A stretch of 59,875 nt of DNA, the filler included, from Globobulimina sp. (lineage: Eukaryota): the NCBI GenBank assembly GCA_003354225.1. It is 14 parts of 14 records of this genome, joined end to end, with 100 filler letters (N's around TTAATTAATTAA, not from the genome) between each part and the next. Parts side by side here need not be neighbours in the genome. Positions count along the whole stretch, not along the records: positions 25,729 to 29,911 come from PIVH01001504.1; 13 more parts are not named here. One strand, given 5' to 3'. The stretch's first letter is position 1. Each line of letters opens with the position of its first letter. A program made the position numbers and the translations under genes. The notes beneath the pieces were generated by a model. It ran no database searches, was not told the origin of the DNA, and saw nothing but the letters and a program-made list of their open reading frames with translations. Shown here in pieces: positions 1 to 59,875 of the stretch.

Positions 1-96
1 CTGCATGGTACAGCTAACATGAAATAAAATAAAAATGCAGTAAAATGATAACATAATTTAGATAATCTGCTTATTACTATTTTACTACATATTTTA
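1..96 (+). repeat. Exact direct repeat of 3668-3763
   Basis: ctgcatggtacagc...actacatatttta is identical at both places; the copies then diverge (ctac vs ttcc). Confidence 0.95.
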
Positions 97-470
97 CTAC
101 GGTGTAAGGAATGCAGCAATATTTGCCGCTCACAATAAGCGGGAAACAAAAGAAAGATCAATACCAAAGCTTAAGGCACCATTGAATAATTCACATAAAC
201 TTTAATCTTATTAATAAGTACCATATTGGAAACGCATTCTAATAAAGATATTTTCAAAAACGTTTCGCAATGTGGTACTGGTACAATTACGTACAGATTT
301 TGTGAATTATTCAATTGTGAATTTGTGATCTTAAGCAGGCAAACAAAGGAATTGCAACGACCTCAATTTATGGTCATGAGGCTTTTTATTCGCAATCAGG
401 GTTTGGGGGAAATGACTTTGATTTAAATGATATCGATTCTGATAATGATATTGGAGATATAGCGCCTGGT

Positions 471-959
471 TTGGAATATTATCAAGAACAAAATAGCATT
501 AATAAATTAGCAAGTTCAGAAATTGAGGCATCGAATTATGACGAGATTTTAATGAGTTTTGACAGGTTCAAAAAATATGACCATGAAAATAAACAAAGTA
601 TCAATTCAGCTGCGACAAGAAAGACAATTCCAAGGCCTCGTTATGGAACGAAAGTTGGTATTAATGGAATTAGATACAAATCACTGAAATCAGTCAGAAC
701 TAATAAAGTAAAAAAAAATACGCATTTGGTAGCACTGGAAATGAAGACAGTTGCGTCAGCTTCTGTAGATTCTACAGACTGTATAATTGGAAATGAAAGT
801 ATTGATGATTTGGTGATGGAGGATGCTATAAACAATATCGAACAAAATATAAAAGATAATGATAGCAAAGAAAATAAGAAAGAATCAAATGTAAATATAG
901 ATATAAACATAAATGAAAGTAATACTGCAATTCACAACAGTAATGAAAATAGCACATGA
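471..959 (+). CDS. Hypothetical low-complexity protein, probably the 3' part of a gene
   Basis: 162-codon Asn/Glu-rich ORF with a non-ATG start and no recognisable domain. Confidence 0.45.
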   Translation: MEYYQEQNSINKLASSEIEASNYDEILMSFDRFKKYDHENKQSINSAATRKTIPRPRYGTKVGINGIRYKSLKSVRTNKVKKNTHLVALEMKTVASASVDSTDCIIGNESIDDLVMEDAINNIEQNIKDNDSKENKKESNVNIDININESNTAIHNSNENST

Positions 960-1129
960 TTTTTTAAATAATTTGTGTTTGTATAGAATTGTCCACTGAT
1001 CATAATTATTAGTTTCATTGCGTTCAGAAATAATAAATGATACTACATCATAAAACCGTGTAAATAGAAGAAAGCAAAGGATTCAAAAAAACACAAGTAG
1101 AACTGTGAAAAAAACATCTTGTCATCACC

Positions 1130-1812
1130 ATGCAAAAAAGGCTAAAAAGCATTCCACAGCCAGTAGACAAATTGGTTAATGGTTATATCAGAGAATGTGA
1201 GCAGTTATTACCTAAAGATGGTAATCCATATTATAATATTCCTGCATGTGTTACTAATATATGTTTATCGCATTATTATATTCACGAAACATGGGATAAA
1301 AACTATCATGGCGAGACTTTCGAAATTATAGAAGAAGAAGATATTTGTATCAAAAGTGGTGCATGTTGGGAGAGCATATATTTATCAAATGTAATAAGTG
1401 AAGGTAAACATCATTGGAAATTTAAAATAATTGATATGGATACAGACGCAACGTATTCAAGACCTGAAATTGGAATATTTAAAATGAAGGAATGTAGAGA
1501 GCCATGCGTGCGTACATTTTTTTAAATGCAAAAGATGGCGGATATTCATTTGCTACAGCAACAGCACAATTAGCTGATCCAAACAGTGGCGAGTGCGGAT
1601 GGAAAGGTTATGGTTGTATTGCATCAAAAAATGATGTTATTGACATGTATCTGGATGTTGATAAATTAACATTAAGTTTTGCTGTAAATGAAGAATATTT
1701 TGGAAACGCATTTGATAATATTGAACAATGTGAATATAAAGCAGCTGTTGCATTGTATTCAATGTGTCGATTGCAATTGGTTTCTTATGATAACATTATT
1801 GACAATGAATGA
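1130..1812 (+). CDS. SPRY/B30.2-like domain protein, frameshifted in a T7 run at about 1517-1523
   Basis: LVNGYIR...YYNIP N-terminus, HHWKFKI, DVIDMYLD..LTLSFAVN..YFG, YKAAV. One extra T joins ORFs 1130-1525 and 1504-1812. Confidence 0.8.
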
Positions 1813-2038
1813 CACTGAACATACATCCTTTCGCTTGCTAAAGTTTTTGAAGAAAAAAAAATTGAAATTAATCCCAAAAAAAAATTTGAAATGACAAATT
1901 AAAATAAAATAAATATATATAAACAACTTTTTTAACAATATATAATTATGTACTCAGTGATTACAGGAAAAAATGATAGAAAAAAAAAACAGCTAACAAT
2001 GTGGGACAACTGTCCACAAATAAAAGAATTAAAATGCC

Positions 2039-3071
2039 TCAAATTGATTTTGTTCTATTTTGCTGTTGCATTTGAAATAAGAATTGTTGTTTTTCATATT
2101 TTAATTTTTGAATAGTTTGCATAATTTTAATTTTATGCGGTATTGGATCGATCCCAAAAACTGCTAAATCAGTAATTGTAACATGTTGGACTAGATCTAA
2201 AGTATCAATTCCATTTTCTATAAAAACATCCTCATATTGCGGTAATCCACATTCATTTTGCACCCATTTCCGTAATCCATCGCTATTGCTTTTTCTGTTG
2301 GGTTTTTTAATTGGTTTCCGCATAAATTTATTCATCTCTTTTTTAATTAATTTGATGTCATCCATAATATCCTCCACATTCATGTCTTGCTTTACATCTT
2401 CGATCATGGCGGATTTGATTGAATGTATCTCTTTTGATAAATTATTTATTTTACATTCTAATTCTTTGAATTTATCGTTAAATAAATCGGTTATTTTATC
2501 TTGGATTTTATTATAAATATACTCTTCAATGCAGGTCGATTCTGGCAATGTTTGTGCTAATTCACTGCCATATGATTCAATCATTGATGAAAAATAATTG
2601 TTATTTGATATAAATTCATGCTGTAATAATGGGAAATGTTTTGAATGTAAAAATTTTTTAATGTTTGTAAATGCAGATGATATCACAAATTGTTTTAATT
2701 TTGAGATTAATGCATTTTCCTCTTCTGGATATTTCTCCTGTTTTGGTTGGTTTTGTGTATACATATATAATATAATAATATATTGACATAAACACCCAAC
2801 TTTTCCGTAAATAATGACTAAAAATAATAAGATATCATCCATTTGCTGAGGTGATTTAGTTTGTGATTGCGAAACATTTCGTGTCCATATGGTTTGTCTT
2901 CGCGTAGTTGATAAATTTCGGACACACTCTGCGAAATCGAGTACTACATTAATATCTGTTAAATCTATCACAGGTTCATCATTCTGAATAAATGTTTTTG
3001 TGTTATAATTAATCATCAAACTAATTATAATCGAGTTGTACCTGTAATTCGCTTATTGTTGAGAGTGACAT
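2039..3071 (-). CDS. Coiled-coil protein with C-terminal SAM domain (spliced)
   Basis: C-terminal LRKWVQNECGLPQYEDVFIENGIDTLDLV...HKIKIM fits SAM. Likely GT-AG introns at about 2984-3041 and 2738-2800 (in-frame). Confidence 0.75.
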
Positions 3072-3318
3072 CACTGACAGGACTGAAGAAGTTTTTAGCA
3101 CACAACTGAAACAAACCAAAGTGTTCAGCACCAAAACAAGGAGACGTATACAAGAAGTGATATAAATGATAGATTTATGGCCTTTGACAAATTGATCGAG
3201 TTCGAAAGAGGACAGCAAAATGATATTCGATCTTATTTAATAGATTGGACATTCCACACAATAGTCAAGCAATCAAACAATATCCTATAAAGAATTAAAT
3301 AAATTGACAAAAAAATGA

Positions 3319-4038
3319 TTAAGTGAGGTGAAATTTATCAATAATTTTAACTTTTCTAAAATCATATTTTTTATCCATATTATATTTATAATTAGATTTG
3401 TAATATGGAATCCATTTTGATGGATATTTCCATAAATATGATGCTTTGTTTTGTTCATTTTTATTGTCTCCACTCCATTTAATATCTTTTTTCCATCTCG
3501 ATGGTACATTATCAATTCCAATCACATAACAAATCAAATGGCCACTACCATTTAAATGAAATCGCAAGAAATTCTTATATGTTTCGATTCGCAATGAACT
3601 AAATCCTTCATCAAATTTACCAAAGAAATTTAATGAAATAAATAAATACATTCCAACCATAGATGCGCTGCATGGTACAGCTAACATGAAATAAAATAAA
3701 AATGCAGTAAAATGATAACATAATTTAGATAATCTGCTTATTACTATTTTACTACATATTTTATTCCGTAATAACAAGTGGAATCCTGCAATATCAATGA
3801 AGTTAAATATTACTTCCACACAACCAATAATTATACCATATCCACCAAAATAATTAGTGTCAATATAGTTTATCCGCTTATAACTTAATTGAAAATGGAT
3901 TTTAAATGTTTCAAATGTAGTAACCTCACCAAACCCGGAATGCAATTCCTTTATACCGACTACTAAACATTCAGCACATATAAATATAAATAATGCTGCA
4001 ATATAATGAGCAGATACATGCAATAATGCAATTACCAT
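3319..4038 (-). CDS. C-terminal part of a calcineurin-like metallophosphoesterase-associated membrane protein (5' partial)
   Basis: TM segments followed by EGFSSLRIETYKNFLRFHL..G.L.CYVIGIDNVP.RW, a motif I recall from that family. Confidence 0.6.
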   Translation of the reverse strand: MVIALLHVSAHYIAALFIFICAECLVVGIKELHSGFGEVTTFETFKIHFQLSYKRINYIDTNYFGGYGIIIGCVEVIFNFIDIAGFHLLLRNKICSKIVISRLSKLCYHFTAFLFYFMLAVPCSASMVGMYLFISLNFFGKFDEGFSSLRIETYKNFLRFHLNGSGHLICYVIGIDNVPSRWKKDIKWSGDNKNEQNKASYLWKYPSKWIPYYKSNYKYNMDKKYDFRKVKIIDKFHLT

Positions 4039-4189
4039 TTTTTTCTGAAGACAAACATCAATTTTAGCTGAACCTTTTTTAATAAATGATTCAATTCAAA
4101 TATATTTTGAAAAACTAGCTAAAATCAATGCAGAAATATAATATGATACCTTCAACGATTTAATAAATTTGTCAGTAAATAAATAGCAA

Positions 4190-4289
4190 NNNNNNNNNNN
4201 NNNNNNNNNNNNNNNNNNNNNNNNNNNNNNNNNTTAATTAATTAANNNNNNNNNNNNNNNNNNNNNNNNNNNNNNNNNNNNNNNNNNNN
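4190..4289. other. Artificial contig spacer N44-TTAATTAATTAA-N44. It recurs at 8478, 12766, 17054, 21342, 25629, 29912, 34195, 38476, 42757, 47038, 51318 and 55597.
   Basis: Identical 100-nt N-padded linker with stops in all six frames. Contig lengths decrease from 4189 to 4179. Confidence 0.99.
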
Positions 4290-5258
4290 GTCGAGTGCAC
4301 GTGCTCAAATTCATTATTTTCATTATTTGAACTTGAACAACTTCCAGTTTCGAATTCGACGGTGGATATGGTTGTAGCTGAGGTTGCATTCGTCAGTTTG
4401 CTCTGTATATATATATTTTTATTATTTTAATTATAACCAATGGCAATTTAAGAATATATATGTTTGTAATTGTTGTGAATTCTGTGTGTGAGTATTTGAG
4501 AGACGCATTGATGGCCCGGTTATGGAATATTCACTGATTTCACTCGCAAGTGATGGTGGAACCGGATGCCTCATCGATGTTGCATTCGAATTCAGCAATT
4601 TGCTCTGTTTTGGTTTTGGTTTTGGTTTTGTTTTTCTTGTTATTTAAATAAAAACATACATTTTTGCAATTGCGTGATAATGCTGATATAGAGTGATTTG
4701 ATATCGATTGGTATGATTCGTTTGATTTTGCTGATATATTTTTTGTATATAATACAGTACGGTATACAATAATAAATAATTAATTATAAACCTGAAGAAA
4801 GATAAAGTTGTCTGTCAATCTTCAATCGCGTTAATTTGTTTTTTTTTCTTTTTAACATTGCCTCCAATGTTTGAATATATTTTATCTTTTTCTCAAATAA
4901 ATGATATAAATATTTTGTGTGAGTGAATAAATTCGTGATGGATAGTTTTTGAATAACATTTGTCATTTTTGTATGAAATCCGTGACCTTTCGGTGCTGAG
5001 AAATACGTAAAGTTATCAATTGTTCCATTGTGACCGTTCGGAATTGATTCAAGTAGCTCAATACCAACATAATCTGACATCAAATCCATATCAACCATTG
5101 GACCAACATACTGAGATGTGTAATGTGCATAATTTGTTCGATCGATTTACAAACAGAATTATTAAAAGTATTTTTTTAACTTTTACAAGTCCAATTCCTT
5201 CATTACTATCGTTCGTTTGGACTAATATAACATCACCTTTCCTGAGACGGACAGGCAT
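4290..5258 (-). CDS. CAP-Gly domain protein (multi-exon, 3' partial)
   Basis: ATG at 5258. Removing intron 5111-5180 gives GIGLVK|YVGPM...YVGIEL..PNGHNGTIDNFTYF, a CAP-Gly signature. Confidence 0.8.
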
Positions 5259-5331
5259 TCTGATAGTAAATTAGTACTCGACTAGTAGACAACTACAGTT
5301 TAGCTCAAAAACTACTGAAAAAGATATAACA

Positions 5332-5932
5332 ATGCAAACTTTTGAAGGAATATATGCTGGCAAAAGTCACGTGGCGAATGCTAAACTTGAGGATAACCAC
5401 GCAACTGCAACATATTTAGAACGTAATTGGAATTGGATGAAAGAAGGGGATAAAAAAAGAGTATTTGAATATTCAACGAGATACATTAATAAATTGTTGA
5501 CAAATTATAATATTAACATGCATATCATTATGTGGCATTGTTATTGAATATTGTGATGTAATTGGTTACCATTGCAATAAATTACATGTATTTAGAGGGG
5601 CGGAGGGCTGTGTAACTCCAATTGAAGGATTATTCCCAAATATACCGAAAGGAAAATACATTGTAATTGTTTGTGGGATGATTCACAATTGGTATTATTG
5701 GAAAAAAGTTCACTTTGAATTAAATATTATGAATAATAAAAATGATAAAAATTACCTTCCAAAAACATATGAATGGGATGAAACAAATTGTGTTTTAAAG
5801 GAATATAAACGATACAGTCTCGGTGAATTTCTTCAGAAAGAACAAGATACAGTAAATATATCGTTAATATGTTATGATCATGTTAGATTACATAAAAAAG
5901 TTGTTAGTTATGAGTTATATCCTATATTTTGA
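5332..5932 (+). CDS. Hypothetical spliced protein
   Basis: ORFs 5332-5547 and 5678-5932. The second frame extends back to an AG acceptor at about 5596. Confidence 0.45.
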
Positions 5933-5953
5933 TATTGATATTGATATTGAATG

Positions 5954-6341
5954 TTATTTATGAATTGTGTCAGATGCAGCGCCTTCATTCAATATCCGAT
6001 ACGGTGTGGCAGCGTTTTTTTTAATCAGCCATCGACTGAAAATAAATGAACTTCTTATCCTACAATGCTGCGATAAAAATATGTCCACACTAAATAACAA
6101 TAAAAGTGCCGTTAAAAACATGATGAAGGCCCTTTCTGTTTCATTTGATAAACCTTGAATTAATTCAAAATATGCACTAGATTGAGCCATGATGTATATC
6201 AACATTGTAAACCCCATCATTAATGCCGCAAATACAACAAACAGCACTCCAATTTATTTCGAAAAATATTGCAAAACCGTATTCTTGAACAACAACGAAA
6301 GAATATACAGTTGAATTCTGTCGCTTTGTCTCGACTGCCAT
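5954..6341 (-). CDS. Small membrane protein, apparently frameshifted near 6255
   Basis: Two overlapping hydrophobic ORFs in different frames. Confidence 0.4.
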
Positions 6342-6411
6342 TAAGTTGACACTTTTATGCAATCTTCAAAAACAAAAAAAAACAACGCAAAATAAGAGGT
6401 GATTAATTTAC

Positions 6412-8477
6412 TTATAAGATGAACGGTTTTGGATGGCAACATTTTTCTGGTGCAATATCACCATATATTTGATTGCAGTATAATCGAATATTCCCGTTTT
6501 GTCCATCATTATTAACATTTGGTTGTCCTTTACCACCAATTGCTTGTATTCTGGTATTATTCCCTAATATTTGTAATTCATTACAATCGATTAATATGTT
6601 GCCAGCTGCACCGCCGCCACCACAATTTGTTCCATTCTCGCCATTTACAGATATTATACAGTCATTTAGTTGACATTTGGGCGCCATCAAATTAATAATC
6701 CCGCCACCATTTCCACCAGATTTTAATTGCGGTATTTCATATTTGAATTGATTATATTTTATCATTCCATACATCTCAAAGCCACAACAATGTAATTCTG
6801 ATAACATTGAATTATTTTCAATTTTAAAATATCGATAAAATGCATTATGAGCATTAGCAATATCAACATGAAAGGAAGCCGTCTCACTTATTCTTTCATT
6901 AATATGTTGTCTGAGTATTTTCCAATTTATTCCATTATGCGATGCTTTAAGTGTCCAACAATGATCGTCTTTATCTGTATCCATTCGCAATGTATATTTA
7001 TTTGCTAAAATATTAATTTCTCGAAAATCAATAATAAAATAATCTAAAAAATAACATTGCTTTTCTACTTTTTCTCTGCCGACAATATCATCCACTGACC
7101 CTTTCTCTGATTGTTTGCCTCGATATACTTTAACGGCCAATGACTGCGATGGATTACACCATATATTATTGCCATAATTGCATCCAATCCAATATAAAAT
7201 ACCATTTCTATCAAAATCATATTTATATTTAAATTCTTTTTTTTCTATTTCATAATTATAATTATAATAATTCTGTGTTAATATTACATTTCCATAAAAT
7301 TCAATGCCTGAACAACATAGAATATATCCATTGTTTTGCATATTTTCAAAAACTCCTTCTAAGTTTAAAATATTCCATGTTTTCTCTTTCTTTTTCTTAT
7401 TTTGCTTGTTTTTATCGCAAATAAAACTATTTTCGCCAGTCATTCGTATACGAAAATATTGATAAAACTCATTATTTTTATGATCATCATTATCGATATC
7501 AATTTTAAATATAGCAACGCCATCGGACTCATTTATGCTATGATCATTATTGTGTTGCGATAAAATATTCCATGTTCTATCATTAATATTTTTAGATTCT
7601 AAGACCCAGTTTCTCAAAAAATGTGAATTAACATTGACATGATGCAATCTATAATGCGTTAACTGTATTTTACAAAATTTTAAATCAATTGCAAACCAAA
7701 TATCTGATTTACCAGAAATAAAATAACAATTATTGTTGCTATTATTATCATTATGGTTATTTAATATATTTTGTATTTTATTGGATCTCGTTCCGATTCC
7801 GCCACAAAATAAATCAACAAATCCGGTTTCAAATGGATTCTTATATTGTTTACTTGTTCCAAAATTGCAACCTAAATAATGAAATAATCCATGGCCATTA
7901 CAGTCAGTGTCAGTGTCAGTGTCATATTTTATATTAATTATATCATCATTATTATAATTATTTATATAGCCGCCATCTCCGCCGCAACCAAATATTATTT
8001 CACTTCTATTTAAATATTGGGAACAATAACAATCACCGCCTGCGCCATATTTATTATTATTATTATTGTTAAATGTACAATTTCTCCCTTTTAATCCTCG
8101 ATAATCTGCAATAATGCCGGCATTGGCTCCAATATCGATCAAATTGTTACATTTTATATTAAAATACGACGTGTATAGTTTGGCATTTTCATGCAATATT
8201 AAATTATCACAAATTAATAATTTATTTTCAATATCGTTTGCATGCAAATTATCATTTATTTCGAATTCATTTATAGAAACAATTTGATTTTCACTTAATT
8301 CCATATCAATTTCTGTAGAAATATGTATAGTTCGTACACTTGATTCAATTGTATAAATATTATTATCTCCATTCTCTTGTTGATATTCACAACTTATTTT
8401 ATAATATAACATGATCATTGGATATATATTATTTTTATTTTCATTCTGTTTTTCTTTTCTTCGAAGTAATATGTTAT
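6412..8477 (-). CDS. Protein with two discoidin/F5-8C-like (HECTD1 Sad1/UNC-like) domains within glycine-rich GGxGG repeats (5' partial)
   Basis: GLFHYLG/DFDRNGILYWIG..W.NP, WFAIDL..I.LTHY.L.H..LRNWVLE, YQYFRIRMTG, CCGFEMYG. The frame is open to the contig edge. Confidence 0.7.
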
Positions 8478-8577
8478 NNNNNNNNNNNNNNNNNNNNNNN
8501 NNNNNNNNNNNNNNNNNNNNNTTAATTAATTAANNNNNNNNNNNNNNNNNNNNNNNNNNNNNNNNNNNNNNNNNNNN

Positions 8578-8742
8578 TTGTTTAATACAAATAAAATTAA
8601 AAGTGATGCTCAGAGGATTGTTTTTGATGAATACAAATAAGTCAAAATAATCTGATTTTTTCTGATGAATATAAACAAATCAAAATATAATCTGATCTAA
8701 TGCTCACAGGATTGTTTCTGATGAATACAAATAAGTTAAAAG
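8578..8742. repeat. Degenerate tandem repeat (37-nt units at 8606-8642 and 8700-8736 with 2 mismatches, plus shorter aatacaaataa copies)
   Basis: ATGCTCA(G/C)AGGATTGTTT(T/C)TGATGAATACAAATAAGT occurs twice. Confidence 0.75.
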
Positions 8743-8887
8743 TTTTTTTCTGTACTTTGACTAGTCATTATGGATGATGTTTTATTCAAGAAATTCGGAC
8801 ATCTCGCGGGGGTTCAGAATGGGGGCTGCATAGCTCCCCTCGATATAATTACAAACAAAGTTACAATCAACCAAAAAAAAGGTGAAA

Positions 8888-11800
8888 TCACCAAGACCAC
8901 AAATCGTCGAACATTCCCTTATTTTTCAATTGATCAAGTTCAATTTGTTGTGATTTGATGGCTTTCCGTAATTCCTCCATTTCCTTATTTGTAGCATCCA
9001 TAGTATTTATTTTCGCATTCATGCCACATTCCAATAACTGCAAAATCCCTTGCTTTTCCTCTTCCAATCTCTCAATATTATCTTTATATTGCTTTGCGTC
9101 TTCATTCCATTTTCTTTTATTCTCTGCAATGTTTTGTGCCAAATCGCTTAATTGTTGCCTTATTTCATCATTCTTTCTCTTCAGAATATTTATGTGCGAT
9201 TCTCGAATATGTTTATTTTCTTCATTACTCTCCAATACATGGACAATATCATTCATTCTCTGAATGCTAACTCTTCTCTCTTCCTCTGCTGCTTTATGTT
9301 CCTGCTCCATTTTGTCATTCAATTTCATTAATTCCTCCTCAAAATCTCTGTTCTCGCTCCTTTAATGTATTGACAACAAATGATAGCTATCATTATCACA
9401 TATGTTTGCACCTAATTTTATATGTTTGTGTTTCTGAATATTGCATTCTCAACAAACATATGTGAGAATCATCGCTATTAAACAAATATGTTACTACCTT
9501 AGGGACATAATGACTCCTTTGGATTTTTCTAATTTCTCATTTTCATCTTTGATCTCATTATGCAACTCAATAATATTGCACTCCAACTGCTCAATTCTAT
9601 TCGTATTCCGATAGCTCAGATCAGCGCTCGACTTCCGCGCATGCTTCAAATCTCCACTTAAAACATCAGTTTCCTGCTGCCACTTTGCTAACTTTTCCAA
9701 TGTCTCAAAATGAGCATTTTTTTCCTGTTTCAACTGTTCCGCTTTCACACTCAAATCCTGCTGCAACTGCGCTGCAGTCAAATTCAATGAATTCACCATA
9801 TCCATGTTCAAAGATAAAGCATCCGGTCTCATCTCGTCTTCTTCTGACAATTTCTTTAATTCCTCATATTCCACAATTTGCTGTTGCAGCTCTTCCAAAA
9901 CGTTTTCCCTCTCTTTCTTCTCAATAATGGCGCGTCTCTCGTCCTTTTCAAACCGTTTCCTGTCGTGCTCGTGTTTGGCTTTTAATTTCTCATATTCCCC
10001 TTTGAAATCATGCACAATATCCTCCAATTCTTGTTTCTTTTGCTCCAATGTTTCCAGATCCTGTTCCGACAAAGCAACGGGCAATGCACTCAAAAGCAAA
10101 CATTATATATAAAGCACTGAGCACTCAACATTTCGTATTGACTCGTTGTTGGTGGCAGCATTCGACGCTTCTTCCTGTCGACACAAACAATAATATTAAA
10201 ATATGCAAATCAAAGCCTTCCAACGCAAAAACACTTAACCTTTGGCGGCACTTCTTGGCCCAGCAACATTTCCATATTTCCAATCTGTTCATTCAACGCT
10301 TCTTTCTGTCGCACACAAATACAAACCGTACAAATCTGTCGCAGCAAAAAAACAAACACACAAAACTTCAGTATGAGCATTTTCGAGCATACTTTCCATT
10401 TCTTCCACGTGGTGCAATAAGTTGCCATTTTGTGCCAGCACTTCATTCATTTTATTTTGAAACTCGTCTCTTTCCATCATAACAATTTGTAATTCGTTTT
10501 CCTTTTCTTCCAATTCTTTGTTTAATGTTTCAATGTCAACCACGTCATCTTCCTCTTCCTCATCATCAGTAACTTCTACCTCAACTTCTTCGTATTCATA
10601 TTCGTATTCTTGTTCTTCTAATTGTTGTTTTAATAAATTATTATTGGACTCTCCCATCATACTTAAATCCAATAGTTTTTGTACCGATTCCTGCTCAGCT
10701 TCCTCAAAAAAGGACATTTTTTGTTTTAAGTGGCCTAGTTCTGTTTGTAACTGACCTATCATTTCTTTATCGTGCTCAGTTTGATTGAAACTTAGTTCGT
10801 TTTCAAATGATTCATCGTCTTCGGGTAAAGGAGTGCCCGTTGGTCCGCCGCCAAATGGTGATTCATCATATGACGGATCTCCGTCATTCAAAACGCCTAC
10901 ATCTGTTTATAATGTTTTTATATATATATATTTGCTTTCGAATTAAACTGAAAATCAAATGTTTACCGGACATGAATACTTGTTTTAAGCCTTGTTAATG
11001 CCCATTTTTTGTCACTTTTGGTTTGGATTAATGACGTTTTCTGTTCCTCCAACTCCTCGTTCTTCGAAGTCAACGATTCAATCATTGTTTGTTGATTTTC
11101 TATCTTTTCAACATATGTTTTTTCTTTGTGTTGATACTCCACAATCAATGAATCGGTATTTGCTGAACTCTGTGCTGATATTTTATCCATTTGTGATTGT
11201 TTTGATTGTTGTAACTGAATGTAATTATTTTGCTGCTCAGTCAATGCATTGGATAACCGTTGCATTTCAAGCTCGGATGTTTTTAATTTTGCCTCCAAAT
11301 TAGTTATATTTGTTGCTTGTGTCTTATATGCATCCAATTGGATCAATAATTGTTGCTTTTCTTGTGTTAATCGATTTGTTTCTTGTTGTAAAAAATTGTT
11401 ATCATCGTTGTTTACAATTTTACCATTAATCTGAGCTTGAAATGGCTCATTGTTATCATTGTTATCATTATTAATATCGTCGAAATTCAATTCATTTTGA
11501 AATTGGCTAATATTCATAGCTTGCAATTCCTGTATTTGTTGGTGATATAAATCTTTCTCTTCCTGCAATACCATGATCTGAGTGACATATTTTTCATTTT
11601 CCATCTTTAAATTTTCAGTTTGTTGTCTGTATGAATCCATGGCTGATATTTCTTGCTGTAATGCACTGATTTGTTGCTTTTGATCATCGTATTTCTGTGC
11701 AAAGGATTCTTTTTCTTTATATAATTCGTCATTTTGCTTTGCTAATATTTGGAATTCGAGAGCTGCGTTTTTGGCGAGTAACTCTATATTAATATTATTT

Positions 11801-12051
11801 GTATCTAATAGTTGATCCACTGCTGAACCCTTGTTACCATGACCTCGTTTTGGCTGTGGTTCATCCTCATCGTCATCGGTGATGGATACGGCCATGTGAT
11901 TCAGAGATTTGTTCGTTTGGCGAAATTGGATTAGTTTCATCATTGACAGTGCGGAACCAAAGAATTTTTCTCTATTTAAAGCAGCACCGGATGTAGAATC
12001 AGGAGGGAGGTCATCGTCTGAAAATGTTATGTCTTCTGTCGAAGCATCCAT
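8888..12051 (-). CDS. Long multi-exon coiled-coil protein
   Basis: Collinear E/Q/K-rich ORFs (10963-12117, 10289-10891, 9494-10099, 8888-9328) separated by GT-AG-bounded AT-rich gaps. The exon phase near 10985 suggests a 1-nt indel. Confidence 0.7.
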
Positions 12052-12160
12052 GATGTCACTAGGCTGAGACTGAGAGTTTTTTACTAAATTTTCATTAATG
12101 AATCCTTTCACAAACAAAATAATGATTTAATTTCACAAACACTCCAAACAATATGCTGTC

Positions 12161-12765
12161 TTAATTCAATTCTGTCATTTTAAACAAGTCATCTTCGCTG
12201 CTATGCTCTTCATCATTCAAAGTGTCGCCTTTTTGAATATAAAATTCTCCATAATTTGGATCATAATCAAATGTAGTTTTGACTCGAGCTCGTTTCGATG
12301 GATCCATTACTTTTTCAGCAACATCTAAAGTTTCTTTTGTAATTTGAACAGCCGTAATTGCAGTTCCTTTGAGCGCAGTTTTCGATCCGTTATAGGCATC
12401 TTTTACAATGTCCACACTTGCATAATATGCTTTGCCTAATTTAACATAATTAATCTCATCTGTTGTCACCTGGCAATAAGTCGCAAAATCCATTACAAAT
12501 TTCCTGCAGTTTTCTGCTAACTTTTTGTATGTTACATCTTTTGCAGTATAACCTTTTACAAAATTAATCAATTGCTGGTATGATTTATTTTGAATCACAT
12601 AATCTTGTTTACCGATATTATAACTGCTTTCGAGCCCCATTTTGCTACATTGTTCGACACGAATTCGTATTTTGTTTTGAGAACCGATGTCCAAATGAAA
12701 TTTATCAACGCTACACTCATTCTGCCAGTCACCCACTTTATAGACAATAGTAATCCAATGGATGC
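12161..12765 (-). CDS. Permuted papain-like (LRAT/PPPDE-type) domain protein (5' partial)
   Basis: The frame is open at the edge and gives IHWITIVYK (catalytic His) and later YKKLAENCRKFV (NC catalytic Cys motif). Confidence 0.55.
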
Positions 12766-12865
12766 NNNNNNNNNNNNNNNNNNNNNNNNNNNNNNNNNNN
12801 NNNNNNNNNTTAATTAATTAANNNNNNNNNNNNNNNNNNNNNNNNNNNNNNNNNNNNNNNNNNNN

Positions 12866-15730
12866 ACTGCGACTGCGCGATGAACGACCTGTTGCTGGAT
12901 CTGAATCGGAATCATATTGCCCGGATTCCAATGATTTGCGAATTGATTCCCACCGAGAAGACCTGCGTCGAAATGATAGTGAACGGTTAATATTAAAATC
13001 TGGTGTTGATACAAATAATCCTGGACTCTCATCACAATTAATCACAGTGCCATTGTCGCAATCTGTGTCCGTGTCTGTGTCTGTCGGTTGCGACTGCATT
13101 GGTACAGTCAATCTGGATACATTGACCTGTGTGGTTGGGATAATATTATCTGCTGATTTTGAGACATCATCATTGGTGGAAGCGCCGGTGTGGTCGGACA
13201 GCAATTCCAGGTTTTTAACCTTTGGAGTTATTGCCAGAAAAAGTTTGTTCTTGTTTGGTGGAGGCGTAATTGGTGGGAACTGCGACAGTTTGATGTGATT
13301 TTGATTGCTTTCTATCTCCACTTTGAGGATTTTATTACTATCATTATTTTCCGAATTGTTATTGTTGTGGGGATACTTAGCGCGACACGCACAGAAATAT
13401 CGCCATTCCCATCTATGATTACCTAACGACGAGGTTCCATTATTATTCATTGTCATTGATTGTTGCTGCTGCATTGAGTTCGTATGTTTGTGTTTCAACT
13501 CGTTCACTAAATCATAATTACCCTCAGAAAATGTGGGAGCATCTGTTGGGTTCAGTCTTTTTATCGCATCCATTTCCCTCTGTTTCTTTATTTTCGCTTC
13601 CAATTGATTCCGGTGATCAGCTTCAAAATTCTGCAAAACAATGGCTAAGAACATGTTTAATAAACAATACACCCCAATCAGTACAAAGGAGACAAAGTAT
13701 AAAATCGCCACGGTATTGGTGGCTCTCACGCCATCGTACATAATATTCACCCATTCCTCCAGCGTCAATATCTGGAATACAGTGACAAATGACCAATATA
13801 ATGAGTCGAAGTTAGATCGGGGTATCTCGTCCAAATTATATTCCGCGTCCTGAGGGAACAAATACTTTCCGCGAAATATCTGAAATCCCAGCATAGCATA
13901 CATGAATATGAAAATTAACAGCAATAAGGAGATGAAGGTAATGCTTCGAATAGATTTCTTGACCACTTTTATTAACCTCTGGAAGGACTCCAAATAGCGA
14001 ACGATTTTCATCACTCGGAAGACGCGCGCCATCCGGAACACTCTCGCTAAGCGAAACACCCTCGTTGCACTCAGAAAACCTGCGCCTGAAGAGATTAGTA
14101 TCTCAAATAACGATATCAATGCGATCAGACCATCGAATATGTTGAAGGTGTCGCTGACATACGAACGGAGCGAGAAGCCAGAGATTTTCAATACCATTTC
14201 TAATATGAATAACACTGTGAATATGTAATTGCAAATAGATAATATCTCGTCCAATACTTGAGGCTGACCGTGATGCTCTACAGTCAGCATCAACGTATTT
14301 ACTCCAATGCAGGCCATGAAAAAATTGTCGAACCACGTCTTAGATACAAGATGTTGTTCCACCCACTTACTTTTCAGAGAGAATATATTGCAGATTGGCG
14401 ACCGCTTAGCATTGTTACCAGTGTCGATGGTTAGTGATTGATGCTTTTTTGCTGTGTCTTCATTGTTGTCGTCGTCGTCGCTGCTCTCATCCCCATGGTT
14501 GTCATCATTGCCTTTGTCAATGGCGCCATTGGCCACAGTCGACAGTCTTTTATTTGTTTCCTCCGAGTCCAACATTTGTGCTTTAATGGCAACCAAAGTC
14601 AAATTAACCACAAAGAAGGAGCCAAATATGATCAATAATACAAAATAGGGCCATGTCCAAAAACTAAAGGCGTCCTGGATCCGATACATCAAAACTGTCC
14701 ATTTTTCCATAGTCACAGAAACGAAGATACCTAATACCGCCACGCCGAGATTGTCGAATGATAATAAGTCAAAGTTTGGATTAACGTCGGTATAGACGCA
14801 GGAGTAGCCATTGCGACAGGATCGAGTACCAATGTCGTTGCCGCAGTTGGGCTGTTGCGTCGGTCGCGTATTAGCTATCTCGTCGAAGAGCAGCGTGGCG
14901 TCATTCTGACATCGATAGCGTAGCTTGCCAGAAAACAATTGGACTCCCACCAGTCCCCAGATTAAAAATAAAAATGATAACAGTACAAAAGCATTGGTCA
15001 ATAAAGGAATAGCACTCACAAATTGCTGCAGTAATATTTGCAAATCTGGCACCATTGCCAGAAAACGCAGCGGTCGCAACACTTTACCGATGCCAATCCA
15101 TTGTACAATGTGCTTGTTGCTTTCGTAGACGGTGTATCTTAATATTAGTTCTAAAACAGACGAACATACCACAACGAAATCGATCTGGTTCCAGGTGTCG
15201 TGCAAATAGGAGTTCTTTCCGAGGACGAGGCCGTATGTTAATACTTTTAGACAGGTCTCTATCACATAAAATGAGGTACATATGATCTCGACGAATAATA
15301 TGACGTATTGCAAGTTTGACGTTGCTGATTTTGTGGGGTCGTCTAATGATAAAAAGATGATATTTAAAGAGATGACAAATAGTACCAAAGTATCGAAGTA
15401 TTTATGATTTACTATTTTTTGGTGTAAGTATTGCCGGAATCGAGAATCGCGATGAATAAAAAATAATGAATATTCTTCTAATGCGTGGTCGTTTGCTTCT
15501 TTTTCTTTTTGTTTCTTCTTTTCGACCATTAACTGAGTTAATGCTAAAAAATCGGAGACATTGTTCACTGATTTTCTTTGTGCGAATTGGTTAGTTTTTG
15601 AATTCTTTGGTTTTGAAGGGAAAAGTATCGTTGTTAGTTTTCGTTGAGGGCTTGGATTAGCGCCCGATTCTGCATTTTGATTAGATTTCGGGACTACTGT
15701 GGCAAACGCTGACGGGGATAGTATCCTCAT
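12866..15730 (-). CDS. Voltage-gated Ca2+/Na+ channel alpha subunit, domains I-II (3' partial)
   Basis: Two 6-TM repeats, S4 segments KVLRPLRFL and RVFRLARVFRMARVFRVMK, and pore loops TMEKW and TLEEW. Confidence 0.92.
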
Positions 15731-15944
15731 ATTATAATTAGATGTATATCACTATGACTTGTAATGGTGATCATAATTGTTGTCCATTTGATGTTTTGAT
15801 TATGGATATTTGTCAAATATTTAAACGACCGCATGACGTTTCATATATCTAGGGCTTAGCTCTCAATATCTCAAAAACAAGCAAATAATTTATTAATTAA
15901 ACTCTACACAAATTATAGACAAATATACATATAAAAAAGGGAAG

Positions 15945-16787
15945 TTACAGCATCGCTTTCCAACCAACAATAGCAATAACAATGAGAATAAGACTGAAAA
16001 ATGCCTGATTGGATAATAAATGTTTGATGTTTTGCCACATAAAATTAGAAGTATTTCTCGCTAATGCATTGCCATCGTTACTTCTTGGAAATGGAATGTT
16101 TGGTACCTCAACCTCTAAAAATCTACATAACGGCTCCCATCCTTCTTTCACTTTATACACTAACACGCGGTGTTTATACCGTTCATCATTTGTCATATAT
16201 TTTATTCTTTCATCGACATGATCAAATACATGTTTCTTGTCATTATAAAACGTATCCATTCCACCAAATTCTTCCACAGATTTTGGTATTAATTGAGTTG
16301 CAATAAAATGCATTGTATCAACCAACCGAAAGCATACTAAAAACCGCATCAATGGATTATAAAAATAAAGATTCAATGCAAAAATACAAGATTTGTACCA
16401 CCTTTCCTTATCTCGTACAGTTAATATCAGTTTGCAATTTGGGTAATATTCCGCTAACTCTTCCCAATAAAAAAATGTTGGCCAATCTACTGCTGATTGT
16501 GCCCCATTTGCTAACTGACCATAAAATTCATCAAAATCAACTGATTTTTTGTCAGTTTTTAGTTGTTTATCAATGGTCCTCCACCACATTAACGCATTCG
16601 CTTTATCAGCATCTGACATTATATCAATAATATGCCAACACGGCGAAAATCCCAATTCTTCCAATGCCATTTTTAGCGAATAAGATCCTGTTCGAGAGAA
16701 CCCAGCACCAATGACTTTCAAATCATGTTTTCCGATCCATTTTGGATTCCGCGATACTGACGTTTGTGCCGTAGGTTGCTCTGCCAT
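15945..16787 (-). CDS. Sulfotransferase-like P-loop protein (Sulfotransfer_4 type) with C-terminal TM anchor
   Basis: KVIGAGFSRTGSYSLKMALEELG, AVDWP, KLILTVRD..RWYKS, EGWEPLCRFL..P..PFPRSN. Confidence 0.85.
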   Translation of the reverse strand: MAEQPTAQTSVSRNPKWIGKHDLKVIGAGFSRTGSYSLKMALEELGFSPCWHIIDIMSDADKANALMWWRTIDKQLKTDKKSVDFDEFYGQLANGAQSAVDWPTFFYWEELAEYYPNCKLILTVRDKERWYKSCIFALNLYFYNPLMRFLVCFRLVDTMHFIATQLIPKSVEEFGGMDTFYNDKKHVFDHVDERIKYMTNDERYKHRVLVYKVKEGWEPLCRFLEVEVPNIPFPRSNDGNALARNTSNFMWQNIKHLLSNQAFFSLILIVIAIVGWKAML

Positions 16788-16839
16788 TGGATGACTAGTT
16801 CACTTAATAGAGATTTTCCCACAAGATTTAATTTTGATA

Positions 16840-17053
16840 ATGTCAGTGCTGCCAACGGTGATAATCACGGGAGCTTCTCAAGGCATTGGCAGAGCAATTG
16901 CGATTGCTTTATCTCAAACTAAATGTTATAAATTAGCATTGCTATCAAGAAATGAAATAAATTTGAATCAAACTGTGAAACTTTGTCGTAATGTCAATGA
17001 ATCGGTAACAATATTATCACTAATATGTGATTTGACGGATGATGACAGATTAA
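16840..17053 (+). CDS. Short-chain dehydrogenase/reductase (3' partial)
   Basis: TVIITGASQGIGRAIA Rossmann motif and CDLTD. Confidence 0.85.
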
Positions 17054-17153
17054 NNNNNNNNNNNNNNNNNNNNNNNNNNNNNNNNNNNNNNNNNNNNTTA
17101 ATTAATTAANNNNNNNNNNNNNNNNNNNNNNNNNNNNNNNNNNNNNNNNNNNN

Positions 17154-17272
17154 GCAGATATTGCACCCCAGAAACCAGCGGCATTGGCCATTTTATTCAA
17201 GGAGGCAGAGGCTATATATTGTGGCTGTACCGGGGTTATTAATTCATTATATCTTTCATCATTAATTGTTAT
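17154..17272 (+). repeat. 119-nt terminal direct repeat of contig 5 (identical to 21223-21341), a circular-assembly overlap
   Basis: The first and last 119 nt of the contig are identical. Confidence 0.95.
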
Positions 17273-17468
17273 TTTACAACATGTGAATACAAATAAATAT
17301 AATAACAGAAAGAAAAAATTAACAAAGATTGTGTTGTCCGGGGTGGAAGATATAAAATTATCGGATTCTGAATTTTTACAATATACAAATTTAATACATG
17401 ATAAAGTCCAATGGACGCTCGAACAAACTGATGATTCTGTTTTAACTTTAATAAAATGTGTGGTTTAA
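17203..17468 (+). CDS. 3' fragment of a hypothetical gene
   Basis: Open frame AEAIYCGCTG...LIKCVV* starting at the chimeric junction. Confidence 0.4.
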
Positions 17469-17609
17469 TAATAATTGAGTTATGAATGTTATTTACAACC
17501 TTTTTTAATTCGTTATTAAATTCAGTTAAAATTAAAAAACTCGATCACAAAACTTTCTACAACTAAATCCCTGTCTGACAGCTCTTTAATTTGTTTTTTT
17601 ATTGTAATC

Positions 17610-18017
17610 ATGGATATGATGGTGCAAAAGAGATATTGTGATTATGATTATGATAATAATTGTATTATATTGTTTGATGCAGCCGATGCTGAGAAACCTA
17701 CAGATGAATTAAATATTTGTTGGATTTCGGGCAGTGACATACACAGCAAATTAGAAAGTAAAAAACAAAAAGAAACAATAAATAAAAAAGCAACAAAAGT
17801 TCCATTGTGTCAATATTTAGAGATAAAACATGAAAAAAAAATGCAAGTACGGCAACAATTCGTGGACAATTATCAACAAACTGTTATAAATAATAAATGG
17901 TATACAAATAATCACAATACAAATAATATGAATTATTTAATGAATTATCATTCTAAATATAAAATGTGTAATAATCAATCATTTGTACAGAATAATCCAT
18001 CTCTTTATTCTCGATAA
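17610..18017 (+). CDS. Hypothetical protein
   Basis: 135-aa ORF with an ATG start, followed by an AT-rich 3' region. Confidence 0.5.
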   Translation: MDMMVQKRYCDYDYDNNCIILFDAADAEKPTDELNICWISGSDIHSKLESKKQKETINKKATKVPLCQYLEIKHEKKMQVRQQFVDNYQQTVINNKWYTNNHNTNNMNYLMNYHSKYKMCNNQSFVQNNPSLYSR

Positions 18018-18440
18018 CTCAAATTAATATTAATAATCTCAAAAAAAAAATAAATGCATTGTAAGTTTATTCGATAGAACATATTTTCAAAATGTTCTTT
18101 ATTTATTTATAATTATTTGTTTTGTCTTAATGTTTTTTATTTTTTACATTATTTTTTTTTTGAGCAATTTCAGCATTTATTCTTTCTTTTATTTATATTT
18201 AAATTATACTACGCAATTTAAGCAATTTCAGCACTGATTATTAGTCTGTATACAAATATATGATGAGAACAAAGGGTACGATATTAATTCGGTTTTATTA
18301 TATGTACAAACTGAAACAGTTTGATACCTCGATAATTCCGTTTGTGCTCAATGGTGCTGCGCTTAGCGCGGACCATTCATGAATCAAAGTAACGCAAATT
18401 TATTATCTAGCTGGAAATTATGGCACAGTCAATTGGAATG

Positions 18441-19517
18441 TTAACTTTTTTTATCATATTTAAAATGGAAAATTCTATATTTATCCATTCGTCGTAAACG
18501 TATTAACAATTTTTCACTTAAATACTTTTCTTCAATAAGATTATCATCAAATGTTGATTGATCAACAATCATTCCCTTTGCGTAAAATGGTATAAATCGA
18601 TTATTTGTTGCATGGTATCGATAATATGATGCATATGAATATGACAAAATACCTTCTGTTAATATTGCTAATTTGTATAATTTAAAACAGAGACTCAAAT
18701 ATCCGATAAATCCAATAATTGATATCCGAATATATATCCATTTCATATCAACAACATTCAAACTAAATAAATAAAATATAAGCCATAGGCTCATCTCACA
18801 AAAGTAGTTTGGAAACCGGCAGAATTTGCGTAATCCAGTCATTAAGAAATCATATTTCCAGCCATAAAAAGTGCCACCTTTTTCAACTATCATTTCATCC
18901 AAATTATACCTAATCGAATGGCCACGTAACATCTTATTAAATTTTATTTTCTTAAATTCAGTCATTTCATAATCGGCCACTGTTTCAAATGTAAAAAATA
19001 ACAAATACAACACTGATAATCCGTAATCAGTGGGCAATAATGATGCATTATAATATATAATGTACAAAGGCATATTCACCATCAAAAACCATGAAAGAAT
19101 TTGATATAAATTACCAACAAAAAATAAATACAATTCCCAAATAATCGGAGTTTTCGGATTATAAATGAATGTAAACACAACATCACACCGAGAATCTTGT
19201 TGGAATTTACCTCTTTTTGTTAATTTGTTATTTATGTAATATACCATACGAATGCCCCAAACTGTGGTTAATAATCCGATGACTAATAATCTCACATTAC
19301 AGGCATTTTTGTGATAATAATAATGCATATTTGCAATAAGGCAATAAATGATTGGTATAATACCTCGCAGTTTGTCAACAAATGATAAGTTGTTTTTTAC
19401 CTTACATTGAATATAGCAATATAATAAAATAACAATTGTTATAAATGTTTCGATATACAATACATTCTCGTTTTTGAATGAGGAAATAGGTTTTACTAAG
19501 TACTGCAGGGACGACAT
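18441..19517 (-). CDS. DUF1295 / steroid 5-alpha-reductase-like membrane protein
   Basis: SFVD, WGIR, DSR, ETVADYEM..FK, FLMTGL.KFCRFPNYFCE..W, Y.RY...NRFIP. Confidence 0.85.
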   Translation of the reverse strand: MSSLQYLVKPISSFKNENVLYIETFITIVILLYCYIQCKVKNNLSFVDKLRGIIPIIYCLIANMHYYYHKNACNVRLLVIGLLTTVWGIRMVYYINNKLTKRGKFQQDSRCDVVFTFIYNPKTPIIWELYLFFVGNLYQILSWFLMVNMPLYIIYYNASLLPTDYGLSVLYLLFFTFETVADYEMTEFKKIKFNKMLRGHSIRYNLDEMIVEKGGTFYGWKYDFLMTGLRKFCRFPNYFCEMSLWLIFYLFSLNVVDMKWIYIRISIIGFIGYLSLCFKLYKLAILTEGILSYSYASYYRYHATNNRFIPFYAKGMIVDQSTFDDNLIEEKYLSEKLLIRLRRMDKYRIFHFKYDKKS

Positions 19518-19572
19518 GAAAAACAGTTTTGAATGAAAACACTTTGCCTGTCAATAACTTAAAATTATCTGT

Positions 19573-20820
19573 TTATACATAGTCCGTATTTTTCTTTTCC
19601 TCCTCTTCATCGTCGTCATACTCCGAATGAGAATGAGAAGCATCCTCATCCTCGTCATCATATTCACTGACATCAAGTTCCAACAATTGAGGCATTGGAA
19701 AGCGTAATATCGCCGCTATGCCACTGATTTGTTTCAACTGCTCACCAGAAACATGCAAACTTGAAAATATCTGGATTTCAGCGCCATTATTTTTACATTG
19801 TTCCACAATATTCACATATTTTTGTCTTTTTTTCAAATTGGTCGCTCTAAATAATTCATCCGTGATCATTAACGTTTGAATAGCTTGCGATTGATTGGCC
19901 ATTTCAATGTGAACCGGTCCATAAATAGCTTTTGTTTCGTCCACATTCAATATTTTAAAGAATTCATCCAATAAATTAGTCTGATCCGAGGCTTTGGTGT
20001 CGCCCAATTTTGCCACCATTTCCTTGTTTGCTAACACCTGTTTTATCGCTGATTTATGCCCATTCGAACAATGGCCACGAATAAATTTATTTTTATTTTT
20101 CAGTAATTTCTCATAATCTTTATTTTTCTGTTGCAAATTCACACATTTCTTCCACATATATTCATACAAATCGTCTTTAATAAATGCAGGCGAGGCTAAA
20201 ATGCAACATTTACAAACATTAAAATCAATGTGTCGCACAATGGAAAGCACGATTAAATCATAGAATTTTAGTATAGCTTTGTCGTGGCGGCTGGAGGAAC
20301 CTATACGTTTTCGCGGAATTGATTTCTCAATTTTTGCTTTACAAATAGTCATTTCACGCGTTATCAGACATAAATGTGCCAAACCATTGCCATCCATTAC
20401 AATTACAGCCAAGTCTGCGGATTTGGACGGATGGGATGCCATATCCACGCGTTGTAAGTCAATAAAATCCCATTTACTTTTATGAATAGAAAATGCGCGA
20501 TTTATAACCAAATCGATGGTATGCGATTGACCTAAGGAAATGTGTTTGTTTTCACGGATATTTGTCCCTTTTACGCGCATCGATGAGGTGGAGGTATCAT
20601 AGTCAATGGCATCAATCAAGATTGTTATTTTGGTTTTTATGCGTTTGGTGTTGGATGAGCCTGTCGATGATATTAACGATACATTGCGAATGGTGACGGA
20701 GCTTAAATGATCTCCAATGCGCAATAAATTGTAAATATGCCAGAAATCCTCAGCAACTTCACATTCCAACTTGATGTCTCCCGAACCATCTTTTATTATT
20801 TTTTTGAAGATAACTTTCAT
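19573..20820 (-). CDS. PELO: Protein pelota (Dom34 homolog)
   Basis: EDFWHIYNLL..GD, KSIPRKR, ILASPAFIKD, LMITDELFR, IFSSLHVSGEQLKQISGIAAILRFP. Confidence 0.96.
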   Translation of the reverse strand: MKVIFKKIIKDGSGDIKLECEVAEDFWHIYNLLRIGDHLSSVTIRNVSLISSTGSSNTKRIKTKITILIDAIDYDTSTSSMRVKGTNIRENKHISLGQSHTIDLVINRAFSIHKSKWDFIDLQRVDMASHPSKSADLAVIVMDGNGLAHLCLITREMTICKAKIEKSIPRKRIGSSSRHDKAILKFYDLIVLSIVRHIDFNVCKCCILASPAFIKDDLYEYMWKKCVNLQQKNKDYEKLLKNKNKFIRGHCSNGHKSAIKQVLANKEMVAKLGDTKASDQTNLLDEFFKILNVDETKAIYGPVHIEMANQSQAIQTLMITDELFRATNLKKRQKYVNIVEQCKNNGAEIQIFSSLHVSGEQLKQISGIAAILRFPMPQLLELDVSEYDDEDEDASHSHSEYDDDEEEEKKNTDYV

Positions 20821-20883
20821 TGCAAATGAAGCAAGGATGAGAATTGAGAAAGCAAGTAAAAAACGTTTAAGTTTAATAACACA

Positions 20884-21272
20884 ATGTCAGCTACGTCAGC
20901 AGTTGCCAAACGAATTGGGACATTATCCCAACGCCAGACTCTTGGTGGCACCTTAAATCTAGCCGTAAATTCCGCACTAGGAAGGACAAGCTATCAAGAT
21001 TTGGGATTAAATGAAACCTATCCATCGCCTGAATATCCACAACCTATACTCGATCCCTGCGAGACAAATCTATCCACCTTATCCAATGGAATGACCGTCG
21101 TTTCGCGAGTTACAAATGACCCAATCACAAATATTGGCGTATGTTATTGCATAAATATAAAAAAAACGCCACGTACATAAATTTCCAACAATTTCAACAA
21201 CAGTTATTCGTAAATGCGGGCAGCAGATATTGCACCCCAGAAACCAGCGGCATTGGCCATTTTATTCAAGGA
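20884..21272 (+). CDS. Mitochondrial processing peptidase / M16 family N-terminal fragment, truncated by a chimeric junction
   Basis: Presequence-like N-terminus, STLSNGMTVVS; removing intron 21139-21203 gives IG|LFVNAGSRY..ETSGIGHF. Confidence 0.8.
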
Positions 21273-21443
21273 GGCAGAGGCTATATATTGTGGCTGTACC
21301 GGGGTTATTAATTCATTATATCTTTCATCATTAATTGTTATNNNNNNNNNNNNNNNNNNNNNNNNNNNNNNNNNNNNNNNNNNNNTTAATTAATTAANNN
21401 NNNNNNNNNNNNNNNNNNNNNNNNNNNNNNNNNNNNNNNNNGA

Positions 21444-21584
21444 AGCATCCGGTCTTCAGCGTCAGATTTTTATTGGGGTAAGGTGTAAGCAAACAGTTTC
21501 TGGTGACTGATAAGGGTAAAAATAATATAGGTTTGCCTTCGTTTCTCAGAAACAATAAAAATCTGACGTTGAAAACCGGATGCT
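21444..21584. repeat. Inverted repeat, 32-nt arms (30/32) around a 77-nt spacer
   Basis: agcatccggtcttcagcgtcagatttttattg versus caataaaaatctgacgttgaaaaccggatgct. Confidence 0.9.
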
Positions 21585-21882
21585 CTTTAATATCGACACC
21601 ACCTAATAAACAACACGTAGATCTCGATGATATTGATATTGATCTATTGGTGTTGTCAATGAAAACAGGTTTACATATTTGTGATCGAACCTGGTGCCTG
21701 CTGGTGGTTCAAAACCTATAAACAATGTTTTATCGCATCATAATGTATGAGCTGGCTAATAAATAATCAAAATCAAATCTGTGAAACACGTGAATGACTT
21801 AATTCTTTGTGTAATTGTGTTACATAATTGATGATCTAGCTACAGTAAATGCGAAACCAGCGGTCGAAAACTGTACCTTAGA

Positions 21883-24800
21883 ATGTCCACCAATGTACCA
21901 CTGTTAACAGCCGATAAAACTGCATATACACCGCATTATGATAATGCTGATCCATTTGAACAAAAAATAAATGAAGAACGTAAATTTGAACGTAGTCCTG
22001 GTTCTGGTGCTGCCAACAGCAAATATAATATTAATATGTCCAATAATTTACGATCAGGTTTGCAATTGATTTAATATCATATTCACTTTAGTTTTACTGA
22101 GAAAAAGCACACACACACAAAGAAAAGGAAATTATGGATTTTTTGGATCGTTACATGTTTACCTTAACCACCACAGACGTTTTATGTATTTATTTTTTAA
22201 GCCCATTGTCGATTTTTTTGAATATTTGCTTCATTTTATATAATATGTATAAACTATTTATTGCCAATGATAATTCATTCATTGTAAATGGCCACAGCCA
22301 AGACACTGACGCTTATTTACTGATTTGTGCAAAAATCGTAACAGGATTTGAATTTGGTGGCCTTTGTATTCTATTACTTACATTGTTTTATATTTATATA
22401 TTCATGAAAAAAACTGAAAATTATGCAGCCTTCATTGATTTATTGGGATTACTTGGTTCGTGGTCTGCATTTAAACTGTTTTATCAATGTAGGCAGAGTG
22501 CCATATTCGAACATGTTTCGACTGTGATTAAAAATAATACACACAATGATAAAAAATATTGTCAAACATTGCAGAAAGAAATAGAAAGACTGGAACAACC
22601 CGTTTGTGATTTTCATATCAAAGAACAGCTCAGCCGCGAATTACAAAAACAATTAGAATCAAATGAGGATCAACACGCAAAGAAACAGAGACGAGGCTTG
22701 AAACAATTTATGACAGAATCTGCCTATGGTTTGGTGATATTATTATTATTTCTGGGCTTATTCATTGGCATATTATCATTATTGATGAAGTTGTCGCAGT
22801 TAAATTTCACCACAACCAAACCACTCAAAGATTGGACTTTATTAAATTGGTTTTACTGTATGGGTTTTTCCAATCAATTATGGAATATGGTGAATATGGA
22901 CCAGTTGAAAACGTTTACAATTTATGAATTTCTATACACAAACAACAGAAACATCTCTGCGTTGACCTCCAAAAAGTTAAAAAAGATGCTATATTTGGAC
23001 AGTTTAGTTAAGACCATACTGTGTACACAATATCGGTGGAAAGGTGTCTTAATATCCGCATACATGCAGTCATCATATATTTTGCAAATATTGCTTAAGA
23101 ATCCATTTCAAAGTGAAAATCCGTCCACTTTTGAAGAATATCAACAATATGAGAACATTAATAAACTCATTGGAATCGGTACCGGTTCGGATGAACAAGA
23201 TTCAGCAATGAGCGTTAACAACAAACACAAAAAGATTCATCACAACCGCTCTGGTACCATTCTCGAGGATGTACTATACAAAGCTTCCAAAGTTATGTCA
23301 GAGGAAAATAAAAAATGGAAACATTTACTTAATTCATATTTAAGTGACTTGAAATTGGAATCATTAACGATAAAGGATCCGATATCCGAGGCGCGATTAT
23401 TTGTGCAAGAGAGCAAAAGCGGTGACATTGTTGATGATATTCAATACAATCATATTAAAATTAAAATTAATACCATGTTCAGCAACTTATCATATTTATT
23501 TGAAAGCATTCAGGATTGGTTGGAAATATCTTTTATTGTCATTATTGTGACAACTATGATATCCTGCATTGTAACCTCGATGTTATCGCTATTTTATTAT
23601 CACGATTTGAGTGCAATGGATTCCTTATGCGAGGAGAGATTAATTTGGTTTGCATTGTGTATTACTATCATATTAATTGTGTCATTATTATTTATATTTA
23701 TTTGTCATGAATGCAAACCAGACAGCAAAACAACACAGAAACTGTTACAGTTAAATGTTGCATTGGTCGCATTATCCATCATTGCTACTTTTTGCATTGA
23801 CATTTTTTCTGATCAGCCGTGTGTTACAAATATTGCACATGACCGCTATCCGCATTATCATATTATACATATAGCGGTCTTAACAAATTTTTCATTGTTG
23901 TTAGTTTTGTTTTTACCAATATTTATTCATTTATTATTCCATCCATTTTATATAATCATTGCTTTGTTGAGCATAATTGGTGCAGCCACATTAATTTCTG
24001 ATGCTGTGTTTACATTTTGTTTGATATGGTTTGTCGTCCAAAATCACAACACATTCAAAGATAGATATGAAAATTATGATTTTTCCGACATCTGCGACAT
24101 TAATTTCACAGTAATTCTTATTATTGGGTGTTATTACACATTTAATATATTATTGTTTTTTCTACGAATGACGTGTACAAATTCAAATAAGTGGCATGCT
24201 TCCAAATGCATTAAGTATATGACATTGACAGTGTATGTTATATTGATGGCCTTATTCATTTATGATAATATGTATTTGACTGAGTCTACATGTGATTTTT
24301 GGCAAAATAATGTTAAAATGTATAACATAACAATGTACAGTGCCGCCCTTTCCTGTATTTTTTGGTTTGTAACATTTTTGATATGTTTTCCGGCGAACAC
24401 AATGAAAGATTTTGAAAGAATTAAGCAAATTAGTGATTTTTTAATGTATCATGCAGCGGCTGTATTTTGTTTGATTTTTATTCATTTAGTTGCGGACATA
24501 ATGGTATTTGCATTATCAATCTATATGTTATATAAACATGACATCATTCATGCAGATGACACATATCATGGTATTAATGTGGCATATAATTGCATTGTAC
24601 TTATGGTTGTATTCTTTAGTTTGGAGATCATATTTACAGCTATACGTTGGTTGGTTGATGGTTATGGATCAATGAAATTTTGTTTATTTATGGGGTATGC
24701 GGCAATGTTTTGCTTAGAATTATTGTATTTTTTAATGATAACAGTAACATGTTTTGGAGTGTTTGGTGTAATTGAATGGATGCATCAATTTAATAATATG

Positions 24801-25115
24801 GAATACAATGTGTTGATAATGTTAATATCTGTTTTGTTATTTGCACAATTTATTGGAATTATGATGCAACGTATCAGAAGAAATAATAACATACAAAATT
24901 GCTTCCAAATTGTAAATCATGACGAATTGCCGGAAGTTGAGAGATTAATAAGTATTGCACATAAAATACCTGCGTTTGCTGTATTGTTAAATCAAGGATT
25001 CATATTTATTTTTGAGGATACATCGATGGAGAGAGCAATATACCTTACTAACTACTCTTTGTTTAGTTTTAGCTTTGCTGTCAATAATTATTGGCAAGTT
25101 GCCATTGATAAGTGA
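21883..25115 (+). CDS. Large multi-pass membrane protein of unknown family (short first exon plus a 993-codon exon)
   Basis: Many hydrophobic segments. Probable intron TCAG|GTTTG...cacaaag at about 22058-22122. Confidence 0.75.
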
Positions 25116-25159
25116 GAAATTTTAAACTTTTTAGCTAAAAACTCGCTGAAGCAAGTTAC

Positions 25160-25628
25160 ATGGCAGAGAAAAAAGAAGAAAAAGAAAAAACACAACAAGA
25201 ATCAACAAACGACAATCTTACAATATATTCCTATCAATATGACGAAGGGTCAGACGAAGATCCCGAATACAATCCAGACGATGAACCACCCCAACAATCC
25301 GATGATGATTACGACGATGACATCGACAATGATGATGATATAAAAACGACTCCAACCCACACACCAGAAAAACAAATAGTGCCTAGAACATTTTCTGAGT
25401 TATCATCGCAATCAAATACATCACAACAAGTACACATTTTTTATTTTCTATTCATTTATTCCGCAATTTCGCGGTATAACTTTAATAACTTATAAACCAC
25501 AAACAAATACAAACTAAAACTCTTGACATTAACAGACATCATCACTACCACTCTCAGTCCCAATCTCCACGACAAACCCTGACGACATCGACATGAAAAT
25601 GGACTCGAACCAATCTCAAACTGCGATT
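25160..25628 (+). CDS. Acidic low-complexity protein N-terminus (spliced, 3' partial)
   Basis: ATG ORF rich in D/E, a GT-AG intron, then coding-like sequence to the edge. Confidence 0.55.
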
Positions 25629-26322
25629 NNNNNNNNNNNNNNNNNNNNNNNNNNNNNNNNNNNNNNNNNNNNTTAATTAATTAANNNNNNNNNNNNNNNN
25701 NNNNNNNNNNNNNNNNNNNNNNNNNNNNATATTATCCATTGTTTTAGGTATAAAAACGCAAAAATTACAGAAAACGGTGCATTACATATTTGATTGTGAT
25801 CTATGTCAGTATGTGATTGGATTTAATATATCTTTGTGTTACAGTTACTTTATATAACGCTCAATATGCAAATGCAACCAATGAGGAATTGAAGGGAGAG
25901 TTTGATGAGATGGATGCAGACGTCACCCACTTGTCAAACAAAAAAATATAACATTAAAAATAATTTTTTATGTGTGATTTTATGTGAAAGTGCAAGGATA
26001 TTTTATTGTGTGTTTTTTGTGGATGTCTTTTCTTTTTGGCATGATTTAAAAGGGATTTAAAAATTGGTGGACTTATTGAACTGATTGGAAATTTAGAAGC
26101 TGTTTGACACGTTTTTAAAAAAATCAGTACTTATCGGAGACCCCTATTGGACCAACTATATAATAAACAAAAAATTACAATGAAAAAATTCATAAAATAT
26201 TAACCTCCGCCTAATATGCCAATGATTGGGCGACGCGTAAGAGTGGAACTATAGCATTTATGTATGATATTCCGTCGAACAAATGAAGGTTTCACTTTCT
26301 TCAGAAATGAGTTCAGATACCG

Positions 26323-26422
26323 CTGCATGATTTGACTTGCGATGATTTGGCTAGCTCAAGATCCTGATGTTAAGGGAGAAAATAGTCCGGGACTTGAGGT
26401 TTGCAGTCGATCAAACATGCAG
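26323..26422 (+). ncRNA. ~100-nt imperfect hairpin, candidate structured RNA
   Basis: Nested pairs CTGCATG/CATGCAG, TTTGA/TCAAA, CTCAAG/CTTGAG, TCCTG/CGGGA. Confidence 0.35.
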
Positions 26423-26600
26423 AAAAATGAATATGCGTATGCTTTCAGATCAGATCACATTAACAACAATGCCATACAATCCTTTCCAATGCAATGTGGA
26501 ATATTTACATTTTGTCCCGTAATTAATTTTGATTTATATTTGAATACTTTAAATACAATACTGAGATTATTATGAAAAACAACAGCAAAACGCTAAGAAC

Positions 26601-26824
26601 GACTCAGTAGCTCAATAATAGAGCGTGTGTCTGCAGCTTCGGCTGTTCACCCACAATTCTCTTTGAAGAAACATTTCTAGTTTCAGAAACGTTAATTTAG
26701 ATTTGCACAACCTGCAAAACTAAATTTAATCCTTCATTATTCATCAATATGTAAATGTTTACAGCTAAATTAAATGTTGTGGATATAACTCACATAGATG
26801 CAGGTTTAAATCCTGCCTGAGTCA
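26601..26824 (+). tRNA. tRNA-like gene (GCA triplet at the anticodon position) with a 152-nt insert at position 37/38; non-canonical or pseudogene
   Basis: Acceptor GACTCAG/CTGAGTC, D stem GCTC/GAGC, anticodon stem TGTG/CACA, T arm GCAGG-TTTAAAT-CCTGC, and a T7 run at 26830-26836. Confidence 0.7.
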
Positions 26825-27196
26825 TTGGCTTTTTTTCAACAGCTCGACTATTTTCAAAGGAAAGAAACTACCTTGTTGATTTTTTTGAGTTAAGTAAAAA
26901 AACTAGTACTCTCAGTTTAATATTTATTAATTAGATATAATATTGTCTGAATGTATAATTTAATTAACAAGACATGTTTTACCAACAGCACCATCACCAA
27001 CCACTGTGCATTTTACATTTACTGTGTCGTTCATGATGAAAGTTTGAGTAGTTAGTAGTTTTTGAATTAAAAACTTTATAAAAAAACATGACGAACTCCT
27101 CGACACTGGTTTGAGTCGGAATTTCAAAGATTAATTCAATTTGAGAAAAGCAGTGTCATTAAAAAAAAGATTAATAATTAAACCAAAAGTCTAAAA

Positions 27197-28165
27197 ATGG
27201 TTTCTTCCGATGCCTCTTGGCACTTAAAAAAACGTGAATCGATTATAAAGAAGCACCCTGAAATTGTGAATTTACGCGGACCCTTTTATCCCAGTCTCTG
27301 TATCATTATTATTCTCGTCGGCATTCAATGGATTTTATGGATTTATATTCAAAATGTGCATTTCTTATACATTGGTTTCTTTGCGTGGATAAATGCCAAT
27401 ACATTTTATTATTCGCTGAGTTCGTTCATCCATGAAAATTCGCACGGACTTGTCCTCGGATGGAAGCACAGATTAATCACCGCTGTTTTCATCGAAATGG
27501 GTACTTTGCTGTTTGGCGAGTCTTGGGAATACACGCATGTCCATTACTTTATGCACCATCCACATCTCAACGATCAGTCCAAAGACTCTGAATGTCCCGG
27601 AATTGGCCATGTTGCCTTCCTGCCGCGATCCCCTTTGTTGAGAATAATCATCCCTTTGATCGAATTGCTTCCCCTCTGCTTTCTATTGACCATTAATCCG
27701 AGTAATAACAGCAACAAATCTTTCAAGAGAGCACCGCAACAAAATGTACTTCTCGCTGTCTCATTGGCAATGTTTGCCATTTTATTGTACTGTCAAATGT
27801 GGAAAAGTGTGTTATTTGCGATATGGAGCCTGTCATTCTTCAATGGCCGATGGTGCATCTCCTTGCATGGCCAATCCATTGCGGAACACTATTCGCGTCA
27901 TACTGGCAAAGACACATCACCGTCAAAGTCCACTTACAGATTATTCACAAATTTACTTGGCTTCAATACTGGATATCACGATGAACATCACACGTTTCCC
28001 AATGTAGCTTGGTTTTATTTGCCGCGGATTCGTGAAATGTGTCCGGATGAATTTCAAAATGAAAATCCTTATTCTTACTTGGAATTATGGTTGAAATGGG
28101 TCTGGAACTGGTTCGACACAGAATGTTTTAGATTATGTGACACTGACTCAAAAGTAGTTAAATGA
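27197..28165 (+). CDS. Sphingolipid delta(4)-desaturase (DES1/DEGS-like)
   Basis: N-terminal H..KR..I.KKHPEI..L.GP and His boxes HENSH, HYFMHH, FNTGYHDEHHTFP. Confidence 0.9.
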   Translation: MVSSDASWHLKKRESIIKKHPEIVNLRGPFYPSLCIIIILVGIQWILWIYIQNVHFLYIGFFAWINANTFYYSLSSFIHENSHGLVLGWKHRLITAVFIEMGTLLFGESWEYTHVHYFMHHPHLNDQSKDSECPGIGHVAFLPRSPLLRIIIPLIELLPLCFLLTINPSNNSNKSFKRAPQQNVLLAVSLAMFAILLYCQMWKSVLFAIWSLSFFNGRWCISLHGQSIAEHYSRHTGKDTSPSKSTYRLFTNLLGFNTGYHDEHHTFPNVAWFYLPRIREMCPDEFQNENPYSYLELWLKWVWNWFDTECFRLCDTDSKVVK

Positions 28166-28220
28166 CAACAAAAACTTTTAAGCAACCAAAATTAAAATAT
28201 TTAATTTAAATAAGCAATTT

Positions 28221-29180
28221 TTATATCGATGTGATTAGATTCACCGCAGTTTGCGAGACCGGAGGCAATAATATTGCTAAGATTGCGTGAGCCATTAACT
28301 GTTCCAATAGATTCCTTTTCAAACATATTGGCACTCTCTGAAACGTCTCGTTTTTACGATTTGTTATCATTTCTTTCGCAAACACATTATCTATGTGTTT
28401 ATCACAATGATCCTTTGTTATTTGGCAATGTTTTCCATCGAAATCAATAGAACTCGATTTGCACGAAACTAATGAATCCCAGCCAGAATTATAAAAAATA
28501 AACACTTTGTCAAATAATTTAAATACATAATCATTTGCATTCATTATATCAATAATTTTATTGTCATCGATATTTAATAATTCCAAAGCAGTTAAAGATG
28601 GCAGATATTTGTATAATAAATGCTGCGATGGGAAATATTTGAATATCCAGTCTGAAATTCCAAAGTGCGGAGCAGCCAAAGTCATCAATACTTTTGGTTC
28701 AATTATTTTGAAAAAAGCAGTGTCATTAATATTGTATGATGGATTTATATGTAATAAATGCGAGGTGTATCGAATGTAATTACCGCCAATACTCGAACCA
28801 ATCAATGATATTTTATTTATGCATTTATTTTTTTGAATGATGCCATATATTTCATTGGCTAAGTTGGTCGATGCATGCACTATTCCTGCATTTGTATGAT
28901 ATAGAAATGAAAATAAATGTGGCGAACTGTTGGAACTGGCAATGTAAATCAAATATTCATCTTCGTTGTCATGATTATCTGATAAGTGATGTTTTAAAAA
29001 GTGGTATGTGGGATAATTAACAATTGATGGATAGTTTAGGCCGTGTTGGATAACTATCAAATGATTTGGGTTTGAACTCGTTGAATGATAAAATTGAAGT
29101 TGCGTTAAATATTGTAAAATAATTGTGATCAATGCCAATGATAAAAAGACAGCAACTGGAAGTGTCGAGAAGTTCGTCAT
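28221..29180 (-). CDS. DUF676 lipase-like alpha/beta hydrolase with N-terminal signal anchor
   Basis: HLIVIQHGL, KISLIGSSIGG..RY, TLAAPHFG, DSLV. Confidence 0.8.
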   Translation of the reverse strand: MTNFSTLPVAVFLSLALITIILQYLTQLQFYHSTSSNPNHLIVIQHGLNYPSIVNYPTYHFLKHHLSDNHDNEDEYLIYIASSNSSPHLFSFLYHTNAGIVHASTNLANEIYGIIQKNKCINKISLIGSSIGGNYIRYTSHLLHINPSYNINDTAFFKIIEPKVLMTLAAPHFGISDWIFKYFPSQHLLYKYLPSLTALELLNIDDNKIIDIMNANDYVFKLFDKVFIFYNSGWDSLVSCKSSSIDFDGKHCQITKDHCDKHIDNVFAKEMITNRKNETFQRVPICLKRNLLEQLMAHAILAILLPPVSQTAVNLITSI

Positions 29181-29223
29181 GATTTTTGATAAAGTAAAAC
29201 TACTAACTACTCAAACTTTCATC

Positions 29224-29577
29224 ATGAATGACACAGTAAAATGTCTTCAAAACTTTAAGAAATCAATTTCCCCTCCACCCACTAAACTAACCATCCCCTC
29301 GTCATTTTTCAACGAGTGCAAAACGATATGTATCAACCGTGTATGTACCTCTCAATGGCTGATGATAAGCGGATGCAGCGTTCTCATGTATTATGCTGCA
29401 CATAAGATTATGGATCGGTGTTGCTGAAGTTTAGACGTTGGTGAGTTATTAAACAAATACTCGTTTATTATCAAATTATTTTTACGAGTGGTGAATGGAA
29501 ATAGTTTTAGGTGGAGCTGGGGAATTGATCATGGCGCAATATCGCAGCCTTATAATTATTTTGAACGATACAATTAA
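29224..29577 (+). CDS. Small hypothetical spliced protein
   Basis: ATG at 29224. Two GT-AG introns can give ...YGSVLLKFRRWWSWGIDHGAISQPYNYFERYN*. Confidence 0.35.
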
Positions 29578-30049
29578 GCTATGCAAGCTTCAAAGAATGA
29601 TAAAATAAATTATTTTAAAATATGTTTATAAAATGTGATGAATAAGCAATTAAGTCTTTTTATTCAATTTAATTACAATATATACGCATAAACGCATTGA
29701 TAAATTATCGTAATTTGGGAATGCGTGATATTAATTGTATTCAAATTCAATCAAATTTCAAATCAATGTCAAACAAATTATCATTAATTAATAAATCAAG
29801 TTCAAACAAATCCAATCAATTTCAAATCAAACTCAATCAAGTTTTGGACATTGCACCGGACAGAGAGAGTTCCAAACTGTAAAGGGAGAAACAATCAAAG
29901 TGCTTATTGACNNNNNNNNNNNNNNNNNNNNNNNNNNNNNNNNNNNNNNNNNNNNTTAATTAATTAANNNNNNNNNNNNNNNNNNNNNNNNNNNNNNNNN
30001 NNNNNNNNNNNTGAGTTTGGCAATTAACTGCAATGAATGATATAAACCT

Positions 30050-30892
30050 TTACATGTTGACAAACACAGAAGTAATGGTATAAATTGCAAGTAAAGCAAT
30101 AATGAGCCAAATGGGAATCTTTTCCACATACTTTACTATACATTGAACATAACCAATACCAACGCAAAATATAACAACTACACAACTTCCAATAAATACA
30201 CCAACCAACAATTCGTACCACACAAATGTTTCGCCCAATAATAATGCACATTGCACTGCAAAATCATCTAAACTGCCTAAAATAGATACAATTATTAACC
30301 GTGAAACAGTCACTTTATTGCCAGTTTTAACATCATTTTCAATCTCATCTTCTGGAACTTTTACGGATTCATATTCCATTTCCTTTTTTGCTTCTGTTAA
30401 TATCACTAATTCGCGATCGTCCAAAGCTGCATTTGCTGATATTGAGGCATCCAAATCATCAGTTGCTTTTGAGTCTGTTTTTTTTGCTTTTTGGTCAGCT
30501 TTCTCTTTGAACCAATCATAAAATAAATAAATGGAATATAAAAATAATATTATTCCTGAGGCTAATTAAATGTCAAAAAATAAAAGCAATATACACATTC
30601 AAAATCAGTCCTATATAATACCTAAAGCTAATATACGTTCTGCAGTCCAAAATGCTGTATTATCAGCCAATATAAATGTAACTAATTTTTTGCCGCCGAA
30701 ACTGATTGCAATCGCAGTTGATGTGACGAAACACATAACGGAAATATACAGTGATGCCATATACAACTGCGTCTTGACAGCTTTATTTGTTGGGGATACA
30801 AAGGGAAGCAACCAAACTATATCATCCACTGATGATGATAATTTGGTAACAATTGCAGCAAGGATGAGAGCAAAAGTTGGCACCAACGACAT
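30050..30892 (-). CDS. LysE/CadD-like membrane transporter (one intron, 30562-30621)
   Basis: Internally repeated SSVDDIVWLLPF / GSLDDFAV motifs in two TM halves. Splicing gives LAL|ASGIILFLYS. Confidence 0.65.
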
Positions 30893-30937
30893 GGTCAAAA
30901 TAGTTGTCTTAGACTGCCTTTTTTTTTATTTCAGAAA

Positions 30938-32095
30938 ATGTGGAAAAAAGCGTCAAAGTTCCCTTTCATCAGTCTTCAATTGCAAGCCAAAAGATTATTT
31001 TGTAATAATAACGCAAAGAATTTGGGCTTATGCGCAGTAATCGGTGGGAATGGATTCTTAGGTTCAAACATTGTAAATCAATTAAACCAGAAAGGTTATA
31101 AAATCCGGGTGCTAGATATTCAAAACAATTTAAATGCAAAAATTTTGGATGATATCACAAATATACAATATGCCAAATGTGACATCACAAATATAAATGA
31201 CATTGCAAACTCATTAAATGGAATACAAACTATATTTCATTGTGCCTCAGTTATTGATATTCGTTATTCCCCATCGCCGCTATTGTACCAAGTCAACGTA
31301 GATGGGACTCAAAATATTCTTGACTTTTGTAATAAGACTGTTTCTGATGTTACAAATATAATTTATACGTCAACCTTTGAGGTGTTAAATGTGGACGGAG
31401 AGGCTTTTAAAAACATAAAAGAAGATGAAAATGACGTGTATGGTAAAAAGTATTTTAATGTATATGGGCAAACAAAATCTATGGCGGAACAAATGGTGGT
31501 TGAAAATGTGAAAAGAAATACTAAGTTGAAAACCTGTGCAATACGGTTAGGTGCAATATATGGCGCTGAGAGTCCAATAATATTTCGGATGCTCTGTCGT
31601 TTAGATAAAAATGGACCGTCGGCAATGAAAAATCAATGTGTAATGTCGAGTTGTTATGTTGAGAATGCTGCGTTTGCTCATATTCAATTGGCGGAAACAT
31701 TGATAAATGAGCATGAAAATGCAAATATTGATGTAAATGGACAGGTTTTCCATTATAAAGATTGCGATGTTGACTATACAAAATTTTTACTTTGTGAGGT
31801 ATTTGGATATAAAGAGAATGAACTCAAATATATTCCAAATTTAATTGGTCTTTTTGTTGCATATATTGTTGAGTTTACAGATTATTTTTATTATAAAATA
31901 TTCAACAAATCAATCAGTGATCCAACAAGCGGTCTAAGTATATTGGGCGTAAAAATGTGTATAGCAGAACATACAATAAATACTGATAAATTTAATAAGT
32001 TAATCGGATATAAGCCGCCTATTTCAATGCAAGAAGCCGCAACCAAAACAAAGACGTGGATAGATGTAATCAAAGAAAATCAAAGTCAAAAATAA
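30938..32095 (+). CDS. 3-beta-hydroxysteroid dehydrogenase / NSDHL-like extended SDR
   Basis: VIGGNGFLG, FHCAS, VNVDGTQN, YTST, YGQTKSMAE, YVENAAFAH. Confidence 0.88.
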   Translation: MWKKASKFPFISLQLQAKRLFCNNNAKNLGLCAVIGGNGFLGSNIVNQLNQKGYKIRVLDIQNNLNAKILDDITNIQYAKCDITNINDIANSLNGIQTIFHCASVIDIRYSPSPLLYQVNVDGTQNILDFCNKTVSDVTNIIYTSTFEVLNVDGEAFKNIKEDENDVYGKKYFNVYGQTKSMAEQMVVENVKRNTKLKTCAIRLGAIYGAESPIIFRMLCRLDKNGPSAMKNQCVMSSCYVENAAFAHIQLAETLINEHENANIDVNGQVFHYKDCDVDYTKFLLCEVFGYKENELKYIPNLIGLFVAYIVEFTDYFYYKIFNKSISDPTSGLSILGVKMCIAEHTINTDKFNKLIGYKPPISMQEAATKTKTWIDVIKENQSQK

Positions 32096-32364
32096 ATCAA
32101 ACGACACTTACGAAAGGGAATGGATACTTTTTATTTGATTTATTCTTTTATGACTGTTGTATTTAATGACTCTAACATTGAATAGAAGTAACATGTTCGT
32201 TTTTTTTGTCTCCGTATTCCGTAAACTCGCAAACCTTTTTGTTTGCTGATAATTCCGAAAACTTAGTATATATAATGAAAACTGACTGTACATAATGGCG
32301 ATCTTATCCAAACTGACATAACCCGATCATCAACACAACACACACTATATATACATCAAACACA

Positions 32365-34194
32365 ATGAGCAAACGACATTCTCGCTTAATAGAATACTTC
32401 ATAACCGTAGGTATTGAATTCGAATCCGTAGCACCCATCAACGACGACACCATCTCCAACCCGATTCGCGAATTACGCGTCATCTCTGAAAAACAACTGA
32501 TACCCGATGGCTACGAATGCATCAAAACCACCGTCACCGGCAAAGACGCCTCGTTAACCAAAAAATCCATAATGACGAAAAACAACAAACACTATCTCTG
32601 CTACACCCGCTCAATCACCGACACCTTATTCACCCGCATACAATACATCAAAGCCAAACGCATCTCCTCCAAAGGTACCGTAAAATAAAATTATTCGCAA
32701 AATCGCACGTACCAAAAATAACAACAGACACAGAATGGGACCGTGTACCCGGCAAAATAATGTCAGGCAAGACTGAATACTGCCTCTGTACCAAAAACGA
32801 CCGCTCCATCCCACCCATTGCCGACATCTGCATCATCACCGTCGACGGCAAGGAGTCCTGCCCCGACGGCTACGTCAAGCTCCCTGCCACCATCAACGGC
32901 CTCGCCATCTGCTTCCGCCATCTCCCTATGGACGCCTTGGGCCTCCGCTATCAAACCTGCATTCTCGACCGGTACCCACGCAAAGACTACGCCAACAGTC
33001 CTCTGTCAAACACGGTCGCCGTGTTTTGCCAACCTAACGGCGCTGATATACGCGACGAAGCGTCCATGCCCACATTTTTGTCCTTTGTGCTGACCGACAG
33101 TGAAGGCAAGAAGATGTACGCCATCACAGTCACTTTCTACGACAAATTAGATGCCGGGGATGAGCAAGCTTGCATCCGTTCATTGCAACAGATCTACACC
33201 GAGGGCTTCAAACCCATTTGGCCGGTGATGCATGGCGGGAAGTCACTGTATCACAGTAAATCTGTGTGCATTTTATCCTATTATCCCTTTTTTTTGTCGT
33301 TTCGTGAGGTCTTGAAAGAGATTTATCGTTTGGCCAACTCGCCGGGTCGCATTCCTATCGAGCGGTACATCATCAATTTGTGTGAGGAGACGCCGTTGCC
33401 AGTGCCGAGCAAGCGTACTATACAACTTTTGTACGCGCACAAACCGATTACATTCCGTATACCCAATGACGACGAGTTGCCGTTGTTAGATAGCAATATC
33501 AAAAAGATATTTTGTTGCTTGTCGTTGAATAACACGCTGTTGTTATTTAAGGTGTTACTTACGCAGAATTACAAGATATTGTTCACCAGTTCGCATATTT
33601 CGTTAATAACGGAGATCTGCGAGACTTTGACGTCCTTTTTACAGCCGTTTGAGTGGCAATTCACGTACGTCCCGGTGTTGCCGTACAGTGTGTTTGGTAT
33701 ATTAGACGCACCGGTTCCGGTGTTGGTGGGTATGCATTCGAGTAGGATCAAGCCAGACTATTATAGCGACCCTGAGAAGGAGATCATTATCGTGGATTTG
33801 GACAACAATCATGTACATATTCCGCATCATGTGCAGAGTGAATTGATTGATATACCGAGTCACGTGCACAAAGTGCTGAAATCTGATCTGAAACAGTATG
33901 CGAAAGCGAATAAAGTGGCGTTGTTTGATAAGAACACCATCCAGTTTGCGGACAGTGCGTTCACAGTGCAGCTGATGATGGACGACGACGGCTTGCATAT
34001 GAACGGAGTGGACGACACATTCAATCCCATGGCGTGTCGTGCGGCGTTCTATAGGTTCTGGATTAAATTATTGGGCCCCAATTATCAGCAATATCTGCCG
34101 TGCTATGCACAACAGCACTAGGATGAATGCTTTTTTCAAGTTCTTCTTTGGCGCAAAGAAATTGTGCTATTTTTGCATAGGCCAAATAAGGCTT
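32365..34194 (+). CDS. MABP + DENN domain protein (DENND4-like Rab GEF), intron 32675-32727, 3' partial
   Basis: IPDGYECI..T.TG.DASL, LDRYPRKDY, FCQPNG, FVLTD..G..Y, KSVCILS.YPF, PFEWQFTYVPVLP, DAPVPVLVG, VDLD. Confidence 0.9.
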
Positions 34195-34294
34195 NNNNNN
34201 NNNNNNNNNNNNNNNNNNNNNNNNNNNNNNNNNNNNNNTTAATTAATTAANNNNNNNNNNNNNNNNNNNNNNNNNNNNNNNNNNNNNNNNNNNN

Positions 34295-35600
34295 AATCAA
34301 ATCCATTAAGGAGTTATATGTATATCAAAAACCTTTAGGTGTTGGTGCATCAGGAAATGTTACATTGGTTCAAAGTAAATATAGCAACAGCTCTCCCCAA
34401 TATGCCTTAAAACAGATGAAAAAATATGACCCAGACAACCTTACATCATTTCGAAATGAAATAAAGGTATTACAACAATTAAAGCATCCAAATATTGTGA
34501 ATTTTAACTGTGCATATATTTCAAACGAAGATTATTTTATAACTACATCCTATTGCTGTGGTGGTACATTATTAGAACGCATTATTGAAATGAAGCGTTT
34601 CTCTGAAAGAGACTGTGCTGGTTTTATCAAAACAATATTACAAACATTACAGTATATTCATGCAAACAATATTGCCCATCGAGATATAAAATGTGCAAAT
34701 ATTGTATTTGATAGTAAAGACCTTAAAAATTCGAAATTAAAATTAATTGATTTTGGACAATCAGAGATCATCACCAATTATGACTCCATCGACCCACACA
34801 TTGCTGGTACGATATATTATTTACCGCCAGAAACCGTGCGTAGCCGCAAGAAAAGTGAATTATTTGCAGGCGATATATGGTCGGTGGGTGTCATATGTTA
34901 CATATTATTGAATGGTGTCCCTCCATTTTATGGAAAAAGTGTGCAAGACGTCATGAAATGTGTTCATTCCGGATTGAAATGGCAAAATAATATAAAATTA
35001 AGTGATTCCTGCAAAGATTTTATAGAATCATTGTTATGTAAAGATACCAAAAAAAGATTAAATGCGGAACAGGCATTATCACATAAATGGATAAATAAAA
35101 CAATTCTGAGTGATGATGATTTAGGCGACGAATATTATTATAAATTAAACAAATTGCAATTTGAGAGTAAATTGCAACAGATTATGATCAATGCAGTTTT
35201 ATGTCGAATGAATGAAACAGAAAAAAAAATATTGTTCAAAAATCGTTCTTGCAAAAATCGTTCATATAATGAAACTCAGTTGGTTCGTGATATTATATTA
35301 TCGCATAAAAAAAAAGTTAAAAGTGACTATAGTTTGAGTGAAATGGATATTGATAATATTTTAAATGAAATTGATATGGATAAAAAAAATAAAAAAAAAA
35401 TGTTTGTACCAAAATTGAAAGCGTTGCCTGAAAATAAGCGAGTGGATGGAATCAGTATTGGCAGATTTGTGGATATATTGGAATCTTCACCAAAACCATA
35501 TGATATTTCGGACATTGTTGCAAATGTAACAGATAATGGCTGTGATACTGTTTCATTTCTAAAAATATCGTCTTATCACGTACCAATTAATTCCCTTTGA
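34295..35600 (+). CDS. CAMK/CDPK-like Ser/Thr kinase (5' partial)
   Basis: LGVGASG, ALK, HRDIKCAN, DFG, PPE, DIWSVGVI, ALSHKW. Confidence 0.92.
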
Positions 35601-36182
35601 ACTATTACGGATTTCGAATTGATTTACCCTTTTTAAAATATGATGAAATGTTAAAATGTTAAAATGTATGGAAATCATGAAAAACTGTCAAAATTAAATA
35701 TTTATGGGATATAAGCAATATCCATAAAAGTATTAAGTATTTATTTTTGTTTTTTTGGCTCCGACGATTTTTCATGTATTTCTATTGTCAAATATCATGT
35801 ATTTCTATTTATATATTATATTATTTATATATTGAAAAAAATGTACAACTTATCGCCATGAGGTGGGTTATCTAATGGGATATATCCACTGCAGCAACAA
35901 CTATTGAGCTAATTTTCATTGTGGTGATCGGACTTCAACTTTTGGAGTTGTTCGCTCGCCACAATAAATTAGCGCAAAAAAATAGTTGTGACTGCAGTGG
36001 TTTAGTTCAAATAAATATTTTTTTGCGGAATAAATCCGTCAATTTTATATCAAAGGCCTGCATTCTAATTTCCAGACCTCCTTGCGACATAAAAAAACTT
36101 CTTCAAAGGGAAAACCCAAAGAGTGCGGATAACATTATACGTTTGAGATACGCAAAAGAAATCAAACAAATTCAGAGACCAA

Positions 36183-38475
36183 ATGATACGTATTTTAGCT
36201 TCGTTATTGTGTATATTAACAATTACACGATGCGTTCAAATAACGGTGAACACCATAGGAACAAAGAATTATGCACAATGTGTAGGCGCCTGTGAAGCAG
36301 CCGGAAGTGTTTTAGCCACTAAACAAGAAGTATTGGATTATTTGGGAGGAGAGCTTGAAAGCGATGACGTCTGGACACCGGTTTTCAGAGATAATGATTG
36401 GCTTCAAATCGGAGGAGGTCCACCATGGGATTATGGCTTATTACATACAGAAATACAAGATGCAAATGGCAATTATTATGGCAAACCAAGTTGGGGGCCC
36501 ATAGTTGGGGACCGACCATTTAAGCAAACATTTTACTGTGCCGACCATACAAGCAACAATACCCAACTTCCCACCATTAATGACACCATCAGCACTACCA
36601 AATATTTCACAACAAATGCACCAATTAATACAATATCATGTGGTGAAACGCATACAGGATTTATATCGGCGTCCGGAGAAGTTTCATTTGTGTTTACCAG
36701 CACTATTGGATATGAGATAGTATATTTGGAGAGCTGTGCATCTGAAGTTGTATGTTTCCGTATATAATATTTCTGTATACCAAACCAAAAACAATGTGTA
36801 TACTGCAAATACCGTAAGCGCAAATCTATGCAAATGTTTTTGTGACATGATACAGGAAACATATTTGTCAATTCGTGACTCTCAGGATAATATAATCGCA
36901 TCTTCGTATGGTGAGGATCATGGCAAAGAGCAATCTTTTTGTGGTCATAGATGGGCGGGAGATATTACAATCCCAGGCCCTGTATATCCCGATCAGATTT
37001 ATACTTTCATCGTAGAAAGTAACTATACTGTCACATTATTTTGTTTAGGTCCATGGACCTATTCGCCATCACAAACACCATTAACATTCGGCCAAACCCA
37101 TCCGCCAAATAATCAGCCCACAAAAGCACCCATTGCACCACTTCCATCAATAACATGTGGCCAAACGCGTACTGGAGTTAGGTCCGCATTCGAATCCGTT
37201 GAATATTTGTATACAGCAAATGTTGCGCATAGCAGTAACGCAGTATTATTAGATGCGTGTGATGCAACTGGCGGTTCTTATCCACCGCGGTTGCAAATCA
37301 AAGACTCACATGGTTTTGTAATCGTCAATGAAGGCAAATACGGCTCATGCGTCAGTCAAGGGTATCCCCATTGGCACTCCGGGCAAATCACCATTCCAGG
37401 CGCTGTAGCCATTGGAGATGAATATATTTTTGTTATAATGAACAAGTGGAATGGTTGGGGTCCTTATTCCGTAACATTACATTGTAATGATTTGCAAGAA
37501 ACATCTTTGCCCACAACATTATATCCCACAAGGAATCCAATAATACCTTCGACTGCACCAACTCCATTTGCTCGTTGTGACGAATTAAATACATTAAACC
37601 ACTGGGAATCAGATGGAAATGTATCAATGGGCTCATCTGTCAGTTGTCCGACCATCACAAATGCTGCCAAATCCGGCGGCAAAATATGTGTTTCCAATTC
37701 GTTGAATTCGTTTTTCGATGGACAGTATGTTTGGCAGTATTATGATGAAAATCTACAGGGATCGATATATTATAATATAAAAGCAAGTAAATACATTTAT
37801 CAATACATTAAAGGAGAAAAGTCTGAATATTATATGAAGGATTATGTTGAAGACAGTATAATTATGGCAAAATGTACTATGACTGACATTCATCATTGTA
37901 GCGGTTATTGGCAAATTTTGGACAATGACAACAGCACCGAGGCGTGGAAGGTAGACCAAAATATGGTTACGACAGCCTGCGATGATATATGTATTCATAG
38001 TTCTGATGACTTATATTATCCATTTGATGTTTCTAATGGTGATAAATTTGTATGGTCCCATTTCAGCGTAAAAACCTATGGCCCAACAAATCAAACCGAT
38101 GGACAAACAGTCCGAGCGAATGTCTATAAATGTGAGTCATGCAAACGATATTATAGAAATTCTGCTAGCTCCGTTTCTATCTATGGACATATTGATTATG
38201 ATGGTATATTTTGGTGGCAACTCTACCAAGAATATGAATACAACGCTAAAAAAATTCCTTCGTTTCGTTGCAGAGTAGATCCCAATGATATGGATTATTA
38301 CGTGTTCGATATTCGTGATTGTCTCGGTCGTTATTCGCAGTGGAATCCGCCTGGCAATGTTCCATTTTATTTTGATATATGCGAATATACAGAAAATTAT
38401 GCATTGGATATATTATCTGAGTTACCTATTTTTCAGGAAAGCCAAGTATGTGTCGAGAATTCGTACAACATGTCA
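36183..38475 (+). CDS. Secreted/cell-surface protein with a lectin-like N-domain, repeated I(S/T)CG domains and PT-rich linkers (intron 36750-36855, 3' partial)
   Basis: Signal peptide, ISCGETHTG/ITCGQTRTG repeats and PTxxPT linkers. A phase-0 intron joins the two ORFs. Confidence 0.75.
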
Positions 38476-39297
38476 NNNNNNNNNNNNNNNNNNNNNNNNN
38501 NNNNNNNNNNNNNNNNNNNTTAATTAATTAANNNNNNNNNNNNNNNNNNNNNNNNNNNNNNNNNNNNNNNNNNNNACTCTTTGATGCAAGAAGGAATATG
38601 AACCAAAATCCATAAGCAATATTTGGGAAATTATTTTCTTCCGAGTTTCTAACCTGATCTTCAAATGAGTCATTATGGAGTCGCTCAAAAAAAAAAATTA
38701 ACATTCTCGCTATTTCGCTATTTCACTTTTTCGCTTTTTCGCTTTAGATCACAAATTGGGGTTAGATTTGTTCGATTTTTAATTTCAAATGTTGAAGTAA
38801 TAGTGAGCTATTTCAATGCCAATATATATGATCAGTTGTAATCAAAAATCGAGCAAAAGTGACCTTACGTTAGGATATGAGAATGTGAATTTAATTTTGA
38901 TTGGTTCATATAGTCTTTATTTATAGAATTTTACTTAGGTTACTCAAAAAAAATAACGTATTGAATTACAAATTCGTACTCAATCCTTTATTTTTTTGAT
39001 CTCAAAGTTTTTATTATCAAAATATTGGGTGTTTTACTCGTCGTGATATTTTAACTTGTGAAATTCATGCATATTAAATTATATGCATTCTGTAAATTGA
39101 TTGAAACGCGTTTTCATTGCATATAGATACAAACGTTCGCCTGACTTTATTAAGATTCAGCATTACTTGATTGCTGTTTGAAACGTAATCGAATTAATGG
39201 ATAACGGCACAATTACAAATATTATTAGGTTGAGTTTATTCTTGTTTTGTTTCTTTTTCTCCTTTGAACTGAAAAAAAAACCTAGCTTTAAATAATC

Positions 39298-40713
39298 ATG
39301 AAACAAGAATTAAGCAAAATGGATACTGAGGAATTCATTGTTACAATTTACAATGTGGAGAAATTAGGATTTTCGCCATATTTTGAGCTTAACAAACAAT
39401 TTCAAAGCAAATATCATTTTGAAACATATGCGCAATTAATATCAAATATCCGTGAATCTGTGTCAAAATATGTAAATGACGCGGATGAGACATTATGGCT
39501 GGTTGCATATAAAAACGGTATACAAATTAAAATATGTTTGTGTGTCTTTGGTGTTTTCATAGGAATGGTCGGTACATTTTTATTACCATTGTTATACATT
39601 GCAGATATGATTGGATTTGTATCCATTGTATTTGGAACAAGTATTTGTGGCATAGCTTTATCAATTTGTGGAATATTTTATTATCATAATAAATCAAATG
39701 ATTTTATCAAAAGATATAAAGAATCAATATTTTATATACTTGATAATGGATTGAAACAATTAAATATTTTATACTCAAACAAAGCAATATTCCAAATAAC
39801 ACATATTATATCAACCAAATCTCGATGCAGTTTCACTGTCGATTTGGATATAAATTTTAGGATTATACTGTTATGCGATAATGTCGATAAACAATGTTTG
39901 AATATTAATAATGGCCAGAAACAAAGTATACAAAGCATACAATCAACAAAACGCATTGAAAACAAAAACGAAAAAACGAGACGCGATCAAATCATCCAAG
40001 AACAGAACCCCTCAGATTTGGCGGTGAGTGTTGAAAAATTTTCATTTTCCGAAATAAATGAAGAGAAATGCATTGAAATGGAAATTGAAAGCCATGGCCT
40101 TACTCCATATAAGGAGGAGAATAAAGATGAAGAGAAATACATTGAAGTTACAGTGCCAAAGCAAAATGTACAACAAATAAACATGAACAGTATAGATTTG
40201 ATACGTGCTTTGAATACATTTCATTCATATCAAGTTCTAGAGAATATTGTGGATTTAGCGGATATCCATCGGGGAGATAGTCATTATAATTTGGGGAGGA
40301 TTATTGGTAAATATTTTGATAATATCTTTCATGACAACAGCATTGTGGTTATTGTGTCGGATATGGATAAACAACCACAATTATCATATGTATCCAAACC
40401 AGATTTTGAGAGGAAAATAAAAAATTTGAATGGTTTGGATGTGCTCATTTACAGAGCTATTGATTATATTCAGTTAAATGTGCATTCGCAACATGAGTTA
40501 TCCAGTGAGTTTAAACAGATTGTAACCAGTCTATCCAACGTATATACAAATACAGCTCGAATTGCGTTAGAATTGGATAATATGTATGGTGCTGGTTGTC
40601 ATGTTGCAAGAGCACCGCATGCTAATTATGACATATTTTGTAGTTATTCACATGGATTAATTGCACGATGTCTGTGTGATAACGGTGTATATATCATTGC
40701 GTGGAGAAGATAG
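39298..40713 (+). CDS. Two-TM membrane protein with C-terminal dynein-light-chain/ground-like modules
   Basis: 471-aa ORF with two TM helices and IALELDNMYGAGCHV, which resembles LC8 IKKEFDKKYGPTWHC. Confidence 0.6.
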   Translation: MKQELSKMDTEEFIVTIYNVEKLGFSPYFELNKQFQSKYHFETYAQLISNIRESVSKYVNDADETLWLVAYKNGIQIKICLCVFGVFIGMVGTFLLPLLYIADMIGFVSIVFGTSICGIALSICGIFYYHNKSNDFIKRYKESIFYILDNGLKQLNILYSNKAIFQITHIISTKSRCSFTVDLDINFRIILLCDNVDKQCLNINNGQKQSIQSIQSTKRIENKNEKTRRDQIIQEQNPSDLAVSVEKFSFSEINEEKCIEMEIESHGLTPYKEENKDEEKYIEVTVPKQNVQQINMNSIDLIRALNTFHSYQVLENIVDLADIHRGDSHYNLGRIIGKYFDNIFHDNSIVVIVSDMDKQPQLSYVSKPDFERKIKNLNGLDVLIYRAIDYIQLNVHSQHELSSEFKQIVTSLSNVYTNTARIALELDNMYGAGCHVARAPHANYDIFCSYSHGLIARCLCDNGVYIIAWRR

Positions 40714-41288
40714 CATATAATATATATAATTATTATAATTATTGTATTTAATATAATAATAAATATTGTTCGTTATAATAATAGATATTTAATTTAAAAC
40801 TTGTTATTAATACTTATTATGTCCAGAACAACAGCAAAATATACTCACATGGACTGAAAACTTTGTTAACAATCTAATCAAATGTCTCCAAGGCACTAAC
40901 AGCTGACTCCTGGGCTGAATGTATTTGACTTCATGATTAAGCATATTTCATCGAGTTTAATATGTATAACAATAATCAATTTTTGGATAACACAATCAAG
41001 ATTTGGCAAATAAAAAGCAGTACAAAATTATAATCAAGATTTTTAAACAAAACGAATGATACAATGACAAAAAAACAAAGCATGACAAAAAAGAAAGAAA
41101 AAAGTGATAATAATAATAATAAAAAAATAAAAAAAAGAAATGTTGTGTGAAAGAAAAAAAGTATGTAAATTAGCACAAGGTTTTTCAAAACAAAAATCAA
41201 TATAAAACACGCACCAAATGAACACACCACAGCACAGTAAGTCACTTTCTTTTTTCTCTGCGGCTTTCAAAAAATGATGATTTTTTTC

Positions 41289-42708
41289 TTACGAACGAGG
41301 GAAAATATGATTCCATTGACAACTTCGACCTTTTTTACATCCCGCAGCTGAATTAAACTCCCAACAAACATTAATGCGCTGAAATGTTTTACTGCCATTG
41401 GGCAAAAAATGATGCTTCCATTTACAATTTCGTCCTTTCTTACATCCCGAAGACGTATTAAACTCCCAACATACATTAAATTCCTCCCTTTGTCCTATTT
41501 GTCTTTTAATTGGTCTCTGCGGTCTCTGCGCTCTTACAACTCTCTGTGGTCTCTGTGCTCTTTGTGGTGGCGGACCCGGTGGCTGTCCACGTACATAATT
41601 GGCGTAATTCATGCTTGTGGCTCCGCTTCTGTTCATAAACTGTGCTGGAGACTGTGAATGGGAATGATGCGATACACTGCTCGCAGCAGATGACACCACC
41701 GGATATCTGTGTTGTTGTTGTTGTGTGAAACCGGACATTGTGGGCACCACAGTAGACATAGCCGGCATTGTATTGATTTGGATATTCAATGAATTGGAAG
41801 GAGTGGGTGTCGGTGTTTGTGGTTGTGATGGATATTGGGAGTGATATGGCGAACGTGGTGAATAATAGGGATATGTTTGTTGTGTAACATTTGGAGTATA
41901 CGAATTCTGAATGTTTATATTTGAATGCGAAGGATACATTTGCTGGAATCTTTGTTGTTTCTGTGCGAGATATGCATTGTATGGTTGTACCACAGGAGTG
42001 CTGCTTTGTGCTTGTGGCAGACTGGAGGTCCGCGGCAGACTCGACGTGCGTGGCCGTGGCTGGCCTAACAACGACGACGAAGAAGCACTGCCGGTGCCGG
42101 GGCCAGAAGCGGCTGACACTGCGGAGGCAGCTGACGCAGCTGAGGATGAACGAAAAGTGTAAAGTCTTTGTAATTTCAAAGCTTGCTGTTTTTTCTGCTG
42201 AGCCATAATTAATTGCCGTTGGATCTGTGCCCGCGCATTATGTCGTTGTCGATAATTATTGACTGTCGCATTAGATTTTGCATTATTTTCGATCATTGGC
42301 GCACTACTTTGCTTTTCTTTTTGTTTGTATGCTGGAACATATGTTGGCGGCTTCAATGGTACATCTTCTTTCTTCTCTTCTTCTTTTTCTTCAGTTTTCT
42401 CCTCTTCTTCCTTTTCTTTTTTATCATCATTTGTATCTGTCTTTGTATGTAGAACTTGTTGCTCTTCTTTATTCTCATTTTGATTTGCTTCATTTGCCAG
42501 TGACACATCATTATATTCCTCAGCAACGGTAACAGCCACTCGTGTCGATAAAATGTCGCTTATTTTTGGTGAACAATTGTGTTTTGGCTGAGAATCGCTC
42601 TTCGTTTCCTCCACCGCTTGAACAGCTGGATCGACCCCAAGTGGCTCCTCCATCTTCTTCTCGTCGTCTTTTTCTTCGTTTTTGCCATCAAAATTCGTGC
42701 CAATTCTA
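41289..42708 (-). CDS. Low-complexity protein with two C-terminal CCCH zinc fingers (5' partial)
   Basis: CWEFNTSSGCKKGRNCKWKH and CWEFNSAAGCKKGRSCQWNH (C-x8-C-x5-C-x3-H). Confidence 0.88.
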
Positions 42709-42856
42709 ACTATATTCTCTGTGCGGTTTGCTATTACAGCATGATTCTGAACCGCTNNNNNNNNNNNNNNNNNNNNNNNNNNNNNNNNNNNNNNNNNNNN
42801 TTAATTAATTAANNNNNNNNNNNNNNNNNNNNNNNNNNNNNNNNNNNNNNNNNNNN

Positions 42857-44767
42857 GACAAGTTCATTTTTTGTGGAATTGATTTCGAATATGTCATGCT
42901 TTTCACACCTCTCCATCTGATAATTCGAAACCGTCAGTGGTTGGCGTCACTTCCCCGACAAAAACGACTTCTAACCAAAGAACTGAGACAGAAATGGTTT
43001 ATGGACATCGGTCAACATATGGAAATTGGCAAGCACCACGACGACATGCTGGGACTCCAATCTGCCATTGAAGATTACGAACGACTTGATCTATTGGACA
43101 TGCTCGATGTAACCGAACGATCTACTTGCGGCCCCTTCATCGCTTGCATTCAGGTATTCTTCCCTGGAGCCCCCCCCATCGTCTGTCGAACCATGGGATG
43201 TGGAGGAGAGCTTCGAGCTGAATGGAGAGAGTTTTTCCTAAATTCCCGGATCGCAAAAGCAGTTGTGGACATTGCTCAGGACTCCGCAGCTTTCGCTAAT
43301 ACTTTCATGGAAGCCATCAGTTGGGAAACCGGAATCATCGACGTTCAGGCCATGTTCAGTTGCAGTGAATTGAAAGCCGGAGGAAAACTTGGGGTACTGG
43401 ACCTTCAGCAGTTGATCGGATCGCCTATGTACACGGGAGGATCTCTAGACGCTAGAGGAAACAAAAAGAAGCATCAACGAGAAAGTTGGCTCTCTACTGG
43501 ACTGTGGGGCAACCCAAATGTCAATATGACTTTCGCCCAAGTTGCTTATGCGATTGGAGATGCTCAAACAGCATACGAAGCAATGGCCACCCTTGGTGCT
43601 TGCATGGCTGAAAAGGTCTACTATATGATCCCCACTCCAAAAGCCGGCAAGAAGGCAAAACGCGGAGAAAAACAAGGAGGACGATTCAGCTACGAGTGTC
43701 ACGTCATGGACAATTTGAGGAGAGTTATTTTCCTGAAAGATAAAGACTTCTACAAACTCTTCCTTTACGAATTGGATGCTCAAAGTGCTAGTTCGACCAA
43801 GCAAGGATGGAGAAAATGGGTTCGTGCTGGTTATGATGAGGCCTTACGGCCCGTGGTTTATCACATCCGAGAGAAACAAGACTATTTGATGGATAAAGTG
43901 GAAAATAGTTTGCGACTCGAAGACTCCATCAGCTATCGAAGTATTTGGAACGACTACGTCCGAGGCATGCGATCAGAATGGAAATGTATTGGACATTCGT
44001 ATCGACTAATTGCTATGCAAGACCAAGTCATTCGAAGACGCCGATTCCGAGAATCCAAAGTGGGAATGTTTGGAACACAACGACATTGCTTTGAAACCAA
44101 AAAGGGTGAACATCACGAATGGGGACCTTGTGGACCACAAGGACAAGGAAAGTTGTCAATGATATTTGAATTTTGCCATGATCCCTCTGGAAGAACGGGC
44201 GGTGGAGAAGAAGTAGTCCGAATCGGTCATACCATTGGACAACAACTCACTCGGTCCCGACACGAACAGTTAAAACTCTACGGCCAAGAGGAAATCGATC
44301 GACTCAAAGACATGCATTGGATGGACGGTATAATGGGCATGTTGTTCAGAATGGAAAATTGGATGGGAAGTTTGCGATGGCGCCCTCGCAACACCGCTGA
44401 TGTGTACACCTTCTGCGACACGGTCAACAGGTTTAAAAAGATCTTGGAGAAAACTCGAAACCCCCACCGTCGAGAAACCAGTGCTCATCAACTGCGGGTA
44501 CTCCAGATAGCTCGACCGGCCGATTATATTTGGGGAGAACAATACGAAGCCAATCAAACGATCCAAAGTTGGATATGGCGCATGAGCGACGTGTCTGCCC
44601 GAACTGACACCCAGTTGTACCTTCTTAACTTGTCCAAAGCCATTGCTAGTGAAACTCGACCCTATCAGCTCAAAATGATGAAGATGCAACGGGACAAACT
44701 GGAACACTGGTCTCAGACAATCATTTATGATGGAGGACGAATCCAGTTCGCAAACCAAGAACGCTGA
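42857..44767 (+). CDS. DEDDy 3'-5' exonuclease (WRN/RNase D-like) domain protein, 5' partial; ORF1 of a putative element
   Basis: The frame is open from the edge: DKFIFCGIDFEY (ExoI), IACIQV, KAVVDIAQD (ExoII), W...QVAYAIGDA (ExoIII YxxxD). Confidence 0.8.
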   Translation, partial: DKFIFCGIDFEYVMLFTPLHLIIRNRQWLASLPRQKRLLTKELRQKWFMDIGQHMEIGKHHDDMLGLQSAIEDYERLDLLDMLDVTERSTCGPFIACIQVFFPGAPPIVCRTMGCGGELRAEWREFFLNSRIAKAVVDIAQDSAAFANTFMEAISWETGIIDVQAMFSCSELKAGGKLGVLDLQQLIGSPMYTGGSLDARGNKKKHQRESWLSTGLWGNPNVNMTFAQVAYAIGDAQTAYEAMATLGACMAEKVYYMIPTPKAGKKAKRGEKQGGRFSYECHVMDNLRRVIFLKDKDFYKLFLYELDAQSASSTKQGWRKWVRAGYDEALRPVVYHIREKQDYLMDKVENSLRLEDSISYRSIWNDYVRGMRSEWKCIGHSYRLIAMQDQVIRRRRFRESKVGMFGTQRHCFETKKGEHHEWGPCGPQGQGKLSMIFEFCHDPSGRTGGGEEVVRIGHTIGQQLTRSRHEQLKLYGQEEIDRLKDMHWMDGIMGMLFRMENWMGSLRWRPRNTADVYTFCDTVNRFKKILEKTRNPHRRETSAHQLRVLQIARPADYIWGEQYEANQTIQSWIWRMSDVSARTDTQLYLLNLSKAIASETRPYQLKMMKMQRDKLEHWSQTIIYDGGRIQFANQER

Positions 44768-47037
44768 ATTACCGACCCCCACAAAGTTCTTGAGAAACTT
44801 CCGATCAAACCATCAACTGCCACCACAAATGATCGACTCGAAATTTCACTCGTAGTAACCTTGCCGGAACTAAGCAGAGAGGCCGCCTTGGTAGACCAAA
44901 AACGGTTTGAAGAATCAGAAGACGCCATTCGAAATTTCCACGTAGAAGGACGTCTGGCAGAACTCTTACAAGGAACTCACTTGACCGACGGGGAACCCAA
45001 AGATGGAAGAACATTAGTTGTTCGAGCTCGAAAAGACGACCTTACGGTCCATTCATCAGATGAATCTGGGGATGAAGAACCGACTATACGACCTGGTGAA
45101 GAACCAACCGACATAACGGAAGAGGGGACATTTATCGATATCAACAATGAAATAAACATCTTGACTTACCTTGACCACCCGGAATTAGATCGAATCGAAG
45201 CCCCATCTCAACGTCAAATTCTCGAAATGTTGGAGAAGCAGGATTATGAAGACCACCGATACCATGGTCCCCCCTCATCTGAAAGCCGAAATCGACTCGT
45301 GGGAAGAAGCAATGCTTGGAGACGACAGCCAGATACCGAAATCCGCTCAGTCGTGACAACCGTTCCAAATCGTGACGGACGTTCGAGGCGTCGTTCCCCG
45401 CCGATACAAAGGACTAGACGAACTGACCCTCTATCCATAACCATAAAGAAAAGTCGCCAAACACGTCAAGAAAGAAATGAACAAGAATATCATCGAACGG
45501 TGCGAAAACGAGAAAGGGAACAAGAAGTACAAGAAAATGCATTGCCTTGTCCACCCTCTCCACCACCAAGAGACAGTGGCCCTACCTTGCCTAAATTTCC
45601 TCGACGAAAATTCACAGATTTACCTGTATTTTTACGTCTCAAAGCCAGTGAAAAGAGGAATAAAGAAACGACTTTCCCCGCACCACCTGATTGTGTTCCG
45701 GAGGATCCAAGCGAACCCTTCCTTCACCCATTTGGAGTATTCAGCCAAGAAGAGATGATAACGGGATCCTGGTTTCCAGACGAACCTCGTCCACCTCTCT
45801 CGAAGACCGAACCGATGCCACCCTTTCAGTCATACGATGACGCAGACGTGCCCCAATTCAATCGATCTGCCTTGCTAGAATTACGAGCCAAAGCCATTCA
45901 ACTGTCCAGAAACGAGACGACCGTCGGACCTCAGTTCAAACCCGATGGTTACTTCGACTACTTGCCCAATAGTCTCTTGTTACCGGACGCCGAGAAAATG
46001 CATCCCCTTACGGGGCTTCAATCACTCAGTTATGTTCACGGCGAAGAAAAGGCATTTGCTCTTCGAAATGTTTACCGAGAAAAGATATCTGGAAACATTT
46101 TCTACCTCAACCCTCATACTTCCGAAAAACGACCAATGATGAACCCTTCTATCCCGTCAGCCGGAATTGGTGGATATTTTCCGCCCCTACCTTTGGCTTG
46201 GAGATTCTCTCAGTTGGGAGTCCTTGTTTCCGAACTAGAAGCACTATTTCCAGGATGGGACGTGAAACAACTTACAAATATCATCTATTGGCACCAACCG
46301 CAAACAACGCGCGACATGTGGGAGGCAATTGCCGGATCAGTAGAAACCATTCATGACGTTATGCTCGACTTTGACATGGAACATTGTCATCAATCCAAAG
46401 CCCGTGTTCTGATAGCCCGAAGTTTTCGAGCACTGCAACTCTATCGTCGAGGCTGTGAATTGGATACAAGAAACGACTTCATGTACAAACCAGGAGCTCA
46501 GAAAATGAACAATTATGAAGCCGGCGAATTCAACAAATTGTTTGCCAAAAGTACTGAAGCATTCCAAGCAACCAGACGTATTCAGATGTACTTGGAAGGA
46601 GCAAGGGATTCCGTCCCGGCAGAACGCTTCTTAGGTCTCAACACGAAAAACTCAATCGACCTCATTTCCGGCCGTCAAAATTGGTTAGAACCAAACGGGA
46701 AAATGTCAACCGAAAGACAGAACACCGTATCCAAGAGACATATCGAAAAAGATGATTTGACCTACACAGAATTCGTCAAGAAGTCTAATTACGGTATTTG
46801 CCACATTCATTATTATTATCTCAAATGGAAACAAACTTGGGCTGGACTACAAAACGCCTCCGTTGCTCATCTTGCTGCGGCCATAATAGCTCAAGGAGAA
46901 TTACGGGTGAATCTCTATGGGAACCTCCCAGCCATCCATCATGTGGAATCCTGTTACGACAAAGCTATTGACGCTGGATTGACCGCCTTTGCCGACCATT
47001 GTCGTGAAGAACGCTTCGACCCTGTTGCAGCTCATGC
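44768..47037 (+). CDS. In-frame continuation after the TGA (756 codons, 3' partial): Arg/Pro-rich disordered region plus an unknown globular region
   Basis: No stop from 44768 to the contig end, same frame as ORF1. The first ATG lies well over 100 codons downstream. Confidence 0.75.
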
Positions 47038-47364
47038 NNNNNNNNNNNNNNNNNNNNNNNNNNNNNNNNNNNNNNNNNNNNTTAATTAATTAANNNNNNN
47101 NNNNNNNNNNNNNNNNNNNNNNNNNNNNNNNNNNNNNTAGTGCGTTTAGAGTGGTTCTTGCGATTAAATAGGCGCAGGAACAGTTGTTTGCGGCTTGGGA
47201 GCGCTGCTGTATCTTTCCTCATGAGCTCAAAGAGTAAATATAACAGTAAAGATCTTTTCCTGACTTACGTTCATTTTGATGTGAAATAGTGATGTGATTA
47301 AAATACCAAATAGATGGGGAGGTGAACTTAATAATCTTTTATATTACAATGCAACATCATAAAG

Positions 47365-48453
47365 TCAATGACGATCCATATCCATATGTTGGTGGTATGG
47401 AATCGGTATAACAGCTAGATTTTGTATATTTAACATTTCATTTGCGTATAATTGAAGTTTTACATTATTTACAATATCTTGCACTTGATTCATATTCAAC
47501 CATTGATCCACGCCAATTTCAGTTTGAATATGTATATATTGACCACTGTATGTTACAATCAAATCATGTACATCTTCAATTCCATCACACTTACTTATTA
47601 TATCATTAATTAGATTCAAATGCATAGCATTATCACTATTTGTATCCAACAACTGAAGAAATGAAATTTTAGATAAATCAAAAGCTATTTTTAATAAATA
47701 CAATCCAATAAGAGTCCCGCAGACTGGATCTAAAATAGGATATCCGATAAAAGAGCCACATACTCCAATTAAAGCAATAAGCGATGTATAAGCATCAGAC
47801 CGATGATGCCACGCATTTGCAATTATTACATTACTTTGATACTCATTCCCAGCGGTAATTGTTATTCTGTATAACCATTCTTTAACCACCAACGATAATA
47901 TGATGGTGCCAATTGCAAGATATGGCATTGTAATCATCATAGTTGAGGCCGAAAATGTTCCTAAATATACTAAATACAATTTATTCGCTGCTCTTGTTAC
48001 AATATGATACGACGCAAAAGTTAATAATGCAGCCACTGGTAATGCGCCCATTGTATCTATCTTACCAAAGCCCAGTGGGAATTTTCGTGTTGGACTGCGT
48101 TGCGAATATTTAATTGTAAAATAGGTCATAAAATCAGAAATTAAATCAGTTAATGAATGCGTTGCATCGGCTATCAAAGCCATTGAATTTGTCATAAATC
48201 CTGCGGTACCTTTTATTATTACTAATCCTACATTTGCATATACTGACGTTTTAGTCACATCCTCACATCGTTTCGCTAGCTCACGATTCTTTTCCATCAC
48301 AGCAGTATTTCGTAACATTGGTTTATGCGGTCTACCAACCTGTATATGAGGTCGTTTTTGGAAATAACTGCTGTATGGAAGTATTGGGTGCAAATGATGC
48401 AAGCTCGCTCTGCTACAATGTTTAAAATTGTGCCAGGCAAATCTGTTGTACAT
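47365..48453 (-). CDS. Cation diffusion facilitator (mitochondrial MMT/FieF-like)
   Basis: SMALIADATHSLTD, FPLGFGK, KEWLYR, ANAWHHRSDA, LDP and a presequence-like N-terminus. Confidence 0.92.
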   Translation of the reverse strand: MYNRFAWHNFKHCSRASLHHLHPILPYSSYFQKRPHIQVGRPHKPMLRNTAVMEKNRELAKRCEDVTKTSVYANVGLVIIKGTAGFMTNSMALIADATHSLTDLISDFMTYFTIKYSQRSPTRKFPLGFGKIDTMGALPVAALLTFASYHIVTRAANKLYLVYLGTFSASTMMITMPYLAIGTIILSLVVKEWLYRITITAGNEYQSNVIIANAWHHRSDAYTSLIALIGVCGSFIGYPILDPVCGTLIGLYLLKIAFDLSKISFLQLLDTNSDNAMHLNLINDIISKCDGIEDVHDLIVTYSGQYIHIQTEIGVDQWLNMNQVQDIVNNVKLQLYANEMLNIQNLAVIPIPYHQHMDMDRH

Positions 48454-48520
48454 GGTTAAAAATAAAATATTTAAAATACAAAAAACCACACGCGTCACGA
48501 GACAGTCAATTCTTATAATC

Positions 48521-49168
48521 ATGTCAAAAAAGGTGCTTTTGAAGATAATAATTTTAGGTGATTCTGGAGTTGGTAAAACCTCAATATTACATAAATATGT
48601 GAATAATAAGTTTATAGAAGAACATAAAGCAACAATAGGTGCTGATTTTAGTACAAAAGAGATAATGATTGATAGTAAAGAGAATCAATTAATAACATTG
48701 CAGTTATGGGACACTGCCGGACAAGAAAGATTTCAGTCATTAGGAAATGCATTTTATCGGGGTGCAGATGCATGTATTTTAGTGTATGACATAACAAATC
48801 AGCCATCATTTAATCGTATCCAAACATGGAAAAATAATTTTTTACATCAATCGAATCCTGCGAATCCAGATAGTTTTCCATTTCTATTATTCGGCAATAA
48901 ATCTGATTTAGAAACGTCTCGACAAGTCTCAACAGAACAAGTGGCTGCATATGCAAATAAAGAAAAATGTATGAAGTTTTATGAAACGTCTGCTTTGAGT
49001 GGACAAAATTTAGAAGTTGGAATAAGATTAATTGCAAATGTTGCTTCACAAAATAATGGACCTCATAGTTATAACCCACAAGGAAATGATATTAATAACG
49101 TTGACTTAGGTGATGATGATCAACAAACACAGGGACAATCAAATATTTTTTGTTGCCAAATAATATAA
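48521..49168 (+). CDS. RAB7: Rab7-like small GTPase
   Basis: LLKIIILGDSGVGKTS, KATIGADF.TKE, WDTAGQERFQSLG.AFYRGAD, NKSD, ETSA, C-terminal CC. Confidence 0.88.
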   Translation: MSKKVLLKIIILGDSGVGKTSILHKYVNNKFIEEHKATIGADFSTKEIMIDSKENQLITLQLWDTAGQERFQSLGNAFYRGADACILVYDITNQPSFNRIQTWKNNFLHQSNPANPDSFPFLLFGNKSDLETSRQVSTEQVAAYANKEKCMKFYETSALSGQNLEVGIRLIANVASQNNGPHSYNPQGNDINNVDLGDDDQQTQGQSNIFCCQII

Positions 49169-49382
49169 CATTGTAATATTATATACAGTGTATCATTTTT
49201 CATGTTGTTTTCATGTGCTTTGCTGCGACATTTGTTATCCTTGCACACAATTTGTAGTTTCGTTATCAAAAACGGAAATGAGTGGAAAAACGGAATTAAA
49301 TGAGTGGCAACTTAATGCAGACACAAAATAAAAAGAAACCATATATTATAAATTTGTAAAACAATGTTTTGATCAAAAACGT

Positions 49383-49928
49383 TTATATATTATATTGCTG
49401 CAATCGCTTTGATAAATGCTTTATATGATCGCGTAACTGATTTATAGCCTTATTTGATTGTAAAAGTAGCTCTGTTTTTGAATTTTCCAAATTAGTTTTG
49501 TCTTTTTCTAACCTATCATGCAATTCATGCAAATTACTTATTTCCTCATAATGATCGTTTTCTTCTTTCAATAATGTTTTGAACATAGTCTCAGAGAGTA
49601 TTGCTAGAGATTCTTTTCCTTTCTTTTGAGCAATACATGTTTTGTTTCTTTCTTTATTCAGTCTATTCCTTAAACTCTCAATTTTTTTGATCAATGATGG
49701 ATCCATTGTTTTAGAATTAGGTTTTGTTATTCCTATTTTTCGTAAATAATCATCATCGACACGGACATTAATACTCAATCTCCTTTGTGAGAATCGTTCT
49801 GATAACTTCAGTTTTGATGTTCGTATTGGATTATAACTTGGTCGAATAGTGTTTGTCTGCTTTGGTAATGAATACATTTGCGTATTTGATAACTTTTCAT
49901 TGTCTTTATTTTTTATATTTTCATCCAT
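49383..49928 (-). CDS. Hypothetical coiled-coil protein
   Basis: 181-aa ORF with a heptad-like C-terminal half. Confidence 0.6.
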   Translation of the reverse strand: MDENIKNKDNEKLSNTQMYSLPKQTNTIRPSYNPIRTSKLKLSERFSQRRLSINVRVDDDYLRKIGITKPNSKTMDPSLIKKIESLRNRLNKERNKTCIAQKKGKESLAILSETMFKTLLKEENDHYEEISNLHELHDRLEKDKTNLENSKTELLLQSNKAINQLRDHIKHLSKRLQQYNI

Positions 49929-51008
49929 TTGAGCCGGTCATTAATTTACTTTAGTGCAGTTTTTAACTCGTAATAGTGTGCTATTACGATCCTATTACAT
50001 TTTAAATAAAAATAAAGTAAGAGGACATTGCCCCGGCCTGTCAGGCATTGGTTTAATTAAAATTATTGTGTTTAACAGTTCGATTTTCTTCTTTGATGGC
50101 TTTTATTTGTTCTTAATATTAATTAAATCCCAATCAATATATCCTGCCTTTTGCTCATTTGATTCTTTCTCATCACCATTATCAATGAGTTTTATCTTTT
50201 GCTGATTTGCCTTTTCCTTTCTTCAATCTCTTCAAATTCAACGTATTGAATTAATGATTTTTTATACGAACACAACAATGTTAATAGCTGTTCATGTTGG
50301 AAGTATAGAGGATATTCCTTCCAATCAATTTTTTCCATATACTCAAAATCTCTTTGTTTATGGAACTTAATTTTGAGAACTTAATTTTATTGCAAATGGA
50401 CAGTGAATAATATCTAAATCCTTTTTTTCTTCCACCAAAGTATTTCCTTGCGTTTTTAGCTGATATCTTCTTGGACACATATTTATTTTTTGTGTATTTG
50501 AAATTTGTCACTTTTTCCACTTCATTTTGCGCCATACAATGAATAGCGACAAAATTCGAAAAACTATAACGAGGCAAGATATCGTTTAGAACGTAAAGCT
50601 ACTTAAAATCATGATGTTTTTACAATTAATAAGACTCAATCATAAATTAAAAATCAACACCAACAAAAACAAAGGGAATTAGGAATAGAAAGAAATCATA
50701 AAGAATAAAAAAAAAAGCAAAAGTGACAAAAATTATTGATCGATCAAGTTAAAAACACATTAAACTATAGAATATAACAAAAAAAAAAGGGGGAATAAAC
50801 AAAAAAAAATGGTTAGCTGGATATCGACATCCAGTGATATCAAAACAATGGGCGAAGAACAAAAAAAGAAGTGAGGAAAAAATAAAAAATAAATGCTATA
50901 TATAAATAATAATAAAAAAAAATGAGTAAAAGGTGGATATAAAAATATTTGAAAATGAAGAAGAAAAGGTAAAACAGTTCAAAATTCAAAGAATAATATT
51001 GTTAATTG

Positions 51009-51317
51009 TTAGGATAGAAATTTAGCCAAATTCCATTCATGAAATCGTAGAAAAAATAAGGTTTTGGCAATAGAATAGAAGAGGAATAGTGTGGATGCTG
51101 CAGCTTGAATCAATGAAACAGTGGTAATTCTATCATTATTTAATAAAAACATATTCACCAAATTTAGCATTAATAATGGCAATGATTCTACAATTAATTC
51201 ACTCATCAAATAATTATTATATACAGATTCATTAATAAATAATGAGGCCATCCATTCGGGTGTACAACAATCAAAACATTGGTACACTTTCATATTCACC
51301 GATTTTAATACGGATGA
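51009..51317 (-). CDS. C-terminus of a membrane protein (5' partial)
   Basis: ELIVESLPLLMLNL and TM segments; open toward the contig edge. Confidence 0.55.
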   Translation of the reverse strand, partial: SSVLKSVNMKVYQCFDCCTPEWMASLFINESVYNNYLMSELIVESLPLLMLNLVNMFLLNNDRITTVSLIQAAASTLFLFYSIAKTLFFLRFHEWNLAKFLS

Positions 51318-51417
51318 NNNNNNNNNNNNNNNNNNNNNNNNNNNNNNNNNNNNNNNNNNNNTTAATTAATTAANNNNNNNNNNNNNNNNNNNNNNNNNNN
51401 NNNNNNNNNNNNNNNNN

Positions 51418-52181
51418 TGCTGATAATAATTCAATCCATATATTATATCATTATTATTATCATATATTATCTGTTCAAAATCATTTACTTCGCCAATCAA
51501 TTCATATTCATACACAACATTATTATCTTTAAAATTTATTTTATATCCTTTGTTATCTCCTTCATTTATCACATACAAAACATCTGATTCTGTCACAAAT
51601 ATCCATTTTAATAAAAACGTCATCTCAATTTTTATCCATTCATTATTATTTGTCACAAACTTCCATAAATTGCCAATTTCATCTTTACCATACAATAAGT
51701 CATTAAATGCTGTCAATTGCGTTAATTTCCCATGAAACAATGGTCGCATTTTTAGTTTTTCACGTATTCGCCATCCAATATTTCCATTTTGTTCCTTAGC
51801 TCGACTCATTGTTGGTGCTATAAATTTATTCCATTTTTTACCTGAATCGCAACTGTTAAAACATTCATAGATTTCACCTTTATCGGTAACACCAAATATT
51901 TTATGTTTATGATTTGATGTCAAGGAAGTAAATGATTTTCTCATTGAAATCCATTTATCATTATTCCCATCATTCACTTTTTTTGAGACAGAATTAAATT
52001 TATTTATTATCCATATTCCTTCACTGCCTGATGACAATTGGACTGTCTTTTTCTTTTCATATAATAAGTTCCATTGTTTGTTGGTGTCAAAATAACCAAT
52101 TTCTGCTGCTCCTTTTATTGCAAACAGCTCGCAATAAATGCAGTGCAAACCAATTAAAAAAAGAAAAAACAACCAATTCAT
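51418..52181 (-). CDS. Secreted beta-propeller (tectonin-like) protein (3' partial)
   Basis: Signal peptide and repeated blades (IWIIN, IFGVTDKGEIY.C..SC..W, LYGKDEIGNLW). Confidence 0.6.
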
Positions 52182-52489
52182 TATTTGTGTTGTAAAGAAG
52201 TACATTGTCCCAAGTAGTGTAGTAAGTAGTTTTTGTAAAGCGGGCGGCAAGTAAGTGGATAAAATTCGTAATTCAGAGTTTTACCAATTAACTGCTGTGC
52301 ATGTTTGTACGTTGCACAATATTTTCGTTAGAGAAACACTTTTCTTTTGAAATTGTATACATTATCCTTGCACTGCATGTAAATCTCCATAGTATTTGTA
52401 ATTGTTCAAACACGCGGTGTTTCCAAAAGTTAGTATTCTAAAGTATCTGAGAAACAGAATTGAAATTATAAATTACTTAATTTTACATA

Positions 52490-53581
52490 TGTTTTTAAAT
52501 TGAATGATAAACATTGGCAATATCTGAGCTGATTTAAATAGCACTAATTCATTTTTCTCAGGTGATATATGTGAATGATAACCGGTTTTGCATGATTTGC
52601 CAAATTGTTTTCCACCCTTTGCAACTTGATATATTTCACCCGCCAATACTTTTGACTTTTTAGGCTTATCCTAGTATTCGAATCCTAGTATTCAAAGTTG
52701 AAAACCATTCTAGCTAACCCAAAAACCTTGCCAATCACAAAAGAAGTGTTTAGAAGTTTAAGCATAAAAAGTCATTTACTTATCATTATAACATCTGAAT
52801 GTTTATACTTTTCAGAATATAAAATCGCATAATCGGCCGCAAAACCGTGATATATGCCTTTACCAAAAAATCCTACATCCAATATAGAAATATTATTACC
52901 ATTCCTCTGCGATTCATTCATATTTTGTAATGGGTTTGGCTCCAAAAATCTACTTTTTCCAATTGATTGTAAACACTTTAACGATGAACCATGATATACA
53001 TAATATATCTCATTATTTATATTATTTTTAGAATATTTTTGTCGTAAATGTTCAAAGTTTGTATATAATGTCTGATTTCTAATGATATGCAACGATTGGA
53101 TTCGATATAATTTTCTTCCAACATACTATTAAAAAATTTGGATTCCACAAATTTCCACCATTGATGATTAAATTTATTTATTTTAGAAATACTAAAATTG
53201 CATGAAACACTTAATTGTTTTATCATATTATTTTTTAATGCGTTTCTTGATGTATTTGGTTTTACTTTATATTGACTCAAAACATAATATTGATGGAAAT
53301 TTTGTGTTTATTTATTTAATAACATGTAACAAAGTAAATTAATATCTGTTGTAACTCGATACTAAATACTCAAATGTATTGAAAATTGCATTTTGAGAAA
53401 TTTTGGATACTTCGGTAAATATTTTATATGAAATTTCATCTTTATTTGCTACATTTTGATGCCATTTTATATCTCGTTTCTGATTAGCATCATTTTGAGG
53501 GTTGCTTTCAAACAAAAAATCCAAATGCATGGCCAACACATCCAGTTGTTTATATATTGCATCATATTTTTCCTCTGACAT
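52490..53581 (-). pseudogene. PARP/ADP-ribosyltransferase catalytic-domain gene disrupted by a MITE and a frameshift
   Basis: YVYHGS, GFFGKGIY..F..DYA..Y, SK|VLAGE, ELVLFKSAQILP (H-Y-E triad). Insertion at 52653-52774 and a 2-nt shift near 53105. Confidence 0.8.
52653..52774. mobile_element. 122-bp MITE with 16-bp TIRs (15/16) and a 3-bp TSD (TTT/AAA)
   Basis: TGACTTTTTAGGCTTA...TAAGCATAAAAAGTCA flanked by TTT on both sides. Precise removal restores M-I-S-K-V-L-A-G-E. Confidence 0.88.
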
Positions 53582-53683
53582 TTTAATCGCATTTTGTTTG
53601 ACTTACACACATTGAAGTGATTGAACCCTAAAAGCATTAATTCGCTTAAAAAATAAAACAAGAAAAAACAAAATAAATACACT

Positions 53684-54400
53684 CTACGAACACATTGAAG
53701 GAATAGCAACAAATGATATCGCATCACCAATTTGAAAATCACCTTGTTTTGCAGTTCCATCATCTTCTCTGCCATGCCCATTACCGACGCTTCCTCCATT
53801 GGGAGTGGTCCATAAAACCACATCGATTATCTCCTCTGTTCTGTGATTATAAACTGCAAAATTTTCGGCATGCCAACCTTGTCGATTTAAAATAACATTA
53901 ATTACATCCACATCAAAATTAAAATACTCACCACTTAGTCCAGAACTATGGTCTGTGCTCAATACAATAAATGTGCATTCCGGTGTTGGTCTGTTATTTT
54001 ATTTACAAATAAGCGTAAAATATAGATATATAAAAAATATATATATAAAATGTACGTGCAAATAAAAGGCACAATGCCAACAATCGATAATGTATACGTA
54101 TCACCAGTTTGGAAATCTCCTGGTGATGCTGTGCCATCATCTTTTCTTCCATGAGCGTTACCAACACTTCCTCCATTTGGATTTCTCCACACAATTACTT
54201 TTGATACGCTCTTTGTTCTCCACACAATTTGTTTGACCTAATAATTGATCCACTGCACTTATTTGAAAATTAAAATAGGTAACAACTGCACCATTTGAGT
54301 GATCTGCACTTAATACCTCAAATGAACAATCTGCTTCACACGAAAATGGTAATGAATGTGTCATATGTGCCACAAATATGAAACTTGTAATATAGTTCAT
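53684..54400 (-). CDS. Small secreted protein with two copies of an unnamed 'WxxPNGGSVGNxHGR..GDF..GD' domain (one intron, one apparent frameshift)
   Basis: Signal peptide; SADHS..YFNF/STDHS..YFNF and PNGGSVGN.HGR.DDGTA..GDFQ.GD each occur twice. Confidence 0.7.
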
Positions 54401-54456
54401 GGTTAGATTAGCTTTCTTGGTTTAAATGATCGAAAATTTCGTAGGCATTGTGCGTT

Positions 54457-54559
54457 TGATCTATTTAAAAAACCTTTAGTTTCAACTGGCTATATTTTCT
54501 TTTCGATGATCGAAAAGAAAATATAGCCAGTTGAAACTAAAGGTTTTTTTAATAGATCA
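54457..54559. repeat. Near-perfect palindrome (51-nt arms, 1 mismatch, 1-nt centre)
   Basis: tgatctatttaaaaaacc...ttttcgat G atcgaaaa...ggtttttttaatagatca. Confidence 0.97.
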
Positions 54560-54600
54560 CAACAACAGACTCTTTGACACAAAAGTGAATAGAAAGTCAT

Positions 54601-55596
54601 TTAAAACCATGAATAATACTTACTAAATGAGTTTGAATGTCCTTCGTTTATTCTGCAACCTTTGTTCATTACAACAATACAAATCGTTCCATCTCCAGCT
54701 TTCTCATAACATTTTGCAATGATCGCTGGTTCAACACATTGATATCCATTAATCGCTGTAGTCATTTCCTTGATTTTGATATCTGTTCCAAAACGTGATA
54801 ATTGTAAAAATAATATATAGTCATCGATTTGTGATAAATATAATTTATCCTTAATTCTTGAAATAAATAATACCACATCATCCATTTTAATTGTTTCTGT
54901 TTCTTTTCTTGCTGTTGTCGAAATTCCTATCTTCAAATATTTCCGTTTGATCATTTTTGTCCTTAACAACCCTGCTTCGATTCCATTAGCTACATTTACC
55001 AAATCACGACAACCGCCAAATTGAATGCATTCCAAAGCTGTCGAACTCCATGATTTATATTTTTGATATGTCGAATTCCAAAGTTACTAATTATATTTTT
55101 GATATGGATTCCATGTTGAACACTAAAGTAAATCTTACATTTTTTTAACATTTTTGCTGTTTTTAAAATATTACACATTGTTTCTTCTGATGGATAATAC
55201 AGAATCAATTCATCCAATTTCTTAAAATCAACGTCATGTAAAAATAAATCCGAATAGTTACCGGATTCTAAACATAAATGTTTTAAATTCCGTCCATAAA
55301 AATGCACAAATTTTTTGGTCAATTCTGAGGATAAACCACTGCAAGAAAGTTGCTCTAAATTGGGAAACAATGTTTTTATTTCATTGTCAGGAATGTATTG
55401 CTCAATGCGTATGTCTTCTAATTGTAAATGTTTTACATTTTTAAATTGACGCAATAAAACCCAAATACATTGAACTTAATACATTGAACTTAAGGACAGT
55501 GTTTCAATTTTATTAAACTTAATACATTTTTGTTTCAGAAATGCTGTGATATTCACTGGTGTGCCATCGCCATTTCCTGCTAAACATATATTTGCT
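54601..55596 (-). CDS. LRR/F-box-type protein C-terminal part (5' partial, with frame break)
   Basis: FKNVKHLQL, FPNLEQLSC, NLKHLCL, KKLDELIL leucine-rich repeats. Confidence 0.55.
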
Positions 55597-55696
55597 NNNN
55601 NNNNNNNNNNNNNNNNNNNNNNNNNNNNNNNNNNNNNNNNTTAATTAATTAANNNNNNNNNNNNNNNNNNNNNNNNNNNNNNNNNNNNNNNNNNNN

Positions 55697-57481
55697 AACT
55701 CAAAAAACACACAATTGTCATTTCCATAATTTGCTATACATTTTATTTGCATTTGCATCCAATACTGTACAAGGAGCACAATTACGACCATCAGCAGGTC
55801 CACAGTGTCCATCATGAAGTGTTTGTTTTTTGCCAATTTTCCTCCCACAATAAAATTTACCTGTAACAGAGGATATTCTTGAAGCAAATCCTAACTTATT
55901 AACCAAATATCTTTTGGGCAACATTCTACATTTTACATCCAATTCCATACAACTACAGCAATTACAACCTATTGAATCAACAAATATGTTATAAACAAAA
56001 TTTACATCATTTATCATAATTAATTAACACACCGTTGGTTGGTCCACATTTACCATTGCAACAACTACATCGTCTGTTTAACGAAGCACCGCAATAATAT
56101 TTCCCAGTAACTCCCAATCTGGCCATGTTACCACGTGAGTTCCAGCGAGTAGCTATAGGATCATCCACTTTTGCATCATCATTCTGTATTGATTCTATTT
56201 TTACAGTTTTGGATGTTTCCGAACGCAAAACATCATAAATTGAATACTCGATCCGGGCCTCACATGGAGCATATTCTGCCATATCATATTGATTTTTGCT
56301 TGTAACTATATCAGGGATAACATCCCAATCACCAGCATCCATTTTCTGTTCTTTCTTTCCATTACAATAAAAAATGCGGTAACTAATTTCTGCACTTTTC
56401 CGTTTCGAAAACAAAGCTAAAATATCATGTATTTCAGGTGCTTTCCATTTCATCACAGTTCCATATACTTTCACGCTGCTTACAACAGGTAAGTTAATAC
56501 CTATATTGGTCAAATCCTATCAAACAAACATATGAGATACGTATTGGATATATGTGACATATGGAACATACCAAACATTGATTAAAAAATTGATTAACCG
56601 CATTTTTATTCAATTTAATATCCATATTAACTGCACTGTGTTTATTACATTGGCTTGCTCGGCGAGCTTCAACTTCAATGCGATTTTGAGCTGCAATTAA
56701 TTTATTTCTTCTATCCAATTTTGATAATGCATTGTCAACAAAATAACTTTCATACTCATTATGAAACTGCATATAACAAACCATAGATTATCAGTAGAAT
56801 TAAATGAATATACAACACACATTAAATGAAACTGTACATAACTTTAGCAGTGATTTTTGCTGATTTTTGAATGATTGAATGACGTTAATTCAATTCATTT
56901 AAGCGATATTGATAAATACTATCAAGAATTGATAACATTTGCTTTTGTTTCTGATCGCTTTTTTGTTTTAATAAATGACATATTTGACTTAGATTATGTC
57001 GAACCATTTTATCATTCTCATCCAAATTACGAAATGATTTCTTGATTTTAATCAAATTATTTCCCATCAACTGTTGGCTTGATTGTATGCATCGTATTGC
57101 TTCCTGTTCTTCTTCATCAACAAATAACAGCTTTACTTGTGATGTTGCACTGGCAGATGCAGCCACTGTTTGTGTTTCTAATGATTGGTTTTTTCTTGTT
57201 CCCATTTGAATGACCGTTTTTGCAAATTTATTTCGATGAGATACTTTAATTCGATATCCATTTTTTTCATTTTCGTGAATTTCATCTAATAAATCAATTA
57301 AATTGTTCCGTGAATAGTCCATCAAATCTTCTAAAGGCTCTTTTTCAATCTCCATTATAATGTCAGTAATATACATCAAATTCTGTGCTCTTAAAGAACA
57401 TTTTAATAATGCGACATAATTAATATCTGGCATTCCTTCTTCTGTGCCTTCAATATCTGTTGTATGTAAAGGTGTTGCCAT
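55697..57481 (-). CDS. Multi-exon protein: SAM-like domain, coiled coil, FN3-like domain and repeated Cys-rich YCG..CGPxNG.NC..C modules (3' partial)
   Basis: Collinear ORFs with GT-AG gaps. YYCG..RCSCCNGKCGPTNG|CNCCSC and FYCG..DGHCGPADGRNCAPC. Confidence 0.7.
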
Positions 57482-57598
57482 AATGTTCAAAACTTTTTGC
57501 TACAAAACGTACGCATTTACGTAAATGATTTCTTGATATTATCAGATTGTCAATTGGTTTGCAGAACAAATTTCGATCCCATCTGATCTATCCAAGTC

Positions 57599-59875
57599 AT
57601 GCAGACGCCACCACCTCAATATAGTAAGTATACAGAAAGCAATATGGCAACAGCCTTATCTCCAATAAATATCAATCTTAGTCACAAACAAAATAAAAAC
57701 GCTAACAAATCCCTCAACATTCGAGCGAATTTGAATATCAATGCTTCCATATACAATGACCACACAAACAGAGCCTCAGACAATAACCGCACTGTCGACG
57801 GCAACACGAACAGCAACAAAACATATCCATTCAATTTCCCCTTAGGTTTCAGCACAAACACACCGTCCACGCCATCACCACCGCCATTATCCCCATCCTC
57901 ACACAACAACATCAACGAGCACATATTGACCGATTCCATCGACGACCAAACACATTTACGTCGCTCCATCAGTCAATATCTCATTATGTTAAGTAATTAT
58001 AACCAAACTTAGCACAAACCGTTTGAAATTAGATGTATATAAAACAAAACCATACAGAAACAACGATAAAAACAAGAAAAGATCGAGCATCCACCAAAGA
58101 AACAGCACCATGCAACCACAGACCACCAACAATGCTGTGCTCAACAACAATTTGCTAAATACTTATAAAATATTGTCGGAAAACTATCCCTTTACGCTAC
58201 AAAATACGCTGTCAAACCGCACAGTGCTCACCGCGCAGGCCTCAGACCACGCAGTGTATGGCGGCAACAAACATAATGAAAATATCACCTCCACTTCGAG
58301 CATACTGTCCAGCGTAGAGAGTGAGCGCGGTTTGGTGAATAAGATCATTTTGGAGGAGCTACATTGCATTAAATCGAACCAACAAATATCTCACGAAAAC
58401 ATCAACGAGTTGCACAAAACGCAAAATATATTAATTAATAGCTTACATGACATGGCGCTGAACATCGTGTGTCTGAAAAATGGAATGTGTGCTAATGCGG
58501 CGGCGGTGCGCGGTGTCGGCAGTGGCAGTGTTTTGCGCAGATTGACGCGTTCCAATACAGGCGATGCGGCCAACCCAATCCGGCACCAATCATCGCGAGA
58601 CGCGGCCACTGTGATTATGCACAATGACGAATTAAAAGGCAATGCGCTGAGTGAGAGGGAGCGTGACAACGATAATGACGATTATTTGAACGAAAATGAA
58701 ATCGAAACAATGCATACAATGTTCCGGAGTACGATGAAAGAGATTGATTCGGACAGCAATGAAGATGTAAATGAACGGAATCCGTTTGGACATCGACAGA
58801 ATTTAAGTGATGTATTTGAACGCAATATCGATCAATTTATGCTATTATTAAAGTCGCACGAACGCGAAAAGGAGAAATTAGAAAAAGAAAAAATTGAATT
58901 TCAAATAAAGTGTAATAAGTTACAAGAGAAAATTCAACAATTTAATAATATCCAACATAAAGCAAACTTGCTTGAAAGTACAACCACTCACAGTACAAAA
59001 TCTGTACATACAAAATCGACAAAATCACACAGTTTAGTAACGAGATTGGTGTACTTTGTGTTTTTTGTCATCTGGTTTGTGTGTATGTGTTTTTTAGATG
59101 AAGTGTTGTCGCCGCATCATTTGACTAAAGAGTTGAGCTCAAAAACTTCCTTTCCATCCATGGACTCGCGACAGTTTGAATCGCCGAGTTACTCAAATAA
59201 TTCCACTGCAAATCGTCCCAAATCCATCCGAACGAAATCATTAAAGTTGGCGGCGGCGAGACACGCGCAGTCGATGAAGAAACATAGCCGAAAACAGGAA
59301 AGTGAAGAAATATTAATTGAGAACGATGGTTTTGTGCAAGTGAATGAGATGAATGAAAGTAGTGGCTGCGACTTACAAATCTGTTCAGAACTAGAAGACG
59401 AAGAGGAAGAAGAAGACGAAAATGAAGAATTAGGTGATATTCAAACGTGTGGCCGTGGCAATGCACATGATTTTGTCACCAATTTACAAAAAACATATCA
59501 CGAAAATAAGTATATCATGAAGATCAATACCAATATGAATGCAAACGCAACCAGCGACAAACACGCAAGTTATAGTCAGACAGCAACGTTTATGGATCCC
59601 CGAGACTTATCCTATCGGTATTTATCATCGCCCACAGTCTCGCAGAGCATGGAAGAGAATGGCAATATGGACATTGGCGGACATCATTACTTCCACCCAC
59701 CGCCTCAACACAAAAACAACAGTTATTTTAGTGGAAATAATGAAAAACTTAACTATGAAAATCTCAAAAACCTTAAGCCTTGCAGTACCTCACTAGATAA
59801 TGGCAGCAGTCAGCACCACACGCCAATTTCACACGACCTCAGTACCCCTACCACCAACACCTATGTGTATCATGC
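57599..59875 (+). CDS. Large low-complexity/coiled-coil protein (spliced, 3' partial)
   Basis: Exon 57599 to about 57987, intron to 58057, then a frame that appears open to the window end (absent from the ORF track because it has no stop). Probable in-frame intron at about 59050-59098. Confidence 0.65.

Follow-up and report, generated by a model that had tools for sequence, protein, structure and literature searches.

A dispersed multi-copy family of tRNA-shaped RNA genes with a long insert in the anticodon loop in Globobulimina sp.

The locus beginning at position 26601 of the DNA analysed here (the window: 59,875 nucleotides of Globobulimina sp., assembly GCA_003354225.1, joined from 14 records with filler between them, positions 25,729 to 29,911 coming from PIVH01001504.1) belongs to a family of tRNA-shaped RNA genes that is present in multiple, dispersed copies and carries an insert of 117-152 nt. 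As the best explanation, to which we give about an even chance of being right, we propose a Pol III-type, tRNA-framed RNA family descended from tRNA-Cys(GCA) and carrying a structured insert in its anticodon loop. The features of the window copy are as follows.

26520..26558, + strand: upstream box TAATTAATTTTGATTTATATTTGAA.A.TTTAAATACA, lying 43-81 nt ahead of where the RNA begins
26559..26600, + strand: A-rich variable spacer ending in TAAGAAC, a possible 5' leader
26601..26636, + strand: 5' tRNA half (acceptor 5' strand, U8, D arm, G26, TGTGT, CT-GCA-G), by direct reading of the sequence
26633..26646, + strand: hairpin GCAGC-UUCG-GCUGU, taking in both the formal 5' splice site and GCA
26637..26788, + strand: insert of 152 nt in the formal 37/38 position, directly after CT-GCA-G
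26651..26656, + strand: 5' strand of closing helix P2, CCACAA, pairing with 26777-82
26686..26735, + strand: central hairpin, subfamily A only; -10.4 kcal/mol, z = -3.8
26777..26782, + strand: 3' strand of closing helix P2, TTGTGG, pairing with 26651-56
26789..26824, + strand: 3' tRNA half (C38, TCACA, variable loop TAGAT, T arm, acceptor 3' strand, A73), by direct reading
26830-36, + strand: run of seven T, a likely RNA polymerase III terminator

In the window copy, the acceptor stem GACTCAG (26601-07) forms Watson-Crick pairs with CTGAGTC (26817-23) at 7/7 positions, and the D stem GCTC/GAGC closes a loop, AATAATA, without GG. The anticodon stem TGTGT/TCACA contains a U-U opposition at 31:39, while the T arm consists of stem GCAGG/CCTGC and loop TTTAAAT with T at position 56. 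U33, U8, A14, A21, G53, T54, T55, A58 and C61 are all present together with GCA. An A-box-like TAGCTCA lies within the D arm GCTC-AATAATA-GAGC, and a B-box-like GGTTTAAATCC sits in the T arm of the 3' half. The first-pass annotation had read these stems and loops, the 152-nt insert at 37/38, A73, the U-U at 31:39 and the T run from the sequence, and we confirmed all of them; the four helices it drew within the insert were likewise found as written.

Evidence for a family comes from contig depth and from related copies elsewhere. In the contigs of run X1 (the runs, three in all, are of one sample), depth reaches up to 2887 over 26497-26832 against about 6 (5-6) in the flanks, although such depth cannot be read as a number of copies. 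Loose ends of contigs coincide with 26601 and 26826, marking sharp boundaries. No contig was found joined across the insert, though contigs would not reveal a spliced RNA in any case. The 48 aligned pieces show 80-100% likeness, with 17 pieces at 99% or more, 6 at 95-99%, 12 at 90-95% and 13 below 90%. A search for paralogs, proposed by the first-pass annotation in ignorance of the multi-copy status of the locus, revealed copies on eight further distinct contigs, namely four that belong to the family and are complete (two of these almost identical), three incomplete ones and one distant full-length paralog, L064. The copies beyond those in the run contigs came from other records (L001, L002/L003, L004-L009 and L064). 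Loose ends seen in X3 and X1 correspond to the flank of L007 and to the 3' flank of L008, which makes these copies paralogs of the same organism or of one very close to it. The family comprises at least two subfamilies, A and B, plus the distant relative L064, and subfamily-B copies are embedded in a larger repeat, its unit measuring at least 1.4 kb. Inserts in the six full copies measure 152, 125, 129, 117, 119 and 123 nt, and D loops range from 7 to 16 nt across copies. Neither blastn nor a family nhmmer profile detected a second copy within the 59.9-kb window, and no copy was found in a viral contig collection.

Taken alone, the window copy is marginal evidence. The annotation had named ARAGORN and Rfam as checks; with default settings ARAGORN made no call on this copy, and with introns allowed it did call it, but at relaxed thresholds only, among 6 calls (-ps90) or 117 (-ps80). 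Rfam gave no tRNA match for the window copy even at E<=10. A fixed-geometry cloverleaf scan found one site in the window, compared with a mean of 0.025 sites per Markov-simulated window (n=40), which is rare for one window but not when many windows are scanned. Folding of the 224-nt RNA is predicted at -63.5 kcal/mol (z = -6.58; 0/200 shuffles as good). We accept the window copy as real because a family of related copies exists. Among the sisters, L004, L005 and L006 match Rfam tRNA (RF00005, gathering threshold 29 bits) with 41.5, 41.6 and 35.6 bits, respectively, and L004 is called by default ARAGORN as tRNA-Cys(gca) with a 127-nt intron; L007 and L064 have no Rfam tRNA match. ARAGORN places the intron 1-2 nt away from 37/38, its ends being ambiguous. 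Default tRNA finders evidently overlook such genes, both ARAGORN and Rfam having missed the window copy.

Comparison of the copies shows which parts of the unit are preserved. Cloverleaf stems of 7/4/5/5 bp with standard spacing occur in 6/6 full copies, the sole exception being position 31:39. The 5' tRNA half is unchanged in 6/6 family copies except for D-loop length, and among the aligned contigs zero differences are listed over 26601..26636. Between the window copy and subfamily B, identity amounts to 0.81-0.86 in the first 20 nt of the insert and 0.64-0.81 in its last 20 nt, whereas the insert interior, at 0.50-0.52, lies within the range of the flanks. The tRNA halves and insert ends are conserved, while the interior and the flanks drift.

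Helices are preserved in a manner that involves compensation. When L064 is included, 8 of 26 helix pairs have changed on both sides and are still paired, and only 31:39 is ever unpaired (in 5/5 full family copies; it is paired in L064 alone). RNAalifold applied to six copies predicted 31 pairs, ten of them with compensatory change. The T stem covaries, reading GCAGG/CCTGC in subfamily A, with CCTGT in L008, and ATAGG/CCTAT in four subfamily-B copies. L064 supplies 6/8 of the doubly changed pairs, the remaining support leaning on one subfamily split; in an 8-row family alignment only two pairs change on both sides (8/500 shuffles reach the observed score), and most helix pairs are invariant inside the family. 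The acceptor, D, T and hairpin stems all contain changes that compensate one another, which points to selection on RNA pairing and not on promoter boxes only. The annotation's argument that intact, covarying stems speak against simple decay is thereby borne out.

The same applies to the tertiary elbow. An A19-U56 pair, described in the annotation as compensating for the usual contact, is present as A-U in 5/5 full family copies and as U19-A56 in L064. Subfamily B and L064 have G18, which subfamily A lacks. The family departs from canonical G18 G19 and T54 Psi55 C56, whereas the same contig set also contains ordinary tRNAs, in which GG and GGTTCGAATCC are found as usual, with TTCGA in the T loop. 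GG-less tRNA-like sequences (L053, L054 and L060) also occur on this contig set. Replacement of the near-universal G19-C56 by A-U and U-A represents a clean case of natural covariation at a tertiary contact.

The UUCG hairpin noted in the annotation is kept unchanged in 6/6 family copies covering it and covaries in L064, where it reads ATGAC-TGCG-GTCAT, three pairs being changed on both sides and one on one side, all still paired. Since the intron pairs with the anticodon in real pre-tRNAs, the covarying hairpin might merely follow an altered anticodon. Closing helix P2 has a duplex energy of -9.4 kcal/mol in the window copy (8/500 shuffles as good) and an equivalent, CCAACAAC/GTTGTTGG, in L007 (0/500) and in L006 (29/500), but it is weak in L004 and L005 (120/500 and 199/500). 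The proposed CCACAA/TTGTGG pairing consequently survives as a CA-rich/GT-rich helix in three of five full family copies and is weak against shuffles in the other two. In the P2 3' strand, AAATGTTG.T.G is conserved in 6/7 family copies covering it, L005 having CAATGTTG. The central hairpin gains one compensatory pair in L008, where the top pair is G-C for A-U and 26695 A>G retains a G-U, but it is confined to subfamily A and lacks a subfamily-B counterpart. The remaining proposed helix, AAACATTT/AAATGTTT, is disrupted in a paralog by four listed changes, none compensated. As the interior is not conserved between subfamilies (only the two insert ends are), the idea that the tRNA fold protects a cargo RNA is unsupported in the form in which it was put forward.

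Other identities for the insert were considered and rejected. Pfam searches with 15 minus-strand frames yielded nothing over the insert that would indicate a minus-strand coding exon. Insertion of a transposon with a TGCA duplication is contradicted by the insert ends, which read TGCAA in 4/7 family copies and differ in the other 3/7, and no terminal inverted repeats are visible by eye at the insert. Nor does the window insert contain, by eye, the TGATGA expected of a box C/D RNA. As for the surroundings, a Rho/Ras-like first exon may lie at 27034-26965 on the minus strand (weak Pfam match, E = 0.033), a neighbouring 993-aa ORF has only two homologs, and the nearest named relatives of Pelota are metazoan (45-51% identity). 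Genetic code Table 6 did not improve long ORFs.

The unit is preceded by sequence that may contribute to its expression. The upstream box is near-identical in the independent copy L001, while sequence farther upstream is unrelated; with up to three mismatches allowed, the window contains a single match, against zero expected, and contig depth climbs across it from about 6 to 78-518. It may be a promoter element of subfamily A. The spacer 26559..26600 is poorly conserved between the window copy and L001 save for TAAGAA right before the start, and the loose ends of other copies ahead of 26601 are A-rich. TTTT is absent inside the unit in 6/6 full copies (per-copy shuffle P = 0.13-0.47), and the first run of four or more T begins 6 to 32 nt downstream in 8/8 copies (6 nt in the window copy). 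A unit free of TTTT and followed by a T run is the pattern expected of a Pol III gene.

The alternative with most in its favour is that these are working tRNA-Cys(GCA) genes, whose long introns the endonuclease cuts at 37/38 to give a 72-nt tRNA with a G37 loop and an A19-U56 elbow; we regard it as a serious possibility, albeit a rather unlikely one. The GCA triplet is invariant in the 6/6 family copies that cover the anticodon, exactly as a genuine tRNA-Cys would show, and this counts against a non-decoding product; U33, U8 and the other positions listed above are in place as well. In all family copies the insert occupies the canonical site one base 3' of the anticodon (CT-GCA-G, insert, C or T38, 3' strand of the stem). 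Three sisters exceed the Rfam threshold, one of them being an ARAGORN call at default settings, and conserved exons and intron ends around a drifting interior resemble real intron-bearing tRNA families. Moreover, no other tRNA-Cys was found in the little DNA of the organism that was examined.

Several traits speak against this interpretation. A U73 discriminator is needed by tRNA-Cys; the annotation had remarked on A73, which indeed stands in the window copy, but base 73 varies over the seven family copies (A, A, G, T, A, A, A; T thus in 1/7) and is A in L064. Position 31:39 is never paired inside the family, G19-C56 is replaced although other tRNAs of the organism are canonical, and D loops extend to 16 nt. 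The 5' splice site is buried in the stem of a stable UUCG hairpin, and L064, under the same structural selection, reads ATG in place of GCA and so has no sensible anticodon there. The intron itself presents further difficulties. Human TSEN substrates contain a C32:purine pair at intron position -3 that closes a 3-nt bulge at the 3' site (PMC10539383). Reading through the six full copies gives T, C, C, T, T, C at this position, and L008 and L009 both have C; with a pyrimidine in 8/8 copies, the anticodon-intron pair is impossible (0/8), although the rule derives from human substrates and may not apply in the Globobulimina lineage. As regards length, PMC4090602 gives 6-133 nt for eukaryotic tRNA introns, a range that includes the sister inserts of 117-129 nt; the window insert has 152 nt.

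A selfish repeat, i.e. a tRNA-derived SINE or a pseudo-tRNA in duplicated blocks, spreading solely through those copies whose Pol III boxes are intact and whose fold can be processed, is in our opinion unlikely. It would account for the high depth with many diverged variants (the 17, 6, 12 and 13 pieces per likeness class), for two or more subfamilies with a distant relative, for the other GG-less tRNA-like sequences on the contig set, and for the location of subfamily-B copies within a repeat unit of 1.4 kb or longer. The tRNA part, however, is split by the insert and does not form a contiguous head, and there is no A-rich or simple-repeat tail, copies diverging 2 nt past base 73. By eye, neither a target-site duplication nor a terminal inverted repeat is found at the ends of the window copy. 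The box 43-81 nt upstream is common to copies, and a Pol III retrocopy would be unable to carry it; furthermore, the compensated stems (acceptor, D, T and hairpin) imply that pairing, and not promoter boxes only, is under selection. A classical SINE in particular is unlikely owing to the missing tail, the lack of a direct repeat at the ends of the window copy and the upstream box shared between copies. A cloverleaf arisen by chance, or one isolated tRNA pseudogene in decay and broken by insertion, agrees with the relaxed-threshold ARAGORN calls (among 6 to 117), the silence of Rfam on the window copy and the approximately 0.025 such geometries expected per random window, but can practically be dismissed in view of eight further contigs with the same geometry, boundaries and compensatory changes. 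What holds of the original proposal is a tRNA-shaped gene, not a decaying pseudogene, with a long structured insert at 37/38; its cargo is unsupported as put forward, and a classical SINE is unlikely.

We return to the tRNA-framed RNA family as the preferred explanation. What the comparison shows directly is the multiple copies, their sharp boundaries, the uneven conservation, the covariation of base pairs, the avoidance of TTTT and the T runs downstream; transcription by Pol III, processing of the ends, what becomes of the insert and any role in the cell are inferred from these. RNA polymerase III would start at or just upstream of 26601, using the A-box-like (26608-20) and B-box-like (26802-12) elements, perhaps aided by the box at 26520-58, and would stop at the T7 run. 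The RNA would fold as an L-shaped tRNA body that retains its acceptor, D and T stems and re-pairs the 19:56 elbow as A-U; because of these retained stems and the re-paired elbow, RNase P and RNase Z should be able to trim it exactly at the acceptor ends. The GCA triplet would be locked in the UUCG-capped hairpin and the insert ends would zip via CCACAA/UUGUGG, turning the anticodon arm into a three-way junction that bears the fast-evolving interior. Most likely, the product is not an ordinary decoding tRNA-Cys; more likely it is a roughly 200-nt tRNA-framed RNA, or an RNA that loses its insert by a non-standard route. A bolder version, which we offer tentatively and consider improbable rather than probable, is a natural tRNA scaffold with an unspliced insert, where the body would serve as Pol III promoter, RNase P/Z handle and stabiliser and the interior would be the working part (e.g. 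a small-RNA precursor, antisense guide or protein decoy), its payload differing by subfamily.

A full-text literature search, with most items judged at the level of abstracts, brought up no published description of such a family. Vault RNAs are Pol III products with tRNA-type A and B boxes, paired ends, conserved termini, a variable centre and upstream promoter elements, and the family, as reconstructed here, would resemble them in these traits. It differs in retaining a complete D arm, T arm and elbow, in being about twice as long and in being multi-copy; no vault match was listed in the Rfam searches, whose model may not reach distant lineages. With tRNA-derived SINEs the family shares high copy number, relation to tRNA, Pol III-type boxes and several diverged subfamilies, but its tRNA, split around the insert, closes on itself, it is tailless, no target duplication was seen and the upstream box is conserved.

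Nuclear intron-containing pre-tRNAs are similar in their full cloverleaf, 37/38 insert, pairing of intron with anticodon, conserved exons with a drifting interior, and A/B-box-like sequences followed by a T run. The family deviates from them in insert length (117-152 nt versus the 6-133 nt given for eukaryotes in PMC4090602), in lacking the C32:purine(-3) pair, in its 5' site within the stem of a UUCG hairpin, in an elbow that is A-U or U-A instead of G-C, in the open 31:39 and in a base 73 that is not fixed. If spliced, these inserts would rank with the longest introns so far described in nuclear tRNAs, and as they lack the anticodon-intron pair to which placement of the 3' cut is attributed, they would test the generality of the endonuclease rules. 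The archaeal tRNA-Trp intron, which carries a box C/D RNA and likewise owes its length to structured content of its own (PMC4090602), offers another parallel. Here, however, no box C (TGATGA) is visible by eye in the window insert, and the interior is not conserved between subfamilies.

Finally, in the engineered tRNA scaffold a structured foreign RNA is placed in the anticodon arm, and the tRNA body provides folding, end processing and stability. The family is similar in design, its anticodon arm likewise bearing a structured RNA on a tRNA body, with the difference that the scaffold is a laboratory construct, whereas here we deal with natural genes whose insert ends are conserved. If unspliced, the family would be nature's equivalent of this construct, a class of RNAs in multiple copies borrowing the tRNA body for transcription, trimming and stability.

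The tRNA-shaped unit at 26601-26824 is a real feature of the window, and when the sequence was re-read every element listed in the first-pass annotation was present as described.

Parts of the window copy
Ends of 26601-26824, + strand: acceptor stem GACTCAG/CTGAGTC, perfect 7 bp
Within 26601-26824, + strand: D arm GCTC-AATAATA-GAGC, then G26 (direct reading)
Within 26601-26824, + strand: anticodon stem TGTGT/TCACA, U-U at 31:39 (direct reading)
26637-26788, + strand: 152-nt insert, following CT-GCA-G (direct reading)
Within 26601-26824, + strand: variable loop TAGAT (direct reading)
Within 26601-26824, + strand: T arm GCAGG-TTTAAAT-CCTGC (direct reading)
26824, + strand: position 73 = A, end of the unit (direct reading)
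26830-36, + strand: run of seven T (direct reading)

By itself, the window copy is only marginal evidence of a gene. ARAGORN made no call in the window at default, nor with introns of 0-300 nt permitted; the long-intron search proposed earlier returned the element only at relaxed score thresholds, as one of six window calls at -ps90 and one of 117 at -ps80. The proposed Rfam comparison gave no tRNA match around the element, even at E<=10. Our own cloverleaf scan (perfect acceptor, D and T stems, at least four of five anticodon-stem pairs, standard spacing, insert of at most 300 nt) found one site in the window, the element itself, against a mean of 0.025 per first-order Markov copy (n=40), which makes such a site rare in one window, not in a scan covering a great many. 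For the 224-nt RNA the fold energy is -63.5 kcal/mol (z = -6.58), equalled by 0 of 200 shuffles; at minimum energy the anticodon stem's 5' strand finds a local partner instead, and imposing the cloverleaf costs 4.7 kcal/mol.

The window comes from the nuclear genome of an AT-rich, intron-poor eukaryote, suits the standard genetic code, and carries Pelota/Dom34, DENN, ion-channel, fatty-acid desaturase and 3-beta-HSD genes. The lineage is sparsely sampled: a neighbouring 993-aa ORF has only two homologs (best 34% identity), and the nearest named relatives of Pelota are metazoan (45-51% identity). The element sits within a 1.7-kb inter-ORF gap. About 200 nt from it, without overlap, lies a Ras/Rho-like short first exon (27034-26965, - strand); the ORF start reads MNDTVNVKCTVVGDGAVGKTCL, a Rho/Ras-type P-loop (Pfam Ras E = 0.033), a stop follows, and a GT overlaps the final codon. 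No continuation exons were found down to 25400, and it may be either a fragment or a gene whose other exons went undetected. The sole above-threshold Rfam match in the window, an IRE_II at 30814-30844 (- strand; 33.4 bits, threshold 30, E = 0.012), is unrelated to the element and, lying inside ORF 30570-31040 on the opposite strand, is probably due to chance. Paired 44-N runs recur every ~4288 nt (13 pairs, e.g. 25629-25672 and 25685-25728) and split several long ORFs (e.g. 32517-34121/34365-35600); they look like masking, not assembly gaps. Four consecutive minus-strand ORFs at 10289-15730, the largest (12818-15730) with two Ion_trans repeats (E = 5.5e-103), have the look of a single multi-repeat cation-channel gene broken by two 44-72 nt gaps and one N mask.

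Contigs of three public runs (one sample; library type not on record) were aligned to 26301-27140. Their depth was 5-6 in the flanks, 78-524 over 26497-26608, 2887 over 26609-36, 1395 over 26637-64, 12-295 in the insert interior, and 760 and 439 over 26777-26832; contig depth is not copy number, and rarer variants in deep bins would go unlisted. In one run (X1), 48 pieces aligned, 17, 6, 12 and 13 of them at >=99, 95-99, 90-95 and <90% likeness, with loose ends at 26601 (before) and 26826 (behind). A 701-nt paralogous contig (X3) covers 26618-26826 and differs by 26 substitutions and 11 gaps; the 25 substitutions listed all fall within 26664-26786 and none in either tRNA half.

The search for paralogs recommended earlier did recover related copies from other contigs. 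A 28-nt pattern search of metagenome contigs gave L001 (the 5' 119 nt of a copy plus upstream DNA), and a 26-nt pattern search gave no copy in viral contigs. In genome contigs it gave two short AT-rich contigs (L002, L003) filed under a gammaproteobacterial MAG, G001; these are the same contigs as L004 and L005 and add no independent copies. Searching G001 yielded four full copies (L004-L007) and two 3' parts (L008, L009), and with the window element as query a distant full-length relative, L064. Loose ends in X3 and X1 match the flank upstream of L007 and the one 3' of L008; these contigs are therefore eukaryotic, from the same organism or a very close one, and were binned with a bacterium. 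On short ~30% GC contigs the MAG record includes tRNA genes of eukaryote type along with the tRNA-like family and a U3-like gene, which looks like repeats of a host or co-occurring eukaryote. The recovered copies are paralogs, not orthologs; L004 and L005 (91% identity across 1.4 kb) may be alleles, and L001 and L008 two ends of a single locus. Neither blastn nor a family nhmmer profile found a second copy within the window.

The family falls into subfamily A (window, L001, L008, L009) and subfamily B (L004-L007). The D loop is AATAATA in A and 9, 9, 12 and 16 nt long in B, where it contains a G; the T stem is GCAGG/CCTGC in A (CCTGT in L008) and ATAGG/CCTAT in B; the insert measures 152 nt in A (window; the others are partial) and 117-129 nt in B. 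Identity between the window copy and subfamily B is 0.80-0.92 in the 5' half (the entire loss falling in the D loop), 0.81-0.86 in the first 20 nt of the insert, 0.50-0.52 in its interior, 0.64-0.81 in its last 20 nt, 0.81-0.86 in the 3' half and 0.38-0.58 in the flanks. The tRNA body and both insert ends are therefore kept, while the interior drifts at flank rate, and the idea of a cargo RNA protected by the tRNA fold finds no conserved cargo there.

Between the subfamilies, pair 49:65 is G-C in A and A-U in B, L008 having the intermediate G-U, and 50:64 is C-G in A and U-A in B; all other family helix pairs are invariant. In the eight-row family alignment 92.7% of cells are paired, and shuffling the columns gave the observed score or better in 8 of 500 trials. 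L064 has identical geometry and many substitutions, all compatible with pairing: acceptor GGTTCAG/CTGAACC (two compensated pairs), D stem TCTC/GAGA (one), anticodon stem TGTGC/GCACA (31:39 = C-G), T stem GTGGG/CCTGC, and hairpin ATGAC-TGCG-GTCAT against GCAGC-TTCG-GCTGT in the family (three pairs compensated, one altered on one side). The covariation asked for earlier is seen: among 26 helix pairs compared over the six full copies, eight are altered at both positions with pairing kept, mostly dependent on one distant sequence, L064, and 31:39 alone is ever unpaired. RNAalifold on these copies gave 31 pairs, ten with compensatory change, recovering the acceptor, D, anticodon, hairpin and T helices.

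At the tertiary 19:56 pair, the five full family copies show A-U and L064 shows U-A, whereas ordinary tRNAs of the same contig set (a six-gene cluster; a tRNA-Asn with an 11-nt intron) carry the usual GG and GGTTCGAATCC; the compensated elbow noticed at first reading is therefore real and recurrent. The cluster, on a 1339-nt contig (L033), is dense and holds canonical eukaryote-type Thr, Leu, Ile, Gln, Asn and Phe genes, the Asn gene being the one with the intron, and shows standard GG and TTCGA motifs in the ordinary tRNAs of the organism. L064 (16-212, + strand) has the same tRNA frame with a 123-nt insert, ATG replacing GCA, a UGCG-capped hairpin and the U19-A56 elbow, and hints at a wider superfamily of such genes. 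Three further tRNA-like sequences on short AT-rich G001 contigs (L053 540-611, L054 8-82, L060 1-68) have no D-loop GG; one is Lys-like, two have an 8-nt anticodon loop, and these could be organelle tRNAs or additional repeats of tRNA origin.

The insert begins with a conserved CTTCGGCTGT followed by a C/A-rich tract and ends with a conserved AAATGTTG.T.G, and the C/A-rich tract is able to pair with the G/T-rich end. This closing helix, noted earlier as CCACAA/TTGTGG, holds in the window (-9.4 kcal/mol; 8 of 500 shuffles as good), in L007 (CCAACAAC/GTTGTTGG, -11.9 kcal/mol, 0/500) and in L006 (-8.1 kcal/mol, 29/500), and is weak in L004 and L005 (120 and 199/500). A central hairpin (26686-26735, z = -3.8) is specific to subfamily A, its top pair being G-C in L008 versus A-U. 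The helix AAACATTT/AAATGTTT, also noted earlier, shows four uncompensated changes in the X3 paralog.

TTTT is absent from all six full copies (194-224 nt, 27-33% T; per-copy shuffle P = 0.13-0.47), as it is from 8-11% of 224-nt window stretches with like T content, and the first run of at least four T lies 6-32 nt downstream in 8/8 copies. The D-arm and T-arm sequences are A- and B-box-like. In subfamily A a common 39-nt box lies 43-81 nt upstream, then a variable A-rich spacer; subfamily B, by eye, shares a different upstream block and common downstream DNA. A U3 snoRNA-like gene follows about 395 nt downstream of the subfamily-B tRNA-like gene and shares its strand.

U3-like sequences
L005 813-930, + strand: Rfam U3, 28-30 bits (both this and the next), threshold 34
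L004 513-635, - strand: Rfam U3, as for L005
L006 45-161, - strand: related ACEA_U3 model, 26.8 bits, threshold 55

In L005 the 5' box A region and GAUGAUGA align, and the tRNA-like and U3-like genes lie within a common repeat unit of at least 1.4 kb.

On sequence comparison, the element is a member of a multi-copy family of putative Pol III-type genes of tRNA-Cys descent, whose RNAs are tRNA-shaped and bear a structured insert in the anticodon loop. We infer its transcription, end trimming and insert fate. That it is a tRNA-framed RNA other than a standard decoding tRNA is the reading we favour, at about even odds. A working long-intron tRNA-Cys is possible though doubtful: GCA is invariant in the six family copies covering the anticodon, the insert occupies the canonical intron site, three sister copies score 41.5, 41.6 and 35.6 bits with Rfam tRNA (threshold 29), and ARAGORN at default calls L004 a tRNA-Cys with a 127-nt intron. 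Against this, base 73 varies among family copies (A,A,G,T,A,A,A), none of the five full family copies pairs 31:39, D loops are up to 16 nt long, the elbow departs from the canonical pair of the organism's other tRNAs, the 5' cut site lies within the UUCG hairpin stem, and L064, under equal structural selection, has ATG where the family has GCA. A selfish SINE-like repeat, to which the multi-copy state lends itself and beside which the compensated helices have to be set, we consider improbable, and chance or simple decay is, beside the same helices, hardly credible. A small share of the probability goes to readings other than these four.

We found no description of such a tRNA-shaped long-insert family in the literature. 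In the human endonuclease structure (PMC10539383), a pair between C32 and the purine at position -3 of the intron closes a 3-nt bulge; a pyrimidine stands at that position in 8/8 copies, a further point against a working tRNA-Cys. Eukaryotic tRNA introns range from 6 to 133 nt according to a review (PMC4090602), and the window insert, at 152 nt, exceeds that range.

Follow-up and report, generated by a model that had tools for sequence, protein, structure and literature searches.

The contig at positions 42857 to 47037 of the analysed window encodes part of a giant protein that, judged by comparison with its relatives, appears to belong to a previously unnamed and very sparsely sampled family with a full-length relative of 2,640 residues or more, and the first ~250 residues of this protein are predicted to form a divergent RNase D/WRN-type DEDDy 3'-5' exonuclease. 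We assign a joint probability of about 0.85 to this core reading, namely that the gene is real, that it carries a DEDDy domain and that the family is new. The window, a 59,875-nt stretch from a Globobulimina sp. assembly, consists of 14 size-sorted contigs with N/TTAATTAATTAA spacers between them. The 4,181-nt target is one of these contigs, and we flag it as a likely non-host contig in that assembly. If the core reading is right, this protein family is invisible to standard annotation yet retains an intact DEDDy active site in a protein 2,640 or more residues long. The features of the target are as follows.

42857-47037, + strand: whole target contig, an internal piece (1,393 codons) of a much larger gene, with both ends open
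42857-43606, + strand: predicted divergent RNase D/WRN-type DEDDy 3'-5' exonuclease domain, residues 1-250 (hhalign, ESM atlas); its N-terminal edge may be truncated by the contig end
42875-42892, + strand: ExoI, GIDFEY (D9, E11; residues 7-12), with the pattern h-h-D-x-E-h in all three members that reach it
42899-43120, + strand: family-specific insert of ~75 residues (~15-88) that separates the ExoI strand from the second strand (family alignment, hhalign masking)
43265-43282, + strand: ExoII, VDIAQD (residues 137-142), with catalytic D142 at 43280-43282 invariant in 7 of 7 members
43334-43348, + strand: IIDVQ strand, counterpart of the 'fDTQ' strand of RNase D; D162 is invariant (7 of 7) and aligns with the template D-T-Q
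43547-43564, + strand: ExoIII, YAIGDA (Y231, D235; residues 231-236), aligned with Y-A-x-x-D-V of RNase D
43607-44080, + strand: basic helical region after the exonuclease, within the BLASTP segment common to P0004
44765-44767, + strand: single in-frame TGA, codon 637, with the same sequence in a run contig that spans it
44957-45856, + strand: low-complexity linker, acidic (~701-800) and then Arg/Lys- and Pro-rich (~801-1000), from 50-residue composition windows
45899-46474, + strand: conserved core of the C-terminal domain with GIGG and YWHQP motifs (BLASTP against P0008 and P0004)
46475-47035, + strand: rest of the C-terminal region, truncated by the contig end, frame open to the last base and without matches

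The frame that begins at 42857 contains one stop, compared with 54 and 55 in the other two forward frames and 40-75 in the reverse frames, and 1000 shuffles of the contig gave a mean of 73.6 stops with a minimum of 46. The contig is protein-coding both 5' and 3' of the TGA. An earlier account of this DNA made from the sequence alone (the sequence-only reading) had described a single open frame; both ends are indeed open, but the frame is interrupted once, by the TGA. Its label of 'polyprotein' for the ORF is an assumption only. The contig ends fall within the ORF, so the flanks and termini lie off the contig. An exact look-up of the 623-aa ATG-started target ORF and of five neighbouring ORFs found none of them in the protein collection.

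An exhaustive phmmer search against 1.84 billion protein representatives recovered seven relatives at E ≤ 1e-3, all of which are metagenomic singleton clusters that are unnamed or called 'hypothetical', and a profile search added one further relative, the fragment P0012. The target is collinear with residues 1236-2339 of the 2,640-aa relative P0004 in two separate blocks, the first of which pairs target residues 4-408 with P0004 residues 1236-1641 (BLASTP E 2e-25). Long intronless frames are found in these two members (4.2 kb in the target and at least 7.9 kb in P0004), and the P0004 record is an 8,414-nt contig that is open at its 5' end and extends ~490 nt beyond the ORF. Word-index homology searches of 5.8 billion clusters returned nothing for either half of the target protein. 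The sequence-only reading had named a full-length cellular ortholog as the case opposed to its own; neither the 5.8-billion-cluster nor the 1.84-billion-protein search gave a named full-length EXD/Mut-7/WRN orthologue from annotated eukaryotic genomes, and the phmmer relatives are the seven unnamed metagenomic proteins only. When the target protein and its relatives were compared with Pfam, PDB sequences, PHROGs and NCBIfam, no match was credible apart from sub-threshold PF01612 matches in the relatives. A Pfam match of the target protein to Phage_holin_9 is at chance level (E 0.22 and 0.11; 11.8-12.8 bits, where the cut-off is 27). DNA of the relatives was not found in IMG/VR or JGI metagenome contigs, tblastn against phages and plasmids gave no match, and our literature searches returned no description of this protein family. 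A tblastn match of P0004 at 24514-24651 (E 0.019), within a neighbouring ORF for a hydrophobic multi-pass membrane protein, was taken as chance.

All five predicted catalytic residues (D9, E11, D142, Y231 and D235) are present in the target and are kept in most of the relatives that cover them. In the members that reach ExoI the motif reads GIDFEY (target), GMDTEF (P0010) and AMDVEY (P0004), and D142 of the target lines up with the Asp of ExoII in E. coli RNase D. ExoIII is Y-x3-D in the target, P0009 and P0010 and Y-x3-E in P0004, so that all four aligned members have Y-x3-D/E. An hhalign comparison of the family profile with 32 PF01612 domains gave Prob 94.5 and E 7.6e-8 over 148 columns with the catalytic residues in register, as contrasted with Prob 0.2 and 0.1 (E 0.29 and 0.57) in reversed controls. 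The three DEDDy motifs picked out by the sequence-only reading are in their places and are backed both by family conservation and by this profile-profile comparison. The long insert that it had seen after ExoI, ahead of the IACIQV strand (residues 95-100), is likewise common to several relatives, being present and partly conserved in the target, P0004, P0010, P0005 and P0012. When the insert was masked the hhalign score rose from 55.7 to 64.5 (Prob 96.5, E 9.8e-10) and ExoI met the template D-T-E-F; without masking the template ExoI falls on a non-conserved LDVTE. In the ESM atlas, the exonuclease domain had 25 of 30 matches in the PF01612 set, with a score of 0.90.

The target sequence itself matched no Pfam family at E ≤ 10 and hence lies below the PF01612 gathering cut-off, while three of the seven relatives had sub-threshold PF01612 matches, the best with E 0.0013 and 19 bits (cut-off 23.6). 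With a single RNase D sequence as the template, hhalign gave a Prob of only 20.7%. A profile of the exonuclease block had chance-level ankyrin matches only among PDB sequences (E 0.084), and the family HMMER profile found no match in the E. coli K-12 chromosome, which encodes RNase D and PolA. The exonuclease domain was visible to profile-profile comparison alone. Two AlphaFold2 models, that of the exonuclease (mean pLDDT 42.9) and a second one (34.0), were unusable and do not confirm the fold; the order of strands and helices in the exonuclease model would be compatible with a DnaQ-like alpha/beta fold, but its quality is too low for a fold search.

The remainder of the protein follows the layout given by the sequence-only reading, with unassigned regions, a disordered Arg/Pro-rich linker (RSRRRSPP at residue 842 and PPSPPP at residue 899) and a second conserved region. 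BLASTP found no homology between the linker and the relatives. The C-terminal block matches P0008 (BLASTP E 6e-21) and residues 2179-2339 of P0004 (E 6e-9), and tblastn agrees for both. Matches of the C-terminal core in the ESM atlas were all below 0.9 and offer helical-repeat leads only. None of the Walker A, polymerase (including Y-x-D-D), zinc-finger or nuclease signatures scanned for is conserved among the members.

The target contig looks foreign to the AT-rich genome that was assembled alongside it. As the sequence-only reading had stated, it is GC-richer than the 13 other contigs (0.466 compared with 0.29-0.39) and rich in CGA, which accounts for 53 of the 116 Arg codons in the frame; its codon use also differs from that of its neighbours. 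The two halves of the target correlate in codon use with each other at 0.63 and the target correlates with neighbouring ORFs at 0.0 and 0.27, whereas neighbouring ORFs correlate among themselves at about 0.5-0.69. TpA observed/expected is 0.51 in the target and 0.60-0.82 in the other contigs. Composition alone is nevertheless weak proof of foreignness, because the neighbouring ORFs are heterogeneous too: a DENN ORF at 32517-34121, on a host-like contig, has a GC of 0.475 and correlates in codon use with the rest at 0.03.

Several variants of the target, 0-8% diverged, coexist in the source sequencing run. Thirty run contigs aligned to the target, 15 of them at least 99% alike, 8 at 95-99% and 7 at 90-95%, in an alignment that has no cover in the bin 45377-45516. 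Two further runs of the same sample (X2 and X3) gave no aligned contigs, which we do not count as absence, and no RNA run is listed as containing the target. The variants fall into classes of 0, ~1-3% and 6-8% divergence, and at least three divergence classes in one run imply more than two alleles. Among the 40 variant sites listed (72 further sites accompany these), 31 are at third codon positions and 31 are synonymous, and they lie on both sides of the TGA. Such variants, under purifying selection, would be just as expected from paralogues or from mixed strains of a cellular gene.

As to the carrier of this gene, our whole explanation, which includes a large selfish element or DNA virus, is tentative and in our estimate falls somewhat short of even odds. 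The source would be a multi-copy or multi-strain entity, compositionally distinct from the AT-rich genome and most likely a large selfish element or DNA virus. The exonuclease-bearing giant protein would serve this entity as an accessory and not as its replicase, and the exonuclease, tethered in a large scaffold, may trim RNA or single-stranded DNA of the entity itself at the 3' end. If this is true, the gene is a marker for locating the remainder of the element or virus. Pfam, PHROGs, NCBIfam and PDB searches found no polymerase, RT, RdRp, integrase, transposase, helicase or capsid in the target protein or P0004, in agreement with the sequence-only reading, which had likewise seen none of RT, integrase, capsid and RdRp. 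A search for RT families was negative for the 1,393 target residues, with 4.2 kb of the entity visible, and for P0004, P0010 and P0008, and the target contig, both ends of which lie inside the ORF, has no repeats >20 nt and no Rfam match, hammerhead ribozyme included. The earlier assignment to a retroelement or virus therefore found no replicase, integrase, capsid, terminal repeat or ribozyme to stand on in the 1,393 codons or in P0004. Because no polymerase, integrase, capsid or repeat was found in either sequence, the carrier is left among virus, mobile element and other organism.

This same lack of any element or virus hallmark in 1,393 or 2,640 residues agrees with an ordinary cellular gene for a giant scaffold with an RNase D-like domain, belonging to a poorly sampled micro-eukaryote collected together with the AT-rich organism (as prey, symbiont or contaminant), in which case the variants would be alleles, paralogues or strains and the relatives protist orthologues. 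The eukaryote-style low-complexity linkers in the target and P0004, the P0004 record, which with its open 5' end and post-ORF sequence could be mRNA-like, the composition unlike that of the neighbours and the mostly synonymous substitutions all fit such a gene. It has to be set against these points that there are at least three divergence classes in one run, that the frame contains a TGA, that intronless frames of 4.2 and 7.9 kb are atypical of most eukaryotic cellular genes, and that only 7 relatives, none of them from an annotated genome, occur among 1.84 billion representatives. On balance we consider a cellular origin of this kind rather unlikely. If the gene is instead a cellular one from an unsampled protist, it would show an RNase D-like enzyme in a new architecture.

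It is less probable still, and we regard it as quite improbable, that the gene or gene family is that of the AT-rich organism itself, as a GC-richer host gene or resident repeat family. Host ORFs do reach the GC of 0.475 seen in the DENN ORF, which equals the target as a codon-use outlier, and they are likewise long and uninterrupted. Host ORFs also use TGA as a stop in 5 of 16 cases, so a simple nonsense mutation in one copy could account for the TGA in the target. The entire 4.2 kb is GC-rich, however, with no AT-rich flank on the contig, and its codon use is unlike both that of typical host ORFs and that of the DENN outlier (GGA 0.61 compared with 0.06, CGA 0.46 compared with 0.04), as is its TpA ratio when set beside those of the other contigs.

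We propose that the TGA may be leaky and would set the ratio of a short N-terminal product to the full-length product, or else that it marks a defective copy. The same frame continues for 756 codons past the TGA, and its first in-frame ATG lies 154 codons on from the TGA. No stable RNA structure was found 3' of the TGA (z +1.3; 179 of 200 shuffled sequences folded equally well or better), and Rfam models including SECIS gave no match on the target contig, the 3' UTR where a SECIS would sit being off the contig. That the source organism decodes TGA as an amino acid (e.g. Trp, Cys or Sec), which would make the target one uninterrupted frame, agrees with the 756 open codons (153 of them before the next in-frame ATG), with a post-TGA part that is conserved in relatives and varies mostly synonymously and with the lack of a break between the two blocks of P0004, but this too is quite improbable given only 1 TGA against 27 TGG in the target frame, a 2,640-aa P0004 called without any TGA under a standard-type code, and the SECIS/Rfam and RNA-structure results above. 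In its boldest form our proposal is that the family stands for a new eukaryotic virus or giant mobile element lineage, in whose genome one giant protein (2,600 residues or more) predominates. That protein would have no recognisable replicase, its RNase D-like exonuclease would be active and carry a unique insert, and in this member a leaky TGA would split an enzymatic N-terminal product from a read-through product with the conserved C-terminal domain; taken as a package this seems unlikely.

The target family is like the RNase D/WRN-exonuclease/Mut-7 group (PF01612, DNA_pol_A_exo1) in its ExoI-ExoII-ExoIII order, its five catalytic residues and its 'fDxQ' strand. Unlike that group, it scores under the Pfam cut-off, carries the ~75-residue insert after ExoI, is without an HRDC, helicase or MUT7-C domain, and has its exonuclease embedded centrally in a protein that is 2,640 or more residues long and otherwise without a known domain. 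DEDD-superfamily exonucleases inside a very large viral protein are represented by nidovirus ExoN and arenavirus NP, which are DEDDh enzymes. The target family differs from these RNA-virus exonucleases in that it has a Tyr in ExoIII, no RdRp or helicase was found, and the contig comes from a genomic DNA assembly.

Egalitarian is a large cellular protein with an RNase D-like scaffold domain. EXD1, EXD2 and Maelstrom, named in PMC5408684 and in the abstract of PMC6648332, are of this kind, and like them the target would hold an exonuclease-fold module within a protein that is larger and for the most part non-enzymatic. PMC5408684 describes EXD1 and Maelstrom as inactive derivatives, unlike the target with its intact catalytic residues, and homology searches found no sequence relationship between such proteins and the target.

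Among selfish elements DEDDy exonucleases are rare as accessory genes, and the rotifer retroelements are the described case. According to PMC5408684 and PMC6431247, the Juno/Vesta LTR retrotransposons and the Athena/Terminon elements of bdelloid rotifers carry an accessory RNase D-like DEDDy ORF3, for which a role in 3'-end processing of RNA or ssDNA is proposed, and these ORFs show 'strong homology' to DEDDy exonucleases and adjoin an RT, an integrase or the Athena RT. In contrast, the homology of the target is detectable profile-to-profile only, no RT and no hammerhead ribozyme or other Rfam match was found, and its exonuclease lies inside a giant frame and not in a separate ORF3. The replacement of the last Asp by Glu in P0004 is a point of likeness, as the rotifer ORFs show a DEDD to DEED change (PMC5408684, PMC6431247). 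Should a selfish element prove to be the carrier here, it would be a second case, unrelated to that of the rotifers, and would bear on the need of such elements for 3'-end trimming.

In the frame that begins at 42857 the target contig contains a single stop codon, compared with 54 and 55 stops in the other two forward frames, 40–75 in the three reverse frames, and a mean of 73.6 (minimum 46) in 1000 shuffles of the contig. The sequence-only reading had described the whole contig as one open frame; it is indeed coding with both ends open, though that reading overlooked the one in-frame TGA. The features we refer to are as follows, with residues numbered as codons from 42857.

42857–47037, forward strand: target contig, eleventh of the 14 contigs in the window
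Residues ~260–410: basic, predicted helical region, common to the metagenomic relative P0004
44765–44767, forward strand: single in-frame TGA, codon 637
3′ of the TGA: acidic stretch, then an Arg/Lys- and Pro-rich stretch, assigned by composition and lacking homology
From about residue 1000: conserved C-terminal block with GIGG and YWHQP motifs, common to P0004 and a second metagenomic relative, P0008

The 59,875-base window is made up of 14 size-sorted contigs of 4,179–4,189 nt each with spacers of the form N/TTAATTAATTAA/N. Because the contigs are merely sorted by size and joined by spacers, the window is not one locus and its neighbouring contigs provide no synteny information. These neighbours are AT-rich, with long ORFs free of interruptions that encode typical eukaryotic proteins, among them a two-domain ion channel, a DENN protein, eRF1 and a cation-efflux protein; the ORFs end in TAA, TAG or TGA, the last in 5 of 16 examined. 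The target contig is GC-richer and CGA-rich as had been noted, with a GC content of 0.466 against 0.29–0.39 in the neighbours and CGA at 53 of its 116 Arg codons, and its frame avoids G at third codon positions. Codon use agrees between the two halves of the frame (r 0.63) and among the neighbouring ORFs (r about 0.5–0.69), while comparison of the target halves with the neighbouring ORFs gives mean r values of 0.0 and 0.27. The target contig is probably non-host. Composition alone does not prove foreign origin, however, since one neighbouring ORF, that of the DENN protein (32517–34121, forward strand), deviates as well, with GC 0.475, GC3 0.61 and a codon use (GGC, GCG, CGT) unlike that of the remaining host ORFs (mean r 0.03). 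A typical AT-rich ORF lies on the same contig, and the DENN ORF could be either a host gene with strong bias or the result of a mis-join. Two antisense ORFs inside the target frame (44270–44782, reverse strand, 170 aa; 43445–43804, reverse strand, 119 aa) are taken as by-products of the codon bias of the sense frame.

Searches of Pfam, PDB sequences, PHROGs and NCBIfam gave no credible match to either half of the target protein. The only row, a Pfam match to Phage_holin_9, is at chance level (E 0.22 and 0.11; 11.8–12.8 bits against a cut-off of 27). Word-index homology searches of 5.8 billion clusters likewise returned zero relatives. We then queried 1.84 billion representatives exhaustively by phmmer, using the first 1,200 residues of the target and reading the TGA as W solely to bridge the stop, and recovered seven proteins at E≤1e-3. 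Each of the seven forms a singleton cluster of metagenomic origin; one bears the label 'hypothetical protein' and the others are nameless. A profile search added one fragment. Identity between members is 23–37%. No relatives were found in IMG/VR or in phage and plasmid collections, and literature searches turned up no description of the family.

The longest relative, P0004, has 2,640 residues without a start and nearly fills its 8,414-nt contig. Its residues 1236–1641 align with target residues 4–408 (E 2e-25) and its residues 2179–2339 with target residues 1001–1161 (E 6e-9). These two collinear blocks indicate that the target contig covers the middle to C-terminal portion of a gene that is at least twice as long. 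The 776-aa P0010, a third relative, shares the exonuclease block and also matches P0004 upstream of that block, while the 590-aa P0008 is similar to the target over the C-terminal block (E 6e-21). The N-terminal half of P0004 shows, by eye, internal repeats at residues ~145–260 and ~750–830, comprising a ~35-residue unit opening M-S-x-x-D-Y-E-K-Y-I that occurs twice and recurrent short S-K-Q-I-D units, none of which is covered by a known domain. A weak tblastn match (E 0.019) between P0004 and a very hydrophobic 993-aa ORF of the window (22134–25115, forward strand), which has no Pfam family and is probably a multi-pass membrane protein, is probably due to chance.

The exonuclease domain went undetected in a Pfam search of the target sequence, and sub-threshold matches to PF01612 (DNA_pol_A_exo1, the RNase D/WRN/Mut-7 group) occur in three of seven members (best E 0.0013). 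All motifs quoted in the sequence-only reading were found at their places, and those of the DEDDy active site are conserved in the family alignment. The ExoI pattern h-h-D-x-E-h (GIDFEY in the target) is kept in all three members that reach it, D142 at the ExoII position and D162 in the 'fDxQ' strand are invariant in 7/7 members, and ExoIII reads Y-x3-D in the target and two relatives and Y-x3-E in P0004. When a profile of 32 aligned PF01612 domains from bacterial genomes was compared with the family exonuclease block by hhalign, the match reached 94.5% probability (E 7.6e-8, 148 columns) and aligned D142 with the Asp of ExoII and Y231/D235 with the Y-x3-D of ExoIII, compared with 0.2% and 0.1% for reversed-alignment controls. 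Motif conservation and this contrast with the controls support the DEDDy assignment. The same register was obtained against E. coli RNase D alone (20.7%, E 1.1e-3). An HMMER profile of the family had zero matches in the E. coli chromosome, so the relationship to known DEDDy enzymes is remote. As a lead only, 25 of the 30 nearest clusters in a protein-language-model search belong to the PF01612 set (score 0.90). AlphaFold2 models were too poor for a fold assignment, with pLDDT values of 42.9 for the first 420 residues (8-sequence alignment) and 34.0 for the last 445 (3 sequences).

A long insert had been proposed between ExoI and the IACIQV strand. Without masking, hhalign placed the template D-T-E-F on the non-conserved LDVTE at residues 83–87. 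Masking residues 15–88 raised the score from 55.7 to 64.5 (E 9.8e-10, probability 96.5%) and brought ExoI into register, the alignment now beginning at residue 5 (template column 37) with D9 and E11 on the template Asp and Glu. This agrees with the proposed insert, which is partly conserved in five members. Elsewhere in the protein, residues ~410–640 have no match, helical-repeat proteins are the nearest language-model neighbours of the C-terminal block, with every score under 0.9, and a motif scan found no Walker A, polymerase, integrase or zinc-finger signature conserved across members.

No further stop interrupts the 756 codons downstream of the TGA, the 154th of which is the first in-frame ATG, and the other two forward frames contain 11 and 8 stops in the 150-codon stretch before this ATG. 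The public run X1 contains 0.61 of the sampled words of the target contig, and 30 pieces of its contigs align to the target, 15 at ≥99%, 8 at 95–99% and 7 at 90–95% identity. One site is covered twice, by an identical piece and by a piece with 19 differences in 241 nt. Two further runs from this sample yielded no aligning pieces, which does not establish that the sequence is missing from them. Among the 40 variant differences listed (there are 72 more), 31 are at third positions, and 31 are synonymous and 9 nonsynonymous; they fall on both sides of the TGA. These variant classes and their mostly synonymous differences show that several diverged copies or strains coexist under purifying selection. 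The conservation of the part after the TGA, together with this variation, indicates translation of that part in some copies at least.

The TGA could possibly be a read-through site, a nonsense change in one copy or a reassigned codon. The run contig that spans it is identical to the window, no stable RNA structure lies 3′ of it (z +1.3), and an Rfam search of the contig matched no family. Routine use of TGA for Trp is disfavoured by one TGA against 27 TGG codons in the frame. P0004 has no break between its two matching blocks. P0008, on a 3,243-nt contig, starts with Met ~170 residues before the C-terminal block, a start that might correspond to a comparable break; in this member the C-terminal module could have an ORF of its own, in parallel to the TGA split of the target.

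Collectively, we conclude with a probability of about 0.85 that the contig is a real gene fragment, that the giant proteins to which its product belongs form a new and sparsely sampled family, and that it encodes an intact, divergent RNase D-type DEDDy exonuclease with a family-specific insert. As to its carrier, we tentatively favour a selfish element or DNA virus because of the long intronless frames in two members, the presence of several variants under selection in a single run, an in-frame stop like those of read-through sites or dead copies, the very fast divergence between members and a composition unlike that of the neighbours. Against this, no replicase, integrase or capsid was found in the 1,393 target residues or the 2,640 of P0004, and relatives are missing from the viral, phage and plasmid collections. 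These data agree nearly as well with a cellular gene from an unsampled protist that was co-sampled, which we consider only somewhat less likely. A gene family of the host, whose ORFs differ in codon use from the target, is improbable.

The find is a hidden protein family, and what carries it could be new. Judging from RNase D-type enzymes and the DEDDy ORFs of rotifer retroelements, the nuclease, held in a large scaffold, might trim RNA or single-stranded DNA at the 3′ end, a role that PMC5408684 proposes for the rotifer ORFs. The target domain resembles RNase D, WRN-exo and Mut-7 in its motifs and in the profile–profile comparison and would work alike, but differs in falling below the Pfam threshold and in its unusual insert and context. 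Compared with the Juno, Vesta and Terminon DEDDy ORFs, which PMC5408684 and PMC6431247 describe as strongly similar to cellular DEDDy enzymes and as lying beside RT, the target shows neither that strong similarity nor an adjoining RT; these rotifer ORFs are its nearest functional analogy.
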